Shown here: positions 1 through 64,000 of the stretch, in pieces
Layout: every line of letters starts with the position of its first letter
Numbering within the stretch: position 1 is the stretch's first letter
Source: Escherichia coli
GTDB lineage: Bacteria; Pseudomonadota; Gammaproteobacteria; Enterobacterales; Enterobacteriaceae
Direction: 5' to 3' (one strand)
DNA length: 64,000 bases
Assembly (NCBI RefSeq): GCF_029227855.1
Contig: NZ_CP074356.1
Notes under the pieces: model-generated
The model's database searches: none
What the model saw: the letters and a program-made list of their open reading frames with translations, nothing else
What the model was told of the DNA's origin: nothing
Translations under genes and position numbers: made by a program

Positions 1-1328
1 TGACGCTGGGGAGCATTCGGTTGAATGCCTGAAAGATTGAAATTGCGTTGCCATATTGCGAGCTGTTTATCTGCAAATTCTTCAGTTAGCTTGTGTTGCG
101 ATTGCAGAAGAAGAATTAAACCGTCCCATTTGTTCAAGTTAGGATACAACCGACAATATGCGCAAGCATGTTTAACTGACGGTGCGTTTTCCAGCAACTG
201 ACGTATTTCCTCGAACGTGAGCGGAACTCGACACCATACACAGATGTTAACCATAAATCGAAGCCCGGAGGCGTCCGGGTTAGCCAGTGTGGTCAGAATA
301 ATCCCTTTGACACCACCATCAGGATTGGCTTTCGCAAGAATATACATAGCGGCTAATCGCAGTGGGAATACATCCTGTAATAATCCCCATTCTGCCAGTT
401 TTAAAATATTGGCATCATGAATGGAGTCCAGCCCGTATAAAGCTGCCCGGCGCTGTGAGGGAGTATATTCAGTCGAGGTGACAACATGACGCCAGAATTG
501 CGCAACATCCATGACGTCATTAAGCATGTTTTTAGCGCGTAGACGGATCAACATATTGTTATCCAGCAGTAATGCGCCGTACAACTCCGGAGGAATTTCT
601 ATAGCTCGGTCAGTAAGGCTAAACAACGTTGCTTGTCGAATACGCGGCCAGCGGTCTTTTAACAGACGAGTTAATACCGCTTCGCTTAACGGTAATTGTT
701 GACGCAGCCAGTGGGTGACCGCCAGCATTCGTAACCCTTCGTCGGGCTGCTTGAGTATTAAAAGCAGCGAAGATTCATCATTAAAGTAGCCATATTCAAT
801 CAGCGTTTGTAATACTGCGCGGGAGAGTTTTTTATCAGGGCAAGTAAGCCAACACGTTAATTGTGGACGGCTATTTTCTGTCAATAAAAATCTAAGTATC
901 TCGTCTACAAATGCACGGTGATCGTAACGCTGGCATTGGAGAAGGTTACGTATCATGGGAAGATTAACGGCAAATGCCGCTGCATTCTTACCCTTCTTTA
1001 AATGACGTAACGCTATGGTTGCAGCAAGGCGAACCTCTTTTACCCAGTCATTAGCTGCAAGTAATAATTCTTCTATAGCTGCAACATCCTCTTTTTGTCC
1101 CAGACATTGCACGGCCTTTTCTCGTATATATCCATTGTGGTGATAGGTAAGCTGGCAAAGAACCAGAGTATTGTTGAGATCACAATCATGCGCTATATAA
1201 TTGCCTGGATCGGCTATCATCGCCTGGAGTTGTTGCTGGATAAGAAATAATTCACAGTCAACAGAATTATTCATTTCGACGTTAAACAAAACCCTGCGTG
1301 TAAATAATGTACGCAATCCTTTGAGCAT
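1..1328 (-). CDS. Hypothetical repeat-containing protein, partial (C-terminus lies beyond window start); possible HEAT/armadillo-like repeats
   Basis: Hand translation of the minus strand from ATG at 1328..1326 (MLKGLRTLFTRRVLFNVEMNNSVD...) stays open for about 442 codons to position 1; AAGGAA Shine-Dalgarno about 5 nt upstream and an in-frame TAA stop 6 codons upstream. Absent from the supplied ORF track, presumably because it has no stop inside the window. Recurrent ~30-40 aa Leu/Ala-rich units. Does not resemble K-12 YegQ, which occupies this position in K-12. Confidence 0.55.
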   Translation of the reverse strand, partial: MLKGLRTLFTRRVLFNVEMNNSVDCELFLIQQQLQAMIADPGNYIAHDCDLNNTLVLCQLTYHHNGYIREKAVQCLGQKEDVAAIEELLLAANDWVKEVRLAATIALRHLKKGKNAAAFAVNLPMIRNLLQCQRYDHRAFVDEILRFLLTENSRPQLTCWLTCPDKKLSRAVLQTLIEYGYFNDESSLLLILKQPDEGLRMLAVTHWLRQQLPLSEAVLTRLLKDRWPRIRQATLFSLTDRAIEIPPELYGALLLDNNMLIRLRAKNMLNDVMDVAQFWRHVVTSTEYTPSQRRAALYGLDSIHDANILKLAEWGLLQDVFPLRLAAMYILAKANPDGGVKGIILTTLANPDASGLRFMVNICVWCRVPLTFEEIRQLLENAPSVKHACAYCRLYPNLNKWDGLILLLQSQHKLTEEFADKQLAIWQRNFNLSGIQPNAPQR

Positions 1329-1450
1329 AATTTTCCTTATCAGTTATGAGGAGAAAACTCATTTCATGATTAATAATTTCTTGAGGGATAGTAACTCTGT
1401 GATGAGAGAAAATAAAGCCGGACGCCAACAACACGCGCCCGGCATCGTAA

Positions 1451-1783
1451 TTACGTATTGTCTTTTACCGTCTGGCTTGTGCCATTGGCTTTAACGGAGG
1501 CAATTCCGGTTTCACGAGATTGCGCGGTGGCGTACATTTGGCTGGAGCCGATAATTTGATGATTGGCGGCTTTCAGATTGAAATAGAATTTGCCGTTGCT
1601 TGCCGTTTTTTTCTCATAGCGTTCTTCTTGCGGGCTGTTGCTACGCACCGACGCGATACCCTTTTCCGCAGAGGCTTTTGAGGTATACAGCTCGCTGGTG
1701 AGGATAGTCTCACCATTGCCCGCTTTTAGCACAAACCGGAACTGATTATCACTGCTCTTACTGAGTTCAAACCAACCAGCCAT
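1451..1783 (-). CDS. yegP: UPF0339/DUF1508 family protein YegP
   Basis: Translation MAGWFELSKSSDNQFRFVLKAGNGETILTSELYTSKASAEKGIASV... matches remembered YegP (110 aa); AGGAG Shine-Dalgarno 7 nt upstream of ATG at 1783. The ORF-track 5' extension to 1822 is rejected. Confidence 0.8.
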   Translation of the reverse strand: MAGWFELSKSSDNQFRFVLKAGNGETILTSELYTSKASAEKGIASVRSNSPQEERYEKKTASNGKFYFNLKAANHQIIGSSQMYATAQSRETGIASVKANGTSQTVKDNT

Positions 1784-1962
1784 AATGACTCCTTGATTGA
1801 AATTGCGTATCGAAAACAGCATCTAAAGGTACTGTTTGCCAATTAAAGTATGAGCGATTTTCTGGTGCCTGCCAGGGCGGAGAGATCATGTCAGTTTGCT
1901 GACCATGCGTGGGATAATGTTGCCGGATCTGGTCTGAAGGCCATCTCCGGCAGGTAAAAATG

Positions 1963-2685
1963 TTAAACGATGCGGCAGGCGTCGGCTTCCCAGCGGTAAC
2001 CGACGCCGTAAACGGCACGGATAAAGGACTGTTCGGCGTCGAGAGATTCCAGCTTGCGACGCAGGTTTTTAATGTGGCTGTCGATGGTGCGGTCGGTTAC
2101 TACGCGGTAGTCGTCATAAAGATGATTGAGCAATTGCTCGCGGGAGAACACTTTTCCTGGTTCATGAGAGAGCGTTTTCAGCAGACGAAATTCCGCAGGC
2201 GTCAGGTCAAGCATTTTTCCGCGCCATGAAGCCTGAAAACGACCTTCGTCGATAATCAACGGGCTTTCAGCATCCTGTTGCTGCAACTCACGCTGCGGTT
2301 TGCAACGGCGCAAAATGGTTTTGACGCGCGCTACCACTTCCCGTGGGCTGTACGGCTTGCAGATATAATCATCTGCGCCAATTTCCAGCCCCAGCAGGCG
2401 GTCGATCTCTTCGATTTTTGCTGTCACCATCACGATCGGAATGTCAGAAAAACGACGAATTTCCCGACACAGCGTCAGGCCATCGGTGCCAGGGAGCATC
2501 AGATCCAGCAGGATCAGATCCGGTGGTGTCTGGCGCACATACGGCAGTACCTGATCGCCGTGGCTAATCAACGTTGGCGCATAGCTCGCAGCACGCAGAT
2601 AATCAATGAGTAACTGCCCCAGCTTCGGTTCATCTTCCACGATCAAAATACGCGGTGTGTTTTCGTCGATTGGTAACTCGGTCAT
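1963..2685 (-). CDS. baeR: OmpR-family response regulator BaeR
   Basis: 240 aa; receiver domain ([13 protein letters not shown]...[14 protein letters not shown]) plus winged-helix output domain; 4-nt overlap with baeS upstream. Confidence 0.95.
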
Positions 2686-4085
2686 ACTTCTCTCTGTAAA
2701 TCCCGTTCCAGCGGTAACTCTACTGTAATGCTTACCCCGCCAAAAGGCGAATGGGCAGCAATAATGCGGCCATTATGGGCTTCAACAATGTTCAGGCAAA
2801 TCGCCAGCCCCAGCCCGGAACCGCCGCTGGCGCGGTTGCGGGAGCCTTCGGCGCGATAAAAACGTTCAAACAATTTTTGTAGCTGATCGTCACTGACGCC
2901 CGGCGCGCTGTCGGCAAAGGTCAGTCGCACCGTTTTGTCGTGCTGCTCGGCAGAGATTTTCAGGCTGCCGCCGCTGTCAGTGTAGCGCAGGCTGTTTTCA
3001 AGTAAGTTATTGAATAACTGCATTAAACGGTCGCGATCGCCAAATACGGTAATACTGTCTGGCAGGGAGAATTGCAGTTTCAGGCCACGGCTGGCAAATC
3101 GTTCGCGAAATGCGCCGCCCGCTACTTCCAGCAGTGGGATCAAATCTACCGGTGCTTTTTGATAGGCGAGAGCGCCTTCATCAGACATCGACAACTGATG
3201 GAGATCGTCAACCAGTTTGGTCAGTGTACCGACCTCCGCCTGTAAAGACGCCACCGTCTCCGGCGTGAATTTACGCACGCCATCCTGAATGGCTTCCAGT
3301 TCACCGCGCAGCACCGCTAATGGCGTACGCAGTTCGTGAGAAATATCGGCCATAAAATCGCGGCGCATTTGCTGGTTTTTCTCCAGCGTGCTGGCGAGCT
3401 GGTTGAAGTCCTGCGCCAGTTTGCCCAGTTCATCTTCACTGGTGGGCGTCACGCGGGTTGTGAAATCGCCCGCCGCCAGTTTGTGCGTGCCGTCCACCAG
3501 CCGTTTGACCGGGGCCAACAGACCACGCGCCAGCAGAAAGGTGGCGAGCGCCGCGAGTAACGTTGCCAGGGCGACAATCAGCCAGCTGGTTTGCCGCTGT
3601 TGTTTATCGAAATTGATATCAGTATTGCGGGTCAGTCGCTCAACAGGGGAGGCAATCACCGCACCCACTTCCGCACCGTTGACCAGAATGGGTCGCCGTG
3701 TACCGTCAGGTGGAATCGGCGCTCGCGGACCAACCAGCACCTTGTTGTTTTGATCAACCACCCAGAACTGAGTACGCCAGCCGTGCGGCGGCATACCCGG
3801 GCCGGGTTTATCTTCCGAATTATCGTGTTCAAATGAACGCAGGATCTGAAAGACAAAGCGATCGTTGTTGCGCAGGAAGCGCCAGTTACCATGCTGCGCA
3901 TACTGCTCGCCAAGCGCATCACTTAACAGCTGTAATCGCTGTTCATTGCCGTGTTTGATGTAATCAATAAAGCCACGCTCAAAACTGATACGCACCGCCC
4001 AGTGCATACTGATCAGCAAGACAATGCAGGTGGCGAAAATCGCCAGAAACAGTTTGCCGGTAATACCAGGTCGCCAGAACTTCAT
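2682..4085 (-). CDS. baeS: Sensor histidine kinase BaeS
   Basis: 467 aa; N-terminal TM segments, H-box ([24 protein letters not shown]) and HATPase G-boxes (GGSGLGLAI). Confidence 0.95.
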
Positions 4086-5497
4086 TGCGCGCTCCTTTTT
4101 CGCCGCGAAATAGCTACATTTTGATGCGTATCGTTCGGCACTCTGGCAAAGATGAACGCCGGAAGGGCGATGATAAACGCCATGCTAAACCAGGTGTACA
4201 TAAAGACGGTTTGTGTGGTGCCGCTGTCGACGCTGACATGCTGCGAACCAAAAAGCCCCAGCAACAGCCCGGCGATGGTGACGCCGATACTCATCGACAA
4301 TTGCATAATCATCGACAGCAGGCTGTTTCCGCTGCTCGCCAGATTGTCCGGGAGATCTTTCAGCGTCAGGGTGTTCATGGAGGAGAAACGGGTCGAGTTG
4401 ACCATCCCTTGTAAAAACAGGACGAACGGCAAAACGTAGTACCAGCCCAGCAGAGCAGTGGTCATAAACAACAGGGTGACCAGCGACAGACCCAGCGTGG
4501 TCGCCACCAGTACCCGACGGTAGCCAAAGCGATTCACCACCTGTACCATAATTCGCTTCATTCCCATGCTGCCAAGCACCATCGGGATCATCATCAGTCC
4601 GGCATGAAACGGTGAGAAGCCAAGGCCAATTTGCAGGAAAACCGGTGTCATAAAGGGCAACATGCCACTGCCAATACGTCCGGCAAAGCTCCCCGCCAGG
4701 CCCAGCGAAAAGGTACGAGTGCGGAACAGTTTCAGACTGAACAGGGCGCGGTTGTTATTTCTGGCGTGCAGCAGATAAAGCACCAGTGCCACCACGCCAA
4801 CTGCGACCAGGCCAGCAATCGCCAGCGGCGATAAACCTGTACCTTTACTGCCGTCCAGTGCCAGGGTTAATACCGCCATGCCAACCGCCAGCAATAAAAA
4901 GCCGGAAAGATCAAAGCGCCGCGTCTGCATGGTGTAGTTCGGCATTAACATCAGTGTGGCGATCGCGCCAATAATCCCCACCGGAATGTTGATCAAAAAG
5001 ATCCAGTGCCACGACGCGTATTCCACCAGCAGACCGCCGAGCGCCGGACCGAGCAGCGGACCGACCTGACCGGGTAACGTGACAAAGGTCATCGCCGCCA
5101 TATATTGCTCGCGCGGTACGATTTTCATCACCGTCAACCTGCCGACCGGCACCATCATCGCGCCGCCAACGCCCTGTAACGCGCGTGCCAGCAACAGTTC
5201 GTTCAGCGTGCCGGAAAGCGCGCAAAACAGTGAACCGAGAGTAAACAGCACGATGGCGGTAAAGAAAATATTGCGCACGCCGACTTTGTCCGCCAGCCAG
5301 CCGCTGGCGGGCAGCATCACCGCCACGGTCAGTACATAAGAGACAATGACCATGTGCATATGCAACGGACTTTCCCCGAGGCTTTGCGCCATTGAGGGAA
5401 GCGCGGTGTTAACGATGGTGGTGTCCAGCGACTGCATAAAGAAGCCGAAAGCCACAATCCACAATTGCCAGCGGGTGCTGTCGGGAAGATCTGTCAT
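4082..5497 (-). CDS. mdtD: MFS transporter MdtD
   Basis: 471 aa polytopic membrane protein with MFS-type repeats; sits in the mdtABCD-baeSR operon with a 4-nt overlap with baeS. Confidence 0.95.
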
Positions 5498-8400
5498 TTA
5501 CTCGGTTACCGTTTGTTTAGGTTTACGCGAAAAACGCAGCCGCAGACGGTCGAAAAAGAGATACACCACCGGCGTGGTATACAGCGTCAGAAGCTGGCTC
5601 ATTACCAGACCGCCGACAATGGTGATCCCCAGGGGTTGGCGCAGCTCCGAGCCGTCACCGCCCGACAATACCAGCGGCAGCGCGCCAAACAGCGCCGCCA
5701 GGGTAGTCATCATAATCGGGCGAAAACGCAGCAGACAGGCCTGGAAAATAGCTTCCTGCGGCGTCAGGTTACCGTGCCGTTGGGCTTCAAGCGCAAAATC
5801 GACCATCATAATGGCGTTTTTCTTCACGATGCCGATTAATAGCATGATCCCTATCAGGGCGATTAGGCTGAACGGGGCATTGAACAGCTCCAGCGCCAAC
5901 AGCGCTCCAACGCCCGCCGAGGGCAGGGTGGAGAGAATCGTCAGCGGATGTACGTAACTCTCGTAAAGGATACCCAGCACGATATACACCGTGGCGATGG
6001 CGGCGATAATCAGGATCACCTGCGAGTTCATCGTCTCCTGGAACACCTGCGCCGTGCCGGCAAAACTACCGCGCACCGTCGAAGGCACACCAAGCTGGGT
6101 CATTGCGCGATCGATCGCCGCACTGGCGTCCGAGAGCGATTTCCCGGTCGGCAGGTTAAACGAAATGGTCGAGGCCGCCGATAATCCCTGATGATTCACC
6201 GACAGCGGAGCATTCGCCGGTTGCCATTTAGCGAAATACGACAGCGGGATCGCTTTTCCTTCGTTATTGATAACGAACATTTTTTCCAGCGCGCTGATGT
6301 CCTGGGTATAGCGCGGATCCACTTCCATCACCACTTTGTACTGGTTCATCGGCTGGTAAATGGTCGAGATTTGCCGCTGACCGAAGGCGTTATTTAACAG
6401 GCTGTTGGCGGCCTGCACGTCGATTCCCAGCCGCGCCATGGTGTCGCGGTCGTAAACCAGATTCATCTCCGCGCCGTTATCCTGCTGATCGGAGTTCACG
6501 TCCGCCAGTTCCGGCAACGTTGCCAGTTTTTTGCGGATTTTCGGCTCCCATTCGCGCAGTGCCGCCAGGTCGTCGGATAACAACGTGTACTGGTAACTGG
6601 CGTTCGACTGACGTCCGCCAACGCGAATATCCTGTACCGCCATCAGGAACAGATTCGCCCCCGGTTCTTTCGCCAGTTTTACGCGCAGACGGTCGATAAT
6701 TTGCTGCGCCGTTTCGCTGCGTTCGTCGCGTGGCTTGAGGGTGATAAACATCATCCCACTGTTCACCCGCGAACCGCCGGTAAAGCCGGTGACATTATCC
6801 ACCGCCGGATCGTCACGGATAATTTTCATAAAATCCTGCAACTTACCGCGCATCGCCTGAAACGAAATACTCTGATCCGCCTGTATCCCGCCCATCAACA
6901 CGCCGGTGTCCTGCTCCGGGAAGAAGGTTTTCGGGATCGAGATATATAGCCAGATATTCAGCGCAATGGTGCCAAGCAGCACCACGCCCACCAGACGGGT
7001 ATGATTGAGCACCCATTTCAGCGACTTGCCATAGCCTTGTTGCAGGGCTACCAACATGCGACCAAAACCACGCAGTCGCTTTTGCTCGCGCGGCTTGCTG
7101 GCTTTTAGCATCCAGCCGCACATCATCGGCGTTAGCGTCAGGGAAACCAGCAACGAAATACCAATGGCGACAGAAAGCGTCACGGCAAACTCGCGTAACA
7201 GTCTGCCCGGCAATCCGCCCATCAACAGCAGCGGCAGAAACACCGCCACCAGTGACAGACTCATCGACAGCACCGTAAAACCGACTTCGCGAGTACCTTG
7301 CAGTGCGGCCTGTAGTGGTTTTATCCCCGCTTCCAGGTGACGGGCAATGTTTTCCAGCACCACGATGGCGTCATCCACCACGAAACCAGTAGCAATAGTG
7401 AGCGCCATTAACGACAGGTTATTGAGACTGAATCCGCACAGGTACATCGCCGCAAACGTACCAATCAGCGAAACCGGCACCGCAACGGCGGGAATAATAG
7501 TGGCGCGACCCGAGCGCAGGAATAAAAACACCACCAGAATCACCAGCGCCACCGAGATAATCAGCGTTTGCTCGACTTCTTCCAGCGAGGCGCGAATGGT
7601 GGGGGAGCGATCCTGGGCAATTTGCAGATCAATCGCCGCCGGAATGGTCTCCTGCAACTCCGGTAATTTTGCCCGGATGCTGTCAACCGTCTGGATTATA
7701 TTGGCTTCCGGCAGCTTGCGGATCATCAGCAAAATAGCCGGTTTGGCGTTGGTCATCCCGGCGTTACGTACATCTTGTACAGAGTCGGTCACCGTCGCCA
7801 CATCGCCCAGACGAACCGCGCCGCCGTTGTTGTAATGAATAATCAACGGCTGATATTCAGCGGCGGTTTTCAGTTCATCGTTAGTCTGGATCTGCCAGCG
7901 GTGAGTATCATCTTCCAGCGCCCCCTGCGGTTTACGCACGTTGGCATTGCTGATGGCGGTGCGCACATCGTCCAGCGACACGCCCTGATTAAACAGCGCC
8001 TGCGGATTCAGCCCGACGCGTACGGCGGGCAGCGAGCTGCCGCCAACATCGACATCACCGACACCGTCGATTTGCGAAATCGTCGGAGCCAACTGCGTCG
8101 AGGCGAAATCGTACAGTTCACCCTGCGAATAAGTATCGGACGTCAGCGTCAGGATCATTATTGGCGCATCCGACGGGTTCGCTTTGCGATAGGTCGGACG
8201 GCTGGGCATCCCGCTAGGCAGCAAACTTTGTGCGGCGTTGATCGCCGCTTGCACATCGCGCGCTGCGCCGTTGATATCGCGGTCAAAATCAAACTGCAAA
8301 ATAATGCGCGTGCTGCCGAGCGAACTGCTGGAGGTCATTTCACTGACCCCGGCAATGCGCCCAAGCGAACGTTCCAGCGGCGTGGCAACGGAAGACGCCA

Positions 8401-8575
8401 TTGTTTCTGGTGACGCACCGGGCAGCGAGGCGCTGACCATAATCACCGGAAAATCGACCTGCGGCAGTGGGGCGACCGGCAGCATACGGAAGCCCAGTAT
8501 GCCGCACAGGGTAATGGCGACCGACAGTAAAATCGTCGCCACCGGGCGGTAAATGAAGAGGGCAAAAAACTTCAC
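5498..8575 (-). CDS. mdtC: RND multidrug efflux pump subunit MdtC
   Basis: 1025 aa; AcrB/RND-family sequence ([29 protein letters not shown]...). Confidence 0.95.
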
Positions 8576-11500
8576 TTACGCCTCCTCTTCATGGCGAGCA
8601 AAGCGACTTTTGGTCCACAATGCCAGGCGGTCGAACAGCAGATAAATCACCGGCGTGGTGAACAGCGTCAGCACCTGGCTGACAATCAGACCGCCGACCA
8701 TGCCGATACCTAACGGACGACGCAGTTCCGCGCCGACCCCGGTACTCAACATCAGCGGCAGCGCGCCAAGCAGAGCCGCCAGAGTGGTCATCAGGATCGG
8801 ACGAAAACGTAACAGACAAGCCTGGTAGATTGCCTCGCGCGGCGACATGCCTTGCTCGCGCTCAGCAGCCAGCGCGAAGTCGATCATCATGATGGCGTTC
8901 TTCTTCACGATACCGATCAGCAAAATAATGCCGATAATCGCAATCACATCCAGCTCGCTACCGGCAATCAGTAACGCCAGCAGTGCGCCGACCCCTGCGG
9001 TGGGTAGCGTCGAGAGAATGGTGATCGGGTGAATAAAGCTCTCGTACAGAATGCCGAGCACGATATACATCGCCACCACCGCCGCGACAATCAGCCAGAC
9101 AGTGCTGCCCAACGCCGACTGGAAGGCGAGGGTGCTGCCCTGGAACTGCGTGGTGATATCCACCGGCAGATTCAGCGTCTTTTCGGTGTCCATAATCGCC
9201 TGCACCGCATCGCCCAGCGAATAGTTATCCGGCACGTTAAAGGAGATGGTCGTTACCGGGAACTGATCCAGATGGTTGATGGAAAGCGGCGCAAAACGCT
9301 GCTCAATTTTGGCAATTGAGCTTAACGGCACCACTCCACCGTCGCTGCTGGTCAGGCGAATGGTATCCAGCGCCGCGAGGCCTGGGGTATTTTCGGTGTT
9401 GTGTTCCAGCACCACGCGATACTGGTTAGCCTGAGTATAAATAGTGGAAATCAGCCGCTGACCAAACGCGTTGTACAGGGCGTTATCGACATCCGCCATG
9501 CTGATCCCCAGACGGCTGGCGCTGTCGCGATCAACATTGACATACGCCACCAGCCCTTTGTCCTGCCAGTCGCTGGAGACATCAGATAGCTGTGGCAGCT
9601 GCTGGAGTTTTTCCATCAACTGTGGCACCCAGGTACTGAGCGCATCCAGTGACGTGGCCTGCAAGGTAAACTGGTACTGGGTGCGGCTGACCTGAGTATC
9701 GATGGTCAGGTCCTGCGTTGGTTGCAGGAAGAGATCGACGCCCGGCACTTTATCCACCGCCGTTTGCAGACGGGCGATGACTTTTTGCACCCGATCATCA
9801 CGTTCATCCAGCGGTTTGAGGTTGATCTGCAAACGCGCACTGTTCAGCGACGGGTTAGTGCCATCAACGCCAACAAATGAGGTCAGACTTTGCACTGCCG
9901 GATCCTGCAAAATCACGTCCGCGACCTGGCGTTGCCGCTGGGCCATATTGGCAAAGGAGCTGGATTGCGGTGCCTGCAAAGTGCCCTGAATAATGCCGTT
10001 ATCCTGTACCGGGAAGAAACCTTTCGGAATGAACACCCACAACAGCACGCTAAGCAGCAGCGTGCTGAGTGCCACGCTTAAGGTCAGCCACGGATGATTC
10101 AGCACTTTCGCCAGTCCACGACCATAGGCGGCGATTATCCTGTCGAACATTTTCTCCGAGGCTCGGGAGAAGCGATTCTGTTTACGCAGCGACTCCTGGC
10201 TGAGCATCCGCGCGCACATCATCGGCGTCAGAGTCAGCGACACCACGGCTGAGATCAAAATTGCTACCGCCAGGGTAATGGCAAACTCGCGGAACAGTCG
10301 CCCGACGATATCGCCCATAAACAGTAGCGGGATCAGCACTGCAATCAGCGAGAAGGTCAGCGAGATAATGGTAAAACCGATTTCACCTGCGCCTTTGAGC
10401 GCCGCCGCCAGCGGTTTTTCGCCTTTTTCGATATAGCGCGAAATGTTCTCGATCACCACGATGGCGTCATCGACCACGAATCCGGTGGCGATAGTTAACG
10501 CCATCAGCGTCAGGTTATTGATCGAAAAATCGAGAAACACCATGACTGCGAAGGTGCCGATTAACGACAGCGGCACTGCGACGCCAGGAATAATGGTCGC
10601 CGGAATATTGCGCAAAAACAGGTAGATAATCATGACTACCAGCGCGATAGCCATCATCAGTTCAAACTGGGTATCGTCGACCGATGCGCGGATGTTGGTG
10701 GTGCGGTCAGAAAGCACCGTCACTTTTACCGATTTCGGCAAACTCTCGGTGAGTTGTGGCAGCATCTGCCGGATGCTGTCGGCGGTGGAGATAATGTTAG
10801 CACCGGGCTGGCGCTGAACATTCATCACAATGGCCTGTTCTTTGTTCGCCCACGCGCCGAGCCAGCTGTTTTCTGCTCCTTGCTCTACGGTTGCGACATC
10901 GCCCAGACGAATCGGCGCGCCGTTCTGGTAGGCGATGATCAGCTGGCGATACTCTTCGGCGGATTGCATCTGGTCGTTCGCGGAAAGTGTGACCGCACGG
11001 GAAGGGCCGTCGAGGCTACCTTTTGCCGAGTTAACGTTAGCGCCGGTAATAGCGGTGCGCACGGTTTCGCTGGTCAGGCCGAGGGCGGCAATCGCCTGGG
11101 CGTTAAGTTTGACGCGAACAGCCGGACGCTGGCCGCCGGAAAGCGTCACCAGGCCGACGCCGGAAATCTGCGAGATTTTTTGCGCGACGCGGGTTTCCAC
11201 CATATCTTCCACTTGCGTCATCGGCATGGCGGTTGAGGTGACAGCGAGCGTCATGATTGGCGGATCTGCCGGGTTCACTTTGCTGTAAACCGGCGGGTTA
11301 GGCAGATCGCTCGGTAGCAGGTTGGTCGCAGCGTTAATCGCGGCCTGCACTTCCTGCTCGGCGACATCCAGCGGTAATGTTAGCTGGAACTGCAAAGTGA
11401 TAACTGACGCACCGCCGGAACTTTGCGACGACATCTGTTTCAGGCCGGACATCTGCCCGAACTGGCGTTCGAGCGGCGCGGTAACGGCAGAGGTCATGAC

Positions 11501-11698
11501 ATCCGGGCTGGCACCTGGGTAGAGGGTGACCACCTGAATGGTTGGATAGTCCACTTCCGGCAGCGCCGAAACGGGCAGGGCACGATAACCGATAATCCCG
11601 GCGAGTAAGATCGCCACCATCAGCAGCGTGGTGGCGACAGGACGCATAATAAACAGGCGCGATGGGCCGCCTGTGCTGCTCGGGGGTAACACCTGCAT
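8576..11698 (-). CDS. mdtB: RND multidrug efflux pump subunit MdtB
   Basis: 1040 aa; RND family, paralogous to mdtC; start overlaps the mdtA stop. Confidence 0.95.
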
Positions 11699-12945
11699 CA
11701 GGAGCGTGCTCCTTTTTTCGCGTATTCGCGGCTGGTGGCTTTCTCTTCCGGAGTGGTGGCGCTCTGGGCTTCCACTACTTCCACTTTCGCCCCTTCGGTC
11801 AGGCGATCAATGCCGTCTGTCACTACGCGGTCGCCCGCAGAAATACCTGCGCGGATCACCACTTTCTGACTGTCCTGAATGCCCGGCGTCACCAGATGTT
11901 TGCTGACCTTGTTTTCGCTATTCAGCACCCAGACAAAATGGCCTTCATTGCCCATTTGCAGGGCGGCGGTGGGGATCACCACGGCGTTTTGTTCGGTGTC
12001 GACTAACATACGCGCGTTAACAAACTGATTGGGAAACAGTGCATCATCCTGATTATTAAAGCGTGCTTTCACTTTAATCGTACCGGTAGTGGCATCGATT
12101 TGGTTATCGAGGCTTAACAGCGTGCCTTCACTTAATTTCTTCGAGTTGGTGCGATCCCAGGCTTCAACAACCAGCGGTTTTCCGGCTTTTTGCGCCTGTA
12201 CTACGGTAGCGATATCGCTTTCCGGCAGGGTAAAGACTAAATCGATAGGGTGCGTCTGGGTGATCACCACAATCCCGGTGGTATCACCACTGGAGATTTG
12301 GTTACCAACATCAACCTGCTTGAGACCAACGCGACCATCGACTGGTGCGGTGATGCGGCTCCAGTCGAGTTGCAGCTGCGCGCTGGCGACGCTTGCTTCA
12401 TCAGCCTTAATGGTGCCTTCGGTTTCACTGACCAGCGCCTGTTGGGCATCCAGCTCCTGACGAGATACGAGATTGGTTTTTACCAGTTGTTGATAACGCG
12501 CCAGGTCACGGCGGGCGTTGGCAAGCGTGGCTTTATCTTTTGCCAGTTGGCCCTGGGCTTGTGCTAATGCAACTTTGAACTGGCTTGGGTCAATTTCTGC
12601 CAGTAAATCGCCTGCTTTGACCTGCTGGCCTTCCTGGAAATGTAACGCTATCAGTTGGCCGTCCACGCGGCTGCGCACCGTAACGGTATTAGCGGCGGTA
12701 ATGGTGCCAAGCCCGGTGAGGTAACGCGGAACTGCCTGTTCTACGGCGGTCGCCGCCTGAACCGGGGCTAATGGGCCGGAACGCATACCACGGCGACCAC
12801 CCGCTGGCGATTGCTGCGCTTGTTTCGTCGCCCCTGGGGCTGCACTCCGGGAGTCATTGCGGCCTTGCCAGAACCAGAATGCGGCGATGGCGGCGATAAC
12901 CACCACGATTACGATTACCCAACGGGATTTATAACTGCCTTTCAT
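11698..12945 (-). CDS. mdtA: RND efflux membrane fusion (periplasmic adaptor) protein MdtA
   Basis: 415 aa from ATG at 12945 ([27 protein letters not shown]...), matching remembered MdtA; the ORF-track 5' extension to 13092 is rejected. Confidence 0.9.
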
Positions 12946-12998
12946 CGTTAAGAGTTTCTCTTCCTGAAACGTTTCGCGGAATGATACTAGTGTAGCCA

Positions 12999-13016
12999 GC
13001 CAATAAGGGAGAAAAA
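12999..13016 (-). promoter_or_regulatory. Candidate BaeR-binding box in the mdtA promoter
   Basis: Minus strand reads TTTTTCTCCCTTATTGGC, close to the reported BaeR consensus TTTTTCTCCATDATTGGC, about 55 bp upstream of the mdtA start. Confidence 0.5.
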
Positions 13017-13175
13017 TGGAGGAATTATGAAACACTATCGGGAATCGTCTGAATGGCGGGCACATTTGCGAGCACGCATCCAGTAATAACACATGAAACT
13101 ATTTTATCTACGCGTTAGCGATAGACTACGTGCATGGCGAAAGGAGGTAAGCCGATGATTTCAGCGGGACGCTGA

Positions 13176-13320
13176 AACGGGAAAGCCCCTCCCGAGGAAG
13201 GGGCCATAAATAAATAAGGAAAGGGTCATGATGAAGCTACTCATCATCGTGGTGCTCTTAGTCATTAGCTGGCCAGCTTACTAAGACTACCAGGGCGGGG
13301 GAAACCCCGCTCTACCCTCA
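13176..13320 (-). ncRNA. Sib-type antisense sRNA, copy 1 (antitoxin of ibs)
   Basis: Minus-strand promoter TTGACA (13355..13350), 17-bp spacer, TACTTT (13332..13327); transcript fully overlaps ibs copy 1; GC-rich hairpin (13186..13205) followed by a U-rich stretch on the minus strand. Ends are approximate. Confidence 0.5.
13228..13284 (+). CDS. Type I toxin Ibs, 18 aa hydrophobic peptide (MMKLLIIVVLLVISWPAY)
   Basis: ATGATG start followed by a hydrophobic 18-codon ORF, typical of Ibs toxins, preceded by AAGGAAAGGG. Confidence 0.75.
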   Translation: MMKLLIIVVLLVISWPAY

Positions 13321-13506
13321 CTCCTGAAAGTATGCCTTCACGATAAGATTGTCAATCTGCAGGCTTTGCAGTCTGCGATCCTGCCAGCAAATATTCTTTG
13401 CGAGACGTTACGCAATAATCACACTGGAAACTATTTTATCCGCAAGTCAGCGATAGACTGCATACAGGGCGAAAGGAGGTAAGCCGACGATTTCAGCGGG
13501 ACGCTG

Positions 13507-13648
13507 AAACGGGAAAGCCCCTCCCGAGGAAGGGGCCTTAAATAAGGAAAGGGTCATGATGAAGATACTCATCATCGTGGTGCTCTTAGTGATTAGCTAC
13601 CCAGCATACTAAGACTACCAGGGCGGGGGAAACCCCGCTCTACCCTCA
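13507..13648 (-). ncRNA. Sib-type antisense sRNA, copy 2
   Basis: Same architecture as copy 1: minus-strand TTGACA (13683..13678), 17-bp spacer, TAATTT (13660..13655); hairpin plus U-rich 3' end near 13507. Ends are approximate. Confidence 0.5.
13556..13612 (+). CDS. Type I toxin Ibs, 18 aa (MMKILIIVVLLVISYPAY)
   Basis: Paralogue of copy 1 at the same position in repeat unit 2. Confidence 0.75.
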   Translation: MMKILIIVVLLVISYPAY

Positions 13649-13835
13649 CTCCTGAAATTATGCCTTCACGATAAGATTGTCAATCTGCAGGCTTTGCAGT
13701 CTGCGATCCTGCCAGCAAATATTCTTTGCGAGTCGTTACGCAATAATCACAGAGGAAACTATTTTGTTCACGCGTTAGCGATAGACTGCATTCAGGGCGA
13801 AAGGAGGTAAGCCGACGATTTCAGCGGGACGCTGA

Positions 13836-13983
13836 AACGGGAAACCCTCTCCCGGAGAAGAGGGCTTTTAATAAGGAAAGGGTTATGATGAAGCACGTCA
13901 TCATACTGGTGATACTCTTAGTGATTAGCTTCCAGGCTTACTAAGAACACCAGGGGGAGGTGGAAACCTCTCCCTAACCCTCA
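13836..13983 (-). ncRNA. Sib-type antisense sRNA, copy 3
   Basis: Minus-strand TTGACA (14018..14013), 17-bp spacer, TAATTT (13995..13990); diverged hairpin CCCTCTCCCGGAGAAGAGGG. Ends are approximate. Confidence 0.45.
13885..13944 (+). CDS. ibsA: Type I toxin Ibs, 19 aa (MMKHVIILVILLVISFQAY), IbsA-like
   Basis: The 19-aa peptide matches the remembered IbsA sequence; it is the most diverged of the three copies. Confidence 0.7.
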   Translation: MMKHVIILVILLVISFQAY

Positions 13984-14164
13984 CTCCTGAAATTATGTCA
14001 CTCCGCCCTTAGTGTCAATCGACGGCTCTCCGTTCTTGCGAGGCGAATAGCAAAATTTTCTGCGCCGCCGGGCCTAATTCTGAAAGTTTCTTCGTTTGCT
14101 CTTATTTCATTATTGCAGTCGGTATGATACCGGACCTCAATAATTCTCTAAGAAAGGATTTCTT

Positions 14165-14824
14165 ATGAGCGAACAAATCACGTTTGCCACCAGCGATTTT
14201 GCCAGTAACCCGGAACCACGTTGCCCCTGCATTTTGCTGTTGGATGTTTCTGGTTCGATGAGTGGTAGACCTATTAATGAACTTAACGCCGGATTGGTTA
14301 CCTTTCGCGATGAGCTGCTTGCCGATTCGCTGGCCTTAAAAAGAGTGGAACTCGGTATTGTGACGTTCGGCCCGGTGCATGTGGAACAACCCTTTACCAG
14401 CGCCGCTAATTTTTTCCCGCCCATCCTGTTTGCCCAAGGCGATACACCAATGGGGGCCGCCATTACCAAAGCCCTGGATATGGTTGAGGAGCGCAAACGT
14501 GAGTATCGCGCCAATGGTATTTCCTATTATCGTCCGTGGATTTTCCTGATCACTGATGGCGCACCAACCGATGAGTGGCAGGCTGCCGCCAACAAAGTGT
14601 TTCAGGGGGAAGAAGATAAGAAGTTTGCCTTCTTTTCCATCGGTGTTCAGGGGGCGGATATGAAGACTTTGGCACAAATCAGCGTTCGTCAGCCTTTGCC
14701 ACTGCAGGGATTACAATTCCGTGAACTGTTTAGCTGGTTATCCAGTTCGCTGCGTTCGGTTTCCCGCTCCACGCCGGGAACGGAAGTTGTGCTGGAAGCG
14801 CCAAAAGGCTGGACGTCAGTGTGA
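14165..14824 (+). CDS. yegL: von Willebrand factor A (vWA, TerY-like) domain protein YegL
   Basis: 219 aa; MIDAS motif DVSGSMSG in [15 protein letters not shown]; first gene of the yegL-yegK-yegI operon. Confidence 0.9.
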
Positions 14825-15582
14825 GCTGGCGTCTGGTCTATGCATCAACCGTTGGAACGTCGCACATCAGCGCGGACTTGCCTTGCCAGGATGCCTGCCA
14901 GATGCAGGTTGCCTGGTTAAATGACCAGCAGCCATTATTGTCGGTATTTGTCGCTGATGGCGCAGGCAGTGTCTCGCAGGGTGGCGAAGGCGCGATGCTC
15001 GCCGTCAATGAAGCGATGGCTTATATGTCGCAAAAAGTGCAGGGCGGGGAATTGGGGCTTAATGATGTCCTCGCCACGGATATTGTGCTGACCATTCGTC
15101 AACGACTTTTTGCCGAGGCGGAAGCCAAAGAATTAGCGGTTCGCGATTTTGCCTGCACATTTCTGGGACTGATTTCATCGCCTGACGGCACCTTGATTAT
15201 GCAGATTGGCGATGGCGGCGTGGTGGTAGATTTGGGTCACGGTCTGCAATTGCCTCTCACGCCGATGGTGGGTGAATATGCCAACATGACGCACTTCATT
15301 ACCGACGAAGATGCCGTTTCCAGACTGGAAACTTTCACCAGCACTGGGCGTGCGCATAAAGTTGCAGCATTTACGGATGGTATTCAGCGACTGGCGTTAA
15401 ATATGCTGGATAATTCTCCGCATGTGCCTTTCTTTACCCCGTTTTTCAATGGACTGGCGTCAGCAACGCAGGAACAACTCGATTTATTACCTGAATTGTT
15501 AAAGCAGTTTTTGTCCAGCCCGGCGGTAAACGAGCGTACCGATGATGATAAAACGTTGGCACTGGCGCTGTGGTTACCATGA
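14821..15582 (+). CDS. yegK: PP2C-family Ser/Thr protein phosphatase YegK (PphC)
   Basis: 253 aa; GTG start overlapping the yegL stop (GTGA); PP2C-like metal-binding signature (FVADGAGS...); matches remembered PphC. Confidence 0.9.
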
Positions 15583-17519
15583 AACCCACTTTATATACTG
15601 CTACTGGTGAGTGCGTTACGCCAGGCCGTGAACTGGGCAAAGGTGGCGAAGGCGCGGTTTATGATATCGAGGAGTTTGTCGATAGCGTCGCTAAGATTTA
15701 TCACACGCCGCCACCCGCCTTAAAACAGGACAAACTTGCCTTTATGGCTGCGACAGCTGACGCGCAGTTGTTGAATTATGTCGCCTGGCCGCAGGCAACG
15801 CTTCACGGTGGACGAGGCGGAAAGGTTATCGGTTTTATGATGCCAAAAGTTTCTGGTAAAGAACCGATTCATATGATCTATAGCCCGGCACATCGTCGCC
15901 AGAGTTACCCTCATTGTGCGTGGGATTTTCTACTCTATGTTGCGCGCAATATTGCTTCATCTTTTGCTACGATTCACGAGCACGGGCACGTCGTGGGTGA
16001 CGTAAACCAGAATAGCTTTATGGTAGGTCGCGACAGCAAAGTGGTGTTGATTGATAGCGACTCCTTTCAGATTAACGCTAATGGCACGTTGCATTTATGC
16101 GAAGTTGGCGTGTCGCATTTTACGCCGCCAGAGCTACAAACCTTGTCGTCATTTGTCGGCTTTGAACGCACAGAAAATCACGATAATTTTGGCCTAGCGT
16201 TGCTGATTTTTCACGTCTTGTTTGGTGGGCGGCATCCTTATTCTGGTGTGCCGCTTATCTCTGATGCGGGGAATGCACTGGAGACGGATATTGCCCATTT
16301 CCGTTATGCCTACGCGTCAGATAATCAGCGACGTGGTTTAAAACCGCCGCCACGATCTATTCCGCTGTCGATGTTACCGGGCGATGTTGAAGCCATGTTT
16401 CAGCAGGCATTCACGGAAAGTGGCGTGGCAACCGGGCGTCCGACGGCAAAAGCGTGGGTAGCGGCACTTGATTCTCTACGCCAACAGTTAAAGAAATGTA
16501 CCGTTTCGGCAATGCATGTTTACCCCGGTCATTTGACTGACTGCCCGTGGTGTGCGCTGGATAATCAAGGCGTTATCTATTTTATTGATCTCGGCGAAGA
16601 GGTCATTACCACCGGCGGTGATTTTGTGCTGGCGAAAGTCTGGGCGATGGTGATGGCGTCAGTAGCACCGCCAGCATTGCAACTGCCATTACCCGATCAT
16701 TTTCAACCGACCGGCAGGCCGCTTCCTTTAGGCCTGTTACGGCGTGAATACATCATTCTGATTGAGATCGCACTGTCAGCGTTATCGCTGTTGCTTTGCG
16801 GCCTTCAGACAGAACCGCGTTATATTATTTTGGTTCCTGTGCTGGCGGCTATCTGGATTATTGGCAGCCTGACAAGCAAAGCGTACCAAGCAGAAATCCA
16901 GCAACGCCGTGAGGCGTTTAATCGTGCGAAAATGGACTATGACCATTTAGTCAGCCAGACCCAACGGTTGGGCGGGCTGGAAGGTTTTATAGCCAAACGG
17001 ACGATGCTCGAAAAAATGAAGGACGAAATTCTTGGGTTACCGGAAGAAGAAAAGCGCGATCTGGCAGCACTTCAGGACACCGCAAGGGAACGGCAGAAGC
17101 AGAAGTTTCTGGAGGGATTTTTTATTGATGTTGCCTCTATTCCCGGCGTTGGCCCTGTGCGTAAAGCGGCGTTACGGTCCTTTGGTATTGAAACGGCGGC
17201 AGACGTTACCCGACGGAGCGTTAAGCAAGTGAAAGGTTTTGGTGATCATCTGACCCAGGCGGTTATCGACTGGAAAGCGAGTTGCGAACGCCGTTTTGTT
17301 TTCAGGCCGAACGAAGCGGTAACGCCTGCAGACAGACAAGCGGTAATGGCAAAAATGGCCGCCAAACGACATCGGCTGGAATCGGCGCTGACTGTCGGCG
17401 CGACAGAGTTGCAGCGATTCCGCCTTCATGCTCCAGCACGGACCATGCCGTTGATGGAACCGTTACGTCAGGCGGCAGAAAAACTGGCTCAGGCGCAGGC
17501 AGATTTAAGCCGCTGCTGA
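15579..17519 (+). CDS. yegI: Hanks-type (eukaryotic-like) Ser/Thr protein kinase YegI
   Basis: ATG at 15579 overlaps the yegK stop (ATGA); glycine-rich loop LGKGGEGAVYD, catalytic-loop-like HVVGDVNQNS and DFG-like IDSDSF; C-terminal predicted TM segment and coiled-coil region. An alternative GTG start at 15570 is possible. Confidence 0.9.
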   Translation: MKPTLYTATGECVTPGRELGKGGEGAVYDIEEFVDSVAKIYHTPPPALKQDKLAFMAATADAQLLNYVAWPQATLHGGRGGKVIGFMMPKVSGKEPIHMIYSPAHRRQSYPHCAWDFLLYVARNIASSFATIHEHGHVVGDVNQNSFMVGRDSKVVLIDSDSFQINANGTLHLCEVGVSHFTPPELQTLSSFVGFERTENHDNFGLALLIFHVLFGGRHPYSGVPLISDAGNALETDIAHFRYAYASDNQRRGLKPPPRSIPLSMLPGDVEAMFQQAFTESGVATGRPTAKAWVAALDSLRQQLKKCTVSAMHVYPGHLTDCPWCALDNQGVIYFIDLGEEVITTGGDFVLAKVWAMVMASVAPPALQLPLPDHFQPTGRPLPLGLLRREYIILIEIALSALSLLLCGLQTEPRYIILVPVLAAIWIIGSLTSKAYQAEIQQRREAFNRAKMDYDHLVSQTQRLGGLEGFIAKRTMLEKMKDEILGLPEEEKRDLAALQDTARERQKQKFLEGFFIDVASIPGVGPVRKAALRSFGIETAADVTRRSVKQVKGFGDHLTQAVIDWKASCERRFVFRPNEAVTPADRQAVMAKMAAKRHRLESALTVGATELQRFRLHAPARTMPLMEPLRQAAEKLAQAQADLSRC

Positions 17520-17531
17520 GCCATTTTTCAA

Positions 17532-18884
17532 TTAACGAAACACCACTTCCGCCCAGCGTGCCAGCCCGGCGGTGACGGAGCCAAAGTCATCGCCGCCTGC
17601 AATCGGAATGCCCGGCAACTGTTCTGCCAGCGCTTTTTTAATCAGCGGCGAACGGGCGCTACCGCCGGTCAGGTAGATGACATCCGGTTTTTCCTGGGCG
17701 TTATCCAGCGCCAGTTGCACCTGTTCCAGAATCCGCATCAGTGGCTGGTTGAGGGCGCTTTCCAGCCCTTGCTGGCTAATCAGCGTAGCCAGTTCATCGC
17801 TGATAAACGGCAGTGAGGCGCGGGTTTCCGCTACGCTTGAAAGCGCAATTTTGCTCTCTTCTGCGCTACGTACCAGGCGATAGCTTAAACGCTGACGCCA
17901 GACTTTCTGTAACAGGGCCACTTTTTCCGGTTCGCGGGCATCGCGTACCAGATCGTTAAGCAGACGACCGTTGGCACTACTGTAGAAATCACTTTGCGCA
18001 GGTACGTCGTTGATGGCAACCGCATTCCACCACGGCAGAATCGGCAGGGCGATGCCTTTTTCGGTTTCGCCACCCATGCCCAGTAACGGCATCAGGTTTT
18101 TAAACGCCAGTGCGATATCCAGATCGTTACCGCCAATACGGCAACCACTGTGACCCAGCAGGCTGGCTTCACGATCGAGACGCGAACGCCACTGCGGCCC
18201 CATCAGCAGCAATGAACAGTCAGTCGTACCACCGCCGATATCCACCACCAGCACCCGTTTTTCTTCCTGCAAGGTGGCTTCGTAATCCAGCCCAGCCGCG
18301 ACCGGCTCGTACTGGAATACCACATCCTTAAACCCGGCACGCTTCGCCGCGCGTTCCAGAATCCCCTGCGCCTGGGTGTTTGCTTCATCGCCGCCCAGCC
18401 CCTGGAAGTTGATAGGGCGACCAATCACCGCCTGAGTAATCGCTTCTGGCAGCTGTGCCTGCGCCTGCTGGCGAATGTGCAACATCATTGCGCAGACCAG
18501 ATCCTCAAACAGCGCTACCTGCTGCGGTTTTAAGCCGCTGGCACCGAGGAACGATTTTGGTGATTTCACAAACCACACTTCTTCTGGATCATCAATGTAC
18601 TGTGCCAGTGAGGAAAGACCGAACTGCACGCTTTTCGCCGTAACATCGATATCTTCTTCGCGGTTATAACGAATCGCCCGACGCAACAGCGCCTGCGTTT
18701 CATCGTCGTCTGCCGGAACATCATGATGGCGGTACAGCCATTCGCTTACCGCTTCACGCGTTGGCGCGCAAAGCATTGAAGGCAGCAGCGTGCTGTCGTT
18801 TTCCATTTTCAGTAATTGCGGCTTACCGTCGCGCATGACCGCCACTGAACAGTTTGCTGTACCGTAATCAAAACCAATAAACAC
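17532..18884 (-). CDS. yegD: Hsp70/actin-like ATPase family protein YegD
   Basis: 450 aa from GTG at 18884 with GGGGA Shine-Dalgarno upstream; phosphate-1 motif FIGFDYGTANCSVAV and DIGGGTTDCSLL (Hsp70 fold); convergent with yegI. Confidence 0.85.
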   Translation of the reverse strand: MFIGFDYGTANCSVAVMRDGKPQLLKMENDSTLLPSMLCAPTREAVSEWLYRHHDVPADDDETQALLRRAIRYNREEDIDVTAKSVQFGLSSLAQYIDDPEEVWFVKSPKSFLGASGLKPQQVALFEDLVCAMMLHIRQQAQAQLPEAITQAVIGRPINFQGLGGDEANTQAQGILERAAKRAGFKDVVFQYEPVAAGLDYEATLQEEKRVLVVDIGGGTTDCSLLLMGPQWRSRLDREASLLGHSGCRIGGNDLDIALAFKNLMPLLGMGGETEKGIALPILPWWNAVAINDVPAQSDFYSSANGRLLNDLVRDAREPEKVALLQKVWRQRLSYRLVRSAEESKIALSSVAETRASLPFISDELATLISQQGLESALNQPLMRILEQVQLALDNAQEKPDVIYLTGGSARSPLIKKALAEQLPGIPIAGGDDFGSVTAGLARWAEVVFR

Positions 18885-19017
18885 GAAATAATCCCCATGC
18901 CGGTGAAGAAGGGGCGTGACTTTAGCGAAATGTTGCCGTCGCGACAACCGGAATATGAAAGCAAAGCGTAGCGTCTGAATAACGTTTATGCTGAAAGCGG
19001 ATTAACAAGGAGATGCG

Positions 19018-19875
19018 ATGTATACCTTGAACTGGCAGCCGCCGTATGACTGGTCGTGGATGTTGGGATTTCTCGCCGCCCGTGCGGTGAACGGTGTGGA
19101 AACGGTCGCTGACGATTATTATGCCCGTAGTCTGGCGGTGGGCGAATGTCGCGGCGTGGTGACTGCTATTCCGGATATAGCCAGCCATACTCTGCACATA
19201 AATTTAAGTGCAGGTTTAGAACCCGTTGCCGCAGAGTGTCTGGCGAAAATGAGCCGCCTGTTTGATCTGCAATGTAACCCGCAGATTGTTAACGGTGCGT
19301 TGGGCAAGTTAGGCGCGGCACGGCCCGGATTGCGTTTACCCGGTTGTGTTGATGCTTTTGAGCAGGGCGTGCGGGCGATTTTAGGCCAGCTGGTGAGCGT
19401 GGCGATGGCGGCAAAATTGACCGCCAGAGTGGCACAGCTTTATGGCGAACGGCTGGATGATTTTCCGGATTATGTCTGCTTCCCCACGCCTCAGCGGCTG
19501 GCAGCAGCCGACCCGCAGGCATTAAAAGCGTTAGGTATGCCGTTGAAACGGGCAGAGGCGCTGATTAATCTGGCAAATGCGGCGCTGGAGGGCACCTTAC
19601 CAATGACAATTCCGGGCGACGTAGAGCAAGCGATGAAAACGCTGCAAACTTTTCCGGGTATCGGGCGCTGGACGGCGAATTATTTCGCCTTACGTGGCTG
19701 GCAGGCGAAAGATGTTTTCCTGCCGGATGATTATCTGATTAAACAGCGATTTCCGGGAATGACACCGGCACAAATCCGCCGTTATGCCGAACGCTGGAAG
19801 CCCTGGCGTTCTTATGCGCTGTTGCATATCTGGTATACGGAAGGCTGGCAACCAGACGGAACGGACGAATTGTAG
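19018..19875 (+). CDS. alkA: 3-methyladenine DNA glycosylase II AlkA
   Basis: 285 aa; MYTLNWQPPYDWSWMLGFLAARAV... matches remembered AlkA. Confidence 0.95.
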   Translation: MYTLNWQPPYDWSWMLGFLAARAVNGVETVADDYYARSLAVGECRGVVTAIPDIASHTLHINLSAGLEPVAAECLAKMSRLFDLQCNPQIVNGALGKLGAARPGLRLPGCVDAFEQGVRAILGQLVSVAMAAKLTARVAQLYGERLDDFPDYVCFPTPQRLAAADPQALKALGMPLKRAEALINLANAALEGTLPMTIPGDVEQAMKTLQTFPGIGRWTANYFALRGWQAKDVFLPDDYLIKQRFPGMTPAQIRRYAERWKPWRSYALLHIWYTEGWQPDGTDEL

Positions 19876-19897
19876 GCCTGATACGCCGCATCAGGCG
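19876..19897. repeat. REP (repetitive extragenic palindromic) element
   Basis: GCCTGATACGCCGCATCAGGC palindrome immediately after the alkA stop. Confidence 0.45.
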
Positions 19898-19912
19898 ATG
19901 GGGAAGCTCGCC

Positions 19913-22900
19913 TCAGTTAATCGCGAAATAACTGCTATTCACCAGCAAATCCAGCGGTTGGGCATCGGCAATCACATCGCCATAAATCAGATCGACGCCG
20001 ATGCCAGAAAGCGTATCCATCACCAGGGGTAAAACTACTGGCCCGGCGATGGTCTTCATCCCGAGCCGCTGAGCGTGCCCCTGAATGATCGTAATCAGCA
20101 TCTCATCCATCAAATTTCCCTGCACGTTGGCGCATAACTCACCATCAAGTAGTAGGTAATCTGCCATATTTGCTTTCAGCGAGTTGAAGATTTGCAGATC
20201 GCGGCCCACCTGACTGAATACGATCCGACATCCCGCCAGCCGCAGTTTTTGCACGCTTTCTGCGTGATCTAAAATCGCTTCTGCCGGAATAATCAGATGT
20301 AATAACCGTGGTGGTAAAGGGCTGTTTTCCAGCTGTTCAAGCAGTTCATTTACCAGTGTGGCGCTACTCAAACCGGCAACAGAAAGGGGGAGGGCGATGC
20401 TTATGCCTTTACTGGCAATCGCTTTTGCGGCCTGCTGGAAAAAATCGTGGAATACCCGTCGGTCAAGAGCATGGCTAAGTGCCGGATCGCTGAAGCTACG
20501 ACGAAATGTTTGTTCATCAATAATCTCGCCTTCGCAACTCCAGAGCTTAAGTGAAATCAGCCACAAATTACGTGCTTCCGGGATCCGCGGCGAAGCGACA
20601 CCGTGGGCGATCATCATCAACTGATTCTCTTTAATCATCCGCCACTGTTCATCAAGCGACATCGCCGCCCGTTCGCTATGTGCGGTAGCTTGCTGCGGTT
20701 CGTAAATCGTCACCCGGCCCCGGCCACCATTTTTGGAGGCATAACAGGCGATATCAGCCTGCGACATCACTTCAGCCGCCTGATGATTGTTGTCATCAAT
20801 CAAGGTAATCCCGGCACTGGCACCTACCCGATGTACACGTCCTTCCCAGATAAAGTGATAGTCATTCACGGCGCTGATAATGCGTGTAGCGATAAAACGC
20901 GCACTTTCGACATTACAATCTGGCAGCAGCAGACCAAATTCATCGCCACCGAGTCGCGCCAGCACGTCGCTGGAGCGCAGCATACTCAGCATCAACGACG
21001 CCAGTTCGCGCAGTAAAGCGTCGCCAGCGGCGTGCCCGGCGCTGTCATTCACCGCTTTAAAGCGATCAAGATCGATAAACACCAGTGCATGTCGCTGATG
21101 TGTACTGTTTACCGTTTGCAGCAGGATGCGTAGTTGCTTCTCAAAACTGGCGCGATTGGCGAGATGCGTCAGTGCATCATGGGAGGCGCTGTAGCTCAGC
21201 TGGCGCAGCATTTTGCGCGATTCGGTGACGTCCTGAATCACCAGAACCGAGCCTATATTGCTGCCGTCCAGAGTACTTAACGGCGTAATACTATAATGCA
21301 CGTCGTAGCTGCCGCCGCTCCGACAGTGCAACACCACATCTTGTTCAATCGCGGAACGTGAGGTGTCGGCACTGTAAATGTTCTCCATTAATGGTCCGTT
21401 GTCGCCAAAAGTAATATGCAACACCGTTAGGAGCGGAACACCTAATGCTTCTTCCTGCGTCCAGCCGCTCATCTTCTCCGCCACCGGATTCATAAAGGTA
21501 ATTTTCATCGCCATATCAATACAGACCACGGCTTCACCGATGGAGTCCAGCGTAATGTGCAGGCGCTCTTTTTCCTGAAACAATGCCTCGTTAAGCTGTT
21601 TCACTTCGGTCATATCCATATTAATGCCGAGCAGGCGTTCGACTTCGCCTTCTTTATTCAGTACCCGGTTAGCGAGGGCGCGGATATGGCGAATGCCGTC
21701 TTTCACGGTAATGCGAAATTCCAGTTTAAAGGGAGAGCGTGATTGCAATGAATCGCGAATCACTTTTTCGGCGTGCTGGCGATCTTCCGGCAGCACGCAC
21801 TCGTACCACACCTGCCAGTTCGGTTTGATATGCGGAGGAATTTCATACAGCTCGAACATCCGCTTATCCCAGCTAAAAATATTCGGCTTTAGCTCCCACT
21901 CCCAGATGCCAATCCCGCCCGCTTCGTTAGCCAGCGTGATGCGCTCCATCAGTTGCTGATTCACCTGTTCGGTGCGTTTTAGCTCGTTAATGTCTTCAAT
22001 CTGAGCGATAAAATAGAGCGGCGTGCCATCCGTGTGGCGTACCAGTGAGACGGCAAGCAACGCCCAGACAACATCGCCATTGCGGTTGTAGTAGCGTTTT
22101 TCCATTGAATAGGTGTTTATTTCACCGCTGATCAGCTTTTCAACCTGTTGCAGATCTTTATTGAGATCCTCCGGCCAGGTCAGTTGCTGAAAGGTGAGTC
22201 CGCGCAGTTCTTCCTGACTGTAACCGAGAAACTGGCAGAGTGCTTTGTTGGATTGCAGCCATTGCCCTTCGGTGCCCACTAATGCCATGCCGATGGCGGA
22301 ATATTCCATCGCGTTACGAAAACGGGTTTCGCTTTCGGAAATGTGTTTGCGTTCCGCACGAAAGGCATACATCACCATGGTCATGATGTTGGCGGGCAGC
22401 AGGATCAGCAAAAACGGTAGCCACGGCATATGGCTCATCAGGTATGTACGCGGCGTAGCAAGCAGGGAGGGATCAGCGGCCATCATCAGTGACACCATCA
22501 TCACCGTGGTAAGGAAGATCAAAAAGGCTTCCATTCGTGGCAGGCGCACGGCGCTCCACATCAACAGCACAATAATGAAAGTAAAAGGCCACGGCAGATA
22601 CAGCATCGAAAGCCAGCTTAACGTCAGTGTGATGGCTAACGTGAGCAGCGACTCAAAAAGCAACCGTGGGTTGCGATGGCGCAGCAGATAGTGTGGTTTA
22701 AATAACAACCCCAGCGGCACCAGTGCCAGTGCGCCGATGGATTCTGAAAGTACCCATATCAAAAATGCCCTGAGAGGATCGTCTCCGGGCGTCAGCAGGA
22801 CAACCAGAACACCCCCCAACAGAGGCGGAACAATGGCGCTGCCGAGTGCCAGACGCAGCCAGTCAGCCAGATTTTGCAATGGGTTATACCACGGCAGCAA

Positions 22901-23230
22901 TTTACGCAGTAGCACTGCCCCGACCACGGCTTCAACAATATTGATGGTCGTCCAGGTCATGTTCAGCGAGCTGGTGGAAAAAAGCAGGATGGATGCGGCG
23001 ATATTTCCCAGCGAGCAGCTCAGCGCAATCCCCGGCCACATGCGCCCGGCATGGCGATAAAACGCCACCATCATGATGGACGTCGGGAACCACAATGGGG
23101 CGAGTTGGGTGCCAAACTGCGAAAGCTCAAGCGAGAAAAGGGTAAAGATAAACGAGACTAAACCTAAACTGACCAGGTGAAGCAGCGGGTGGGGCAGGGC
23201 AATTAATACATGCTGTGATTGTTTGCTCAT
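19913..23230 (-). CDS. dgcE: Diguanylate cyclase DgcE (YegE); MASE1-PAS-GGDEF-degenerate EAL
   Basis: 1105 aa; N-terminal polytopic membrane domain, PAS repeats, GGDEF motif (ARLGGDEFGLLL) and a C-terminal EAL-like domain. Confidence 0.95.
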   Translation of the reverse strand: MSKQSQHVLIALPHPLLHLVSLGLVSFIFTLFSLELSQFGTQLAPLWFPTSIMMVAFYRHAGRMWPGIALSCSLGNIAASILLFSTSSLNMTWTTINIVEAVVGAVLLRKLLPWYNPLQNLADWLRLALGSAIVPPLLGGVLVVLLTPGDDPLRAFLIWVLSESIGALALVPLGLLFKPHYLLRHRNPRLLFESLLTLAITLTLSWLSMLYLPWPFTFIIVLLMWSAVRLPRMEAFLIFLTTVMMVSLMMAADPSLLATPRTYLMSHMPWLPFLLILLPANIMTMVMYAFRAERKHISESETRFRNAMEYSAIGMALVGTEGQWLQSNKALCQFLGYSQEELRGLTFQQLTWPEDLNKDLQQVEKLISGEINTYSMEKRYYNRNGDVVWALLAVSLVRHTDGTPLYFIAQIEDINELKRTEQVNQQLMERITLANEAGGIGIWEWELKPNIFSWDKRMFELYEIPPHIKPNWQVWYECVLPEDRQHAEKVIRDSLQSRSPFKLEFRITVKDGIRHIRALANRVLNKEGEVERLLGINMDMTEVKQLNEALFQEKERLHITLDSIGEAVVCIDMAMKITFMNPVAEKMSGWTQEEALGVPLLTVLHITFGDNGPLMENIYSADTSRSAIEQDVVLHCRSGGSYDVHYSITPLSTLDGSNIGSVLVIQDVTESRKMLRQLSYSASHDALTHLANRASFEKQLRILLQTVNSTHQRHALVFIDLDRFKAVNDSAGHAAGDALLRELASLMLSMLRSSDVLARLGGDEFGLLLPDCNVESARFIATRIISAVNDYHFIWEGRVHRVGASAGITLIDDNNHQAAEVMSQADIACYASKNGGRGRVTIYEPQQATAHSERAAMSLDEQWRMIKENQLMMIAHGVASPRIPEARNLWLISLKLWSCEGEIIDEQTFRRSFSDPALSHALDRRVFHDFFQQAAKAIASKGISIALPLSVAGLSSATLVNELLEQLENSPLPPRLLHLIIPAEAILDHAESVQKLRLAGCRIVFSQVGRDLQIFNSLKANMADYLLLDGELCANVQGNLMDEMLITIIQGHAQRLGMKTIAGPVVLPLVMDTLSGIGVDLIYGDVIADAQPLDLLVNSSYFAIN

Positions 23231-23547
23231 TACCGCTTTATCCGCAAGACCAGGTCGCCAGTATTCGTTTCTGTGTTTATGCTAGTACAAAAGTTTTACA
23301 TTTTATATGCGAATTGCTCATAAAGTGACGTAAAGGCGGATAATTTGCGCAACTTCGTATAACAATTTTTACCTTGCATTAAAACTGAACAACGTAATTT
23401 GCCACCGGGAATTATTCGTCAACAATTACTCTGAGCGCGCGGCAACGCTATTCGACTGGTATCAGGCGGATGAAATCCCTATAATTGCCGCGTTTGGCGC
23501 TTCGTCGCCCCCTTCCTAACATCCAGGTTAATCAGGTCGCTAAATAT

Positions 23548-24189
23548 ATGACTGATCAGTCTCATCAGTGCGTCATTATCGGTATCGCTGGCGCATCGGC
23601 TTCCGGCAAGAGTCTTATTGCCAGTACCCTTTATCGTGAATTACGTGAGCAAGTCGGTGATGAACACATCGGCGTAATTCCCGAAGACTGCTATTACAAA
23701 GATCAAAGCCATCTGTCGATGGAAGAACGCGTTAAGACCAACTACGACCATCCCAGCGCGATGGATCACAGCCTGCTGCTTGAGCATTTACAAGCATTGA
23801 AACGCGGCTCGGCCATTGACCTGCCGGTTTACAGCTATGTTGAACATACGCGTATGAAAGAAACGGTGACGGTTGAGCCGAAGAAAGTCATCATTCTCGA
23901 AGGCATTTTGCTGCTGACGGATGCGCGTTTGCGTGATGAACTTAACTTCTCAATTTTCGTTGATACCCCGCTGGATATCTGCCTGATGCGCCGCATCAAG
24001 CGTGACGTTAACGAGCGTGGGCGTTCAATGGATTCAGTGATGGCGCAATATCAAAAAACCGTGCGCCCGATGTTCCTGCAATTCATTGAGCCTTCTAAAC
24101 AATATGCGGACATTATCGTGCCGCGCGGCGGGAAAAACCGCATCGCCATCGATATATTGAAAGCGAAAATAAGTCAGTTCTTTGAATAA
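23548..24189 (+). CDS. udk: Uridine/cytidine kinase
   Basis: 213 aa from ATG at 23548 ([23 protein letters not shown]-loop); the ORF-track 5' extension is rejected. Confidence 0.95.
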
Positions 24190-24280
24190 GCTTGATAAAT
24201 TGTGTACCGTTCAGTGATAACCTGGTATGCCCTTGACGTAATTGGCGTTAAGGGAGTGATGCGCGAAAGGAGAAAATGCC

Positions 24281-24862
24281 ATGCGTCTGTGTGACCGAGA
24301 TATTGAAGCCTGGCTTGATGAAGGCCGTTTGTCGATCAACCCACGTCCGCCAGTGGAGCGTATTAACGGCGCGACGGTGGATGTACGCCTGGGCAATAAA
24401 TTTCGTACCTTCCGTGGTCACACGGCAGCGTTTATCGATCTGAGCGGTCCCAAAGATGAAGTGAGCGCCGCGCTTGACCGCGTGATGAGCGATGAGATCG
24501 TTCTCGATGAAAGCGAGGCGTTCTATCTTCACCCAGGAGAGCTGGCGCTGGCGGTGACGCTGGAGTCGGTGACGCTGCCAGCCGATCTGGTGGGCTGGCT
24601 GGACGGGCGTTCCTCATTGGCGCGTCTGGGGCTGATGGTGCACGTCACCGCGCACCGCATCGATCCGGGCTGGTCTGGCTGCATTGTGCTGGAGTTCTAC
24701 AACTCCGGTAAGCTGCCGCTGGCGCTGCGTCCGGGCATGTTAATTGGTGCGCTGAGCTTTGAGCCGCTTTCCGGCCCGGCGGCGCGACCATACAACCGCC
24801 GCGAAGATGCGAAATATCGCAACCAGCAGGGCGCGGTAGCCAGCCGAATCGATAAAGACTAA
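24281..24862 (+). CDS. dcd: dCTP deaminase
   Basis: 193 aa; [23 protein letters not shown]... matches remembered Dcd. Confidence 0.95.
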
Positions 24863-24883
24863 TTCAGGCCCATTGAGGATACC

Positions 24884-26737
24884 ATGAGACGATTTCTGAC
24901 GACGCTGATGATACTCCTGGTCGTGCTGGTGGCCGGGTTATCTGCGTTAGTGTTGCTGGTGAATCCGAATGATTTCCGCGACTATATGGTCAAGCAAGTT
25001 GCTGCACGTAGCGGTTATCAATTGCAGCTCGACGGGCCACTGCGTTGGCACGTCTGGCCGCAGCTTAGTATCCTCTCCGGGCGAATGTCTCTCACTGCCC
25101 AGGGCGCGAGCCAGCCACTGGTTCGCGCAGACAACATGCGTCTGGACGTGGCGCTTTTACCACTGCTGAGTCATCAACTGAGCGTTAAGCAGGTGATGCT
25201 AAAAGGGGCAGTGATTCAACTGACGCCGCAGACGGAAGCGGTGCGCAGTGAAGACGCTCCGGTTGCACCGCGCGACAATACCTTGCCGGATCTGTCAGAC
25301 GATCGCGGATGGTCGTTTGATATATCCAGTCTTAAGGTGGCGGACAGCGTGCTGGTGTTCCAGCATGAAGATGACGAGCAGGTGACAATCCGCAATATTC
25401 GCCTGCAAATGGAACAAGATCCCCAACATCGTGGTTCATTTGAGTTCTCCGGGCGGGTTAATCGCGATCAGCGCGATCTCACGATATCCCTTAACGGTAC
25501 GGTAGATGCTTCTGATTATCCGCATGATTTAACGGCGGCTATTGAACAAGTTAACTGGCAGTTGCAGGGTGCAGATTTACCAAAACAAGGTATTCAGGGG
25601 CAGGGGAGTTTCCAGGCCCAGTGGCAGGAGTCACATAAACGCCTTTCATTTAACCAAATTAGTTTGACCGCCAATGACAGTACGCTGAGCGGGCAAGCAC
25701 AGGTCACGCTGACAGAGCAACCGGAATGGCAGCTGAGACTGCAATTTCCGCAACTGAATCTTGACAACCTCATCCCGCTTAATGAAACAGCGAACGGTGA
25801 GAACGGTACCGCGCAGCAAGGGCAGAGCCAATCAACGTTGCCGCGCCCGGTCATTTCTTCGCGTATTGATGAACCGGCCTATCAGGGACTGCAAGGCTTT
25901 ACGGCTGATATTTTGTTGCAGGCCAGTAACGTGCGCTGGCGCGGAATGAATTTTACAGATGTTGCCACGCAAATGACCAACAAGTCGGGTTTGCTGGAAA
26001 TTACTCAACTGCAGGGCAAACTTAACGGTGGACAGGTTTCACTGCCGGGCACGCTGGACGCGACATCAATAAATCCGCGGATAAACTTCCAGCCACGGCT
26101 GGAAAACGTTGAGATTGGTACCATTCTGAAGGCGTTTAACTATCCGATTTCGTTGACCGGAAAGATGTCACTGGCTGGTGATTTCTCCGGTGCTGACATA
26201 GATGCCGACGCATTCCGCCATAACTGGCAAGGACAGGCACATGTCGAAATGACCGACACGCGCATGGAAGGGATGAACTTCCAGCAGATGATTCAGCAAG
26301 CGGTAGAACGTAATGGTGGTGATGTGAAGGCCGCTGAAAACTTCGATAACGTAACGCGTCTTGACCGCTTTACCACCGATTTGACGTTGAAGGATGGCGT
26401 CGTGACGTTAAACGACATGCAAGGTCAATCGCCCATGCTGGCGCTTTCCGGGGCTGGTACGTTGAATCTGGCGGAGCAAACCTGTGACACCCAGTTTGAT
26501 ATTCGGGTCGTGGGGGGCTGGAACGGGGAAAGTAAACTGATTGATTTCCTGAAAGAAACGCCAGTACCGCTGCGGGTTTATGGCAACTGGCAGCAACTCA
26601 ATTACAGCCTGCAAGTGGATCAGTTACTGCGCAAACATCTACAGGACGAAGCGAAACGTCGCCTGAATGACTGGGCCGAGCGGAATAAAGATTCCCGCAA
26701 TGGCAAAGATGTGAAGAAGTTGCTGGAGAAGATGTAG
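24884..26737 (+). CDS. asmA: Outer membrane assembly protein AsmA
   Basis: 617 aa; N-terminal signal anchor MRRFLTTLMILLVVLVAGLSALVLLV; AsmA family. Confidence 0.95.
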   Translation: MRRFLTTLMILLVVLVAGLSALVLLVNPNDFRDYMVKQVAARSGYQLQLDGPLRWHVWPQLSILSGRMSLTAQGASQPLVRADNMRLDVALLPLLSHQLSVKQVMLKGAVIQLTPQTEAVRSEDAPVAPRDNTLPDLSDDRGWSFDISSLKVADSVLVFQHEDDEQVTIRNIRLQMEQDPQHRGSFEFSGRVNRDQRDLTISLNGTVDASDYPHDLTAAIEQVNWQLQGADLPKQGIQGQGSFQAQWQESHKRLSFNQISLTANDSTLSGQAQVTLTEQPEWQLRLQFPQLNLDNLIPLNETANGENGTAQQGQSQSTLPRPVISSRIDEPAYQGLQGFTADILLQASNVRWRGMNFTDVATQMTNKSGLLEITQLQGKLNGGQVSLPGTLDATSINPRINFQPRLENVEIGTILKAFNYPISLTGKMSLAGDFSGADIDADAFRHNWQGQAHVEMTDTRMEGMNFQQMIQQAVERNGGDVKAAENFDNVTRLDRFTTDLTLKDGVVTLNDMQGQSPMLALSGAGTLNLAEQTCDTQFDIRVVGGWNGESKLIDFLKETPVPLRVYGNWQQLNYSLQVDQLLRKHLQDEAKRRLNDWAERNKDSRNGKDVKKLLEKM

Positions 26738-26755
26738 GTTACCAGGTGACTTGTC

Positions 26756-26797
26756 CTGTAGGCCTGATAAGACGCCTGAAGCGTCGCATCAGGCGTT
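26756..26797. repeat. REP element
   Basis: GTAGGCCTGATAAGACGCCTGAAGCGTCGCATCAGGC, a typical REP palindrome downstream of asmA. Confidence 0.5.
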
Positions 26798-27029
26798 CGT
26801 GGCGGCACCATTATATTCTGAATATGTAAGATCGAAGGCTGTTCCGTTCACTTGATGTTCCTCGTTACTATGTAACGCTCAAGCCGGTGAACGTGCCAGG
26901 GTGGCTCAATCTCCACCACCCTGGCAACCCGGGCCCACACCCCCGCTGTGATGTCCGTTTACCACAGACAACGCTTCATTGCTGAAGTTATAAGGCGTTA
27001 CGCAGCATCGGGTAAAATGACCGATACCA

Positions 27030-28613
27030 TCACACCTCGTACTCCATCTCGCCATCCTTATGCAGCGGAATAATCTGCACCTTCTGCACGCGATGGCTTT
27101 CCACCTGCAACGTTTTGAGCAAGTAATCCCCTACCTGAACTTCTTCGCCAGGTTTTGGAATACGCTGCAAATATTCCATCAGCAGCCCGGCAATGGTGTG
27201 ATATTCGCGTTTCTCATCCAGCGGTAGCGGCACATATTGCACCAGATCTTCCAGCGGCATATGACCATTCGCCGTCCAGGAACCGTCCGCATTTTTCTGA
27301 ATATCATGGCGGGCGTCGATCTCTTCCACTTCGTTCGGTAAGTTACCGGCAATGGTTTCTGTGACGTCACTTAATGTCACAATCCCTTCCACTGAACCAA
27401 ACTCATCCACCACAAAAGCAAAGTGCGTGCGGGCATTACGGAACTGCTCCAGGGCTGGTAACAACGGCAAGGTTTCCGGGAACACCAGCGGCTGGCGAAT
27501 CAACACCCGCAGGTTGAGCGGTTCGCCGCGCAGTGACTGTTGTAGCAGGTCGATAACGTGAACAACACCGAGCAAATCTTCTGCGTCATCACCGTCGGTA
27601 ACCACCAGCCGCGTATGCTGATTTCGCTCCAGCAACTGGCGGATCTCGTCTTCCGGCGCGTTGAGATCGATATGCTCAATATCGTGGCGCGACGTCATAA
27701 TGCTGCTGACGGTACGCTGATTAAGATTAAGGACCCGCTCAATCATCCGCCGTTCCTGCGGGTTAAAGATCTGCTGGTTACCATGATCCACCAGCATGGA
27801 CGCGGTTTCGGCGTCCAGTTCCGCATCTTCTTTTTGCCCGCTAAGCAGGCGCATTACCGCTTCGGTAGTCCGCTGGCGCAGCGTCTGGTTAGCGGAAAGA
27901 AAACGTCGCCGGTTAAAGATAGCCAACTGATTGAGCGCCTCGATCATCACCGAGAAACCAATGGCAGCGTACAGGTAGCCTTTCGGAATGACGAAGCCGA
28001 AACCTTCCGCCACCAGGCTAAAGCCAATCATCAACAGGAAACTTAAGCAGAGTATGACGATGGTCGGGTGGCTATTAACAAACTGAGTTAACGGCTTGCT
28101 GGCCATCAACATCAGGCTGATAGCGATAACGACGGCGGCCATCATGACCAGTAAATGGTCGACCATTCCGACGGCGGTAATCACCGAGTCGAGTGAGAAG
28201 ATGGCGTCCAGCACCACAATTTGCGTCACCACCCCCCAGAACTTCGCACCTTTGCGTTGCGTGGGGTTATTGCTGTCTTTCCCTTCCAGCCGTTCGTTCA
28301 ACTCCATCGTGGCTTTGAACAACAGGAAGAAACCACCAAACAGCATGATTAAGTCGCGGGCGCTAAAGGTAAACGAGCGGAAGCTGAACAGTGGTTGCGT
28401 CAGGGTGACCAGCCAGGAGATTGACGCCAGCAGTAACAGGCGCATTAACATTGCCAGCAGCAGCCCGGTAACTCGTGCGCGGTCACGCTGCTTCGGCGGT
28501 AGTTTTTCGGCGAGGATGGCAATAAAGACCAGGTTATCAATGCCGAGGACCAGTTCGATCACAATCAGCGTGATTAACCCGGCCCAGATAGACGGATCGG
28601 CAATCCATTCCAT
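27030..28613 (-). CDS. yegH: TerC-family membrane protein with CBS/CorC domains YegH
   Basis: 527 aa from ATG at 28613 ([30 protein letters not shown], TerC motif); C-terminal CBS pair and CorC domain. Confidence 0.9.
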
Positions 28614-29044
28614 AGTAAGTACAAAACCTATTCGTTGTATGACAAATGTCACAATTCGATCATGGATAAATCAGGGCAAAAATGCAATGTTACGGCACTA
28701 TTTATCTCACATTATTTGAGGATTATAACATCGCATTATCCCTGAATTAAAAGTGGTAATAATAAAATATTATTTAAGAAATATCGCATATAGATACGCC
28801 GTATTAAATATTGTCAACATAAAGAAACTCCTAAAAAATACCACACATGACACTTAATATAATTCTTAAAAATAGCCAATTGCCGATTTGTTACCTTGCC
28901 TGCAATTCCGTTAGCTGTAACACTTCCTCCTGCATTATTGTAGAGCTAATATTCAATTACCATAATGCCACCTTATATCTGGAAAATTAATATCCGGAAT
29001 AACGCTTTTTCATAAACGACTGCGTTAGAAAATCTAAGCTAAAT

Positions 29045-29083
29045 CAGTGTATTGGTAGCTAAAAAGCCAGGGGCGGTAGCGTG
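29045..29083 (+). promoter_or_regulatory. JUMPstart element with ops (GGCGGTAGCGTG, RfaH recruitment) in the colanic acid operon leader
   Basis: CAGTGTATTGGTAGCTAAAAAGCCAGGGGCGGTAGCGTG matches the 39-bp JUMPstart consensus; ops core at 29072..29083, about 180 bp upstream of wza. Confidence 0.7.
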
Positions 29084-29261
29084 TCTGGATGCCTGAAAGA
29101 CCAGTCTGAATTATTCTTTCAATAGCCTGCGGATGAAATCAATTTTTTTAGGACTGATGCCAGTTAAATTTTTATTCAATTAACTGCAAGGTAAATGTGC
29201 ATGGCGACATTGCTATTAATAGTGCACAGGATAATTACTCTGCCAAAGTGATAAATAAACA

Positions 29262-30401
29262 ATGATGAAATCCAAAATGAAATTGATGCCATTATTGGTG
29301 TCAGTAACCTTGATAAGCGGTTGCACAGTACTTCCGGGCAGCAATATGTCTACGATGGGTAAAGACGTCATCAAACAGCAGGACGCTGATTTCGATCTCG
29401 ACAAAATGGTGAATGTTTATCCGTTGACCCCGCGCCTGATTGATCAATTACGCCCACGCCCCAACGTAGCGCGCCCCAATATGACGCTGGAAAGCGAGAT
29501 CGCGAATTACCAGTATCGCGTCGGGCCGGGGGACGTTCTTAATGTCACCGTCTGGGATCACCCGGAGCTCACCACGCCAGCCGGTCAGTACCGCAGCTCC
29601 AGCGACACCGGCAACTGGGTACAGCCTGACGGCACCATGTTCTACCCGTATATCGGCAAGGTTCACGTCGTGGGGAAAACGCTCGCTGAAATCCGCAGTG
29701 ATATTACCGGGCGCTTAGCGACGTACATCGCTGATCCGCAGGTGGACGTTAATATCGCCGCCTTCCGCTCACAAAAGGCCTATATCTCCGGTCAGGTGAA
29801 TAAATCCGGTCAACAGGCGATCACCAACGTGCCACTGACCATTCTCGATGCCATCAACGCCGCAGGTGGCCTGACCGACACCGCTGACTGGCGCAACGTG
29901 GTGCTAACACACAATGGTCGTGAAGAACGCATTTCTTTGCAGGCGCTGATGCAAAACGGCGACCTCAATCAGAACCGACTGCTTTATCCTGGCGATATTC
30001 TCTACGTGCCGCGTAATGATGATCTGAAAGTGTTTGTGATGGGTGAAGTGAAAAAACAGAGCACCCTGAAAATGGACTTTAGCGGCATGACCCTGACTGA
30101 AGCCCTGGGCAATGCTGAAGGCATCGACATGACCACCTCCAACGCCAGCGGCATCTTTGTCATTCGTCCGCTGAAAGGCGAGGGCGGGCGTAACGGCAAG
30201 ATTGCCAATATCTATCAGCTGGATATGTCCGATGCCACGTCGCTGGTGATGGCGACAGAATTCCGCCTGCAACCTTATGACGTGGTGTATGTCACCACCG
30301 CACCGGTTTCCCGCTGGAACCGTCTGATCAATCAGTTGCTGCCAACTATTAGCGGTGTCCGTTACATGACGGATACAGCCAGCGACATTCATAACTGGTA
30401 A
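29262..30401 (+). CDS. wza: Colanic acid outer membrane export lipoprotein Wza
   Basis: 379 aa; lipoprotein signal [21 protein letters not shown]. Confidence 0.95.
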
Positions 30402-30406
30402 TCGTC

Positions 30407-30850
30407 ATGTTTAACAACATCTTAGTTGTCTGCGTCGGCAATATTTGCCGTTCCCCGACGGCGGAACGCTTACTGCAACGTTATCACCCGGAGCTAAAAG
30501 TGGAGTCCGCTGGACTCGGCGCGCTGGTCGGAAAGGGCGCTGATCCTACCGCTATCAGCGTCGCCGCAGAACATCAACTGTCTCTGGAAGGTCATTGCGC
30601 ACGGCAAATCAGCCGCCGTCTGTGTCGCAACTACGACCTGATTCTGACCATGGAAAAGCGCCATATCGAACGCTTATGCGAGATGGCACCGGAGATGCGC
30701 GGCAAAGTGATGCTGTTTGGTCACTGGGATAACGAATGTGAAATCCCCGATCCGTATCGCAAAAGCCGGGAAACGTTTGCAGCGGTGTACACATTACTTG
30801 AACGGTCTGCCCGCCAGTGGGCGCAGGCATTGAACGCAGAGCAGGTATAA
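30407..30850 (+). CDS. wzb: Low-molecular-weight protein-tyrosine phosphatase Wzb
   Basis: 147 aa; CX5R P-loop VCVGNICRSPTAE. Confidence 0.95.
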   Translation: MFNNILVVCVGNICRSPTAERLLQRYHPELKVESAGLGALVGKGADPTAISVAAEHQLSLEGHCARQISRRLCRNYDLILTMEKRHIERLCEMAPEMRGKVMLFGHWDNECEIPDPYRKSRETFAAVYTLLERSARQWAQALNAEQV

Positions 30851-30852
30851 GA

Positions 30853-33015
30853 ATGACAGAAAAAGTAAAACAACATGCCGCTCCGGTAACGGGCAGTGAT
30901 GAAATCGATATTGGTCGCCTGGTCGGCACCGTCATTGAAGCGCGCTGGTGGGTGATTGGCATCACCGCCGTATTTGCCCTCTGTGCCGTGGTTTACACCT
31001 TCTTCGCCACGCCGATTTATAGTGCCGACGCACTGGTACAAATCGAGCAAAACAGCGGCAATTCGTTAGTGCAGGACATTGGTTCGGCATTAGCCAACAA
31101 ACCGCCAGCATCGGACGCCGAGATCCAGTTGATTCGTTCGCGTCTGGTGCTTGGTAAAACGGTGGACGATCTCGACCTCGATATTGCAGTGAGCAAAAAC
31201 ACGTTCCCGATTTTCGGTGCGGGCTGGGATCGCCTGATGGGACGCCAGAACGAGACGGTAAAAGTGACCACCTTTAACCGCCCGAAAGAGATGGCGGATC
31301 AGGTGTTTACGCTTAATGTGCTGGACGATAAAAACTACACTCTGAGCAGCGATGGCGGCTTTAGCGCCCGTGGGCAAGCGGGCCAGATGCTGAAAAAAGA
31401 AGGCGTCACACTGATGGTTGAAGCCATTCACGCCAGCCCGGGCAGTGAGTTTACCGTCACCAAATACTCCACGCTGGGGATGATCAACCAACTGCAAAAC
31501 AGCCTGACGGTAATGGAGAACGGCAAAGACGCAGGCGTACTGAGCCTGACTTATACCGGTGAAGATCGCGAACAGATCCGCGACATTCTTAACAGCATCG
31601 CTCGTAACTATCAGGAACAAAATATTGAGCGCAAATCGGCGGAAGCGTCGAAAAGCCTCGCTTTCCTCGCGCAACAGTTACCGGAAGTACGTAGCCGCCT
31701 TGATGTTGCCGAAAACAAACTGAATGCCTTCCGTCAGGATAAAGATTCTGTTGATCTGCCGCTGGAAGCGAAAGCGGTGCTCGATTCGATGGTGAACATC
31801 GACGCGCAGTTGAACGAACTGACCTTTAAAGAGGCGGAAATCTCCAAGCTGTACACTAAAGTTCACCCGGCGTACCGCACGCTGCTGGAGAAACGGCAGG
31901 CGCTGGAAGACGAAAAAGCCAAACTGAACGGGCGTGTAACGGCGATGCCGAAAACCCAGCAGGAAATTGTCCGTCTGACCCGCGATGTCGAGTCTGGTCA
32001 ACAGGTCTATATGCAACTGCTGAATAAAGAGCAGGAGCTGAAAATCACCGAAGCCAGCACCGTCGGCGATGTGCGCATTGTTGACCCGGCAATCACCCAG
32101 CCTGGCGTGCTAAAACCGAAGAAAGGGCTGATTATCCTCGGCGCGATTATCCTTGGCCTGATGCTCTCTATCGTGGGTGTGCTGCTGCGCTCGTTGTTTA
32201 ATCGCGGCATCGAAAGCCCGCAGGTGCTGGAAGAACACGGTATCAGCGTCTATGCCAGCATCCCGTTGTCGGAATGGCAGAAAGCGCGCGATAGCGTCAA
32301 AACCATCAAAGGGATTAAACGCTATAAACAGAGCCAGCTACTGGCGGTGGGGAATCCAACCGATCTGGCGATTGAAGCCATTCGCAGTCTGCGTACCAGT
32401 CTGCACTTCGCGATGATGCAGGCACAGAACAATGTGTTGATGATGACAGGGGTTAGCCCGTCAATCGGTAAAACCTTTGTCTGCGCCAACCTGGCGGCGG
32501 TGATCAGCCAGACCAATAAACGGGTGTTGTTGATCGACTGCGATATGCGCAAAGGCTACACCCACGAGCTGTTGGGCACTAATAACGTTAATGGCCTGTC
32601 GGAAATTCTGATTGGTCAGGGCGATATTACTACCGCTGCTAAACCGACCTCTATTGCCAAATTTGACCTGATCCCGCGCGGTCAGGTACCGCCAAATCCT
32701 TCTGAACTGTTGATGAGCGAACGCTTTGCCGAACTGGTGAACTGGGCGAGTAAAAACTACGACCTGGTGTTGATTGATACGCCGCCGATTCTGGCAGTGA
32801 CCGATGCCGCAATTGTTGGTCGTCATGTCGGAACCACGTTAATGGTGGCGCGTTATGCGGTCAACACATTGAAAGAAGTGGAAACCAGTCTGAGCCGCTT
32901 TGAGCAAAACGGTATTCCGGTGAAAGGGGTGATTCTGAACTCCATCTTCCGCCGCGCCAGCGCGTATCAGGATTATGGCTATTACGAATACGAATATAAG
33001 TCGGACGCGAAATAA
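30853..33015 (+). CDS. wzc: Tyrosine autokinase / polysaccharide co-polymerase Wzc
   Basis: 720 aa from ATG at 30853 (MTEKVKQHAAP...); Walker A GVSPSIGKT and C-terminal Tyr-rich tail YQDYGYYEYEYKSD. Confidence 0.95.
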   Translation: MTEKVKQHAAPVTGSDEIDIGRLVGTVIEARWWVIGITAVFALCAVVYTFFATPIYSADALVQIEQNSGNSLVQDIGSALANKPPASDAEIQLIRSRLVLGKTVDDLDLDIAVSKNTFPIFGAGWDRLMGRQNETVKVTTFNRPKEMADQVFTLNVLDDKNYTLSSDGGFSARGQAGQMLKKEGVTLMVEAIHASPGSEFTVTKYSTLGMINQLQNSLTVMENGKDAGVLSLTYTGEDREQIRDILNSIARNYQEQNIERKSAEASKSLAFLAQQLPEVRSRLDVAENKLNAFRQDKDSVDLPLEAKAVLDSMVNIDAQLNELTFKEAEISKLYTKVHPAYRTLLEKRQALEDEKAKLNGRVTAMPKTQQEIVRLTRDVESGQQVYMQLLNKEQELKITEASTVGDVRIVDPAITQPGVLKPKKGLIILGAIILGLMLSIVGVLLRSLFNRGIESPQVLEEHGISVYASIPLSEWQKARDSVKTIKGIKRYKQSQLLAVGNPTDLAIEAIRSLRTSLHFAMMQAQNNVLMMTGVSPSIGKTFVCANLAAVISQTNKRVLLIDCDMRKGYTHELLGTNNVNGLSEILIGQGDITTAAKPTSIAKFDLIPRGQVPPNPSELLMSERFAELVNWASKNYDLVLIDTPPILAVTDAAIVGRHVGTTLMVARYAVNTLKEVETSLSRFEQNGIPVKGVILNSIFRRASAYQDYGYYEYEYKSDAK

Positions 33016-33023
33016 CGAGATCC

Positions 33024-33082
33024 GCTGTCGGATGCGATGCTGACGCATCTTATCCGACCTCCGTTCACGCCGCATCCGGCAA
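33024..33082. repeat. REP-like palindromic unit(s) (possible BIME)
   Basis: CGGATGCGATGCTGACGCATCTTATCCGACC ... CGCCGCATCCGGC between wzc and wcaA. Confidence 0.35.
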
Positions 33083-33143
33083 CAGAACCCGTAAACAAGC
33101 TTATAAACCGGCAGAACATCTCGACACTCCGGGAGAACAACCT

Positions 33144-33983
33144 ATGAAAGACAATCCGCTGATCTCAATCTATATGCCGACCTGGAATCGCCAACAACTG
33201 GCGATTCGGGCGATAAAATCGGTCCTGCGCCAGGACTATAATAACTGGGAGATGATCATCGTGGATGATTGCTCCACCTCCTGGGAACAACTGCAACAGT
33301 ACGTCACCGCCCTCAACGATCCGCGTATTACTTACATTCACAACGACATAAACAGCGGGGCGTGCGCGGTACGTAACCAGGCGATTATGCTGGCGCAAGG
33401 GGAATACATCACCGGGATCGATGATGATGATGAATGGACGCCCAACCGCTTGAGCGTCTTCCTCGCCCATAAACAGCAACTGGTCACACACGCCTTTTTG
33501 TACGCTAACGACTACGTTTGCCAGGGCGAAGTCTATTCCCAACCAGCAAGTTTGCCGCTATATCCCAAATCGCCGTATTCACGCCGCCTGTTCTATAAAC
33601 GCAATATCATTGGCAATCAGGTCTTTACCTGGGCGTGGCGTTTCAAAGAGTGTTTGTTTGATACCGAACTGAAAGCGGCACAGGATTACGACATCTTCCT
33701 GCGGATGGTGGTGGAGTATGGCGAACCGTGGAAAGTGGAAGAGGCGACGCAGATCCTGCATATCAATCACGGCGAAATGCAGATCACCTCGTCACCGAAA
33801 AAATTCTCCGGATACTTCCACTTTTACCGTAAGCACAAAGACAAATTTGACCGCGCCAGCAAAAAATATCAGCTGTTTACCCTCTACCAGATCCGCAATA
33901 AACGCATGACCTGGCGCACTTTGCTGACGCTGCTGTCGGTGCGTAACGGCAAACGTCTGGCTGATGGTATTCGGGGGCGCTAA
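33144..33983 (+). CDS. wcaA: Colanic acid glycosyltransferase WcaA (GT2)
   Basis: 279 aa; GT2 signature ISIYMPTWNRQ...DDCS. Confidence 0.9.
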   Translation: MKDNPLISIYMPTWNRQQLAIRAIKSVLRQDYNNWEMIIVDDCSTSWEQLQQYVTALNDPRITYIHNDINSGACAVRNQAIMLAQGEYITGIDDDDEWTPNRLSVFLAHKQQLVTHAFLYANDYVCQGEVYSQPASLPLYPKSPYSRRLFYKRNIIGNQVFTWAWRFKECLFDTELKAAQDYDIFLRMVVEYGEPWKVEEATQILHINHGEMQITSSPKKFSGYFHFYRKHKDKFDRASKKYQLFTLYQIRNKRMTWRTLLTLLSVRNGKRLADGIRGR

Positions 33984-33985
33984 AG

Positions 33986-34474
33986 ATGCTGGAAGATCTG
34001 CGCGCCAACAGCTGGAGTTTACGCCCGTGCTGCATGGTTCTTGCCTATCGCGCCGCTCATTTTTGTTCGGTGTGGCGCAAAAAGAACGTTCTCAACAATA
34101 TTTGGGCGGCCCCGCTGCTGGTGCTGTATCGCATTATCACCGAATGCTTTTTCGGTTATGAAATCCAGGCAGCCGCAACCATTGGTCGCCGCTTTACTAT
34201 CCATCACGGTTACGCCGTAGTGATCAATAAAAACGTGGTTGCGGGGGATGATTTCACCATTCGCCACGGCGTCACTATCGGCAATCGTGGTGCCGATAAC
34301 ATGGCATGTCCACACATTGGCAACGGCGTCGAACTCGGTGCCAACGTCATTATTCTTGGTGATATCACGCTTGGTAACAACGTCACCGTGGGCGCGGGCA
34401 GCGTGGTGCTCGACTCTGTCCCGGACAACGCGCTGGTGGTGGGAGAAAAAGCGCGAGTGAAGGTAATTAAATGA
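33986..34474 (+). CDS. wcaB: Colanic acid acetyltransferase WcaB (hexapeptide-repeat)
   Basis: 162 aa; left-handed beta-helix hexapeptide repeats. Confidence 0.9.
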   Translation: MLEDLRANSWSLRPCCMVLAYRAAHFCSVWRKKNVLNNIWAAPLLVLYRIITECFFGYEIQAAATIGRRFTIHHGYAVVINKNVVAGDDFTIRHGVTIGNRGADNMACPHIGNGVELGANVIILGDITLGNNVTVGAGSVVLDSVPDNALVVGEKARVKVIK

Positions 34475-35688
34475 ATATTCTGCAATTTAATGTGCGACTG
34501 GCGGAAGGCGGTGCGGCAGGTGTGGCGTTAGATCTCCACCAGCGAGCACTGCAACAGGGGCTGGCGTCACATTTTGTCTACGGCTACGGCAAAGGCGGCA
34601 AAGAGAGCGTCAGCCATCAGAACTATCCGCAGGTCATCAAATATACGCCGCGGATGACCGCGATGGCGAATATTGCTCTGTTTCGTCTGTTTAATCGCGA
34701 TCTGTTTGGCAATTTCAATGAGTTATATCGCACCATTACTCGCACACCGGGTCCGGTGGTCCTGCATTTTCATGTGCTGCACAGCTACTGGCTAAATCTT
34801 AAGAGCGTGGTGCGCTTTTGCGAAAAGGTGAAAAACTATAAACCGGACGTCACTCTGGTCTGGACGCTGCACGACCACTGGAGCGTTACCGGACGCTGCG
34901 CCTTTACCGACGGTTGTGACGGCTGGAAAACAGGCTGCCGGAAATGCCCGACCTTAAATAATTATCCGCCGGTGAAGATTGATCGCGCACACCAGCTGGT
35001 GGCGGGCAAACGCCAGTTATTCCGTGAGATGCTGGCGCTGGGCTGTCAGTTTATTTCCCCCAGCCAGCATGTGGCTGATGCTTTCAATAGTCTGTACGGT
35101 CCAGGGCGTTGCCGGATTATCAATAATGGCATTGATATGGCAACCGAAGCGATTCTGGCGGACTTGCCTCCGGTGCGCGAAACTCAGGGCAAGCCGAAAA
35201 TCGCGGTGGTAGCGCATGACCTGCGTTACGACGGCAAGACTAACCAGCAACTGGTGCGTGAGATGATGGCGCTGGGCGACAAAATCGAACTACATACCTT
35301 CGGTAAGTTCTCGTCGTTCACCGCTGGCAACGTGGTTAATCACGGCTTTGAAACTGACAAGCGCAAGTTGATGAGCGCGCTCAATCAGATGGATGCGCTG
35401 GTATTCAGTTCTCGCGTCGATAACTACCCACTGATTTTGTGTGAGGCGCTATCGATTGGTGTGCCGGTGATTGCCACCCATAGCGACGCGGCACGTGAAG
35501 TGTTGCAAAAATCCGGCGGTAAAACCGTCAGCGAAGAAGACGTGCTGCAACTGGTGCAGTTAAGCAAACCGGAAATCGCGCAGGCGATATTTAGTACCAC
35601 GCTGGCTGAGTTCAGCCAACGCAGCCGCGTCGCCTACAGTGGACAACAGATGCTGGAGGAGTATGTCAACTTCTATCAGAATCTGTAG
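34471..35688 (+). CDS. wcaC: Colanic acid glycosyltransferase WcaC
   Basis: 405 aa; position and sequence consistent with WcaC. Confidence 0.9.
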   Translation: MNILQFNVRLAEGGAAGVALDLHQRALQQGLASHFVYGYGKGGKESVSHQNYPQVIKYTPRMTAMANIALFRLFNRDLFGNFNELYRTITRTPGPVVLHFHVLHSYWLNLKSVVRFCEKVKNYKPDVTLVWTLHDHWSVTGRCAFTDGCDGWKTGCRKCPTLNNYPPVKIDRAHQLVAGKRQLFREMLALGCQFISPSQHVADAFNSLYGPGRCRIINNGIDMATEAILADLPPVRETQGKPKIAVVAHDLRYDGKTNQQLVREMMALGDKIELHTFGKFSSFTAGNVVNHGFETDKRKLMSALNQMDALVFSSRVDNYPLILCEALSIGVPVIATHSDAAREVLQKSGGKTVSEEDVLQLVQLSKPEIAQAIFSTTLAEFSQRSRVAYSGQQMLEEYVNFYQNL

Positions 35689-36880
35689 CTACCTGCTGCT
35701 GCCGCTGATTTACCTGTTGGTTAACGTCAAAATCGCCCAGCTTGGCGAAAGTTTCCCCATCACCATCGTCACTTTTTTACCCGTCTTGTTATTGCTGTTT
35801 TTAGAACGCATCAGCGTTAAAAAATTGATGATTGCCTTAGGGATTGGCGCGGGACTCACGGCGTTTAACTACCTGTTTGGTCAGTCGTTGGATGCCAGTA
35901 AATACGTCACTTCAACCATGCTGTTTGTCTATATTGTGATCATTATTGGCATGGTGTGGAGTATTCGCTTTAAAACGATTTCGCCCCACAACCACCGCAA
36001 GATATTACGCTTTTTTTATCTGGTGGTCGGGTTGGTGGTGGCGCTGGCGGCGGTGGAGATGGCGCAAATTATCCTCACCGGTGGCAGCAGTATTATGGAG
36101 TCGATTTCAAAATATCTGATTTACAGCAACAGCTATGTACTGAATTTCATTAAATTCGGCGGCAAGCGCACGACAGCACTTTATTTCGAACCGGCATTTT
36201 TCGCTCTGGCATTAATCTCAATTTGGCTCAGCATCAAACAGTTTGGTATCAAAACCCCTAAAACCGATGCTATGATTCTCGCAGGGATAATATTATCCGG
36301 ATCGTTTTCAGGGGTTATGACCTTTATCCTGTTTTATTTGCTGGAGTGGGCATTTCAATATCTGAATAAAGAGGCGATTAAGAAAAAGTTACCGTTAGCA
36401 TTGATTTCTCTGGCTGTATTCCTGGTTGGTGTGGTAATTGCATTTCCTTATATTTCCACCCGTCTGGGCGATTTAGGTACGGAAGGATCGTCATCATATT
36501 ATCGTATTGTCGGTCCGCTGGTGATGGTCGGTTATTCTTTGACCCATATTGACGGTGTAGTCAGATTTGGCTCACTTTATGAATATGTCGCATCATTCGG
36601 AATATTTAACGGTGCGGATGTCGGAAAAACCATAGACAATGGTTTGTATCTGCTGATTATTTATTTTTCCTGGTTCGCGGTGTTTTTATCACTGTGGTAC
36701 ATGGGGAAAGTGATAAAAATGATGATCAACGCTTTTGGTGATAACCGCAATTTTCGCGTGCAATTATATCTTTTTACTCCGGTATCGCTGTTTTTTACCG
36801 GTTCGATATTTAGCCCGGAATATGCATTTTTAATCGTCTGTCCGTTTATTTTGCGAAAAGCGTTAAATATTACGAGGTAA
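35663..36880 (+). CDS. wcaD: Colanic acid polymerase WcaD
   Basis: 405 aa from ATG at 35663 ([22 protein letters not shown]...); polytopic membrane protein. Confidence 0.9.
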
Positions 36881-36890
36881 GAATAAGAAC

Positions 36891-37637
36891 ATGTTGCTTA
36901 GCATAATCACTGTCGCGTTTCGTAACCTCGCAGGGATAGTCAAAACACACGCCTCGCTGGCGCATCTGGCGCAGGCGGACGATATCAGCTTCGAATGGAT
37001 TGTTGTCGATGGCGGTTCCAATGACGGCACCCGTGAGTACCTGGAAAATCTCAATGGTATCTATAACCTACGCTTTGTCAGCGAGCCAGATAACGGTATC
37101 TACGACGCCATGAACAAGGGCATTGCGATGGCACAAGGCAAGTTCGCGTTGTTTCTCAACTCGGGCGATATTTTTCATCAGGATGCCGCAAATTTTGTCC
37201 GTAAGTTAAAAGTGCAAAAAGATAACGTGATGATCACCGGCGATGCGCTGCTGGATTTTGGCGACGGGCATAAGATTAAACGTAGCGCCAAACCGGGGTG
37301 GTATATTTATCACAGCCTGCCCGCCAGTCATCAGGCGATATTTTTTCCGGTATCCGGCTTGAAAAAATGGCGTTATGACCTGGAATATAAAGTTTCTTCC
37401 GACTACGCGCTGGCAGCCAAAATGTATAAAGCCGGTTATGCATTTAAAAAACTCAATGGCCTGGTGTCTGAATTTTCTATGGGTGGAGTATCTACCACCA
37501 ATAATATGGAATTATGTGCTGACGCCAAAAAAGTCCAACGGCAGATATTGCACGTGCCTGGCTTTTGGGCTGAATTATCCTGGCATTTACGCCAACGTAC
37601 TACCTCAAAGACGAAAGCCTTATATAACAAAAGCTGA
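36891..37637 (+). CDS. wcaE: Colanic acid glycosyltransferase WcaE (GT2)
   Basis: 248 aa; [15 protein letters not shown]...[10 protein letters not shown]. Confidence 0.9.
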
Positions 37638-37652
37638 ATATAAGGGAAAACG

Positions 37653-38201
37653 ATGCAGGATTTAAGTGGTTTCTCGGTGCCGAAAGGGTTCCGGGGCGGC
37701 AACGCTATTAAAGTGCAATTGTGGTGGGCGGTACAGGCAACATTATTTGCCTGGTCGCCACAAGTATTGTATCGCTGGCGGGCATTTTTATTACGTTTAT
37801 TCGGCGCAAAAATAGGAAAAAACGTAGTTATTCGTCCGTCAGTAAAAATTACCTATCCGTGGAAATTAACCTTAGGTGATTACGCGTGGGTCGGCGATGA
37901 CGTCAATTTATATACCCTCGGTGAAATAACCATTGGCGCACATTCGGTGATATCGCAAAAAAGTTATTTATGCACCGGGAGCCACGACCATGCAAGTCAA
38001 CATTTCACCATTAACGCCACGCCTATTGTGATTGGCGAGAAATGCTGGCTGGCGACAGATGTTTTTGTTGCCCCAGGCGTCACGATTGGCGACGGCACCG
38101 TCGTGGGTGCACGAAGCAGTGTTTTTAAATCGCTCCCGGCAAATGTGGTTTGCCGGGGGAATCCCGCAGTGGTGATACGCGAACGCGTTGAAACTGAATA
38201 A
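37653..38201 (+). CDS. wcaF: Colanic acid acetyltransferase WcaF
   Basis: 182 aa; hexapeptide-repeat acyltransferase. Confidence 0.9.
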   Translation: MQDLSGFSVPKGFRGGNAIKVQLWWAVQATLFAWSPQVLYRWRAFLLRLFGAKIGKNVVIRPSVKITYPWKLTLGDYAWVGDDVNLYTLGEITIGAHSVISQKSYLCTGSHDHASQHFTINATPIVIGEKCWLATDVFVAPGVTIGDGTVVGARSSVFKSLPANVVCRGNPAVVIRERVETE

Positions 38202-38227
38202 ATTCAAAAAATACAGAGGAATAAGAC

Positions 38228-39349
38228 ATGTCAAAAGTCGCTCTCATCACCGGTGTAACCGGACAAGACGGTTCTTACCTGGCAGAGTTTCTGCTGGAAA
38301 AAGGTTACGAGGTGCATGGTATTAAGCGTCGCGCATCGTCATTCAACACCGAGCGCGTGGATCACATTTATCAGGATCCGCACACCTGCAACCCGAAATT
38401 CCATCTGCATTATGGCGACCTGAGTGATACCTCCAACCTGACGCGCATTTTGCGTGAAGTGCAGCCGGATGAAGTGTACAACCTGGGCGCAATGAGCCAC
38501 GTTGCGGTTTCTTTTGAGTCACCGGAATATACCGCAGACGTCGATGCGATGGGTACGCTGCGCCTGCTCGAGGCGATCCGCTTCCTCGGTCTGGAAAAGA
38601 AAACCCGTTTCTATCAGGCTTCCACCTCTGAACTGTATGGTCTGGTGCAGGAAATTCCGCAGAAAGAGACCACGCCGTTCTACCCGCGATCTCCGTATGC
38701 GGTCGCCAAACTGTACGCCTACTGGATCACCGTTAACTACCGCGAATCCTACGGCATGTACGCCTGTAACGGTATTCTCTTCAACCATGAATCCCCGCGC
38801 CGCGGCGAAACCTTCGTTACCCGCAAAATCACCCGCGCAATCGCCAACATCGCCCAGGGGCTGGAATCGTGCCTGTACCTCGGCAATATGGATTCCCTGC
38901 GTGACTGGGGCCACGCCAAAGACTACGTAAAAATGCAGTGGATGATGCTGCAACAGGAACAGCCGGAAGATTTCGTTATCGCGACCGGCGTTCAGTACTC
39001 CGTACGTCAGTTCGTGGAAATGGCGGCAGCACAGCTGGGCATCAAACTGCGCTTTGAAGGCACGGGTGTTGAAGAGAAGGGCATTGTGGTTTCCGTCACC
39101 GGGCATGACGCGCCGGGCGTTAAACCGGGCGATGTGATTATCGCCATTGATCCGCGTTACTTCCGTCCGGCAGAAGTTGAAACGCTGCTCGGTGACCCGA
39201 CCAAAGCGAACGAAAAACTGGGCTGGAAACCGGAAATCACCCTCAGAGAGATGGTGTCTGAAATGGTGGCTAATGACCTCGAAGCGGCGAAAAAACACTC
39301 TCTGCTGAAATCTCACGGCTACGACGTGGCGATCGCGCTGGAGTCATAA
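38228..39349 (+). CDS. gmd: GDP-mannose 4,6-dehydratase
   Basis: 373 aa; [31 protein letters not shown]. Confidence 0.95.
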
Positions 39350-39351
39350 GC

Positions 39352-40317
39352 ATGAGTAGACAACGCATTTTTATCGCTGGCCATCGCGGGATGGTCGGTT
39401 CTGCCATCAGGCGGCAGCTCGAACAGCGCGGTGATGTGGAACTGGTATTACGCACCCGCGACGAGCTGAACCTGCTGGACAGCCGCGCGGTGCATGATTT
39501 CTTTGCCAGCGAACGTATTGACCAGGTCTATCTGGCGGCGGCGAAAGTGGGCGGCATTGTTGCCAACAACACGTATCCGGCGGATTTCATCTACCAGAAC
39601 ATGATGATTGAGAGCAACATCATTCACGCCGCGCATCAGAACGACGTGAACAAACTGCTGTTTCTCGGATCGTCCTGTATCTACCCGAAACTGGCAAAAC
39701 AGCCGATGGCAGAAAGCGAGTTATTGCAGGGTACGCTGGAGCCGACCAACGAGCCTTATGCCATTGCCAAAATCGCTGGGATCAAACTGTGCGAATCTTA
39801 CAACCGCCAGTATGGACGCGATTACCGCTCGGTCATGCCGACCAACCTGTATGGCCCGCATGACAACTTCCACCCGAGTAATTCGCATGTGATCCCAGCA
39901 TTGCTGCGTCGCTTCCACGAGGCGACGGCACAGAATGCGCCGGACGTGGTGGTGTGGGGCAGCGGTACACCGATGCGTGAATTTCTGCACGTCGATGATA
40001 TGGCGGCGGCAAGCATTCATGTGATGGAGCTGGCGCACGAAGTCTGGCTGGAAAACACCCAGCCGATGTTGTCGCACATTAACGTCGGCACGGGCGTTGA
40101 CTGCACCATCCGTGAACTGGCGCAAACCATCGCCAAAGTGGTGGGTTACAAAGGTCGGGTGGTTTTTGATGCCAGCAAACCGGATGGCACACCGCGCAAA
40201 CTGCTGGATGTGACGCGCCTGCATCAGCTTGGCTGGTATCACGAAATCTCACTGGAAGCGGGGCTTGCCAGCACTTACCAGTGGTTCCTTGAGAATCAAG
40301 ACCGCTTTCGGGGGTAA
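39352..40317 (+). CDS. fcl: GDP-L-fucose synthase (WcaG)
   Basis: 321 aa; [24 protein letters not shown]. Confidence 0.95.
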
Positions 40318-40319
40318 TG

Positions 40320-40799
40320 ATGTTTTTACGTCAGGAAGACTTTGCCACGGTAGTGCGCTCCACTCCGCTTGTCTCTCTCGACTTTATTGTTGAGAACAGT
40401 CGCGGCGAGTTTCTGCTTGGCAAAAGAACCAACCGCCCGGCGCAGGGTTACTGGTTTGTGCCGGGAGGGCGCGTGCAGAAAGACGAAACGCTGGAAGCCG
40501 CATTTGAGCGGCTGACGATGGCGGAACTGGGGCTGCGTCTGCCGATAACAGCAGGCCAGTTTTACGGTGTCTGGCAGCACTTTTATGACGATAACTTCTC
40601 CGGCACGGATTTCACCACTCACTATTTGGTGCTCGGTTTTCGCTTCAGAGTAGCGGAAGAAGAGCTGTTACTGCCGGATGAGCAGCATGACGATTACCGC
40701 TGGCTGACGCCGGACGCACTGCTCGCCAGTGACAATGTTCACGCTAACAGCCGCGCCTATTTTCTCGCTGAGAAGCGTGCCGGAGTACCCGGATTATGA
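40320..40799 (+). CDS. gmm: GDP-mannose mannosyl hydrolase (Nudix; WcaH/NudD)
   Basis: 159 aa from the second ATG ([21 protein letters not shown]); Nudix fold. Confidence 0.9.
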
Positions 40800-42019
40800 A
40801 AATACTGGTCTACGGCATTAACTACTCGCCGGAGTTAACCGGCATCGGCAAATACACCGGAGAGATGGTGGAATGGCTTGCGGCACAAGGTCATGAGGTG
40901 CGGGTCATAACCGCACCGCCTTACTACCCGCAGTGGCAGGTGGGCGAGAACTATTCCGCCTGGCGCTACAAACGAGAAGAGGGGGCCGCCACGGTGTGGC
41001 GCTGCCCGCTGTACGTGCCAAAACAGCCGAGCACCCTGAAACGCTTGTTGCATCTCGGCAGTTTTGCCGTCAGCAGTTTTTTCCCGTTGATGGCGCAACG
41101 TCGCTGGAAGCCGGATCGCATTATTGGCGTGGTGCCAACGCTGTTTTGCACGCCGGGAATGCGCCTGCTGGCGAAACTCTCTGGCGCGCGTACCGTGCTG
41201 CATATTCAGGATTACGAAGTGGACGCCATGCTGGGGCTGGGCCTTGCCGGAAAAGGCAAAGGCGGCAAAGTGGCACAGCTGGCGACGGCGTTCGAACGTA
41301 GCGGACTGCATAACGTCGATAACGTCTCCACGATTTCGCGCTCGATGATGAATAAAGCCATCGAAAAAGGCGTGGCGGCGGAAAACGTCATCTTCTTCCC
41401 CAACTGGTCGGAAATCGCCCGTTTTCAATATGTTGCAGACGCCGATGTTGATGCCCTTCGTAACCAGCTTGGCCTGCCGGATAACAAAAAAATCATTCTT
41501 TACTCCGGCAATATTGGTGAAAAGCAGGGGCTGGAAAACGTTATTGAAGCTGCCGATCACCTGCGCGATGAACCGCTGATTTTTGCCATTGTCGGGCAGG
41601 GCGGCGGCAAAGCGCGGCTGGAAAAAATGGCGCAGCAGCGCGGACTGCGCAACATGCAATTTTTTCCGCTGCAATCGTATGACGCTTTACCCGCACTGCT
41701 GAAGATGGGCGATTGCCATCTGGTGGTGCAAAAACGCGGCGCGGCAGATGCCGTATTGCCGTCGAAACTGACCAATATTCTGGCGGTAGGCGGTAACGCG
41801 GTGATTACCGCAGAAGCCCACACCGAACTGGGGCAGCTTTGCGAAACCTTTCCGGGCATTGCGGTTTGCGTAGAGCCGGAATCGGTCGAGGCGCTGGTGG
41901 CGGGGATCCGTCAGGCGCTCCTGCTGCCCAAACACAACACGGTGGCATGTGAATATGCCGAACGCACGCTCGATAAAGAGAACGTGTTACGTCAATTTAT
42001 AAATGATATTCGGGGATAA
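40796..42019 (+). CDS. wcaI: Colanic acid glycosyltransferase WcaI
   Basis: 407 aa; [24 protein letters not shown]. Confidence 0.9.
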
Positions 42020-42021
42020 TT

Positions 42022-43458
42022 ATGGCGCAGTCGAAACTCTATCCAGTTGTGATGGCAGGTGGCTCCGGTAGCCGCTTATGGCCGCTTTCCCGCGTACTTT
42101 ACCCCAAGCAGTTTTTATGCCTGAAAGGCGATCTCACCATGCTGCAAACCACCATCTGCCGCCTGAACGGCGTGGAGTGCGAAAGCCCGGTGGTGATTTG
42201 CAATGAGCAGCACCGCTTTATTGTCGCGGAACAGCTGCGTCAACTGAACAAACTCACCGAGAATATTATTCTCGAACCGGCAGGGCGTAACACTGCACCT
42301 GCCATTGCACTGGCGGCGCTGGCGGCAAAACGTCATAGCCCGGAGAGCGACCCGTTAATGCTGGTGCTGGCGGCGGATCATGTGATTGCCGATGAAGACG
42401 CGTTCCGTGCCGCCGTGCGTAATGCCATGCCGTATGCCGAAGCGGGCAAGCTGGTGACCTTTGGCATTGTGCCGGATCTACCAGAAACCGGTTATGGCTA
42501 TATTCGTCGCGGTGAAGTGTCTGCGGGTGAGCAGGATACGGTGGCCTTTGAAGTGGCGCAGTTTGTCGAAAAACCGAATCTGGAAACCGCTCAGGCCTAT
42601 GTGGCAAGCGGCGAATATTACTGGAACAGCGGTATGTTTCTGTTCCGCGCCGGACGCTATCTCGAAGAACTGAAAAAATATCGCCCGGATATTCTCGACG
42701 CCTGTGAAAAAGCGATGAGCGCCGTCGATCCGGATCTCGATTTTATTCGTGTGAATGAAGACGCGTTTCTGGCGTGCCCGGAAGAGTCGGTGGATTACGC
42801 GGTCATGGAACGTACGGCAGATGCTGTTGTGGTGCCGATGGATGCGGGCTGGAGCGATGTTGGTTCCTGGTCCTCTTTATGGGAAATCAGCGCCCACACC
42901 GCCGAGGGCAACGTTTGCCACGGCGATGTGATTAATCATAAAACTGAAAACAGCTATGTGTACGCCGAATCTGGCCTGGTCACCACCGTCGGGGTGAAAG
43001 ATTTGGTGGTAGTGCAGACCAAAGATGCGGTGCTGATTGCCGACCGTAACGCGGTACAGGATGTGAAAAAAGTGGTCGAGCAGATCAAAGCCGACGGTCG
43101 CCATGAGCATCGGGTGCATCGCGAAGTGTATCGTCCGTGGGGCAAATATGACTCTATTGATGCGGGCGACCGCTACCAGGTGAAACGCATCACCGTGAAA
43201 CCGGGCGAAGGCTTGTCAGTACAGATGCACCATCACCGCGCGGAACACTGGGTAGTGGTCGCGGGAACGGCAAAAGTCACTATTGACGGTGATATCAAAC
43301 TGCTTGGTGAAAACGAGTCCATTTATATTCCGCTGGGGGCGACGCACTGCCTGGAAAACCCGGGGAAAATTCCGCTCGATTTAATTGAAGTGCGCTCCGG
43401 CTCTTATCTCGAAGAGGATGATGTGGTGCGCTTCGCGGATCGCTACGGACGGGTGTAG
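42022..43458 (+). CDS. cpsB: Mannose-1-phosphate guanylyltransferase (ManC/CpsB)
   Basis: 478 aa; [24 protein letters not shown]. Confidence 0.95.
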
Positions 43459-43558
43459 CCGTTGAATAATCAACCGGATTAATTCTCCGGTAAATAACGA
43501 AAAAACAAAATTGGCCGCTTCGGTCAGGGCCAACTATTGCCTGAAAAAGGGTAACGAT

Positions 43559-44929
43559 ATGAAAAAATTAACCTGCTTTAAAGCCTATGATATTCGCGGG
43601 AAATTAGGCGAAGAACTGAATGAAGATATTGCCTGGCGTATTGGGCGTGCCTATGGCGAATTTCTCAAACCGAAAACCATTGTGTTAGGCGGTGATGTCC
43701 GCCTCACCAGCGAAACCTTAAAACTGGCGCTGGCAAAAGGTTTACAGGATACGGGCGTCGATGTGCTGGATATTGGCATGTCCGGCACCGAAGAGATCTA
43801 TTTCGCCACGTTCCATCTCGGCGTGGCTGGCGGCATTGAAGTTACCGCCAGCCATAACCCGATGGATTACAACGGCATGAAACTGGTGCGCGAAGGGGCT
43901 CGCCCGATCAGCGGCGATACCGGACTGCGCGACGTCCAGCGTCTGGCAGAAGCCAATGACTTCCCTCCTGTCGATGAAACCAAACGCGGTCGCTATCAGC
44001 AAATCAATCTGCGTGACGCTTACGTTGATCACCTGTTCGGCTATATCAACGTCAAAAACCTCACGCCGCTCAAGCTGGTGATCAACTCCGGGAACGGCGC
44101 GGCGGGGCCGGTGGTGGACGCCATTGAAGCTCGCTTTAAAGCCCTCGGCGCACCCGTGGAATTGATCAAAGTGCACAACACGCCGGACGGGAATTTCCCC
44201 AACGGTATACCTAACCCGCTGCTGCCGGAATGTCGCGACGACACCCGCAATGCGGTCATCAAACACGGCGCGGATATGGGCATTGCTTTTGATGGCGATT
44301 TTGACCGCTGCTTCCTGTTTGACGAAAAAGGGCAGTTTATCGAGGGCTACTACATTGTCGGCCTGCTGGCAGAAGCGTTCCTCGAAAAAAATCCCGGCGC
44401 GAAGATCATCCACGATCCACGTCTCTCCTGGAACACCGTTGATGTGGTGACTGCCGCTGGCGGCACGCCGGTGATGTCGAAAACCGGACACGCCTTTATT
44501 AAAGAACGTATGCGCAAGGAAGACGCCATCTACGGTGGCGAAATGAGCGCTCACCATTACTTCCGCGATTTCGCTTACTGTGACAGCGGCATGATCCCGT
44601 GGCTGCTGGTCGCCGAACTGGTGTGCCTGAAAGGAAAAACGCTGGGCGAACTGGTGCGCGACCGGATGGCGGCGTTTCCGGCAAGCGGTGAGATCAACAG
44701 CAAACTGGCACACCCCGTTGAGGCGATTAACCGCGTGGAACAGCATTTTAGCCGTGAGGCGCTGGCGGTGGATCGCACCGATGGCATCAGCATGACCTTT
44801 GCCGACTGGCGCTTTAACCTGCGCTCCTCCAACACCGAACCGGTGGTGCGGTTGAATGTGGAATCGCGCGGCGATGTACCGCTGATGGAAGCGCGAACGC
44901 GAACTCTGCTGACGTTGCTGAACGAGTAA
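43559..44929 (+). CDS. cpsG: Phosphomannomutase (ManB/CpsG)
   Basis: 456 aa from ATG at 43559 ([20 protein letters not shown]); active-site TASHNP. Confidence 0.95.
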
Positions 44930-44983
44930 TGTCGGATCTTCCCTTACCCCACTGCGGGTAAGGGGCTAATAACAGGAACAACG

Positions 44984-46378
44984 ATGACAAATCTAAAAAA
45001 GCGCGAGCGAGCGAAAACCAATGCATCGTTAATCTCTATGGTGCAACGCTTTTCAGATATCACCATCATGTTTGCCGGGCTATGGCTGGTTTGCGAAGTC
45101 AGCGGACTGTCATTCCTCTACATGCACCTGTTGGTGGCGCTGATTACGCTGGTGGTGTTCCAGATGCTGGGCGGCATCACCGATTTTTATCGCTCATGGC
45201 GCGGTGTTCGGGCAGCGACAGAATTTGCCCTGCTGCTACAAAACTGGACCTTAAGCGTGATTTTCAGCGCCGGACTGGTGGCGTTCAACAATGATTTCGA
45301 CACGCAACTGAAAATCTGGCTGGCGTGGTATGGGCTGACCAGCATCGGACTGGTGGTTTGCCGTTCGTGTATTCGCATTGGTGCGGGCTGGCTGCGTAAT
45401 CATGGCTATAACAAGCGCATGATTGCGGTGGCGGGGGATTTAGCCGCCGGACAAATGCTGCTTGAGAGCTTCCGTAATCAGCCGTGGTTAGGGTTTGAAG
45501 TGGTGGGCGTTTACCACGACCCGAAACCGGGTGGCGTTTCTAACGACTGGGCGGGTAATCTGCAACAGCTGGTCGAGGATGCGAAAGCGGGCAAGATTCA
45601 TAACGTCTATATCGCGATGCAAATGTGCGACGGCGCACGAGTGAAAAAACTGGTCCATCAACTGGCGGATACCACCTGTTCGGTGCTGCTGATCCCCGAT
45701 GTCTTTACCTTCAACATTCTCCATTCCCGTATCGAAGAGATGAACGGCGTACCGGTGGTGCCGCTGTATGACACGCCGCTTTCCGGGGTTAACCGCCTGC
45801 TCAAACGTGCGGAAGATATTGTGCTGGCGACGCTTATCCTGCTGCTGATCTCCCCGGTGCTGTGCTGCATTGCGCTGGCGGTAAAACTGAGCTCACCGGG
45901 GCCGGTTATTTTCCGCCAGACTCGCTACGGCATGGATGGCAAGCCGATCAAAGTGTGGAAGTTCCGTTCTATGAAAGTGATGGAGAACGACAAAGTGGTG
46001 ACTCAGGCGACGCAGAACGATCCGCGCGTTACTAAAGTGGGGAACTTTCTGCGCCGCACTTCGCTGGATGAACTGCCGCAGTTTATCAATGTGCTGACTG
46101 GCGGGATGTCGATTGTGGGGCCACGTCCGCACGCCGTGGCGCATAACGAACAATATCGCCAGCTCATTGAAGGCTACATGCTGCGCCATAAGGTGAAACC
46201 GGGCATTACCGGCTGGGCGCAGATTAATGGCTGGCGTGGCGAAACCGACACGCTGGAGAAAATGGAAAAACGCGTCGAGTTCGACCTTGAGTACATCCGC
46301 GAATGGAGCGTCTGGTTCGATATCAAAATCGTTTTCCTGACGGTATTCAAAGGCTTCGTTAACAAAGCGGCATATTGA
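44984..46378 (+). CDS. wcaJ: UDP-glucose:undecaprenyl-phosphate glucose-1-phosphate transferase WcaJ
   Basis: 464 aa; polyprenyl-phosphate hexose-1-phosphate transferase C-terminal domain. Confidence 0.95.
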   Translation: MTNLKKRERAKTNASLISMVQRFSDITIMFAGLWLVCEVSGLSFLYMHLLVALITLVVFQMLGGITDFYRSWRGVRAATEFALLLQNWTLSVIFSAGLVAFNNDFDTQLKIWLAWYGLTSIGLVVCRSCIRIGAGWLRNHGYNKRMIAVAGDLAAGQMLLESFRNQPWLGFEVVGVYHDPKPGGVSNDWAGNLQQLVEDAKAGKIHNVYIAMQMCDGARVKKLVHQLADTTCSVLLIPDVFTFNILHSRIEEMNGVPVVPLYDTPLSGVNRLLKRAEDIVLATLILLLISPVLCCIALAVKLSSPGPVIFRQTRYGMDGKPIKVWKFRSMKVMENDKVVTQATQNDPRVTKVGNFLRRTSLDELPQFINVLTGGMSIVGPRPHAVAHNEQYRQLIEGYMLRHKVKPGITGWAQINGWRGETDTLEKMEKRVEFDLEYIREWSVWFDIKIVFLTVFKGFVNKAAY

Positions 46379-46379
46379 T

Positions 46380-47858
46380 ATGAGCTTACGTGAAAAAACC
46401 ATCACCGGCGCGAAGTGGTCGGCGATTGCCACGGTGATCATCATCGGCCTCGGGTTGGTGCAGATGACCGTGCTGGCGCGGATTATCGACAACCACCAGT
46501 TCGGCCTGCTTACCGTGTCTCTGGTGATTATCGCGCTGGCAGATACGCTTTCTGACTTCGGTATCGCTAACTCGATTATTCAGCGAAAAGAAATCAGCCA
46601 CCTTGAACTCACCACGTTGTACTGGTTGAACGTCGGGCTGGGGCTTGTGGTGTGCGTGGCGGTGTTTTTGTTGAGTGATGCCATTGGCGACATGCTGAAT
46701 AACCCGGACCTGGCACCGTTGATTAAAACATTGTCGCTGGCGTTTGTGGTGATCCCCCACGGGCAGCAGTTCCGCGCGTTGATGCAAAAAGAGCTGGAGT
46801 TCAACAAAATTGGCATGATCGAAACCAGCGCGGTGCTGGCGGGCTTCACTTTTACTGTGGTTAGCGCCCATTTCTGGCCGCTGGCAATGACTGCGATCCT
46901 CGGTTATCTGGTCAATAGTGCGGTAAGAACGCTGCTGTTTGGCTACTTTGGCCGCAAAATTTATCGCCCCGGTCTGCACTTCTCGCTGGCGTCGGTAGCA
47001 CCGAACTTACATTTTGGTGCCTGGCTGACGGCGGACAGCATCATCAACTATCTCAACACCAACCTTTCAACGCTGGTGCTGGCGCGTATTCTCGGCGCGG
47101 GCGTGGCAGGGGGATACAACCTGGCGTACAACGTGGCCATTGTGCCGCCGATGAAGCTGAACCCAATCATCACCCGCGTGTTGTTTCCGGCATTTGCCAA
47201 AATTCAGGACGACACCGAAAAGCTGCGCGTCAACTTCTACAAGCTGCTGTCGGTGGTGGGGATTATCAACTTTCCGGCGCTGCTGGGGCTGATGGTGGTG
47301 TCGAATAACTTTGTACCGCTGGTCTTTGGTGAGAAGTGGAACAGCATTATTCCGGTGCTGCAATTGCTGTGTGTGGTGGGTCTGCTGCGTTCCGTGGGTA
47401 ACCCGATTGGTTCGCTGCTGATGGCTAAAGCGCGGGTCGATATCAGCTTTAAATTCAACGTATTCAAAACCTTTCTGTTTATTCCGGCGATTGTTATAGG
47501 TGGGCAGATGGCGGGCGCAATCGGCGTCACGCTCGGCTTCCTGCTGGTGCAGATTATCAACACCATTCTGAGCTATTTCGTGATGATTAAACCGGTTCTT
47601 GGTTCCAGTTATCGCCAGTACATCCTGAGTTTATGGCTGCCGTTTTATCTCTCGCTGCCGACGCTGGTGGTCAGTTATGCGCTGGGCATTGTGCTGAAAG
47701 GGCAACTGGCGCTGGGGATGCTGCTGGCGGTGCAAATAGCCGCGGGCGTGCTGGCGTTTGTGGTGATGATTGTGCTGTCGCGCCATCCGCTGGTGGTGGA
47801 GGTGAAGCGTCAGTTTTGTCGCAGCGAAAAAATGAAAATGCTTTTACGGGCGGGGTGA
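46380..47858 (+). CDS. wzxC: Colanic acid repeat-unit flippase WzxC
   Basis: 492 aa polytopic membrane protein of the MOP/Wzx type. Confidence 0.9.
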   Translation: MSLREKTITGAKWSAIATVIIIGLGLVQMTVLARIIDNHQFGLLTVSLVIIALADTLSDFGIANSIIQRKEISHLELTTLYWLNVGLGLVVCVAVFLLSDAIGDMLNNPDLAPLIKTLSLAFVVIPHGQQFRALMQKELEFNKIGMIETSAVLAGFTFTVVSAHFWPLAMTAILGYLVNSAVRTLLFGYFGRKIYRPGLHFSLASVAPNLHFGAWLTADSIINYLNTNLSTLVLARILGAGVAGGYNLAYNVAIVPPMKLNPIITRVLFPAFAKIQDDTEKLRVNFYKLLSVVGIINFPALLGLMVVSNNFVPLVFGEKWNSIIPVLQLLCVVGLLRSVGNPIGSLLMAKARVDISFKFNVFKTFLFIPAIVIGGQMAGAIGVTLGFLLVQIINTILSYFVMIKPVLGSSYRQYILSLWLPFYLSLPTLVVSYALGIVLKGQLALGMLLAVQIAAGVLAFVVMIVLSRHPLVVEVKRQFCRSEKMKMLLRAG

Positions 47859-47929
47859 ATGGTTGTTTTAGGCTCCGGCAATAAAAACAACAACATAACC
47901 TCACCTGGCACCAAATTTATGAGGAAAAA

Positions 47930-49210
47930 ATGAAATTACTGATTCTGGGCAACCACACTTGCGGCAACCGCGGCGACAGCGCCATCTTGCGCGGCTTACT
48001 TGATGCCATCAACATCCTCAATCCACATGCCGAAGTGGACGTAATGAGCCGCTATCCGGTCAGTTCTTCCTGGCTGCTCAACCGCCCGGTAATGGGCGAT
48101 CCGCTGTTCCTGCAAATGAAACAACACAACAGCGCGGCGGGCGTTGTCGGGCGCGTTAAAAAAGTCCTCCGTCGCCGCTACCAGCATCAGGTATTGCTCT
48201 CACGCGTCACCGACACTGGCAAGCTGCGTAATATCGCCATCGCCCAGGGATTCACCGACTTCGTGCGCTTGCTGTCAGGTTACGACGCCATTATTCAGGT
48301 CGGCGGATCGTTTTTTGTCGATCTCTATGGTGTGCCGCAGTTTGAACACGCACTTTGCACGTTTATGGCGAAAAAGCCGCTGTTTATGATTGGTCACAGC
48401 GTCGGTCCCTTCCTGGATGAGCAATTTAACCAACTGGCAAACTACGTTTTTGGTCACTGCGACGCGCTGATCCTGCGCGAATCGGTCAGCCTTGATTTGA
48501 TGAAACGCAGCAATATCACTACCGCAAAAGTTGAACATGGCGTCGATACCGCGTGGCTGGTCGATCACCACATAGAAGATTTCACCGCCAGCTATGCCGT
48601 CCAACACTGGCTGGACGTTGCCGCACAACAGAAAACGGTAGCAATTACCTTGCGCGAACTGGCACCGTTCGACAAACGTCTCGGCACCACTCAACAAGCG
48701 TATGAAAAAGCCTTTGCCGGGGTGGTCAATCACATTCTCGACGAAGGGTATCAGGTGATTGCGCTCTCCACCTGTACGGGCATCGACAGCTATAACAAAG
48801 ACGACCGCATGGTGGCGCTCAACCTGCGCCAGCACATCAGCGATCCTGCCCGTTACCACGTAGTGATGGATGAACTCAACGATCTGGAAATGGGCAAAAT
48901 TCTCGGTGCCTGTGAACTCACCGTCGGCACGCGCCTGCACTCAGCCATTATCTCGATGAACTTTGCCACTCCGGCGATTGCCATCAACTACGAACATAAA
49001 TCCGCCGGGATCATGCAGCAGTTGGGGCTGCAAGAGATGGCGATTGATATCCGTCATTTACTGGACGGCAGCTTGCAAGCGATGGTTGCGGATACCTTAG
49101 GCCAGCTTCCGGTGCTGAACGCACGACTTAGCGAAGCCGTCAGTCGTGAGCGTCAGACAGGAATGCAGATGGTGCAGTCCGTACTGGAACGCATCGGGGA
49201 GGTGAAATGA
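47930..49210 (+). CDS. wcaK: Colanic acid pyruvyl transferase WcaK
   Basis: 426 aa; MKLLILGNHTCGNRGDSAILRGLL. Confidence 0.9.
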   Translation: MKLLILGNHTCGNRGDSAILRGLLDAINILNPHAEVDVMSRYPVSSSWLLNRPVMGDPLFLQMKQHNSAAGVVGRVKKVLRRRYQHQVLLSRVTDTGKLRNIAIAQGFTDFVRLLSGYDAIIQVGGSFFVDLYGVPQFEHALCTFMAKKPLFMIGHSVGPFLDEQFNQLANYVFGHCDALILRESVSLDLMKRSNITTAKVEHGVDTAWLVDHHIEDFTASYAVQHWLDVAAQQKTVAITLRELAPFDKRLGTTQQAYEKAFAGVVNHILDEGYQVIALSTCTGIDSYNKDDRMVALNLRQHISDPARYHVVMDELNDLEMGKILGACELTVGTRLHSAIISMNFATPAIAINYEHKSAGIMQQLGLQEMAIDIRHLLDGSLQAMVADTLGQLPVLNARLSEAVSRERQTGMQMVQSVLERIGEVK

Positions 49211-50427
49211 AGGTCGGCTTCTTTTTACTGAAATTCCCGCTGTCTTCGGAAACCTTCGTCCTCAACCAAATCACTGCGTTTATTGATATGGGCTTTGAGG
49301 TGGAGATTGTCGCGCTGCAAAAAGGCGATACAGAGAACACCCACGCGGCATGGACGAAATACAACCTTGCCGCCAGAACCCGCTGGTTACAGGACGAACC
49401 TACGGGCAAAGTGGCGAAGCTGCGCCACCGCGTCAGCCAGACGTTACGTGGCATTCATCGTAAAAATACCTGGCAGGCGCTCAACCTCAAACGCTATGGT
49501 GCCGAGTCGCGGAACCTGATTTTGTCTGCCATTTGCGGCCAGGTCGCAACACCGTTTCGCGCCGATGTGTTCATCGCTCATTTTGGCCCGGCGGGGGTAA
49601 CCGCAGCAAAACTACGGGAACTGGGTGTCATTCGCGGCAAAATTGCCACTATCTTCCACGGCATTGATATCTCCAGTCGGGAAGTGCTCAACCACTACAC
49701 TCCCGAATATCAGCAACTGTTCCGCCGTGGCGACCTGATGCTACCGATCAGCGATCTTTGGGCCGGAAGGCTGCAAAAAATGGGCTGCCCGAGGGAAAAA
49801 ATTGCCGTATCGCGCATGGGCGTGGACATGACGCGCTTTAGCCCGCGTCCGGTGAAAGCGCCCGCAACGCCGCTGGAAATCATATCCGTCGCACGCTTAA
49901 CCGAGAAAAAAGGTCTGCATGTAGCGATTGAAGCCTGCCGTCAGTTGAAAGAGCAGGGCGTGGCATTTCGTTATCGCATCCTCGGCATTGGCCCGTGGGA
50001 ACGACGCCTGCGCACCCTCATCGAACAATATCAACTGGAAGATGTGGTAGAGATGCCGGGCTTTAAACCGAGCCACGAAGTGAAAGAGATGCTCGATGAC
50101 GCGGATGTTTTCCTGCTGCCTTCGGTAACGGGTGCGGATGGCGATATGGAAGGCATTCCAGTGGCGCTAATGGAAGCGATGGCGGTCGGCATTCCGGTGG
50201 TTTCTACTCTGCATAGCGGAATACCGGAACTAGTGGAGGCTGACAAATCCGGCTGGCTGGTGCCTGAGAACGATGCTCGCGCACTGGCACAACGTCTGGC
50301 GGCATTTAGCCAACTGGACACTGACGAACTGGCTCCGGTCGTCAAACGTGCGCGCGAAAAAGTCGAACACGATTTTAACCAGCAGGTGATTAATCGAGAA
50401 CTCGCCAGTTTGTTACAGGCTTTATAG
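49207..50427 (+). CDS. wcaL: Colanic acid glycosyltransferase WcaL (GT4)
   Basis: 406 aa; GT4 family. Confidence 0.9.
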
Positions 50428-50437
50428 AGGAGAACGC

Positions 50438-51832
50438 ATGCCATTTAAAAAACTCTCCCGACGCACCTTCCTGACGGCAAGCTCGGCGCTTGCCTTCCTC
50501 CATACCCCTTTCGCCCGTGCACTTCCTGCCCGAGCAAGCGTTAACATTAACGATTACAATCCACACGACTGGATTGCTTCATTTAAACAAGCCTTCAGCG
50601 AAGGGCAAACGGTCGTCGTGCCTGCCGGATTGGTTTGCGACAATATCAACACCGACATCTTCATTCCTGCAGGTAAAACGTTACACATCCTTGGAAGCCT
50701 GCGCGGCAACGGCAGAGGGCGATTTGTCTTACAGGACGGCAGCCAGGTGACAGGGGAGGAGGGCGGCAGTATGCATAACATCACCCTGGATGTGCGTGGT
50801 TCTGACTGCACCATCAAAGGGCTGGCGATGAGCGGCTTTGGTCCGGTAACGCAGATTTATATCGGCGGCAAAAACAAACGGGTCATGCGCAACCTGACCA
50901 TCGATAACCTGACCGTTAGCCACGCTAATTACGCCATCTTACGCCAGGGATTTCATAACCAGATTATCGGTGCCAACATCACCAACTGTAAGTTCAGCGA
51001 CTTACAGGGCGACGCCATTGAATGGAACGTGGCGATTAACGACCGTGATATTTTGATATCCGACCACATCATCGAGCGCATCAACTGTACCAACGGCAAA
51101 ATCAACTGGGGCATCGGCATAGGCCTTGCGGGGAGTACTTATGATAATAACTACCCGGAAGACCAGGCAGTGAAAAACTTTGTCGTGGCGAATATCACGG
51201 GATCGGATTGTCGACAGTTGATCCATGTTGAAAATGGTAAACATTTTGTTATTCGTAATATCAAAGCCCGCAATATCACGCCGGATTTCAGTAAGAAAGC
51301 AGGTATTGATAACGCCACAGTTGCTATTTATGGTTGTGACAACTTTGTGATTGATAATATTGAAATGATTAATAGTGCCGGGATGTTAATCGGCTATGGG
51401 GTAATTAAAGGCAAATATCTCTCGATACCGCAGAATTTCCGGGTGAATAATATTCAACTGGATAATACTCATCTTGCTTATAAATTGCGCGGCATTCAAA
51501 TCTCCGCCGGGAATGCTGTCTCCTTTGTGGCGCTGACTAACATTGAGATGAAGCGTGCCTCGCTTGAGCTACACAATAAACCGCAACACCTTTTTATGCG
51601 TAATATCAAGGTGATGCAGGAATCCGCAGTTGGACCCGCATTGAGCATGAACTTCGACATGCGCAAAGACGTTCGCGGCGTGTTTATGGCGAAAAAAGAA
51701 ACACTGCTATCTCTTGCAAATGTTCATGCGGTGAATGAAAAAGGACAAAGCTCGGTCGATATCGACAGGATTAATCACCATATTGTTAATGTGGAAAAGA
51801 TTAACTTTAGATTGCCGGAACGGAGAGAGTAG
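50438..51832 (+). CDS. wcaM: Colanic acid biosynthesis protein WcaM
   Basis: 464 aa; N-terminal signal region [28 protein letters not shown]; beta-helix-like repeats. Confidence 0.9.
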
Positions 51833-52006
51833 ATTTGCGACCATTCCTGGAAAAATGGAGCCATACTTAGGAACAATGCTACTGCAATCCACAACGAAGC
51901 GGCGTAACATTACAAGTAATTCAGTAATCAATTCAGGGTAATTGATGCTGGCGAAAAAAATCGAACAAGCTATAATTCAGCAACCATTTTACAGGTGGAT
52001 GAAATA

Positions 52007-52900
52007 ATGACGAATTTAAAAGCAGTTATTCCTGTAGCGGGTCTTGGGATGCATATGTTGCCTGCCACTAAGGCGATTCCCAAAGAGATGCTACCCATCG
52101 TCGACAAGCCAATGATTCAGTACATTGTTGACGAGATTGTGGCTGCAGGGATCAAAGAAATCCTCCTGGTAACTCACGCGTCCAAGAACGCGGTCGAAAA
52201 CCACTTCGACACCTCTTATGAATTAGAATCTCTCCTTGAGCAGCGCGTGAAGCGTCAACTGCTTGCGGAAGTGCAGTCCATCTGTCCTCCGGGCGTGACC
52301 ATTATGAACGTGCGTCAGGGCGAACCTTTAGGTTTAGGCCACTCCATTTTATGTGCACGACCTGCTATTGGTGACAACCCATTTGTCGTGGTGCTGCCAG
52401 ACGTTGTGATCGACGACGCGAGTGCCGACCCGCTGCGTTACAACCTTGCTGCCATGATTGCGCGCTTCAACGAAACGGGCCGCAGCCAGGTGCTGGCAAA
52501 ACGTATGCCGGGTGACCTCTCTGAATACTCTGTCATCCAGACCAAAGAGCCGCTGGACCGTGAAGGTAAGGTCAGCCGCATTGTTGAATTTATCGAAAAA
52601 CCAGATCAGCCGCAGACGCTGGACTCAGACATCATGGCCGTTGGCCGCTATGTGCTTTCTGCCGATATTTGGCCGGAGCTAGAACGCACTCAGCCTGGTG
52701 CATGGGGACGTATCCAACTGACAGATGCTATTGCCGAACTGGCGAAAAAACAGTCCGTTGAAGCCATGCTGATGACCGGCGACAGTTACGACTGCGGTAA
52801 AAAAATGGGTTATATGCAAGCGTTCGTGAAGTATGGACTACGCAACCTGAAAGAAGGGGCGAAGTTCCGTAAAGGGATTGAGAAGCTGTTAAGCGAATAA
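52007..52900 (+). CDS. galF: UTP-glucose-1-phosphate uridylyltransferase-like regulatory subunit GalF
   Basis: 297 aa from ATG at 52007 ([30 protein letters not shown]). Confidence 0.95.
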
Positions 52901-53157
52901 TGAAAATCTAACCGAATGTAACGGTTGATAAGAAAATTGTAACGGCAGTGAGGATTCGTGGCGAAAGTAATTGTTGCGAATATTCCTGCCGTTGTTTTAT
53001 ATAAACAATCAGAATAACAACGAGTTAGCAATAGGATTTTAGTCAAAGTTTTCCAGGATTTTCCTTGTTTCCAGAGCGGATTGGTAAGACAATTAGCGTT
53101 TGAATTTTTCGGGTTTAGCGCGAGTGGGTAACGCTCGTCACATCGTAGACATGCATG

Positions 53158-53196
53158 CAGTACTCTGGTAGCTGTAAAGCCAGGGGCGGTAGCGTG
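53158..53196 (+). promoter_or_regulatory. JUMPstart element with ops (GGCGGTAGCGTG) upstream of the O-antigen cluster
   Basis: CAGTACTCTGGTAGCTGTAAAGCCAGGGGCGGTAGCGTG, 39 bp; ops core at 53185..53196, about 100 bp upstream of the first O-antigen gene. Confidence 0.75.
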
Positions 53197-53297
53197 TCTA
53201 GTTCAATCCGAGTAAATTAAAAATAATAGTTTTGGAAAAATTGTCTTTATAATGTTAACAAAGCAAGAGTAGGTAATACATATCGTTTTGACATGTA

Positions 53298-54362
53298 TTG
53301 CACTTAAAGAAAACATATCAATTAAATTATCATACTATGCTTATTTACAATACAATATTTGTCTTTTTATCATTTCTTGCACTTTTAGATTTAAGTCATA
53401 AAAAAAATTTGTTATTTTTTTTATTTCCTTGTTTTATATTACTACTGTTAACTGCTATTCGTGGTAATGGAGGAGATGATTTTTATGTGTATGAAAAATA
53501 TTTTAACGCTCTTCCTAATGAAATTTTTAACTATGGATATGGTTATTATAGTTTAAATATGTTTGTTAAAAATTTTGGAGAGTATCCTTTTTTTATTATC
53601 ATTTCATCAATAATATGCATAACTCTTCAGGCAATTTTTATTTATCGTGAGACTGAAAAACCAACTCTGGTTTTGTTTTTATTTTATTCAACTAGCTTTT
53701 TATGGTTGGATTTTATTTTAATTAGGCAGTCAATTTCCGTTGGTTTTTTTATTTTGGCAATATCATTTTTCAAAAATAATAAAAAAATTTTTGCCTGTCT
53801 GTTTTTGATTCTATCTTCATTATTTCATGAGACCGCTATTTTTGCTGGAGTAGTTTTTTATATTTTATACAGAGCCGAGAAGGCAGGTTTTCTTTTTACA
53901 ATTGGCTCGGTATTAATTATTGCACCATTTTTATCTGATATAATCACTATCATAAATGATATGACGATAAAAAATAATAATATAACTCTCTATCTGGAGC
54001 AGCGTACCTTACCAAGCATTGCAAATGTAATTGAGTTAACAATAGCATTTGTTGCATTTTATATAATTAATAAAAATTCCGTGTTTAGAGAGAGTAATGA
54101 GTATAAAATATATAAAAGTATACTATATTCTTCACTATGCATACTATTATTGTCTTATACAATCCCATCATTGGCTAGATTCCTAGAATTTTTTCGTTTT
54201 TTTTACTTCATTTTAGTAGTTAGAATGCTAATGCAATTTAATGTGAGAAGTAGATATCTTTTTTTTGTAATTATACTAGCGTACTGTTTTATGAGACTTA
54301 ATAGCTTCATAAATCAATTTGATTCTGGTTTTGATTATATTTATAATGGAAAAATACTGTGA
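53298..54362 (+). CDS. wzy: Polytopic membrane protein, candidate O-antigen polymerase Wzy (EpsG-like)
   Basis: 354 aa, very hydrophobic with multiple predicted TM segments, AT-rich codon usage; first gene after galF. Assignment as Wzy rather than Wzx is a judgement from size and composition only. Confidence 0.5.
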   Translation: MHLKKTYQLNYHTMLIYNTIFVFLSFLALLDLSHKKNLLFFLFPCFILLLLTAIRGNGGDDFYVYEKYFNALPNEIFNYGYGYYSLNMFVKNFGEYPFFIIISSIICITLQAIFIYRETEKPTLVLFLFYSTSFLWLDFILIRQSISVGFFILAISFFKNNKKIFACLFLILSSLFHETAIFAGVVFYILYRAEKAGFLFTIGSVLIIAPFLSDIITIINDMTIKNNNITLYLEQRTLPSIANVIELTIAFVAFYIINKNSVFRESNEYKIYKSILYSSLCILLLSYTIPSLARFLEFFRFFYFILVVRMLMQFNVRSRYLFFVIILAYCFMRLNSFINQFDSGFDYIYNGKIL

Positions 54363-55228
54363 CTATATTATTTTCTGTTATTACTCCTACCTATAATAGG
54401 GCAGATGAGTTAAGCTCATTGTTCAAAAGTCTTAATAATCAAGAGGGTATCGAATTCGAATGGGTGATAATTGATGATGGTTCTGAAGATCATACACAAC
54501 AACAAGTTAATGACTTCAAAAAACATAATAAAAACATCACAGATATAAAATATTTTTATCAAGAGAATAAAGGTAAAAATTCTGCTGTAATTAGAGGGAT
54601 TCAGAATGCTTCCGGCGATTATATTGTGGTGATTGATAGCGATGATTATTTATTGGATGATGCTTTAATAAGAGTAAAAAATATATTAGATGAAGAGAGT
54701 GTTAATGGCGATGATAAAATAATTGGCATTTCAGGTGTTAAAGTTAAAAGTGATTTCACACCTGTAAGTTATATTAGCAACTCTTCGGCATTGCGAATGA
54801 GTCATTATGAGTGGTTTTATAAGTTTCAGCGGTTAGGTGATCGGATTGACTTTTATAAAGCCCGAGTGCTTAAAGAGAAAATATTTAATGCATTTCCAAA
54901 GGAAAAGTTTATTACAGAAGACGCATATTGGTTGGACCTCGTTGGGGAAAAAATTTTCATAAATGAACCGTTATTAGTAATAAAATATTTAGAGGGAGGG
55001 CTTAGTTCAAGTTACTCATTACTCCTGCGAAACAGTCCTTTTGGAACATCATATTATTATTATATTCTATTAATTAATGCTGATAATTTTAAAACAAAAC
55101 TTAAAGCATCATTATTGATGATGTACTATATATTTGTTACCATATTAAAAAATAGTAATATAGTAATTGGGTTATTGTCACTCATGTTATTTCCAATCTT
55201 ATGTATAATAAAATTCTTTCGAAGCTAA
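54359..55228 (+). CDS. Glycosyltransferase family 2
   Basis: 289 aa; MTILFSVITPTYNRADEL...WVIIDDGSEDHT (GT2 DXD region). Confidence 0.8.
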   Translation: MTILFSVITPTYNRADELSSLFKSLNNQEGIEFEWVIIDDGSEDHTQQQVNDFKKHNKNITDIKYFYQENKGKNSAVIRGIQNASGDYIVVIDSDDYLLDDALIRVKNILDEESVNGDDKIIGISGVKVKSDFTPVSYISNSSALRMSHYEWFYKFQRLGDRIDFYKARVLKEKIFNAFPKEKFITEDAYWLDLVGEKIFINEPLLVIKYLEGGLSSSYSLLLRNSPFGTSYYYYILLINADNFKTKLKASLLMMYYIFVTILKNSNIVIGLLSLMLFPILCIIKFFRS

Positions 55229-56406
55229 GAAACACTATTCTTCCTTGTTTCACTCTAGGAACGTCGACGATTTTTTTCTTTGCGATAGGTTTCTTCTTTG
55301 GTATAAATGAAAAATCTGATTTTATATTATTTACGATTACTTTACTTTCAACCATTGGAACTATTCTTCAAATTTCTTGGTATGGATTGTTACCTCGTTT
55401 GAGTTCGAGTTCAAGCTTAAAATTTTTAGGTTATATTATTTCTAATGGTTTTATCTACTGTTTGATCATAAATACCCTACCATTTGTGATTTTAACTCTG
55501 AACTTTACAAACTTTTTTTTTGCAGGGTGTCTCTACTCTTTATTTTTCCAACTGCATCAGTATCTTAAGAATGTTTTTGTTTATCTTGGGCGGCTTAAAG
55601 CATTTTATATTTTTGATGCCATCGGCTATGCCATATGTGTTATAAGTATTACTGTGTTCCAAAAATATCTATTACATTCAAACCCTCAGGATTTATTTGT
55701 TCTGCTTTCGTTATGTTGGCTTTTAATAGTAATTGGTGAGGTCGTACATCTTAAACTATATATTAATTATGACATATCTGTAAAGCCTGTTTATGTATGT
55801 ATTATTCCAACATGGAAAACAAGGATTGCAAACAGTGGTTTTATTGTGAAAGATCTTTTAACTGCGTATGCGCTTAATATACTTGCGCCGGTAGGCGGTT
55901 TAACTATATATTCATACGCAAGTAAGATTTCAACAGCTGTTTTTCAATTATTCTCTCAATATAAAGTAAATGCTTGGGTGGGCAGCATAAGAAAAAAAAG
56001 GTTAAGTGAAGTAGAATACGGTGATATAAAAAAAGTGTCATTATCTTCTTCAATTGATTTTTGTATTTTTCAGATCGTTGCATGGCTTTGTATCTTACCT
56101 ATTATATTATATAATGGCACAAATATAAATATTGAATGGTATGTATTAAGTATTATTACTGGTGGATTACTATACTTGATACAATCAATGGAACAGCCTT
56201 ATGCTAGATTTATTTATATGTCACGACATTTTACCGATATTGCCATCGCAGATGGAATAAATTTTATTATTTATATGGTTTTCTTTTCATATGGATTGTT
56301 AATGTTAAATGTATATTATCTATTTTTAGGTATTATATTAGCTCAATTATGTTCACTAGTTACTTATTCTTTATTTTGCAAGAGGTTGTTTAGGAATGAT
56401 ACCTAA
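55201..56406 (+). CDS. wzx: Polytopic membrane protein, candidate O-antigen flippase Wzx
   Basis: 401 aa with about 10-12 hydrophobic segments; the ORF overlaps the upstream GT2 gene by 28 nt, so the true start is uncertain. Confidence 0.5.
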   Translation: MYNKILSKLRNTILPCFTLGTSTIFFFAIGFFFGINEKSDFILFTITLLSTIGTILQISWYGLLPRLSSSSSLKFLGYIISNGFIYCLIINTLPFVILTLNFTNFFFAGCLYSLFFQLHQYLKNVFVYLGRLKAFYIFDAIGYAICVISITVFQKYLLHSNPQDLFVLLSLCWLLIVIGEVVHLKLYINYDISVKPVYVCIIPTWKTRIANSGFIVKDLLTAYALNILAPVGGLTIYSYASKISTAVFQLFSQYKVNAWVGSIRKKRLSEVEYGDIKKVSLSSSIDFCIFQIVAWLCILPIILYNGTNINIEWYVLSIITGGLLYLIQSMEQPYARFIYMSRHFTDIAIADGINFIIYMVFFSYGLLMLNVYYLFLGIILAQLCSLVTYSLFCKRLFRNDT

Positions 56407-57052
56407 AATAATACATTACTGTTGGTTCGGGGGCGGGGATAAACCTGCTTTAGTTAAAAAATGTATGGGGACATGGGAAAAAGTCTTGCCTGGTTGGGAT
56501 ATTATTGAATGGAACGAAGATAATTCGCCAGTATCAGTTCCTTATGTAAAAAATGCGTTAGAAGATAAACGATATGCATTTGCTGCTGATTATGTAAGAT
56601 TCTATGCGCTAAAAACCATGGGAGGAGTTTATCTTGATACTGATATGGAATTGATCAAAGATATTTCTCCGCTTTTGAATAATAAATTCTTTACAGCGAA
56701 AGAATCAGAGGAGCTTATTAATGCAGCAATAATGGGGAGTGAAAAAGATGGGAGATTTGTCAATTTAGTAATCCAAGAATTACAATTGCGCACAGGACAT
56801 ACTTACGAATCTATACCAAAAATACTTACTGATATATTTAATACAGGAAATGGATTTAAAGATGAAACAACCATTTATGATAAGGAATATTTTTATCCTT
56901 ATAATCCCTTTGATAATAAACGAAATGAAGTTAAACAACTTTTCTATTGTGATATAACTCCTCATACTTATGCCATTCATCACTGGCAACAAAGTTGGCA
57001 CTATACATTTCTTGAACGGGTTATTAACAGAATAAGGATGCTTATAAAGTGA
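56396..57052 (+). CDS. Glycosyltransferase (sugar-transferase DXD family, GT32-like)
   Basis: 218 aa; MIPKIIHYCWFGGG...YLDTDMELIKD, typical of the Gly_transf_sug family. Confidence 0.7.
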   Translation: MIPKIIHYCWFGGGDKPALVKKCMGTWEKVLPGWDIIEWNEDNSPVSVPYVKNALEDKRYAFAADYVRFYALKTMGGVYLDTDMELIKDISPLLNNKFFTAKESEELINAAIMGSEKDGRFVNLVIQELQLRTGHTYESIPKILTDIFNTGNGFKDETTIYDKEYFYPYNPFDNKRNEVKQLFYCDITPHTYAIHHWQQSWHYTFLERVINRIRMLIK

Positions 57053-57819
57053 GTGGAAATAAATTAATAAGCATAATTATGGCATCAAATAAAATAGATG
57101 AGTTTCTACCTCTGGCAATAAACTCAATTCTTGAACAAACATATCAAAATATCGAAGTGATTTTTGTTGCTAATGGTGATAAAGCTCACTGTATTAGTTT
57201 GTATATAAAAAATTTTTTTAAAGATGAGCGAATCAAAATTTATGAAACACCAATAGGCCAACTATCACATGCGCTTAACCTCGCTATTTCTAACGCATCG
57301 GGTGATTATATTGCCCGCATGGATGCTGATGACATTAGTTTACCTGAGCGATTAACTAAACAGTTGGAATATTTAAGGTCACATAATTTAGATATGGTAG
57401 GTTCGGATATAATTCACATAGATACAAATGGAGAAGTTATTGGGATTAAACATTATCCCAAAGGGTTAAATAAAATTAACAAACAATTGTATTTTAGGAA
57501 TACTTTTTCGCATAGCACTATACTAATCAAAAAAAAAATACTCATTTCAGCGAGAGGCTACAATGCTGGATTTAATTCAGAGGACTATGATCTCTGGTTA
57601 AGATTAAGACGGAAGAATATCAAATGGGATAATATGGAGGAATGCCTCTTAAAATATCGTATACATAGTGCATCTACACAAAGGAAGAGATTGGGTTACG
57701 CCGAAGTCGCGGGTTATTCTCTACGTGAATTTTTATTACGTTTCTCATTTATTGGTATTTTTTCTGTTTTAATTCATATTGTTAAAGTTTATATTAAATC
57801 ATCTTCTCATGAAGAATGA
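57049..57819 (+). CDS. Glycosyltransferase family 2
   Basis: 256 aa; ISIIMASNKIDEFLPLAINSILEQTYQNIEVIFV...DADD. Confidence 0.8.
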   Translation: MSGNKLISIIMASNKIDEFLPLAINSILEQTYQNIEVIFVANGDKAHCISLYIKNFFKDERIKIYETPIGQLSHALNLAISNASGDYIARMDADDISLPERLTKQLEYLRSHNLDMVGSDIIHIDTNGEVIGIKHYPKGLNKINKQLYFRNTFSHSTILIKKKILISARGYNAGFNSEDYDLWLRLRRKNIKWDNMEECLLKYRIHSASTQRKRLGYAEVAGYSLREFLLRFSFIGIFSVLIHIVKVYIKSSSHEE

Positions 57820-58010
57820 TTTATATTTTAGGATAATTAACTATTTAAATTAGAATCATTTGAGCAAACTTAGGTAACTCTATATAATACACAGCATTGC
57901 AAATGAGTAACATATTGGAATAGCCATTCAATGGTAATATTACAAATTGCTTTAATAATAATGGATCATTTAGCTATGGTGCAATATTTTCTTCTTGCGG
58001 AATTTTACCC

Positions 58011-59129
58011 ATGAAAATACTTCTAATAGGAAACCTCTCTGATACTATTGTATTATTCAGAGAGAAGTTAATAAGAGAGTTGATTAAAAAAAATATCACG
58101 GTTTATACATTAACGATGGATTCTAATCAAGAAAACTTCAACATCATTGCCAGCTACGGGGCCAAACCTGATTCATACTCTTTTTCTCGTTCAGGTACAA
58201 ATCCTTTTTCTGATATTTGGGATACATACAAATTAAATAAAAAAATAAAAAAAATAAAACCTGACGTTGTTCTTTCTTTTTTTCCAAAACCTGTTATTTA
58301 TGGTTCTTTAGCTGCTAAAATAGCAGGGGTGAAAAAAATATTTAGTCTCTTGGAAGGACTTGGTTTTTGCTATACGAATAATTCTAGTCCAATTAGTCTC
58401 AAAAGGAAGATATTAAAATGTATACAAACAATGCTATACAGAATTAGCTTGCCATTATGTAATAAAGTTTTTTTCTTAAACAAGGATGATTTTAATGATC
58501 TCATTATTGATAATAAAATAACCATAAAGAATTATGAAATAATTGGTGGAATTGGTGTTAATTTAGAAGAGTACAGTTATAAGCAACCAAAGATTGATAA
58601 AATACATTTTGGGATGGTTTCGCGATTACTAGTCGAGAAAGGTATTCGCGAATTTGTTTTGGCCGCGAGCCAGGTGAAAAAAAAATTTCCTGAGGTCGAA
58701 TTTAGTATTGCTGGCGCAATTGATGATAATCCTGGTGGTATAACCGAAGATGAGATAAAAAAATGGGAATCAGAGGGGGTTGTCAAATTTTTAGGTCAAG
58801 TTTCTAATGTTAAAAGTTATTTATCTAATATCTCTGTTTTCGTTTTGCCATCTTACCGAGAAGGCGTACCAAGAAGTACTCAAGAAGCGATGGCTATTGG
58901 GCTTCCAATAATTACAACTAATGTTCCTGGTTGTCGTGATACAATTATCAATATGGTAAATGGAATCATGATCCCACCATTTGATATTCAGTCTCTAGCG
59001 GACGCAATGGTATTTTTTATACAAAACCCTCAGAGTATAACAATAATGGGTAGAGAAAGTAGAATAATTGCAGAGAAAAAGTTTAATGAAATAGAAGCCG
59101 CGAATAAATTACTTAAATTAATAATCTAA
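58011..59129 (+). CDS. Glycosyltransferase family 4 (GT-B, retaining)
   Basis: 372 aa; C-terminal EX7E-type region PSYREGVPRSTQEAMAIGLPIITTNVPG. Confidence 0.8.
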   Translation: MKILLIGNLSDTIVLFREKLIRELIKKNITVYTLTMDSNQENFNIIASYGAKPDSYSFSRSGTNPFSDIWDTYKLNKKIKKIKPDVVLSFFPKPVIYGSLAAKIAGVKKIFSLLEGLGFCYTNNSSPISLKRKILKCIQTMLYRISLPLCNKVFFLNKDDFNDLIIDNKITIKNYEIIGGIGVNLEEYSYKQPKIDKIHFGMVSRLLVEKGIREFVLAASQVKKKFPEVEFSIAGAIDDNPGGITEDEIKKWESEGVVKFLGQVSNVKSYLSNISVFVLPSYREGVPRSTQEAMAIGLPIITTNVPGCRDTIINMVNGIMIPPFDIQSLADAMVFFIQNPQSITIMGRESRIIAEKKFNEIEAANKLLKLII

Positions 59130-59159
59130 TATATAGATTAACATCTACCGGAGTGTTTT

Positions 59160-60179
59160 ATGGCTATTCTTGTTACTGGCGGAGTTGGTTATATCGCTTC
59201 GCACACTATTATAACTTTACTAGAAAAAGGTGAAGAAGTTATAATACTTGATAATTTATCAAATTCATTCTACGAATCTTTGCATAAAGTTAAAAAAATT
59301 ACCGGGTATGATAGTCGATTTTATAGAGGTGATATACTTGACAAAGAGCTCTTACGCAAAATATTCAAAGAAAACACTATTTCTGACGTAATTCATTTTG
59401 CAGGCTATAAATCTGTAAAAGAATCCATTTCTCACCCATTGAAATACTATCAAAATAACGTTTCTGGTACATTGTCATTAATAGATGCGATGGGGGAGGC
59501 TTGTGTAAAAAGTTTGATTTTTAGCTCATCAGCTACAGTATATGGTGAACCAGAAAGAATACCTTTAGATGAAAATTGCAGAATTGGAGGTACAACGAAT
59601 CCATACGGCACGTCCAAGTTATTCGTAGAAAAATTCCTTATTGATTATTCACATGCATTCCCTGATTTTAGAACTACCATCTTAAGATATTTCAACCCTG
59701 TCGGTGCTCATCCATCTGGTGAAATAGGGGAAGATCCCAATGGTATACCTAACAACTTAATGCCATATATATGTCAAGTTGCTATAGGGAAGCAACAACA
59801 CCTCACTATCTTTGGTAGCGATTATCCAACAAAAGATGGTACAGGTGTTCGTGATTATATCCATGTCATGGATCTTGCTGAAGGGCATGTTGCAGCGTTA
59901 GAACATCGAAATGAAGGAGCAAATTGCAAGATCTATAATCTCGGGACGGGCACAGGATACTCAGTACTGGAACTTGTTGATGCATTTCAAAGAGTTACTG
60001 CACGTAAAGTTCCATATGTATTCAGTAAACGACGACCTGGTGATATTGCTGAGTGTTGGTCTGATCCTTCTAAGGCTTATAGGGAACTTGGATGGAAAGC
60101 GAAGCGTGGGTTGGAAGAAATGGTTCGAGATGCCTGGAATTGGCAACAAAAGAATCCGAACGGTTATATAAAAGCATGA
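59160..60179 (+). CDS. gne: NAD-dependent UDP-hexose 4-epimerase (GalE/Gne family)
   Basis: 339 aa; Rossmann motif VTGGVGYIASH and catalytic YGTSK; UDP-GlcNAc versus UDP-Glc specificity cannot be told from sequence alone. Confidence 0.8.
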   Translation: MAILVTGGVGYIASHTIITLLEKGEEVIILDNLSNSFYESLHKVKKITGYDSRFYRGDILDKELLRKIFKENTISDVIHFAGYKSVKESISHPLKYYQNNVSGTLSLIDAMGEACVKSLIFSSSATVYGEPERIPLDENCRIGGTTNPYGTSKLFVEKFLIDYSHAFPDFRTTILRYFNPVGAHPSGEIGEDPNGIPNNLMPYICQVAIGKQQHLTIFGSDYPTKDGTGVRDYIHVMDLAEGHVAALEHRNEGANCKIYNLGTGTGYSVLELVDAFQRVTARKVPYVFSKRRPGDIAECWSDPSKAYRELGWKAKRGLEEMVRDAWNWQQKNPNGYIKA

Positions 60180-60297
60180 ATGCTCAATGGTATTTTTGTC
60201 AATCTTAAAAATTATCGATTTTATGTATCCTGAGTTAACATAGCATCTACATTGACCTGAGTTATGTTTCGCAGTATCACCCTGACAGGAGTAAACA

Positions 60298-61704
60298 ATG
60301 TCAAAGCAACAGATCGGCGTAGTCGGTATGGCAGTGATGGGGCGCAACCTTGCGCTCAACATCGAAAGCCGTGGTTATACCGTCTCTATTTTCAACCGTT
60401 CCCGTGAGAAGACGGAAGAAGTGATTGCCGAAAATCCAGGCAAGAAACTGGTTCCTTACTATACGGTGAAAGAGTTTGTTGAATCTCTGGAAACGCCTCG
60501 TCGCATCCTGTTAATGGTGAAAGCAGGTGCAGGCACGGATGCTGCTATTGATTCCCTCAAGCCGTACCTCGATAAAGGTGACATCATCATTGATGGTGGT
60601 AACACCTTCTTCCAGGACACCATTCGTCGTAACCGTGAGCTTTCTTCAGAAGGCTTTAACTTCATCGGTACCGGTGTCTCCGGTGGTGAAGAAGGTGCGC
60701 TGAAAGGTCCTTCCATTATGCCTGGTGGGCAGAAAGAAGCCTATGAACTGGTAGCGCCGATCCTGACCAAAATCGCCGCAGTAGCTGAAGACGGAGAGCC
60801 ATGCGTTACCTATATTGGTGCCGATGGTGCAGGTCACTATGTGAAGATGGTTCACAACGGTATTGAATACGGTGATATGCAACTGATTGCTGAAGCCTAT
60901 TCTCTCCTGAAAGGCGGCCTGAATCTCTCTAACGAAGAACTGGCACAGACCTTTACCGAGTGGAATAACGGTGAACTGAGTAGCTATCTGATCGACATCA
61001 CCAAAGATATCTTCACCAAAAAAGATGAAGACGGTAACTACCTGGTTGATGTGATCCTGGATGAAGCAGCAAACAAAGGTACGGGCAAATGGACCAGCCA
61101 GAGCGCGCTGGATCTCGGCGAACCACTGTCTCTGATTACCGAGTCTGTGTTTGCACGTTATATCTCTTCTCTGAAAGATCAGCGCGTTGCCGCATCTAAA
61201 GTTCTTTCTGGTCCGCAAGCGCAGCCGGCAGGCGACAAAGCTGAGTTCATTGAAAAAGTTCGCCGTGCGCTGTATCTGGGCAAAATCGTTTCTTACGCTC
61301 AGGGCTTTTCTCAGCTACGCGCCGCGTCTGAAGAGTACAATTGGGATCTGAACTACGGCGAAATCGCGAAGATTTTCCGTGCTGGTTGCATCATCCGTGC
61401 GCAGTTCCTGCAGAAAATCACCGATGCATATTCCGAAAACCCGCAGATCGCTAACCTGCTGCTGGCTCCGTACTTCAAGCAAATTGCCGATGACTACCAG
61501 CAGGCGCTGCGTGATGTCGTTGCTTATGCGGTACAGAACGGTATCCCGGTTCCGACCTTCGCCGCTGCGGTTGCCTATTATGACAGCTACCGTGCTGCTG
61601 TTCTGCCTGCGAATCTGATCCAGGCTCAGCGTGACTATTTTGGTGCGCATACTTATAAGCGCATTGATAAAGAAGGTGTGTTCCATACTGAATGGCTGGA
61701 TTAA
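60298..61704 (+). CDS. gnd: 6-phosphogluconate dehydrogenase, decarboxylating
   Basis: 468 aa; [27 protein letters not shown]; GC content abruptly higher than the upstream O-antigen genes. Confidence 0.95.
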
Positions 61705-61730
61705 TCTGATTTAACCAACAATAAATTGAG

Positions 61731-61760
61731 GCCCGGCGTATATTACGCCGGGCTTTTTTG
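61731..61760 (+). terminator. Rho-independent terminator of gnd
   Basis: GCCCGGCGTATATTACGCCGGGC hairpin followed by TTTTTTG. Confidence 0.75.
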
Positions 61761-61764
61761 TGCA

Positions 61765-62472
61765 CAGAAAACCCCCAGCTAGGCTGGGGGTTCCGGAAAG
61801 CTTTCAGCTTTGAGCCAGTTATTAAAACCCCTTTTGATTTGTTAAAACACTTTGCGGTCTGGCAACTGCAAGTGTCAAACAAGAAATCAAAAGGGGGTCC
61901 CAATGGGGAACGAAAAGAGCTTAGCGCACACCCGATGGAACTGTAAATATCACATAGTTTTTGCGCCAAAATACCGAAGACAGGTGTTCTACAGAGAGAA
62001 GCGTAGAGCAATAGGCAGTATTTTGAGAAAGCTGTGTGAGTGGAAAAGCGTACGGATTCTGGAAGCTGAATGCTGTGCAGATCATATCCATATGCTTGTG
62101 GAGATCCCGCCCAAAATGAGCGTATCCGGCTTTATGGGATATCTGAAAGGGAAAAGCAGTCTGATGCTTTACGAGCAGTTTGGTGATTTGAAATTCAAAT
62201 ACAGGAACAGGGAGTTCTGGTGCAGAGGGTACTACGTCGATACGGTGGGTAAGAACACGGCGAAGATACAGGATTACATAAAGCACCAGCTTGAAGAGGA
62301 TAAAATGGGAGAGCAGTTATCGATTCCCTATCCGGGCAGCCCGTTTACGGGCCGTAAGTAACGAAGTTGGATGCAAATGTCAGATCGTGTGCGCCTGTTA
62401 GGGCGCGGCTGGTAAGAGAGCCTTATAGGCGCATTTGAAAAACCTCCGGCTATGCCGGAGGATATTTATTTT
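61765..62472 (+). mobile_element. IS200-family insertion sequence (IS200/IS605 family); boundaries approximate
   Basis: About 0.7 kb element between gnd and ugd carrying a tnpA ORF; left-end hairpin CCCCCAGCTAGGCTGGGGG and right-end hairpin CCTCCGGCTATGCCGGAGG. gnd and ugd are directly adjacent in K-12. Confidence 0.7.
61903..62361 (+). CDS. tnpA: IS200 transposase TnpA (HUH Y1 transposase)
   Basis: 152 aa from ATG at 61903; MGNEKSLAHTRWNCKYHIVFAPKYRRQVFY...HIHMLVEIPPK (HuH motif) is characteristic of IS200 TnpA. Confidence 0.85.
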   Translation: MGNEKSLAHTRWNCKYHIVFAPKYRRQVFYREKRRAIGSILRKLCEWKSVRILEAECCADHIHMLVEIPPKMSVSGFMGYLKGKSSLMLYEQFGDLKFKYRNREFWCRGYYVDTVGKNTAKIQDYIKHQLEEDKMGEQLSIPYPGSPFTGRK

Positions 62473-62654
62473 TACCAATTATCTTATAGACTAAATTTCA
62501 CTGCTTAATATTAACTTAATAAATATCAGCTATTCTTATAAAGAAATTCTGAATTGTTTTTCGTTGCGTTGACCATCCAACAACGTAGCGTTAAAACTTT
62601 TAGCTCTTATCAGGATGCTAAAAACATCATGATTCACAGTTAAGTTAATTCTGA

Positions 62655-63830
<1,176 letters not shown>

Positions 63831-63840
63831 CATCCTGTTA

Positions 63841-63871
63841 TCAGGGCTATTTACGCCCTGATTGTCTTTTG
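63841..63871 (+). terminator. Rho-independent terminator of ugd
   Basis: TCAGGGCTATTTACGCCCTGA hairpin followed by TTGTCTTTTGTT. Confidence 0.6.
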
Positions 63872-63975
63872 TTACTTGCGTAACAATTCATTATTTTTAT
63901 CAATTATCCTATAGCATTCATGAGGATTATCGCTAAACTATGCGGACTTGGAAATTTCCGTCAGTTAGGGTAATG

Positions 63976-64000
63976 ATGAGAGTAGAAAATAATAATGTTT
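63976..64000 (+). CDS. wzzB: O-antigen chain-length determinant WzzB, first 8 codons only (continues beyond window)
   Basis: ATG AGA GTA GAA AAT AAT AAT GTT gives MRVENNNV, the remembered WzzB N-terminus, at the expected position after ugd. Confidence 0.5.

Follow-up and report, generated by a model that had tools for sequence, protein, structure and literature searches.

An IS200C copy between gnd and ugd

The window, by which we mean the whole 64,000-nucleotide stretch of E. coli DNA that was analyzed, carries the housekeeping genes gnd and ugd, and a complete 711-bp copy of the insertion sequence IS200C lies between them (Table 1). The gnd-ugd spacer measures 959 bp in the window and 248 bp in both K-12 (TG1) and the O23 strain 13TMH22, which have no element at this position. 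The two genes are thus adjacent in K-12, as an earlier note on this DNA had claimed, and the insertion is located where that note had placed it, just past the gnd terminator, with the T6 of the terminator adjoining the left end at 61760. The ends were set where copies in differing contexts cease to be similar, using the window copy and 18 further E. coli copies (19 copies at 18 distinct sites), and by alignment to an empty site. Across the sampled copies, likeness always begins with GTGCACAGAAAACCCCC and finishes with GGAGGATATTTATT, and the window copy differs from the 19-copy consensus by 1 nt. This comparison also decides which T's are assigned to the right end and which to the flank, and the window copy alone also fits an element of 712 bp ending in TTATTT. 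The boundaries in the earlier note, 61765-62472, therefore give the approximate location correctly but miss the exact ends, as the left one lies 5 nt inside and the right one 2 nt beyond the true 61760-62470.

Strain 13TMH22 provided the empty site. Its gnd is 100% identical to that of the window, its O23 cluster is 99.6% identical over 11.3 kb, and it contains no IS between gnd and ugd. In this strain the same terminator hairpin is followed by T9, and in the window the corresponding sequence reads T6, the 711-bp element and T3 with nothing duplicated, which indicates a clean insertion without target duplication. From 62473 to 62700, a stretch of 228 bp whose last 37 nt lie in ugd, the window and 13TMH22 are 100% identical. 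The earlier note had proposed comparing the gnd-ugd junction with that of related genomes, and this strain shows an empty site and a clean junction. As a separate observation, wzzB of 13TMH22 is annotated as an incomplete pseudogene with its C-terminus missing, and an IS1203 transposase gene begins 56 nt downstream (locus 12842-13801); another IS probably disrupts this chain-length regulator directly in that strain.

Table 1. Features of the gnd-ugd region of the window
Feature	Position	Strand	Description and basis
gnd (6-phosphogluconate dehydrogenase), upstream neighbor	60298..61704	+	Pfam 6PGD, 1.2e-135; NCBIfam gnd equivalog
gnd intrinsic terminator, the insertion target	61731..61759	+	Stem-loop 61731-61753 (10-bp GC-rich stem, 3-nt loop) and T6 at 61754-61759; DNA fold
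IS200C	61760..62470	+	GTGCACAG...GGATATTTATT; no target-site duplication; ends from 19-copy comparison and empty site
Left-end subterminal hairpin	61770..61792	+	10-bp perfect stem; DNA fold
Rfam RF01405 STnc490 match (IS200 tnpA 5' region)	61770..61893	+	144.6 bits
Small hairpin	61797-61811	+	Single-strand fold
Putative antisense art200/STnc490 region	about 61822..61911	-	Position inferred from the description in PMC4513863
Long stem-loop burying the Shine-Dalgarno sequence AAGGGGGT	61828..61896	+	Fold; equivalent to 'nts 69-138' of IS200 (PMC4513863)
tnpA, 152-aa Y1 HUH transposase	61903..62361	+	Pfam and NCBIfam profiles; identical to WP_000526135.1
Right-end subterminal hairpin and tail	62443..62470	+	8-bp hairpin at 62443-62461 and 9-nt tail ATATTTATT closing the element; fold
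ugd upstream region, undisturbed	62471..62663	+	First three T's are the rest of the gnd terminator T9
ugd (UDP-glucose 6-dehydrogenase), downstream neighbor	62664..63830	+	NCBIfam PRK15057 equivalog, 1.2e-267

The only ORF with a family match in the element is tnpA, and there is no tnpB. TnpA matches Pfam PF01797 Y1_Tnp (3.8e-38; 130.7 bits, cut-off 23) and the NCBIfam equivalog NF033573 transpos_IS200 (1.9e-43; 147.7 bits, cut-off 55), and these strong matches, along with the name given in RefSeq, agree with the assignment to the IS200 family that had been made from the letters alone. Alignment to the solved chains 2ec2 and 2f4f located the motifs H61-I62-H63, Y125 and Q129, the last of which lies four residues after the tyrosine; DHIH and YIEEQ in the solved TnpA chains are the counterparts of the HUH and Tyr/Gln motifs. 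The ISHp608 TnpA chain 2a6m also matches (E = 3.9e-19). Profiles and structure-guided motifs thus support the single 152-aa HUH transposase described in the earlier note, and the residues suggest that tnpA is catalytically intact, with the activity and expression of this copy being predictions. Two other readings of the gene were rejected. A REP-associated tyrosine transposase (RAYT) would be expected to exceed the cut-off of 80 bits for NCBIfam NF047646 REP_Tyr_transpos, which TnpA matches at 32.2 bits, and a 169-aa ORF from TTG 61852 is a mechanical extension, as ATG 61903 has a Shine-Dalgarno sequence and fits the 152-aa RefSeq protein.

The name IS200C was taken from RefSeq annotation, where thousands of PGAP records label a TnpA identical to this one 'IS200/IS605-like element IS200C family transposase'. 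All of the features that were examined agree with membership in the IS200 group of the IS200/IS605 family, namely the Y1 HUH TnpA, its catalytic motifs, the tnpA-only content, the subterminal hairpins, the lack of target duplication, the left-end target and the strand. A search with the left-end hairpin found no second copy within the window. Taken together, these results identify an ordinary, intact and already annotated IS200C copy, and the first identification was correct.

Terminal inverted repeats are absent from the element, which instead has subterminal hairpins at both ends. These hairpins had been noticed in the initial reading, and folding placed them at 61770-61792 and 62443-62461 with DNA-fold z-scores of -6.5 to -3.8, with no shuffle folding equally well. 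Together with their 5' A-runs, the two hairpins make up a direct repeat that is 78% identical and in the same orientation. The right-end hairpin scores as terminator-like on both strands, and the left-end hairpin is, by analogy, the presumed binding site of TnpA. In the map published for IS200 of Salmonella, a terminator hairpin occupies nts 12-34 and a stem-loop masking the Shine-Dalgarno sequence occupies nts 69-138, and the former is reported to act as a bidirectional terminator, protecting tnpA against transcription from outside the element (PMC4513863); the positions of the left-end hairpin and of the long stem-loop in the window agree with this map.

The match to the Rfam STnc490 model is full length (model positions 1-124) and far above the gathering score of 56. 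The model fits the tnpA-sense strand, whereas STnc490/art200 has been described as an antisense RNA (PMC4513863), so the match locates the region and not necessarily the strand of the small RNA. Weak Rfam matches at the gnd terminator (MicC, L20 leader, Leu leader and others; 21-25 bits) fell below threshold and were set aside as terminator look-alikes. With respect to replication, the cumulative GC skew of the plus strand is +0.53 over the window, which indirectly indicates that the tnpA-sense (top) strand has lagging-strand-template sequence, as is expected for the family. Five copies in one E. coli genome would likewise all be co-oriented with replication, provided that the record starts at dnaA.

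Distribution of IS200C and its occurrence at gnd-ugd

The earlier note had backed its marker proposal with the rare transposition of IS200-family elements. IS200C itself is not rare in E. coli: a megablast search of 5,426 complete genomes found it in 3,099, each with 1 to 35 places. Occupation of the gnd-ugd spacer is far from universal in the species, as an IS was located there in 96 and 102 of the 5,426 genomes with queries of two lengths. The element at this position is already known, as RefSeq annotates IS200C between gnd and ugd in about 100 of these genomes. Our comparison covered 60 of the approximately 102 occupied genomes as a list and seven occupied loci by inspection, including that of the clinical isolate JNEC-KY178 from Japan.

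The listed genomes fall largely into two groups. An O102-like group accounts for 52 of the 60 and has 18-35 places that match a gnd-IS-ugd query; the one member inspected, strain 7/2, carries an O102 cluster. The second group, which we refer to as EpsG/WbsX, contributes seven genomes with one or two places matching the same query: two in A19, OkiPb01685 and B19, while in A29, BS15R-A, USMARC-51688 and EC11 the gnd-ugd copy is the sole IS200C. The five members of this group that were inspected (A29, USMARC-51688, EC11, BS15R-A and A19) share one O-antigen cluster, with an EpsG family protein and WbsX glycosyltransferases, and one gnd allele. Their hosts and sources are capybara, cattle, cow dung, vampire bat and human on four continents, and their his alleles differ. 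TnpA carries S85G in all five loci and additionally K33R in A29.

Among the 60 listed genomes, JNEC-KY178 is the only one with the flanks of the window. This isolate has an O23-type cluster and 24 places that match a 708-bp IS200C query, and over the last 8.5 kb of the window it shows a single difference, at 57730, which falls in a glycosyltransferase gene annotated at 57049-57819. The O23 O-antigen cluster of the window (52001-60000) is low in G+C, at 0.32-0.35 compared with about 0.5 elsewhere. We infer that the window lineage (O23, near JNEC-KY178) acquired its gnd-ugd copy recently.

At least three unrelated haplotypes, O23, O102 and EpsG/WbsX (loci L004, 6206-7165, and L023-L027, 5606-6564), carry the IS at one and the same nucleotide of the gnd terminator, and each of them reads T6, IS, T3. 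Between these haplotypes, gnd differs at 61-67 of 1407 nt (4.3-4.8%) and ugd at 27-47 of 1167 nt (2.3-4%), whereas the IS copies differ at 3-5 of 711 nt (0.4-0.7%). The simplest reading of these sequences is independent insertion at one nucleotide, which points to recurrence. The alternative is one ancient gnd-ugd insertion, after which recombination near the O-antigen locus swapped the flanks or carried the IS along. Some of the evidence is of the kind that this alternative predicts, as the IS in the EpsG/WbsX group rides one gnd allele through strains with differing his alleles and is the sole IS200C in the single-place genomes; to judge from these sequences, hitch-hiking of the IS with the O-antigen block does occur inside a haplotype. 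Between haplotypes, however, SNPs lie only 15 nt to the left and 4 nt to the right of the IS, and a single old insertion is unlikely because crossovers would have had to fall repeatedly within those few bases. Nor would such an insertion account for the tenfold lower divergence of the IS compared with its flanks, even in genomes that have no second copy and offer no donor for gene conversion. Furthermore, 13TMH22 combines an identical gnd and spacer with an empty site. We consider a single ancient insertion improbable for these reasons, and an ancestral insertion shared with the O102 strains in particular was rejected, given that wzzB and the his operon also diverge by about 3-4%.

Independent insertion bears directly on the earlier idea that the insertion might be a useful lineage marker, which is weakened by these results: occupation of the same base in at least three unrelated haplotypes reflects either homoplasy or tracking of the O-antigen block. 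Because the target is recurrent and the element travels with recombining O-antigen/gnd haplotypes, its presence is not a clean clonal marker. IS200C at gnd-ugd is thus unsuitable for this use on its own, and combined with the flank haplotype it marks the O23 lineage around JNEC-KY178.

Target sites of the IS200 group

At all 18 independent E. coli sites, the left end lies directly after a run rich in T, itself preceded by a GC-rich hairpin, and most of these sites are 40-65 nt past the stop codon of a co-oriented gene. Within the left flank, T is present at -5, -2 and -1 in 19 of 19 copies and at -4 in 18 of 19, with -3 being variable, which yields TTNTT in 18 copies and TAATT in the exception. 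The right end of the element itself reads TTATT, except in one copy that reads TTTTT. A hairpin with a dG of <= -13 that ends within 9 nt was detected at 17 of the 18 E. coli sites, in comparison with 44 (4.4%) of the 991 TTNTT sites that the window contains. Stem and insertion point are 5-9 nt apart, and the right-end hairpin is separated from the terminus by 9 nt. In the empty gnd-ugd spacer, TTNTT occurs at 14 positions over both strands, and the three haplotypes all use the same one.

We also scanned other taxa with the left-end hairpin as the query, using one genome per species, which returned 120 loci with 62 unique left-end-type sites. These sites come from Vibrio ruber, a Bacillota metagenome-assembled genome (MAG), Mailhella/Desulfovibrio, Peptococcaceae, Oxalobacter, Brenneria, Fibrobacter and several others. 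The criterion for a terminator did not require an unpaired T tail, as an earlier criterion missed bidirectional terminators in which an A-tract pairs with the T-tract. By this measure, 57 of the 62 left ends adjoin a terminator-like sequence, in a sample that consists mostly of a few many-copy genomes and of draft contigs that break inside the IS, and strong hairpins are also present at four of the remaining five. Control positions drawn from the same loci were terminator-like far less frequently: 19 of 3000 random positions (0.6%), 71 of 2000 positions after TT (3.6%) and 150 of 1500 positions after T-rich octamers (10%). A TnpA homologue begins at about nt 143 in 21 of the 25 sites that have >=170 nt downstream. 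The hairpin and T-run of an intrinsic terminator are thus almost always the address of the IS200 group, with the left end just past them.

Related hairpins were encountered as well. In gut Clostridia MAGs, CCACCAGCTAGGCTGGTGG followed by ATATTTATT forms a right-end-type hairpin near many contig ends (20 of the scanned loci), pointing to a related element in many copies, in which the right hairpin would be equivalent to the enterobacterial left hairpin. The hairpin variant CCGCCAGCTAGGCTGGCGG is found in a conserved and apparently non-IS chromosomal context in Citrobacter, Enterobacter, Kluyvera, Pluralibacter and Enterobacteriaceae RIT691 (five loci), where it is preceded by another hairpin. 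On the plasmid pNMBU-W05E18_02 (NZ_CP042880.1, 28459-29466), two IS200C copies are in tandem, with two T's between the first right end and the second left end; the possibilities are that this right end was used as a target and that both copies entered one T-run two bases apart.

Proposed mechanism and consequences

Transposases of the IS200/IS605 family with a Y1 HUH domain act on single-stranded DNA, bind subterminal hairpins of the top strand and excise that strand as a circle. Our preferred reading, in which we have high confidence, is that the window contains an intact IS200C with a TnpA of this kind, that it inserted into the T-tract of the gnd terminator as a standard site of the IS200 group, and that it is most likely a near-neutral passenger. 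By analogy to IS608 and ISDra2, TnpA would cut 5' of G61760 and 3' of T62470, and the excised single-strand circle would insert 3' of a short T-rich target, leaving that target unduplicated. The sequences show this target to be TTNTT, which matches the TTATT of the element's own right terminus; in the window it was the T-tract of the gnd terminator, interrupted after the sixth of its nine T's. Folded in single-stranded DNA, the terminator probably presents a structured target that resembles the right end of the element, which would account both for the independent hits at the same base in at least three haplotypes and for the recent gain in the window lineage. Once in place, tnpA would be kept almost silent by the left-end terminator, the stem-loop that sequesters its Shine-Dalgarno sequence and antisense RNA, as in related elements.

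A different view of the insertion is that it alters transcription of ugd and wzzB, through its hairpins and terminators or through an outward promoter, and hence O-antigen chain length or the supply of precursors for 4-aminoarabinose or colanic acid. Between gnd and ugd, the element does add a terminator-like left-end hairpin as well as a right-end hairpin followed by a T-rich tail, the left-end hairpin is reported to stop impinging transcription (PMC4513863), and the insertion persists in the large O102 group. However, the element sits past a complete gnd terminator of which the stem and six T's remain, and the 193 bp that precede ugd match those of the empty-site strain 13TMH22. A simple consensus scan of 61600-62720 revealed no sigma-70-like promoter, which is a weak negative, and a general target preference explains the site without a need for selection. 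We therefore regard a regulatory effect as quite unlikely, and the effect predicted from the sequence is at most slightly less read-through from gnd into ugd. Least probable of all is that the copy is domesticated, no longer mobile and retained chiefly for small RNAs (art200 and processed 5' tnpA RNA) that act in trans: its 5' region has the full-length STnc490 match and trans-acting roles are published for Salmonella (PMC4513863 among the sources), yet tnpA retains all catalytic residues, copy number is 1-35 per genome with recent gains such as the window copy, and the literature examined gave no E. coli target. The copy is most likely a near-neutral passenger, and for the window itself the insertion is of little consequence, with no sign of an effect on its neighbors.

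The element was also compared with known systems. It does not differ from IS200C of E. coli as annotated in RefSeq by PGAP, with which it shares an identical TnpA, the same ends and the same hairpins. IS200 of Salmonella enterica (707 bp) and IS1541 of Yersinia follow the same plan, with a left-end terminator hairpin at about 12-34, a Shine-Dalgarno stem-loop at about 69-138, the art200/STnc490 antisense RNA, tnpA and a right-end hairpin; relative to the former, the 711-bp window copy has small sequence differences. The evidence on regulation and small RNA functions comes from Salmonella or from E. coli carrying Salmonella IS200, and not from the window copy.

IS608 of H. pylori and ISDra2 of D. 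radiodurans resemble the window element in their Y1 HUH motifs, direct-orientation subterminal hairpins, unduplicated target, insertion on the 3' side of a short specific sequence adjoining the left end and link to the lagging-strand template. The single-strand mechanism, the short specific targets and the lagging-strand bias are established for these two elements. In contrast to the window element, which has no tnpB and uses TTNTT at the end of a hairpin and T-run, they carry tnpB and use TTAC or TTGAT as targets, with no reported need of a neighboring hairpin. REP elements and their RAYT (TnpA-REP) proteins offer another likeness, in that Y1 HUH proteins recognize hairpins on the chromosome whose stems are preceded on the 5' side by a short guide sequence, which is conceptually close to an IS200 transposase that would recognize host terminator hairpins. 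The window element differs from these systems in being a mobile IS with its own ends and not a REPtron.

How the left ends come to lie on terminators can be explained in more than one way. We place even odds on the possibility that IS200-group transposases actively home to intrinsic terminators, with a hairpin in single-stranded DNA and TT 5-9 nt beyond it mimicking the right end of the element (hairpin plus ATATTTATT). Homing would account for the adjacency to terminators across phyla, for the three hits on the gnd terminator at one base and for tandem copies behind a right end. An alternative for how the target is exposed is that the non-template T-tract is bared in the paused, terminating transcription bubble. 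Survival of harmless insertions may contribute to the adjacency as well, and it is insufficient alone because it leaves the single-nucleotide precision unexplained. A 2025-26 preprint reported an excess of terminator-like sequences just upstream of ISs, with the strongest signal for IS200/IS605, and read this as limiting transposase expression (10.1101/2025.07.22.666184). In Yersinia, IS1541 has been described between pheL and pheA, which is likewise just past an attenuator (PMC3082878). In the literature examined, we found no explicit account of IS200/IS1541 insertion at terminators, only the statistical association, a table entry of 'T-rich region' and the incidental IS1541 case. Terminator targeting is thus a modest side result that has been partly reported before. 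The location of IS200-group left ends on the T-tracts of terminators nonetheless provides a clean and testable target rule for a group whose target choice has hitherto been described loosely, and a mechanistic basis for the targeting, if there is one, would account for the rise of these elements to dozens of copies while doing little harm.
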